Of a stretch of DNA of 19,059 nucleotides, positions 1 through 19,059 are shown in pieces. How positions within the stretch are numbered: the stretch's first letter is position 1; the number at the start of each line of letters is the position of its first letter. The stretch comes from an uncultured Deferribacteres bacterium (GTDB lineage Bacteria; Zhuqueibacterota; Zhuqueibacteria; Zhuqueibacterales; Geothermadaptataceae). A program made the position numbers and the translations under genes. The stretch spans positions 1 through 19,059 of the forward strand of contig CAXHAT010000156.1 of NCBI GenBank assembly GCA_964014485.1, given 5' to 3'. Below the pieces are notes generated by a model. That model did not search any database. It had not been told where the DNA came from and saw only the letters and a program-made list of their open reading frames with translations.

Positions 1-2
1 AA

Positions 3-1577
3 TTAGACGCCAAAGACAAAACCATTCAAAAAATCCTGCCGATTCCTCTGCTCTTGCACGAAACCGCCGACCGAAAAGCGTCCGCCACGCGCGACTCGAG
101 GCTGTCACATTGGAACCCCGGCGACGAGCAGGTGCATCTCGTTTTTAGCGCTGCTTTACAAGCGAATGATTTTACAGCGATCGCGGAATACATCGTTTTT
201 CAATGGGCGCAAGAAATTCCGAATGCCAAAATACGCTCCGCCGCGGGGCTGGTATTTTCCGAAGAGTGGGGCGGGGAAGGCTACCCGGTTTGGGCCGGAC
301 GGCTTTTTCACAACGGTTATTTTCTTCCGGTCGGAAAACTTTTTACCAACGATCCCGGCCGCGAACATTCCGTGTACATCACGCAAGCGCAACTGGCGAC
401 CTTCCTGCAATTCATTTTGTTCCATGACGGCGTCGACAGTTTCAAACAACTCCTTCGAAACACGCCTGCGCAGATGTCGGCGGAGGAGGCCGAAAAACGC
501 ATTCCCCAAGGTTTGCAAGACTCATGGAGCAGATGGTGCAAAGCCATGCTGCCAAAAGCTCGACCAGAACCGATTACTGGTAAAGCAGGTTTTCAACGCG
601 GATTTTGTTACGCTCACGAAGGGTACCAAATTTACAACGGCTACCTGGGCTCCACCTCAAAAACTGCATTGGATAAACTGGCCGAGATTGGCGCCAACGC
701 GATTTCCATCACGCCGTTTGCTTATCCTTCCGGCGGCGCGAATCGCCCGGCTCCGTTGCGAAAAAGTATGGGGCTGGGTTCTGAAAACGACGAGAGCGTG
801 ATGGTTTCGGCAACGTTTGCGCGCGAGCATGACATGGAAATTATGCTCAAGCCGCACATCTGGATTGGCGGCGGTTCGTGGCCCGGCGATATCAAAATGT
901 CCAGCGACGCTGATTGGGAAAAGTTTTTCGAACACTACGAGCAATGGATGACGCACTACGCGATTTTGGCTCAAATGCATCGCTTTGAGAGCCTGGTTAT
1001 CGGCGTGGAGCTGGTGCAGGCGACCGTTGGCCATGAAGACGCCTGGCGCAAAATGGCGGCGAATTTTCGCAAGCTCTACGGCGGCAAAATTACTTACGCA
1101 GCAAATTGGGGCGAAGAAGCGGAAAACGTCACTTTTTGGGATGCGTTCGACGCTATCGGCGTGAATTGCTACTACCCGCTTTCAAAAAACAGCGACGCCA
1201 CCGACGAAGAATTATTGGCTGGCGCCAGAGCGGTTGCTGAAAGAGTGGGGAAAATTGCCAAGAAATATCAAAAACCGTTGCTGCTCACGGAAGTCGGTTT
1301 CGCTAGCCGCCCCGAACCGTGGATTGAGCCGCACAAGGACGGTTGGCGCCAAACGCCGCAAACCGAAGGACAAAAGCGCTGTTATGAAGCGCTCTTCAAC
1401 GCTTTTTATCACCAACCCTGGCTTGCCGGCATGTACTTGTGGAAGTGGCCGACCTACCTTGAAGACGGCGGCGCCAATCATTCGGGGTTCACGCCAAACG
1501 GCAAAGTGACGCAGGAAGTCGTCCGCGCCTGGTACGGCAAATCCAAGCAGAACGCGCCTCTTCGGTCGTCCCGTTAG
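3..1577 (+). CDS. Glycoside hydrolase family 113-like (GTA TIM-barrel-like) protein with N-terminal extension; 5' end lies outside the window
   Basis: Frame is open from base 3 (LDAKDKTIQK...) to TAG at 1577. The C-terminal part has GH113-type motifs: GANAISITPF, IMLKPHIW, IGVEL (acid/base Glu), ITYAANW, FWDAFDAIGVNCYYPL, LLTEVGF (nucleophile Glu), WLAGMYLWKW. Confidence 0.8.
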   Translation, partial: LDAKDKTIQKILPIPLLLHETADRKASATRDSRLSHWNPGDEQVHLVFSAALQANDFTAIAEYIVFQWAQEIPNAKIRSAAGLVFSEEWGGEGYPVWAGRLFHNGYFLPVGKLFTNDPGREHSVYITQAQLATFLQFILFHDGVDSFKQLLRNTPAQMSAEEAEKRIPQGLQDSWSRWCKAMLPKARPEPITGKAGFQRGFCYAHEGYQIYNGYLGSTSKTALDKLAEIGANAISITPFAYPSGGANRPAPLRKSMGLGSENDESVMVSATFAREHDMEIMLKPHIWIGGGSWPGDIKMSSDADWEKFFEHYEQWMTHYAILAQMHRFESLVIGVELVQATVGHEDAWRKMAANFRKLYGGKITYAANWGEEAENVTFWDAFDAIGVNCYYPLSKNSDATDEELLAGARAVAERVGKIAKKYQKPLLLTEVGFASRPEPWIEPHKDGWRQTPQTEGQKRCYEALFNAFYHQPWLAGMYLWKWPTYLEDGGANHSGFTPNGKVTQEVVRAWYGKSKQNAPLRSSR

Positions 1578-1614
1578 CCCGGCGCCCCCACCTAAGTATC
1601 TGGGATTAATTCAC

Positions 1615-1642
1615 TTGCAAAAGAAAGCCTCCCGACTATTTT
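1615..1642 (+). promoter_or_regulatory. Possible sigma70 promoter for the DUF1761 gene
   Basis: TTGCAA (1615-1620), 16 nt spacer, TATTTT (1637-1642), in an AT-rich intergenic region about 50 nt upstream of the ATG. Confidence 0.3.
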
Positions 1643-1692
1643 CTTCAATTCATTAGTTCTTTTTATTACTCATATTGAAGGAGGGAGTTCTT

Positions 1693-2133
1693 ATGCCGGA
1701 AATTCAAGTGAATTTCGTCGCGATTCTTGTCGCGGTTGTGGTCAATTTTGTTTTGGGGTTTATCTGGTACACCCCGCTTTTCGGCAAGACGTGGGCCGTT
1801 GAAATGGGCTTTGATCCGAACGAAAAGCCGGAAAGTTCCGCCATGGCCAAGGGCATGATTTTCATGATCATAGGAAATTTTCTGTTCGCTTATGTGCTGG
1901 CGCATAATATGGCGGCCTGGAGTCCGGCCACTTGGGGAGCAACGAATTATGCGGGACTACCAACGTCGGAAATCATCATGAACACGGCGCTCTTTACCTG
2001 GCTGGGCTTTTTCCTGCCGGTCGATTTAGGAACAGTCGCCTGGGAGAAGAAGTCCTGGAAATTGTTCGGGATCAACACCGGCTACCATCTTGTTTCCATT
2101 GCAGTTGTCGCCACGATTCTGGCTATCATGTAG
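1693..2133 (+). CDS. DUF1761 family membrane protein
   Basis: VNFVAILVAVVVNFVLGFIWYTPLFGKTW N-terminus, about four hydrophobic segments, and C-terminal W-x-LFGINTGY. ATG at 1693 follows an AGGAGGGAG RBS. Confidence 0.85.
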   Translation: MPEIQVNFVAILVAVVVNFVLGFIWYTPLFGKTWAVEMGFDPNEKPESSAMAKGMIFMIIGNFLFAYVLAHNMAAWSPATWGATNYAGLPTSEIIMNTALFTWLGFFLPVDLGTVAWEKKSWKLFGINTGYHLVSIAVVATILAIM

Positions 2134-2377
2134 AATTAAAATATGATGCGGCGTTTCCACTCGTTTGATTTTAGCGAGGAAACGCCGTTCTCGGGGCTCT
2201 TGCCTGCTAAATTTCAACTCTCAAAAGAAATCTCAATAAGGCTGATGGAGCAACTTTCGCCGCTTTTTGGTGCGATTTTGTGACTTCATTTTTCTTCATC
2301 ATTTTATCTTTTGACGTTTTTACATAACCAAAAAATTTCGATCTTACCCACTCTCAAATTAATATCGCGAGGATTAT

Positions 2378-3412
2378 ATGACGCAAAATCGCACTGAGCG
2401 AACAAAGTCGCTGGAAATTGCAATGGCGCAAATCGACCGGCAGTTCGGCAAAGGGTCAATTATGCGCCTGGGCGACAATCGGGCAAAAGTACAGATTTCG
2501 GCGATTTCTACGGGAAGCATTTCTCTGGACGCCGCGCTTGGCATTGGCGGCATTCCGCGCGGGCGGATCACGGAAATCTACGGGCCGGAATCCAGCGGTA
2601 AAACGACCTTGACGCTTCATGTTATCGCCGAGGCGCAGAAGGCGGGCGGACTCGCCGCATTCGTGGACGCCGAGCACGCACTGGACGCAGTTTATGCAAA
2701 AGCGCTGGGCGTAGACACGGATAATTTGCTCATTTCACAGCCGGACACTGGCGAGCAAGCGCTGGAAATTACCGAAACTTTGGTGCGCAGCACGGCGCTT
2801 GATATTGTCGTCGTCGATTCCGTAGCGGCGTTGGTGCCCAGAGCGGAAATTGAGGGCGAGATGGGCGACGCACAAGTTGGCTTGCAGGCGCGCTTGATGA
2901 GCCAGGCGATGCGGAAATTGGCCGGGGCGATCAGCAAATCGAACACCTCGGTGATTTTCATCAACCAGATTCGAGAGAAAATCGGCATTATGTTCGGCAA
3001 TCCGGAAACGACGACGGGCGGACGCGCGCTAAAATTCTATTCATCGGTTCGAATCGACATTCGCCGCATTGCGAGCATCAAACAAGGCGATCAAATTTCC
3101 GGAAATCGCACAAAATGCAAAGTTGTCAAAAACAAAATCTCCGCACCGTTCCGCGAGGCGGAATTTGACATTATGTATGGGCTGGGCATTTCCAAAGAAG
3201 GCGATTTGATCGATTTGGCCGTGAAACACGAATTCGTGCAAAAAAGCGGCACGTGGTTTTCTTACGGCGAGGAGCGCTTGGGACAAGGCCGCGAAAATGT
3301 GAAGAAATATTTAAAAGAAAATCCGAAATTGATGGCGACGATTGAAGCGCAAGTGCGTGAAGCGATGGGACTGATCCGACCCGCGGAAAAGCCCGCCGCT
3401 CAAGAAAAATGA
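2378..3412 (+). CDS. recA: Recombinase RecA
   Basis: [11 protein letters not shown], Walker [48 protein letters not shown]. Confidence 0.99.
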
Positions 3413-3972
3413 AACGGGTAAAATTTGTTTTTATCTTCATTGCCCTTTTCGTTGCAACGCTGACGATCTATGGGCAATCAGCGATTGAAAAGCAAATCTC
3501 AAGACTGAACGAAGTGAGTAGTGTTCCTTATATTTGTCGCTCAAAAATTGGTGACTTGGGGTGCGGCGACGCATTGTTTTGGACCATTGTTCGCGGAAAG
3601 TTAGCCGCCGTCCCGCTTTTGATCGAAAAATTAGACGATTCGACGCGAACTTTAAACCCTGTGCCAAATACCGGCGGGGATTATACAGTCGCGGATTTGG
3701 CATTAGCCGCACTTCGTGAAATTATCTACGGTATTCCGATATTGGAACTCGCTGAAGATCCGGACTCTCCCGAACCTCGAAATGGAGGGCAGGGGTATTG
3801 GAATTATACCCGCAGAAAACACGCCAACCGCATCAAGTTCAAAAAAAGAGTCGCTGATTGGTTCGACGCAAATAGGGGCAGACTCATCTGGGTTAAAAGT
3901 GATAGACCTCTATCATGTGATTGCTTTTTCGCCCATCCAAACGGCGGCCATTACACAGTCAAGCAGAAGTGA
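3409..3972 (+). CDS. Hypothetical secreted protein
   Basis: 187 aa ORF whose ATG overlaps the recA stop (ATGA). N-terminus [22 protein letters not shown] looks like a signal peptide; four Cys; no family recognised. Confidence 0.7.
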
Positions 3973-3991
3973 CAACCGGGAAAGTACTTAA

Positions 3992-4642
3992 ATGTCAGAA
4001 ACGTCCCCGTCCGGACGCTTAACCGCGATTGAACCGCAGAAAAAACGCCCTTCCCGCGTTTCCGTGTTCATCGACGAATCCTTTGCTTTCGGGCTTGACC
4101 GGGAAGTTCTGGAGAAGTTCCAACTCCGCGTCGGCGATTTTATTGAAAGTGAAACGATTCAAAAAATTCTCAATGACGAAGAATTCAAAGGCGCGTGCAG
4201 CCGCGCCTTTCGTTTTTTGGCCTCCCGTCCGCGCAGCCGCCAGGAAGTGATAAAGCGTCTCACTGAATTTCAATATCCCGAAACCGTCGTTCATCGCGCC
4301 ATCGAAAGATGTGAGAAACTTGGCTACATCGACGACAGCATTTTCGCAAAACAATACGCCGACGCCATGATCCGTCAAAAAAGCGTCGGCCGGCGCTGGC
4401 TGCAAGAGCGTCTGCGCCAATTGGGCGTTTCCGAACCGACTCGCGACGCGGCAATTTCCGAAGCTTACGCTCAAGTTGACGAGCAGAATTTGGCGCGAAA
4501 GCTTGCCGAAAAACGTTCTGCCCGACTCAAAAATCTGCCGGTTCCTCAAGCCAAAGCCCGCCTCGCCGCTTTCTTGCAAAGAAAAGGCTTTTCATGGGAA
4601 GTCATTAACGCCGCGCTTGCGCGGTTTTTCCCGCAATCATAA
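3992..4642 (+). CDS. recX: Regulatory protein RecX (long form)
   Basis: IEPQKKRPSRVSVFID N-terminus, AFRFLASRPRSRQEV, GYIDDSIFA, LAAFLQRKGFSWEVI; downstream of recA. Confidence 0.95.
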   Translation: MSETSPSGRLTAIEPQKKRPSRVSVFIDESFAFGLDREVLEKFQLRVGDFIESETIQKILNDEEFKGACSRAFRFLASRPRSRQEVIKRLTEFQYPETVVHRAIERCEKLGYIDDSIFAKQYADAMIRQKSVGRRWLQERLRQLGVSEPTRDAAISEAYAQVDEQNLARKLAEKRSARLKNLPVPQAKARLAAFLQRKGFSWEVINAALARFFPQS

Positions 4643-4766
4643 CAAAACAATTGCATGTTTTTTTTTACAAACTGTTGTATCTTCCCGCCTTACGCAGACC
4701 ACATCGAAACCGCATATATTCTCTTGGTTATTGTGACTTTTCCATAAAGCCGACTCCTGCCCAAAA

Positions 4767-4834
4767 TGTCGTTCAGGAGGAATCTATTTGGCCCAATCCT
4801 TTAGTTCAGCCAAATAGACTCATCCTGAATGACA
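4767..4834. repeat. REP-like inverted doublet, family A (TGTCATTCAGGAGGAATCTATTT)
   Basis: Left arm 4767-4792 tgtcgttcaggaggaatctatttggc and right arm 4809-4834 gccaaatagactcatcctgaatgaca are 23/26 complementary. The same motif occurs at 9757, 10188 and 10308. Confidence 0.9.
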
Positions 4835-4864
4835 CGATTGGCGGAGCGTGAAAACGACAGTTAG

Positions 4865-5007
4865 CCTGAACTATTCATAAGCGTCATTCCCGCGCAGGCG
4901 GGAAGCCAGAAATACCAATGACTGGAGTGCAATTCTGGATACCCGCCTGTGCGGGAATGACATTTTGAGCAGTTGAGTGTAAATTGGCGGTTAATGAATA
5001 ACTCAGG
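4865..5007. mobile_element. 143 bp MITE-like element with CCTGA.. terminal inverted repeats and TTAG direct repeat (IS1380-like ends)
   Basis: TIRs cctgaactattcat (4865-4878) and atgaataactcagg (4994-5007) match 12/14. TTAG flanks both sides (4861-4864, 5008-5011). Non-coding. Confidence 0.7.
4883..4961. repeat. REP-like inverted doublet, family B (GTCATTCCCGCGCAGGCGGGAA)
   Basis: gtcattcccgcgcaggcgggaagccagaa ... ttctggatacccgcctgtgcgggaatgac; each arm is itself palindromic (TTCCCGC-N4-GCGGGAA). Confidence 0.9.
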
Positions 5008-5046
5008 TTAGAAATCAAAAAATCTCAGGATTAACTTAGAACAGAA

Positions 5047-7680
5047 ATGATGAAAGCCTCAGAAGTCAGACAATCTTTTTTAGACTTTTTTAAAAGCAAA
5101 GAACACAGCATTGTGCCAAGCGGTACAGTAGCGCCTTTGGACGATCCGACCCTGCTTTTTACCAACGCGGGGATGAACCAATTCAAGAATATTTTTCTCG
5201 ACCTCGAAACGCCGACCAGCAAACGCGTCGCCGATACGCAAAAATGTATCCGCGCCAGCGGCAAGCATAACGATTTGGAAGAAGTCGGCTATGACACCTA
5301 CCACCACACTTTTTTTGAAATGCTCGGCAACTGGTCGTTCGGCGATTATTTTAAAAAAGAAGCCATTGCCTGGGCCTGGGAGCTTTTGACGGAAGTTTGG
5401 GGGCTGCCGAAAGACCGCCTCTACGCTACGGTTTTTGCCGGAGATGAGAGCGACGGTCTGGAGCCCGACACGGAAGCGGAACAACTTTGGAAAGAAGTGA
5501 CGGACATCGATCCCAGCCACGTTTTGCGCTTCGATAAGAAAGACAATTTTTGGGAAATGGGCGCATCCGGCCCTTGCGGCCCTTGTTCAGAAATCCACAT
5601 CGATTTAACGCCGGACGGCAGCGGCGGCAATCTCGTCAATGCCGACAGTCCGGACGTAATCGAAATCTGGAATCTGGTTTTTATCCAGTTCAATCGCGGC
5701 AAGGACGGAAACTTGGAAAAACTCCCTGCGGTTCATGTCGACACGGGCATGGGATTCGAACGCGCCGTTCGTGTTTTGCAAAACAAGACGTCCAACTACG
5801 ACACGGATATTTTTACCCCGCTTATTGCAGCGGTTGAAGAACTTTCGGGCGTAAAATACACTGGTGAGGGCGACGGCGTTGCGCATCGCGTCATCGCCGA
5901 CCATATTCGCACGCTGAGCTTTGCTATTGCCGACGGCGCCATGCCTTCCAACGAAGGGCGCGGCTACGTTTTGCGCCGCATCCTCCGACGCGCCTCGCGC
6001 TACGGCCGCACGCTGGGTTTAAACGAACCGTTTTTCTATAAGCTTGTCGCGACTCTCGCCAAGACGATGGGTGACGTTTTCCCGGAACTTCGCGAGAAGC
6101 AAGAATACGTTGCGCTCGTCATCAAATCCGAAGAAGAAAACTTCAACAATACGCTCGATCGCGGCCTGGAAATTTTCGATAAAATCGTCGCGGTTTTGAA
6201 AGCTCAAAAAAGCGACACAATCGCCGGGGAAGACGCTTTTAAGCTTTACGACACTTACGGCTTTCCGCTCGATTTGACAGAATTGATGGCGCGCGAGCAG
6301 GGTCTTTCCGTAGACGCCGATGGTTTCGAGAAAGCGATGGAAGTGCAACGCACGCGGGCTCGTGAAGCGGGGAAATTTGAGCTTAATATCGATTTTCAAC
6401 CGGACGACTGGCCGGCGCTCTCGGAGGGCGAAGCTTCGAAATTCGTCGGCTACGATCAACTCGAAACCGCCACTGAAATTCGCAATCTTGTTGATAGCCC
6501 TGACGGCGTTTTATTCACGCTCGCTGAGACGCCTTTTTACGCCGAATCCGGCGGCCAGGTTGGCGATAAAGGCGTCGTTAAAGGCGACGGTTTCGAAATT
6601 GACGTTTTTGACGTTCGCAAAATCGGTTCGCACGTTGTGCATATTGGAAAGATGAAAAGCGGGACCGCGGCCTCGCCGAATGTGAACGCAGAAGTGAACC
6701 AGGCTTTGCGCAAAGACACGGCGCGCAACCACTCATCCACGCACCTTTTGCACCAGGCGCTGCGCGATACGCTCGGAACGCACGTTTCGCAGGCGGGAAG
6801 TTTGGTTGCGCCGGATCATTTACGTTTTGACGTGACGCATTTTCAGCGCATTTCGCCGGAAGAGTTGGAAAAAATCGAAACTCAGGTTAACGAGCATATT
6901 CGAGCCAATTTGCCGGTGACCACGACGAACATGTCCTACGTTGAAGCGCGCAAACTCGGCGCGATGGCGATTTTCGAAGAGAAGTACGGCGAGACTGTTC
7001 GCGTCGTGAAAATGGGCGATTACAGCCTGGAACTCTGCGGCGGTACACACCTGAATCACACTGGAGAAGCGGGTTATTTCAGAATCTTGAGCGAAAGCAG
7101 CGCAGCAGCGGGCATTCGTCGTCTTGAGGCTGTGACAGGCTCGAAGGCCGATGCGCTTTTGCGTTCGGAAAAGAAAGTCCAGAACCACTTGCGGGAAATG
7201 CTCAACAGCGACCTTGAAACCCTGCCGGAACGAGTTCATGAAATTCTGGAACAACGTAAAAGTCTTGAGCACGAGGTGGCCCGGCTGCGTATGAAAATGG
7301 CGCAGAGAGAAATCGTTGAATTAGCGGGCGCCGCTGAATCTTTCAATGGTTTTCGCTACGTCAGCTCTAAAGTCGCGGCGACTGACGTGAACGAATTGCG
7401 GAATATGAGCGATACCTTACGCAACAAACTCGGCTCAGGCGTTGGCGTGCTCGGCGCCGCAATCAACGACAAAGTTTCCTTTGTCTGCATCGTCACCGAT
7501 GATTTGATTAAAGAGCACAAGCTGCGCGCCGGCGACATTGTCAAGCGCGTTGCTCAAATTGCCGGCGGCTCGGGCGGCGGCAAACCGCATTTGGCGCTTG
7601 CGGGCGCGAAAGAGATCGGCAAGCTCGACCAAGCTCTTGCGAGCCTTCCCGCAATTTTGAAAGACTTGACCGGTAACTAA
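5047..7680 (+). CDS. alaS: Alanine--tRNA ligase
   Basis: DPTLLFTNAGMNQFK, HHTFFEMLGNWSFGDYFK, DTGMGFER, editing-domain HSSTHLL and ELCGGTH, C-terminal GGSGGGKP. Confidence 0.99.
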   Translation: MMKASEVRQSFLDFFKSKEHSIVPSGTVAPLDDPTLLFTNAGMNQFKNIFLDLETPTSKRVADTQKCIRASGKHNDLEEVGYDTYHHTFFEMLGNWSFGDYFKKEAIAWAWELLTEVWGLPKDRLYATVFAGDESDGLEPDTEAEQLWKEVTDIDPSHVLRFDKKDNFWEMGASGPCGPCSEIHIDLTPDGSGGNLVNADSPDVIEIWNLVFIQFNRGKDGNLEKLPAVHVDTGMGFERAVRVLQNKTSNYDTDIFTPLIAAVEELSGVKYTGEGDGVAHRVIADHIRTLSFAIADGAMPSNEGRGYVLRRILRRASRYGRTLGLNEPFFYKLVATLAKTMGDVFPELREKQEYVALVIKSEEENFNNTLDRGLEIFDKIVAVLKAQKSDTIAGEDAFKLYDTYGFPLDLTELMAREQGLSVDADGFEKAMEVQRTRAREAGKFELNIDFQPDDWPALSEGEASKFVGYDQLETATEIRNLVDSPDGVLFTLAETPFYAESGGQVGDKGVVKGDGFEIDVFDVRKIGSHVVHIGKMKSGTAASPNVNAEVNQALRKDTARNHSSTHLLHQALRDTLGTHVSQAGSLVAPDHLRFDVTHFQRISPEELEKIETQVNEHIRANLPVTTTNMSYVEARKLGAMAIFEEKYGETVRVVKMGDYSLELCGGTHLNHTGEAGYFRILSESSAAAGIRRLEAVTGSKADALLRSEKKVQNHLREMLNSDLETLPERVHEILEQRKSLEHEVARLRMKMAQREIVELAGAAESFNGFRYVSSKVAATDVNELRNMSDTLRNKLGSGVGVLGAAINDKVSFVCIVTDDLIKEHKLRAGDIVKRVAQIAGGSGGGKPHLALAGAKEIGKLDQALASLPAILKDLTGN

Positions 7681-7691
7681 ATCTCCAGTTC

Positions 7692-7753
7692 GACGCAAGC
7701 CGCAAACACACAAAAGTCATGTCATCGTTTTTGTACGTTTGCGGTTTTGCGTC
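7692..7753. repeat. Intergenic imperfect inverted repeat with CGCAA periodicity (family D); may act as a hairpin or attenuator after alaS
   Basis: gacgcaagccgcaaacacacaaaa ... ttttgtacgtttgcggttttgcgtc; similar layout at 14128-14201. Confidence 0.7.
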
Positions 7754-7783
7754 CAATAATTCACAACTCTCCTCGGAGAAATT

Positions 7784-8530
7784 TTGTCCATTTTTCGCGA
7801 CCTGTTAAAAACGGCGAATGAGCGCGGCGGCGGGTACATCGTGCTCATCGATCCGGACAAGCTCGAAAAGGCGAAAAGCATTGATCTGGCGGCAAAAGCG
7901 GCGCGCGGCGGTGCGGACGCAATTTTTGTCGGCAGCAGCATGCTGCTCAATTCCGGGCTCGACGACCTGGTCAAAGCGATCAAAAACGTTGTTGACATTC
8001 CGGTCATCATGTTCCCCGGCAGCACGATGCAAATTTGCAAACACGCCGACGCGATTCTTTTTTTGTCGCTGATTAGCGGTCGCAACCCGTACTATTTAAT
8101 CGGCGAACAAGTCAAGGCGGCGCCGATCATCCGCCATCATGGCGTGGAGCCAATCAGCACCGGTTACATGCTCATCGAATCCGGCAAATTAACCAGCGCA
8201 GAATTTATGAGCAACACGCGCGCAATGCCGCGCGGCAAATTTGACATTGCGAAAGCCACGGCGCTGGCCGCACAATACCTCGGCATGAAAATGATCTACC
8301 TCGAGGCTGGCAGCGGCGCCGAAAAGGCGGTTAAAGTCGAAATGGTGCGTGAAGTTTCGGACTACGTCAACCTTCCGGTTATCGTCGGCGGCGGCTTGCG
8401 CAAGCCGGAACAAGCCAGAGCCCGCGTTGAAGCCGGGGCGAATTTTATCGTCACGGGCAATGTGCTCGAATCCAACTCCGATCTCAGTCTTATCAGAGCT
8501 TTCGCTGAAGCAACGCATGTGAATGAGTAA
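7784..8530 (+). CDS. Geranylgeranylglyceryl/heptaprenylglyceryl phosphate synthase (PcrB/GGGPS family, group II-like)
   Basis: VLIDPDK, ADAIFVGSS, PVIMFPG, LSLISGRNPYYLIGEQV, STGYMLIESG, YLEAGSGA, IVGGGLR, IVTGN; TTG start after GGAGA. Confidence 0.93.
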   Translation: MSIFRDLLKTANERGGGYIVLIDPDKLEKAKSIDLAAKAARGGADAIFVGSSMLLNSGLDDLVKAIKNVVDIPVIMFPGSTMQICKHADAILFLSLISGRNPYYLIGEQVKAAPIIRHHGVEPISTGYMLIESGKLTSAEFMSNTRAMPRGKFDIAKATALAAQYLGMKMIYLEAGSGAEKAVKVEMVREVSDYVNLPVIVGGGLRKPEQARARVEAGANFIVTGNVLESNSDLSLIRAFAEATHVNE

Positions 8531-8544
8531 CTGATGTTACACGC
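8531..8544 (+). mobile_element. Orphan left end of the CTGATGTTAC(G/A)C MITE family
   Basis: ctgatgttacacgc immediately after the GGGPS stop codon matches the TIR at 15559 and the copy at 18967. No clear right end nearby. Confidence 0.6.
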
Positions 8545-8574
8545 TGGTCCTAAAATATAAACAGCTATCGTTTC

Positions 8575-8862
8575 GTCATTCCCTCGGAGGCGGAAATCCA
8601 ATAAATTGCGCAAGACTTCTGGATTCCCGTCTCCACGCTGGTGCGATAAAAACAATGTGGATAACTTGCAAATGTCTCATTAGCGCCGGGCTTCAGCCCG
8701 GTGATGAGCGTGAATTCTTTCTTCTTTTTCTCCCATCGCGCTGGCGCGATGGGAGAAAAAGGGGATGCGCTTTACCTCGTCCCCGCGCTGAAGCACGGGG
8801 CTAATAAGAGCATCGAGTTATCCACGATCTCTTTATCGACGTGCGCTTCTGCGGGAATGACA
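8575..8862. repeat. Family B REP doublet whose right arm is split by an inserted element
   Basis: Left arm gtcattccctcggaggcggaaatcca (8575-8600). The right arm starts tggattcccgtctcc (8620-8634) and resumes gcgggaatgaca (8851-8862). Confidence 0.75.
8644..8838. mobile_element. MITE-like insert with 23 bp terminal inverted repeats, enclosing a family C REP pair and a perfect hairpin
   Basis: cgataaaaacaatgtggataact (8644-8666) and agttatccacgatctctttatcg (8816-8838) match 19/23. Inner inverted pair 8675-8704 / 8780-8809 matches 25/30. Central 18 bp perfect IR at 8724-8761. Confidence 0.7.
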
Positions 8863-8909
8863 TTCGAGAAGCCGATAAACAAGAAAAGCATCCAGGAAAA
8901 CAACGAAGT

Positions 8910-9716
8910 ATGACATCTCAGGTGAAACAGCTTTACGATATACATTCTCACGTCCTGCCAAAAATCGACGACGGCTCAACCTCGTGGGAAGAAACCATGG
9001 CGATGGTTCGCCAAGCGTACGAAAGCGGCACGACACAGCTCGCAATCACGCACCATATGATTACCGCCAGAGATTTTGACAAAGAAAATGAGATTCTTGA
9101 GAAATTCGCCCAGCTCAAGGAGCTGCTGAAACGCGAGCAAATTCCGCTCAAGCTGCATCTCGCCGCCGAGCTTTATTACAGCCCCGATCTTGAACTTGAA
9201 CATCGCATCTCGACTTATAACAACAACGGGAAGTACTTTCTCGTCGAATTTCCGATGCAAGGGATTCCCAAGTTTGCGGACGACAAGTTTTTCGAATTCA
9301 TCGTCGATGGGAAAACGCCCATTCTCGCACATCCGGAAAGAAACTTGGGCTTGGTCCGCAACCCAATGCGCGCCTACGAATTCGTGCAGCGCGGCGTGTT
9401 GATGCAAATCAACGCCGGCAGCCTCGACGGCATGTACGGCGAGCAAGTTCGGCAATTGGCTTTTAAACTATTGGACGCGCGACTCGTCCATTTCATCGGC
9501 AGCGACGGGCATAATTCAACGCGCCGCCCGCTCATCATCGGCGACGCTTATCGAATCATGAAAGAACACTACGATCAAGATTACTTACAGAAGATTTTTC
9601 ACGAAAACCCTTGGCGCGCCATGCACGGCGACGAACTCAAAGTACCCGAACCGCTGCCAATCGTCGCAACGCCGGAGAAAAAACGCTTTGGGCTTTTGAA
9701 AAAATTGGGTTTTTAG
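8910..9716 (+). CDS. PHP-family tyrosine-protein phosphatase (CpsB/CapC/YwqE type)
   Basis: DIHSHVLPKIDDGS, YFLVEFP, PILAHPERN, MQINAGSL, FIGSDGH..RRP. ATG 8910 is preferred because the longer ORF start lies inside repeats. Confidence 0.92.
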   Translation: MTSQVKQLYDIHSHVLPKIDDGSTSWEETMAMVRQAYESGTTQLAITHHMITARDFDKENEILEKFAQLKELLKREQIPLKLHLAAELYYSPDLELEHRISTYNNNGKYFLVEFPMQGIPKFADDKFFEFIVDGKTPILAHPERNLGLVRNPMRAYEFVQRGVLMQINAGSLDGMYGEQVRQLAFKLLDARLVHFIGSDGHNSTRRPLIIGDAYRIMKEHYDQDYLQKIFHENPWRAMHGDELKVPEPLPIVATPEKKRFGLLKKLGF

Positions 9717-9756
9717 AGAGCACGAGCCAAGACCACTCCTTTTCTCACCAAACGCC

Positions 9757-9781
9757 TGTCATTCAGGAGGAATCCATTTTG
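9757..9781 (+). repeat. Family A REP-like unit upstream of the GIY-YIG gene
   Basis: tgtcattcaggaggaatccattttg is 24/25 identical to the reverse complement of 10308-10332. Confidence 0.9.
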
Positions 9782-9857
9782 ACTACGGGGAAAGAAGCCG
9801 TTATTTTCACCTGCAATTCGGCGAGGAAGTTTCTTACAAACTCTGCCAAGTACGACC

Positions 9858-10148
9858 ATGAGCAAAGGCAACTACTACGTCTACATCACGACAAACCCAC
9901 GAAAAACAGTGTTCTACACCGGAGTGACAAACAACCTGAAAAATCGAATAAAACGACATTTTCTCAACCGGGGTGACGATCAAACTTTCGCTGGAAAATA
10001 TTACTGCCACAAACTCGTCTATTACGAATATCACACCGATATCAACTTTGCGATTGCCAGAGAAAAAGAAATTAAGGATATGAACAGGGAGAAGAAATGG
10101 GAGTTAATCGCAACAAAAAATCCGAACAAGAACTTCCTGCTTGTTTGA
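9858..10148 (+). CDS. Small stand-alone GIY-YIG nuclease family protein (UPF0213-like)
   Basis: 96 aa: YYVYI...FYTGVTNNLKNRIKRH...KLVYYE...AIAREKEIK, with the conserved Tyr pair, Arg and metal-binding Glu; AT-richer than neighbours. Confidence 0.93.
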   Translation: MSKGNYYVYITTNPRKTVFYTGVTNNLKNRIKRHFLNRGDDQTFAGKYYCHKLVYYEYHTDINFAIAREKEIKDMNREKKWELIATKNPNKNFLLV

Positions 10149-10187
10149 AAAGGCATTAACATATTTTTTCTTCAAAACGTCTCTGCT

Positions 10188-10332
10188 TGTCATTCAGGAT
10201 GAATCTATTTTGAAGCGGGGCGATAGAGCAGTCTTCCCCAAGACGCTCTTATCAAAGAATCTTCGCTCTTTGTCGCCGATCGCTCCATCTATCATCCAAG
10301 GGTCAGGCAAAATAGATTCCTCCTGAATGACA
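10188..10332. repeat. Family A REP-like inverted doublet downstream of the GIY-YIG gene
   Basis: tgtcattcaggatgaatctattttg (10188-10212) and caaaatagattcctcctgaatgaca (10308-10332) are 24/25 complementary, with a 95 nt spacer containing a hairpin at 10222-10253. Confidence 0.92.
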
Positions 10333-10377
10333 GTTGGGGCGGCGCATTAGCGAAACAACTATATAAACCTCGATTGT

Positions 10378-12459
10378 ATGTTCACACTCCTCAACAGCTT
10401 CCTCGCCTGGGCCTTGCTAGCCGCGGCCATTCCGATTCTAATTCATCTGTTCACGCGGAAAAAACTGAAGACCGCGCCGTTCAGTACGCTGCAATTTCTC
10501 AAGGAAATGCAGAAAGAGAAAATCCGGCAGGTCAAAATTCGGCAAATTCTATTGCTCATTTTGCGCACGTTGCTCATTCTTTTTCTCGTCATGGCCTTCC
10601 TGCGCCCGACGCTCAAAAGCAACGCCGCGTTTGTCGGCGATGACGCGAACACGGCGATGGCGGTGATCGTCGATAACAGCCTCAGCATGGGCGTGACCCG
10701 GCTTGGGCAGAGCAAATTTACGGCGGCGGCCAATAAGGCGAAAGAACTGGCGGGAATCATGCAAAACGGCGACGAAATCCATTTCATCACCGCAGGCTTT
10801 CCGGCCCGGAAAGTCAATCCCGAGCCTGTGCATTCGTCGTCGTCGGCGTTGCAAACGTTGGCCAAAATCGAGCAGGAAGCTGTTGGAACCGATCTTGACG
10901 GCGCCTTAGCTTTGGCCGTTGACGCACTCGCGCGCTCCAATTTGCTCAACAAAGAAATCTACCTGCTCTCAGACAACCACGCCGCTCTTCCGAAAGATTT
11001 GGCAAACGCCGGGACGCCGCAAAACATCCGCCTGTTCCATCTCGAATGGGAAGAAGAGACCGCAAGAAATCTGGCGATCACCGGTCTTGAAATCAAAAAC
11101 CAGATTTTCGAATTGCACCAGCCAACGGAAGTACAAATCACCGTCGCGAACACCGGGTCGGTGGACGAAAACGGCAAATTGGTCTACCTGCTGCTCAACG
11201 GCGGACGCGTGGCGCAGACGCAGATCGACGTTCCGGCCAATCAGGAGCGCAGCGTGCTCATGCGCGTCGTGCCGGACAAGCCGGGCTACCAGCTTTTGAC
11301 CGCGGAACTGGAAAACGACAATCTTTTGGCCGACAATCGCCGGTTTGGACAATTTCACATTCCTGAGCAAACAAAAGTCTTGCTCGCTGGCAAAACGGCG
11401 CGCGACCGGCTTTTCGTTCGCCTGGCGCTGGGGCAATCGCAGACGGAGGGAACGCTGGCGTTGACGGAAGTCGACGCAGATCGCCTCGCCGCCGAGACTT
11501 TTTCGGCTTATGACGCAGTGATTTTGTGCAACATCCCGCGCGTGCAGGGCGTGACCGCGCAAAAGCTGCAAACCTTCGTGGAAATGGGCGGCGGGGCGAT
11601 GATTTTTCTCGGCGGAGACGTGGATTTGCGCAACTACAACGACGAAGTTTTCGCGCGCTTCGAGATCGGCGTGCTGGGCGAATCGATTGGCAGTCTGACC
11701 GACGGCGCTAACATTCTGCGCATCGGCAAAACCAATTTTGACCATCCGGTTTTTCAGGGGATTTTTAGCGGTGAAAAAGAGAAGCGCGAAATCGATTCCC
11801 CGGCGTTTCGTTTCACCGTTCTGGCGCGCCCCAACGATGAAGCCGAAGTCATCATGCGTTACTCTAACGACGCGCCGTTTTTACTGGAAAAACGATTCAA
11901 GCAAGGCGTGCTTTTTACATTTCTCGCTTCTGCGGACGCGAATTGGTCGGACTTGACTTTTAAGGGCATCTTCGCACCATTGGTCAACCGCAGCGTGCGC
12001 TACGTCTCCGAACAGGGCGGCAGTCGCGGGCAGGAAATTCTCACTGGCGAGACCGCCGCGACCTCGCTCACAGGCTTGAACTTGCAACAATTTGAAGTGG
12101 AGACGCCTGACAAAGCCGTGCAGCGCTTGCGTCCGCAAGTGAAGGGCGGCGCCTACCTCGTCTCGCTCACAGAGACCGGCGATGCGGGCTTCTACGCCCT
12201 CGCCGCCGACCAGCAAACACGCTTCGTTTGGGCCGCCAATTTCGACCCGGCGGAGCCGCGCCAGTCTGAGATCGATGTGGAACAATTGGAAACTATCTTC
12301 GGCGAAGAAAACGTCCTCGCCCTGCCCGCCGAGGCTCCCCTCGCAAGCAGCATCGCCGACCTGCGCTTCGGCACGGAACTGTGGCGCTTGTTTTTGATTT
12401 TGGCTTTAATTACTGCGCTGACGGAGATGTTGCTGTTTCGGTCGAAGGCCGGGGAATGA
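10378..12459 (+). CDS. BatA-type N-terminal double-TM / vWA domain membrane protein
   Basis: AIPILIHL...FSTLQFL...LLLILRTLLILFLVMAFLRP N-terminus, MIDAS motif VIVDNSLSM, GTDL, IYLLSD, Ig/CARDB-like and GATase-like segments, C-terminal ELWRLFLILAL...EMLL TM anchor. Confidence 0.88.
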   Translation: MFTLLNSFLAWALLAAAIPILIHLFTRKKLKTAPFSTLQFLKEMQKEKIRQVKIRQILLLILRTLLILFLVMAFLRPTLKSNAAFVGDDANTAMAVIVDNSLSMGVTRLGQSKFTAAANKAKELAGIMQNGDEIHFITAGFPARKVNPEPVHSSSSALQTLAKIEQEAVGTDLDGALALAVDALARSNLLNKEIYLLSDNHAALPKDLANAGTPQNIRLFHLEWEEETARNLAITGLEIKNQIFELHQPTEVQITVANTGSVDENGKLVYLLLNGGRVAQTQIDVPANQERSVLMRVVPDKPGYQLLTAELENDNLLADNRRFGQFHIPEQTKVLLAGKTARDRLFVRLALGQSQTEGTLALTEVDADRLAAETFSAYDAVILCNIPRVQGVTAQKLQTFVEMGGGAMIFLGGDVDLRNYNDEVFARFEIGVLGESIGSLTDGANILRIGKTNFDHPVFQGIFSGEKEKREIDSPAFRFTVLARPNDEAEVIMRYSNDAPFLLEKRFKQGVLFTFLASADANWSDLTFKGIFAPLVNRSVRYVSEQGGSRGQEILTGETAATSLTGLNLQQFEVETPDKAVQRLRPQVKGGAYLVSLTETGDAGFYALAADQQTRFVWAANFDPAEPRQSEIDVEQLETIFGEENVLALPAEAPLASSIADLRFGTELWRLFLILALITALTEMLLFRSKAGE

Positions 12460-12460
12460 A
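12355..12460 (+). repeat. Direct repeat copy 1: 3' end of the BatA/vWA gene
   Basis: gccgacctgcgcttcggcacggaactgtggcgcttgtttttgattttggctttaat...tttcggtc...gaatgaa, repeated at 13263-13369. Confidence 0.93.
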
Positions 12461-12498
12461 GGCATGGTTTCTCTTGAATTTTCTTCAAACGTAGCGTT

Positions 12499-12903
12499 CT
12501 ATTGCGGGAGCTCGATGAACGCTTCGGGCTTGATGATTTGAATTTTTGGAAATTCGATATTTTGTAGAACGTCAAAATGATGATCGCTCGTGACAATATA
12601 GTCGGCGTTTGCAGCGAAGGCGCAGTCTACGAATTTGTTGTCATCCGGATCTTCAGCGATGAGATGAAAGTGGTAATGAGGATCAAACGGGAGGGCGAAG
12701 GGTGAGATTGTCAAAAAATCCAATAATCGATCTGCATTTTCTTGGCGATGAAGAGTCGATAAGATTTCCTGGTATTCCAGCAGAATTGGATTCGAAAAGC
12801 AGATAAAAAATCGCCCATCTACCAGATTTTGGAAAATGGCGTGATACGGGCTCGTTCGGGAGAGCGATTCGACGAACACATTTGTGTCGACGACAACCTT
12901 CAA
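12499..12903 (-). CDS. PIN-domain putative toxin (TIGR00305/PIN_3-like)
   Basis: KVVVDTNV, ILLEYQEIL, DPDDNKFVDCA, ADYIVTSDHHF acidic PIN motifs; TTG start overlaps the upstream gene's stop. Confidence 0.92.
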   Translation of the reverse strand: MKVVVDTNVFVESLSRTSPYHAIFQNLVDGRFFICFSNPILLEYQEILSTLHRQENADRLLDFLTISPFALPFDPHYHFHLIAEDPDDNKFVDCAFAANADYIVTSDHHFDVLQNIEFPKIQIIKPEAFIELPQ

Positions 12904-13136
12904 GAGACTGGCGGGCTGTAAGGTTTCAGAAGTCTGTACGCATCAATGGCTTTCTGGACGGCGCTTCGGTCAACTTTCTCGCTTTTCCAATCTTCCGTTA
13001 CCGCATCAACCAAATCTTCCGCAATCATACGCGAAATCATTTGATGGATAGCCAGCAACTGCTCTTTGTTCAACTTATCTAACTCACCGACAAGTTGAGA
13101 CTTTAATTTTGTTTCAGTCAACTCTGATGTGAGCAT
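12900..13136 (-). CDS. Small protein, putative antitoxin of the PIN toxin
   Basis: 78 aa helical-looking ORF; ATG at 13136 after GGAG; stop overlaps the PIN start by 4 nt. Antitoxin role is inferred from position only. Confidence 0.7.
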   Translation of the reverse strand: MLTSELTETKLKSQLVGELDKLNKEQLLAIHQMISRMIAEDLVDAVTEDWKSEKVDRSAVQKAIDAYRLLKPYSPPVS

Positions 13137-13262
13137 AATGCCTACTCCGTTTTGTATCAAAATAATCTTTTTGGAGCAAATGACAACAGTGAATTCAATT
13201 TGGGCATAACTTCAGGTGAAATAATCGAGAAAGCCGTGGCACCAAGAACCGGGGTTTTGAGT

Positions 13263-13369
13263 GCCGACCTGCGCTTCGGCACGGAATTATGGCGCTTGTT
13301 TTTGATTTTGGCTTTAATAACCGCGCTGGCGGATAATGTTGTTGTTTCGGTCAAGAGGGTTAGAATGAA
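13263..13369 (+). pseudogene. Direct repeat copy 2: displaced, frameshifted 3' fragment of the BatA/vWA gene
   Basis: Encodes ADLRFGTELWRLFLILALITALA, then a 1 nt insertion (ggataatg vs ggagatg). After the shift it reads MLLFRSRGLE* versus MLLFRSKAGE* in the intact gene. Confidence 0.88.
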
Positions 13370-14063
13370 TTTATCAATAAAAGACTTATTGCATCCTAGG
13401 ATTTTGCAGCATTGTGAAAAACTATTTCAGGATAGTCATTTCAAACATGCAGCGCATGAGGCAATGATTCAAGTTGAACTCGCATTAAAAGAGAAGTCTG
13501 GAGAGACAAATAAATATGGGGTTAATCTTGTATCCACTTTATTCGGAAAGGACAAAGGAATAAAACTTCGAGTTCCCTTTGGCGATGATTTGCAAAAGCA
13601 TGCGCATACTTGGTTCAAGGGTGCATTCTCATACTACAGGAATTACACCGCACATGATGGAAGTAAAATACAAGAACGCTCTTGCGCGCGAATTTTGGTC
13701 ACTGCAAGTGAATTATTAGAATTGATTGGTGCTTCTTCAAAAAACTTCGCAGATATTGGCGGCGTAGAAGGTTTAGTAAAACAGGGTTTATTCAAAGATC
13801 GGAACCGTGTGAAAGAGTTGTTAAAAATAATGGATGGATATTGCTTGCCCGATCATATTTGCGATGGGTTTTATGAAATGCTTTTTGAAAATGGGTTTGG
13901 AAATGACCATGTTGCTGCATTAATTGAAGTTGGCTTGGTAGAATATAAGTCAGAGCCTTACAATCATCTGAAGGGTATAAAGATTGATACTGAGGATTTG
14001 CCGGATGAAGTAGGGTGGTTTGAACTAACCGGTATTGGGAAAAAGATAAAAAACAACATTTGA
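13365..14063 (+). CDS. TIGR02391/Ymh-like protein with HEPN-type RxxxxH motif plus C-terminal domain
   Basis: LHPRI..C.KLF.D.HF..AAHEAMIQVE..LKEKSG...G.NLVS.LF...GAFSYYRNYTAH; visibly AT-rich. ATG 13365 is preferred over the track start at 13152. Confidence 0.8.
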   Translation: MNLSIKDLLHPRILQHCEKLFQDSHFKHAAHEAMIQVELALKEKSGETNKYGVNLVSTLFGKDKGIKLRVPFGDDLQKHAHTWFKGAFSYYRNYTAHDGSKIQERSCARILVTASELLELIGASSKNFADIGGVEGLVKQGLFKDRNRVKELLKIMDGYCLPDHICDGFYEMLFENGFGNDHVAALIEVGLVEYKSEPYNHLKGIKIDTEDLPDEVGWFELTGIGKKIKNNI

Positions 14064-14127
14064 TAATAGATGCTATTCTAGAAGCTGTCGGGTTGCGTTC
14101 TGCACCCAGTGAATGATTCAAAAAAGC

Positions 14128-14201
14128 TCAACGTAGAGACCGTGAAGGCGCTGAGTTGTCACGGAGTTTTTTCTCAGCGTTCTTTGCGCACTCCGCGTTG
14201 A
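14128..14201. repeat. Intergenic imperfect inverted repeat (family D-like, ~9 nt CGC-AGAG periodicity)
   Basis: tcaacgtagagaccgtgaaggcgctgag ... ctcagcgttctttgcgcactccgcgttga. Confidence 0.7.
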
Positions 14202-14228
14202 AAATTCACATTTGGAGAGAAAAAATAC

Positions 14229-15515
14229 TTGATCGAGAAGAACGGTAAACTTTCAGAAAAGGCGATTTTGGTTGGGGTGGCGGGGCCGAATTTTTCGCGC
14301 TGGCAAACGCGGGAGCATTTGGAGGAATTGGCCTTGTTGGCGGACACGGCCGGCGCGAATGTGATCGAGACCATTGTGCAAGAGCGCAAAAAAATCGACA
14401 CGACTTACTACATCGGGCGCGGCAAGGTTGAAGAATTAAATGAAATGGTCGAAGACCTCGCGGCGGACATGCTCATTTTTGACGACGACCTCACTCCAGC
14501 GCAGGCCAAGAACATCGGCAATGTGGTCAAGAAAAAAGTCATCGACCGCAGCGGATTGATTCTGGATATTTTCGCGCGGCGGGCCAAAACGCGCGAGGCG
14601 CGCACGCAAGTGGAACTGGCGCAATTGCACTACCTGCTCCCCCGCCTGACGCGGCAATGGACGCACCTTTCGCGGCAGGTCGGCGGCATCGGCACGCGCG
14701 GGCCGGGCGAAACCCAGCTCGAAGTTGACCGCCGTATGATTCGCAAGCGCATTTCCAGCCTTGAAAAGGATTTGGAAAAAATCGAAAGGCAGCGCAGCCT
14801 GCGCCGCAAGCACCGCGACCGCGTATTCAAAGCTGCGTTGGTCGGCTACACAAACGTCGGCAAATCCACCCTGCTGCAGGCAATGACTTCCGCCAATGTC
14901 CTGGTGGAAGACCGCCTGTTCGCCACCCTGGACGCGACCGTCCGTGCGCTGGAAATTGCGAAGCACGAATCGATTCTTTTGATTGACACGGTCGGCTTTA
15001 TCCGAAAACTGCCGCACCATCTCGTCGCGAGCTTTAAAAGCACGCTGGAAGAAGCCCGTGAGGCGGATTTGCTTTTGCACGTCATCGACGTAACGCATCC
15101 GCAATTTGAAGAACAAATCGAGACGGTGAACGAAGTCTTGAAAGACCTCGACTTGACGGATCGCGATCAGCTTTACGTTTTTAACAAGGTCGATCAGTTG
15201 GAAACGCCGGGCATGATTGCGACGCTGAAAGAAAAATATAATCCGTCGGTGTTCATTTCCGCTAGGCGCGGCATGTTTTTGGAAGAATTCAAGGCGGCGC
15301 TGGTCAAATTTTCGCGTACGCATGAGCAGGAGTCGTCCGTTGTTTTGCATTCGTCGCAAGGGCGGTTGTTGGCAAAAGTCTATGCGATGGCGACCGTGCT
15401 GGAGCGGCGCGACATCGAAGACAAGATTGAATTGCGGTTCCGGACTTCGCATGAAAAAACGGCGCAACTGCAAGCGATGTTGAGCGCGGAGACGACTTTG
15501 GAAAAAGGACAATAA
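14229..15515 (+). CDS. hflX: Ribosome-splitting GTPase HflX
   Basis: LEELALLADTAG, YIGRGKVEE, ILDIFARRA.TREA..QVELAQL, GPGETQLEVDRR, G1 GYTNVGKST, LFATLD, DTVGFI, NKVD. Confidence 0.98.
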   Translation: MIEKNGKLSEKAILVGVAGPNFSRWQTREHLEELALLADTAGANVIETIVQERKKIDTTYYIGRGKVEELNEMVEDLAADMLIFDDDLTPAQAKNIGNVVKKKVIDRSGLILDIFARRAKTREARTQVELAQLHYLLPRLTRQWTHLSRQVGGIGTRGPGETQLEVDRRMIRKRISSLEKDLEKIERQRSLRRKHRDRVFKAALVGYTNVGKSTLLQAMTSANVLVEDRLFATLDATVRALEIAKHESILLIDTVGFIRKLPHHLVASFKSTLEEAREADLLLHVIDVTHPQFEEQIETVNEVLKDLDLTDRDQLYVFNKVDQLETPGMIATLKEKYNPSVFISARRGMFLEEFKAALVKFSRTHEQESSVVLHSSQGRLLAKVYAMATVLERRDIEDKIELRFRTSHEKTAQLQAMLSAETTLEKGQ

Positions 15516-15558
15516 TTTCAAAACCTACTCCAATCCCTTCCCGGAGAACAATTTGTAA

Positions 15559-15751
15559 CTGATGTTACGCAGGCATCGTTTGACGTGCACGGTCAGAGTC
15601 TGAGGGCAGCTTTTGATTCTCATTAGCTTCGCTCTTCAGAGCTGAGATTTTTGAAGACGGATGTCATCTCTTCCGCCGGGCTGAAGCCCGGCGCTAATGA
15701 GACAAGATTTGCTATAAGACTCAGTATATGCGCTACCGCGCGTAACATCAG
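15559..15751. mobile_element. 193 bp MITE with 12 bp perfect TIRs and 7 bp target-site duplication
   Basis: ctgatgttacgc (15559-15570) and gcgtaacatcag (15740-15751). TTTGTAA flanks both sides (15552-15558, 15752-15758). Carries a family C REP pair; 15676-15704 is the exact reverse complement of 8673-8701. Confidence 0.88.
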
Positions 15752-15793
15752 TTTGTAAGCGTTTCATGCGCATAAATTACAAACATTCAAGTT

Positions 15794-17149
15794 ATGGACA
15801 TTCTGCTCGCCGACCATAGTTTCCAAGCCCACGAAAATCTCTCAGACGTTTTGACCGGTGCAGGTTTTTCTACGCACAAATGCTTGCCGGAGCAATTGCC
15901 TAAAATTTTGCAACGCACCCAGCATTTTGATATTGTTTTGCTCGGGATTGATTTCATTGCCGGCGATTTTTCCACCAATCTGGATCAAATTAAAGAAGAG
16001 CACCCCGACGCGCGTGTAATCGTTATCACTGACCGCCAACATGTTGTACAGGCGCTGGAAGCAGTCGAAAACGGTGCGTACACCTACCTCGAAAAACCGT
16101 TCATCCCACAAAAACTCCTGCTCGAAGTTCGCAACTGTGCAACGCAAATTAAGCTTTCTCGGCAGGCGAATTATTTACGAAAAAGCGCAGCCGAATCGGC
16201 GCGGAAAGAACTGCTTGGCGACTCGGAAGTGATGACGGCTTTGAAAAAGCAGATATCGAAGGCCGCGGCTTCAGATGCGCGGGTTTTGATTACGGGGCCG
16301 AACGGCGTGGGTAAAGAATTGGTTGCGGAAGCGCTGCATCACGGCAGCGCGCGTGCAGACAATCCATTGGTCAAAGTAAACTGCGCCGCGATCCCGCGTG
16401 AGTTGATTGAGAGCGAGCTTTTTGGTTATGAACGAGGCGCTTTCACCGGAGCCTACGACCGGAAAATCGGCATGATTGAGGAAGCGGACGGCGGTACGCT
16501 TTTTTTAGACGAAGTTGGAGACATGGCGCTGGAAACGCAGGCGAAATTGCTGCGCGTGCTGCAGGAAAATGAGTTTGTCCGCGTCGGGGGAACGCAGGCC
16601 ATTCCATTTGACGTTCGCGTCATTGCGGCGACGAACAAAAATCTGCGAACGGCAATCAAGAAGGGCGAATTTCGCAGCGATTTGTATTTTCGATTAAATG
16701 TTTTGCCTTTACATGTGCCGAGCTTGGCGGAACATCGCGAAGACATAGAACTTCTGGCGAGGCATTTTCTGAAAAAAGCCGGAGCGCCGCGCGGAGAAGA
16801 AAAACGGCTGTCTACTGATGCGGCTCGCCTGTTGCAAGAATACGCCTGGCCAGGCAACGTGCGAGAACTGCGCAATTACATGGAGCGCGCTGCGATTATG
16901 GTTGAGCGTGATGAGATTAAGCTCGAAGACTTGCAGCGAATTTTGCCTGATCTTTCGGCCTCGCGCGGGAAGATTGAAGCCGGCGCTGTAGGCAGCGGTT
17001 CTTTGCGGGAGCTTTTGGAGAGCTATGAGCATTCACTTTTAGTCAGCGCCTACGAGCAAAGCAAGGGGAATGTGAGCAAGATGGCGAGAATTCTACAGAC
17101 GGACAGGGCAAATTTGCATCGAAAGCTGGCGCGATATAAAATCAGATAG
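15794..17149 (+). CDS. Sigma54-dependent transcriptional activator (NtrC/NtrX-like: receiver-like, AAA+, Fis HTH)
   Basis: GPNGVGKE, VNCAAIP, ESELFGYERGAFTGA, LFLDEVGDM, DLYFRLNV, WPGNVRELRN, C-terminal GNVSKMARIL..DRANLHRKL. Confidence 0.95.
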   Translation: MDILLADHSFQAHENLSDVLTGAGFSTHKCLPEQLPKILQRTQHFDIVLLGIDFIAGDFSTNLDQIKEEHPDARVIVITDRQHVVQALEAVENGAYTYLEKPFIPQKLLLEVRNCATQIKLSRQANYLRKSAAESARKELLGDSEVMTALKKQISKAAASDARVLITGPNGVGKELVAEALHHGSARADNPLVKVNCAAIPRELIESELFGYERGAFTGAYDRKIGMIEEADGGTLFLDEVGDMALETQAKLLRVLQENEFVRVGGTQAIPFDVRVIAATNKNLRTAIKKGEFRSDLYFRLNVLPLHVPSLAEHREDIELLARHFLKKAGAPRGEEKRLSTDAARLLQEYAWPGNVRELRNYMERAAIMVERDEIKLEDLQRILPDLSASRGKIEAGAVGSGSLRELLESYEHSLLVSAYEQSKGNVSKMARILQTDRANLHRKLARYKIR

Positions 17150-17174
17150 CAAGATAAACTTTGAATCACTAAGT

Positions 17175-17438
17175 TTGAGGGGAAAAGATGGGCGGCCGAA
17201 ATTGAAACCGTTGCACACGGAAAGCACATTGGTTGAATCAAAGCTTGCGGCGTTGCGCAGAGTTTCGACAGCGCATTTGCTCGAAACGCTGCGGCCGGGA
17301 TCGCCAAACACGCTTAAAACACGGGAAGACGGAACAATGTTGGACGGACATCATCGGGTTTATATTTTAAAACAGCGCGGGTATAATATTGATTCGCTTC
17401 CGAGAGAAATCATTGACAGAACTAAAGATTTTGAGTAG
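17175..17438 (+). CDS. Small ParB/Srx-fold-like protein (start uncertain: TTG 17175 or TTG 17202)
   Basis: DGTMLDGHHRVYILKQRG matches the ParB/Srx DGHHR motif; stop is 3 nt upstream of the phosphatase ATG. Confidence 0.65.
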   Translation: MRGKDGRPKLKPLHTESTLVESKLAALRRVSTAHLLETLRPGSPNTLKTREDGTMLDGHHRVYILKQRGYNIDSLPREIIDRTKDFE

Positions 17439-17441
17439 ATC

Positions 17442-17951
17442 ATGAATAAAGGCCCTTACTGGATTCCAACTGAATCGCCGGGCAGACTTGCGATTGTGCA
17501 TCGACCACGCGGCGGCGATTGGTTGAAAGATGATACAAAAACCTGGAGCGAAGCAGGATTAACGACTGTTGTTTCCTTGCTCGAACCGCAAGAAGCTGAT
17601 TCGCTTGGGCTAAAAGATGAAGCTCGTTTTTGCCAAGAAATTGGCCTTGACTACCTTTCGTTCCCAATTCCAGATCGAGAAACGCCTGTTTCGCAAAAAT
17701 CGACGATGGAGCTCGTTCAAAAATTAGATAAAAAGCTGGAGACTGGGGAGACGATCGGCGTTCATTGCAGACAGGGAATTGGCAGAGCGCCTCTGATTGC
17801 CGCCTGTCTTCTTATTGAAACAGGCGTGGATGTAAAAAAAGCCCTTCAACGAATTCGAGTTGCTCGCAGATTTGAAGTTCCGGAAACTCTTGAACAGCTT
17901 GAGTGGATCGAAAAATTTGCCAGGCTTGTGGACAACCCGCTTTTTGCTTGA
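17442..17951 (+). CDS. Cys-based protein-tyrosine / dual-specificity phosphatase family protein
   Basis: P-loop VHCRQGIGRA (CX5R), FPIPD general-acid loop, VVSLLE, VPETLEQ. Confidence 0.92.
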   Translation: MNKGPYWIPTESPGRLAIVHRPRGGDWLKDDTKTWSEAGLTTVVSLLEPQEADSLGLKDEARFCQEIGLDYLSFPIPDRETPVSQKSTMELVQKLDKKLETGETIGVHCRQGIGRAPLIAACLLIETGVDVKKALQRIRVARRFEVPETLEQLEWIEKFARLVDNPLFA

Positions 17952-17987
17952 TCTGAATGTTTCGCCTGATTCAATAGCTTACAAAAT

Positions 17988-18023
17988 AAAAAAGCCGCCC
18001 TGAAATTTCAGAGCGGCTTTTTT
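17988..18023. terminator. Bidirectional rho-independent terminator
   Basis: aaaaaa-gccgccctgaa-at-ttcagagcggc-tttttt between convergent genes. Confidence 0.9.
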
Positions 18024-18041
18024 GTGCTGTCGCTATTTTGT

Positions 18042-18863
18042 TTATGTGGTCGTTGCTTTCAATTTAAAACGAATGGGGATATTGATTTCTACTTTCACCG
18101 GCCTGTCCCTCTGCATCGCCGGGCTCCATTTGACGTCTTGCACTGCAGCAACTGCAGCGTCTTCAAAACCAACTTTGCTGCCGGTTCCTTTTAAAACGCT
18201 GGCGCGCTCGACCGTCCCTTGCTCATTCACCAGTACAGTCACGATCACAAGCCCTTCAATTCCCGCTTTCCTCGCAATAGAGGGGTAAACGAGGTTTTTG
18301 TAAAGCGCCGACATGCCGCCGATAGGCTTGGGCGGCGTATCATACTCGACAAAAATGAATGACTCTTCCACAGTTTCGGCAGGCGCGTCCGGGGGCGGAG
18401 GAATGTCTTCAAAATCGATTTCAGCAAAATGAATCGTCTCGTCTTCCGGGATTTCATCGTCTTCTGAAGGAATCGGAATCGCAGGTCTTTCAGGAACCGG
18501 CGGACGAACGATTTGTTCGGTAGGCGGAATCTGTTCGACGATCAATTCTTCAGGGACAAAATCAAAGCTTTTTGATTCGGGAGCGTATGAACGCATTGCA
18601 AAAGAAAAACCCAACGTTAGGGCAAGCGCGCCAACAAAACCGATTTCACCGGCTCTTTTGTGCGTGGATTGCAAATTGAGTTTATGGTCGCGTTCTATCG
18701 TTTTGACTGGTTTCCTGGATTTCCACCAAGCGAGGCTTTCTTCGGTCTCTTTTATCTTTCCGAGTTCAACGCCGGTCGGGTTGAAGCTCTTTCCATTCCT
18801 TGTAATAAACATCATATATTCCTTTTTGACAATCATTTGCAAATGAGTTTGATAGAGCCGCAT
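18042..18863 (-). CDS. Energy transducer TonB family protein (true start may be a downstream Met)
   Basis: Single TM (IGFVGALALTLGFSFAM), Pro/acidic linker, TonB C-terminal domain YPSIARKAGIEGLVIVTVLVNEQG...AAVAAV...WSPAMQRDRPVKV...IPIRFKL. Confidence 0.9.
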   Translation of the reverse strand: MRLYQTHLQMIVKKEYMMFITRNGKSFNPTGVELGKIKETEESLAWWKSRKPVKTIERDHKLNLQSTHKRAGEIGFVGALALTLGFSFAMRSYAPESKSFDFVPEELIVEQIPPTEQIVRPPVPERPAIPIPSEDDEIPEDETIHFAEIDFEDIPPPPDAPAETVEESFIFVEYDTPPKPIGGMSALYKNLVYPSIARKAGIEGLVIVTVLVNEQGTVERASVLKGTGSKVGFEDAAVAAVQDVKWSPAMQRDRPVKVEINIPIRFKLKATTT

Positions 18864-18966
18864 TACGGAGCTGACGGCAGTTGGTTTCAGTCCCGCTATA
18901 AAGCCCCTGTTAAAAAAACGTTAAACACGGGTTCCGGGAGAGTCCAGATTGAATCTTTGATACTCA

Positions 18967-19059
18967 CTGATGTTACGCGCTAGCTTCATAATACAGCAAC
19001 ATTCTATCAAAGTCATTCGGCGGCGGCGCTCTACCCCCAACCTAATTTCGAGACGCCCA
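18967..19059 (+). mobile_element. Left end of a further CTGATGTTACGC MITE, truncated by the window edge
   Basis: ctgatgttacgcgc at 18967-18980. The following AT-rich stretch and GTCATTC parallel 8531-8581. Confidence 0.6.

Follow-up and report, generated by a model that had tools for sequence, protein, structure and literature searches.

Organisation of the locus

The window, by which we mean the whole analysed stretch of 19 059 nt, is an entire contig (C156) of an 8.4 Mb assembly in 465 contigs. It holds an open reading frame of 96 amino acids encoding a GIY-YIG nuclease and five copies of a 25-mer repeat, all exactly where a preliminary description of the sequence had placed them. The features are listed here with mismatches counted against the copy at 10308.

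4767–4791, plus strand: repeat copy, 2 mismatches
4810–4834, minus strand: repeat copy, 3 mismatches
4767–4834, no strand: gene-less doublet of the same unit, 68 bp, one of nine of that length
4882–4962, no strand: doublet of the canonical NTS/SRM type (long-stem, as published for Ssn), a separate family adjoining the short-form doublet
8931–9716, plus strand: CpsB/CapC PHP phosphatase gene, flanking the insertion site on the left
9757–9781, plus strand: repeat copy, 1 mismatch; upstream single hairpin unit with a TGTC tag, an ATTCA-GGA-GGAAT core, C and a T-rich tail
9858–10148, plus strand: gene for a 96-aa single-domain GIY-YIG nuclease, divergent Ssn-type (cd10448-like)
10188–10212, plus strand: repeat copy, 1 mismatch; downstream unit; left arm (ATTCA-GGA-TGAAT, perfect 5-bp stem) of a tail-to-tail doublet spanning 145 bp
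10308–10332, minus strand: reference repeat copy, 0 mismatches; downstream unit that forms the doublet's right arm and lies at the outer end of the insertion
10378–12459, plus strand: BatA/VWA gene, flanking the insertion site on the right

In the 68-bp doublets sequence conservation ends at the TGTC tags, and the one at 4767–4834 can be folded into a single long hairpin (z −8.3). The adjoining NTS doublet is enclosed by a short inverted-repeat shell (4865–5007), itself bounded by TTAG direct repeats at 4861–4864 and 5008–5011, the end motif being present in 35 copies genome-wide. An NTS-like doublet also occurs at 8574–8862, its second arm apparently broken up by more palindromic elements nested there. 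A different dispersed repeat end (AACTGATGTTAC) is found at 8530, 15558 and 18966, with an inverted partner at 15740–15754 and palindromes enclosed in 15558–15754. The BatA gene has its 3′ end in two copies (12355–12460 and 13263–13369; 71 nt at 93% and a further 34 nt); the duplication surrounds a PIN-domain gene and its partner ORF, continues into the start of a Ymh-domain ORF, and looks like an integration scar. Within the window there was no Rfam match and no tRNA, and a promoter and terminator scan was at chance level only.

Family placement of the nuclease

The encoded protein is shorter than 150 aa and has GIY-YIG as its sole domain (Pfam PF01541, E 3.2e-14). Its AlphaFold model (pLDDT 94.8) matched GIY-YIG folds, the best matches among solved structures being UPF0213/YhbQ and Slx1 GIY-YIG proteins (PDB 1zg2, 1ywl and 6seh). 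These share the fold of the window protein, yet fall outside the Ssn clade in both trees described below, and only 1 of the 15 outgroup rows is flanked by a hairpin. NCBIfam matches to UvrC and intron endonucleases were weak and far below cut-off, and the protein is therefore neither.

Small GIY-YIG proteins of the class cd10448, GIY-YIG_unchar_3, flanked by NTS/SRM hairpins have been described as the Ssn family (Chenal et al. 2025, PMC11893778). Ssn proteins and the window protein are alike single-domain GIY-YIG proteins of about 95 aa, and the residues mutated in SsnA (Y6, Y17 and E64) align with Y9, Y20 and E69 of the window protein. Across 54 close homologues R30, H34, Y48 and N88 are invariant. 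Identity to the N. gonorrhoeae SsnA orthologue (L181) is 39% over 83 aa. In trees of about 100 columns and a small outgroup, the window protein and Neisseria SsnA form one clade with the YhbQ/Slx1-like outgroups apart, the support being 100/98 with 63 rows (7 rows of duplicates and fragments removed) and 100/97 with 75 rows (duplicates, fragments and 34 hairpin-less metagenome loci removed). Sequence comparison thus assigns the window protein to a divergent Ssn branch that is either sister to the canonical group or nested in it.

The homology criterion of the Ssn paper was a tblastn E below 1e-10 over 75% of SsnA (PMC11893778). With L181 replacing the N. meningitidis protein as query, the window gene gave E 1.8e-8 over 79 of 94 residues and so falls short of that cut-off; two paralogues in the same genome, C343 and C229, are recovered under it. 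Among named organisms, those with the closest homologues are candidate division KSB1 and Ca. Zhuqueibacter, which suggests a KSB1-type host. Adhaeribacter arboris has a homologue 63% identical to the window protein, and the Ssn paper's table enters this species as positive by psiblast and negative for an rpsblast score over 100. The accessible part of that paper's peer-review file mentions an FCB-only subgroup, ‘SsnC’, that was dropped, and the window branch may be this subgroup. A search of viral contigs with the single protein returned no relative.

A short tagged hairpin

The preliminary description took the five copies of the 25-mer for members of a REP-like family. A genome-wide count, which it had proposed, gives 94 copies at up to 3 mismatches, beyond chance, and 440 at up to 6. 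A wider subfamily with the window's tail numbers 146 copies. In the core common to the copies, the GTC tag precedes a stem of 5 bp with a three-base G-N-A loop, and C follows the stem; an 18-nt core pattern matched 392 times against 0–1 in three block-shuffled genomes, and in a second count 390 times against 0 for the reversed pattern. When the loop was left free in the pattern, G started it in 402 of 416 copies and A ended it in 404, and across copies the stem is 4–5 bp and the loop 3–5 nt. Nearly all (409 of the 416) have T-A or G-C as their third stem pair, which is a tally of copies and not of events; the covariation may reflect few events. The pattern is in line with the SsnA authors' statement that permutation was tolerated only at the third pair (peer-review file of PMC11893778). 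The fifth stem position is A in 77 of 416 copies, mostly unpaired.

Two observations bear on whether the unit folds by itself. First, the closing pair is varied (T-A 220, T.G 65, A.G 56 and C-G 41 in the 416 copies) and seldom C-G, and the hairpin may therefore need protein to form. The G-N-A loop is that of the d(GNA) triloop mini-hairpins, stable in DNA but most so with a C-G closing pair (PMC3201870), where the window repeat mostly has another; as with d(GNA) triloops, the hairpin would exist on one strand only. Second, ViennaRNA gave isolated units no folding advantage over shuffles (z −0.8 to +0.6, 6 of 6 strands), so that the hairpin claim rests on sequence pattern and not on energy. Units lying close together are strongly ordered, 188 of 201 such pairs being inverted tail-to-tail with the tags outward.

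The 13-nt hairpin, with its 5-bp stem and G-N-A cap, differs from the Ssn target, which has an 8-bp Watson–Crick stem (PMC11893778). The published SRM search string matches none of the five window copies, though it does match the separate doublet at 4882–4962; none of the 18 close loci and 1 of the 80 metagenome loci is flanked by a match to it. In 42 of 46 loci of the window branch the 5-bp stem is followed by G..A, where C-G follows in 11 of 12 loci flanked by SRM. In shape the 13-nt form resembles a 19–22-nt form that lacks its upper stem.

Association of the nuclease gene with the hairpin

An enrichment of the hairpin beside close homologues of the nuclease, which the preliminary description had proposed as a check, is present: at 54–74% identity the 13-nt hairpin lies within 400 bp in 16 of 18 distinct loci (on both sides in 12), compared with only 1 of 25 more distant GIY-YIG loci. 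In metagenomes a tagged hairpin occurs within 300 bp of 46 of 80 loci, where shuffles predict 2.85, and takes the 13-nt form in 9 and the 19–22-nt form in 37. The detectors used found no hairpin at 34 of the 80 metagenome loci and 2 of the 18 close loci. By these detectors five loci of the Ssn clade (L005, L034–L037) have no tagged hairpin within 400 bp, and they may have a target of different form or have lost theirs. The flanking hairpins are oriented and GTC-tagged, with an A-T/T-A stem base and C after the stem.

The genome encodes four small GIY-YIG paralogues, each 31–54 bp from a GTC-tagged hairpin of a different form, although for C229 the hairpin pattern was derived from the flanks of the gene itself, which makes that case circular. 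C343 and C229 are the likely partners of the NTS doublet at 4882–4962. Upstream of the C343 paralogue, before position 433, is an AAC-rich stretch that may resemble a DGR template repeat. Hairpins also lie on both sides of a reverse-transcriptase-like ORF (C94:27112–28125), and a similar ORF adjoins the homologue L025.

Hairpin form follows protein phylogeny, a covariation for which the preliminary description had proposed a test. On the 75-row tree the 13-nt label changes twice, against a shuffled mean of 20.6 (0 of 500 shuffles as low), and one 22-row clade of 13-nt loci has support of 97/93. The exact tail of the window repeat occurs only beside the three proteins of its 98/87 subclade (3 of 23 loci scored). 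Copy number also tracks the gene across 41 related genomes, with 21–762 copies in those that carry a close homologue (n = 16, median 191.5) and 0–49 in those without (n = 25); in the carrier with the fewest copies the gene has a stop. The gap persists when a single family is taken (p 0.003 for 14 genomes against 5), a value that overstates the case because related genomes are not independent. The layout around the gene varies from heads-out (L002, L019, L026) to direct (L003, L004, L022, L024). Three homologues (L020, L029, L001) sit in long BIME-like tandem arrays of alternating hairpins, with 9–13 units within 400 bp.

We considered whether the repeat is spread by a RAYT or another Y1 transposase, the GIY-YIG gene being a passenger or chance neighbour. 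In favour of this, there are 10 Y1/RAYT loci in the genome, and about 10% of ordinary ORFs (549 of 5523) have a tagged hairpin on one side within 300 bp. Flanking on both sides, on the other hand, is found for only 29 of the 5523 by crude calls (0.5%), and no tagged hairpin lies within 1.6 kb of any of the 10 Y1/RAYT loci. The nearest is at least 1607 bp from nine of them and the contig of the tenth has none, two loci being at contig ends with one flank unseen. It is thus the GIY-YIG gene and not a RAYT to which the repeat is tied, as first proposed. Most of the Y1/RAYT loci carry palindromes of their own; a separate palindrome family flanks each of several genes (C1, C5, C27, C64, C76, C241, C361), and many enzyme–repeat pairs thus coexist in the genome. 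Since, in addition, the GIY-YIG tree tracks the hairpin form, and Di Nocera et al. 2013 (PMC3733652) likewise found no tyrosine transposase with CGTC repeats at its flanks, this alternative is already largely refuted and we regard it as very improbable.

Insertion site and mobility

The gap between the CpsB/CapC and BatA genes measures 661 bp here and 85 bp without 9757–10332, and in 7 of 8 same-family loci it is 82–136 bp; it was between these genes that the preliminary description had suggested looking for empty sites in relatives. The GIY-YIG gene is absent from this site in 19 of 19 other loci, and in two of these the gap holds a gene-less doublet. The 576-bp block 9757–10332 is an insertion between conserved genes. 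Its nuclease gene has a GC content of 40%, compared with 51% and 56% for the neighbours. As the 10188 unit is a direct repeat of the 9757 unit and the unit ending at 10332 is inverted, the moving unit could be 9757–10187 or 9757–10332.

Several measurements speak to how often the gene moves. Among 20 homologue loci true neighbours are clearly common to only 3 pairs (a common protein match was found for 25 of 190 pairs, most being antisense frames over the nuclease gene that were set aside by inspection). The gene is under purifying selection, with dN of 0.03–0.10 and dS from 0.74 to saturated in 10 of 10 pairs. Few common neighbours together with dN far below dS fit a gene that is kept under selection and moves rarely, not a bursting IS. 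Near-identical copies, fixed ends and target duplication, the marks of an autonomous insertion sequence, are not seen: the gene is present in one copy, and the layout of the flanks varies among homologues. No target duplication above shuffles was detected in 52 free doublets. Free doublets show a C-rich bias 5–7 nt before the tag (60% and 62% C), a position just outside the modelled SsnA cut site.

In a stronger form of mobility, the one meant by the preliminary description, the nuclease would itself cut out 9757–10332 and insert it whole, and the 62–69-bp doublets, among them 4767–4834, would be internal-deletion derivatives moved in trans. Clean removal of the block, which leaves a gap within the range of relatives, agrees with this, as do the low GC of the gene, gene neighbourhoods that differ even among 5 genomes of one genus, and conservation of the 68-bp doublets that stops at the tags. 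A joint in a contig, running from 9757–9785 through three letters to 10297–10332, has the 68-bp length of the gene-less doublet family and could be read as such a derivative, but its short side is only 29 letters and the best reading is that it is a further genomic doublet. Nor did blastn return any match joining the leader of the gene to the right arm, and no empty allele was seen in three DNA sequencing runs from one study. The genome has no near-identical second copy, the closest paralogue being 71% identical with saturated synonymous sites, and hairpin orientation differs among homologues. We therefore consider self-movement of this unit unlikely.

Transposon-like shells

Shells bounded by terminal inverted repeats (TIRs), of three kinds, hold 304 of 507 hairpin copies; 198 copies are free, including all five of the window. 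The main type comprises 99 paired TIR elements, 92 with hairpins inside and often with 7–10 bp direct repeats, and the second type 17 paired elements, 13 of them with TNA direct repeats. Hairpin doublets inside shells are seen, for example, at C44:25090 and C5:36922, and at C50:19540 one shell is nested in another. Some shells carry RAYT-type or other unrelated palindromes instead. The shells offer another route for hairpin spread: by capturing doublets and then multiplying they would have produced more than half of the copies in the genome.

This raises the possibility of a restriction-like role only, in which the nuclease cuts incoming or transient single-stranded DNA at hairpins and the repeats are spread chiefly by DDE-driven MITE shells and recombination. 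SsnA reduces integration of NTS-bearing transforming DNA in vivo (PMC11893778), and strong purifying selection, the large share of copies in shells and the unrelated palindromes that the same shells hold would all suit such a role. It leaves aside the free copies, does not lead one to expect that copy number tracks gene presence, and by restriction alone the position of the gene within its own targets at many different sites is unexplained. We take this role to be a real possibility, if a somewhat doubtful one; the likelihoods we give to it and to the self-moving unit overlap with our main reading, that the enzyme nicks its own hairpin.

Discussion

REP and REPIN sequences are usually linked to a single, slowly moving RAYT (HUH Y1) gene that is under purifying selection and flanked by its own tagged hairpins. 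The window system resembles RAYT/REP in having a flanked enzyme gene and gene-less inverted doublets across the genome. It differs in its tag, which is GTC where that of REPs is GTAG, and in its enzyme, which lacks HUH/tyrosine chemistry, so that no covalent strand transfer is expected. The window gene is accordingly not the HUH Y1 transposase by which a REPtron is recognised.

The likeness to Ssn is closer. Ssn loci and the window locus both have oriented GTC-tagged hairpins with a stem opening A-T, T-A and C after the stem, and Ssn genomes and the window genome each contain hundreds of hairpin copies. Ssn enzymes cut the flanking hairpins only in single-stranded form and do so a few bases 5′ of the tag; the four enzymes assayed all had long-stem targets (PMC11893778). 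SsnA limits transformation in N. meningitidis, and the Neisseria effect is restriction of incoming DNA, not mobility. The discussion of that paper already likens the layout to IS200/IS605 and REP transposases and suggests repeat expansion as a hypothesis. The preliminary description had left the novelty of its nuclease–repeat concept open; the Ssn/NTS pairing is in print with biochemistry, and the RAYT–REP analogy and repeat expansion are in print as a hypothesis.

By tag and layout, the window repeat also belongs to the CGTC REP super-family of Di Nocera, De Gregorio and Rocco 2013 (PMC3733652), which was said to be without a dedicated transposase and includes dRS3. CGTC REPs and the window repeat have in common a CGTC/TGTC tag, an A-T stem opening, a short tail and a predominance of inverted dimers; in CGTC families 1–4 the stem is 8–9 bp and the loop 4–5 nt, and the window repeat is shorter-stemmed. 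GIY-YIG is mentioned nowhere in the accessible text of PMC3733652, and neither ‘Nocera’ nor ‘GTAG’ occurs in that of PMC11893778, so that the Ssn and CGTC REP papers are unlinked in that text.

We propose that the window gene encodes a divergent Ssn site-specific single-strand DNA nuclease with the repeat as its own target. By analogy with the published relative, the enzyme would be Mg-dependent, would bind the tagged hairpin only in single-stranded DNA and in one orientation, and would cut a few bases 5′ of the tag. The window branch is predicted to read the GTC tag, the first two A-T/T-A pairs, the 5-bp stem, a sheared G.A closing pair and the post-stem C, features that would make the 13-nt form the minimal target. 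The proposal rests here on the family placement of the protein, on its conserved catalytic residues and the purifying selection acting on it, on the tight link between gene and hairpin, and on a hairpin form that matches the clade; together these make it probable that the enzyme binds and nicks its own hairpin in single-stranded DNA.

How such nicks might spread the repeat is a weaker part of the proposal. Where host enzymes repair nicks made next to hairpins in transient single strands, new singlets and doublets could arise, and such repair might occasionally move the gene itself, in a manner like that of RAYT and GTAG REPs but without a covalent intermediate. We know of no strand-joining step for a hydrolytic nuclease, and host repair would have to supply the joining. 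That nicks copy the hairpins, and now and then move the gene, strikes us as about evenly balanced. More broadly, and tentatively, since we would put it at somewhat less than an even chance, Ssn nucleases (fewer than 100 residues, hydrolytic and without strand transfer) may be the missing enzymes of the CGTC REP super-family, copying hairpins and sometimes their own gene, with loss of the upper stem having produced the 13-nt G.A-capped form on two or more occasions.

The window system is real and well supported, and it extends the published Ssn system; the concept itself is not new. The literature searched, which left subscription papers, figures, theses, patents and authors' online files largely uncovered, gave no account of the short G.A-capped form or of repeat mobility driven by Ssn. 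The mini-hairpin of 13 nt is shorter than any target in the accessible text of the Ssn paper (PMC11893778), and, with its 18-nt site, an enzyme of 96 aa would offer a compact tool for single-strand DNA cleavage. The Ssn family, itself only recently described, is thereby extended to a large branch whose targets are invisible to the published motif; because that motif is blind to the short form, published repeat counts for such genomes are underestimates. With four Ssn-like paralogues and four hairpin forms, this genome is a ready test of what spreads CGTC-type REPs, a question that has stood since 2013.
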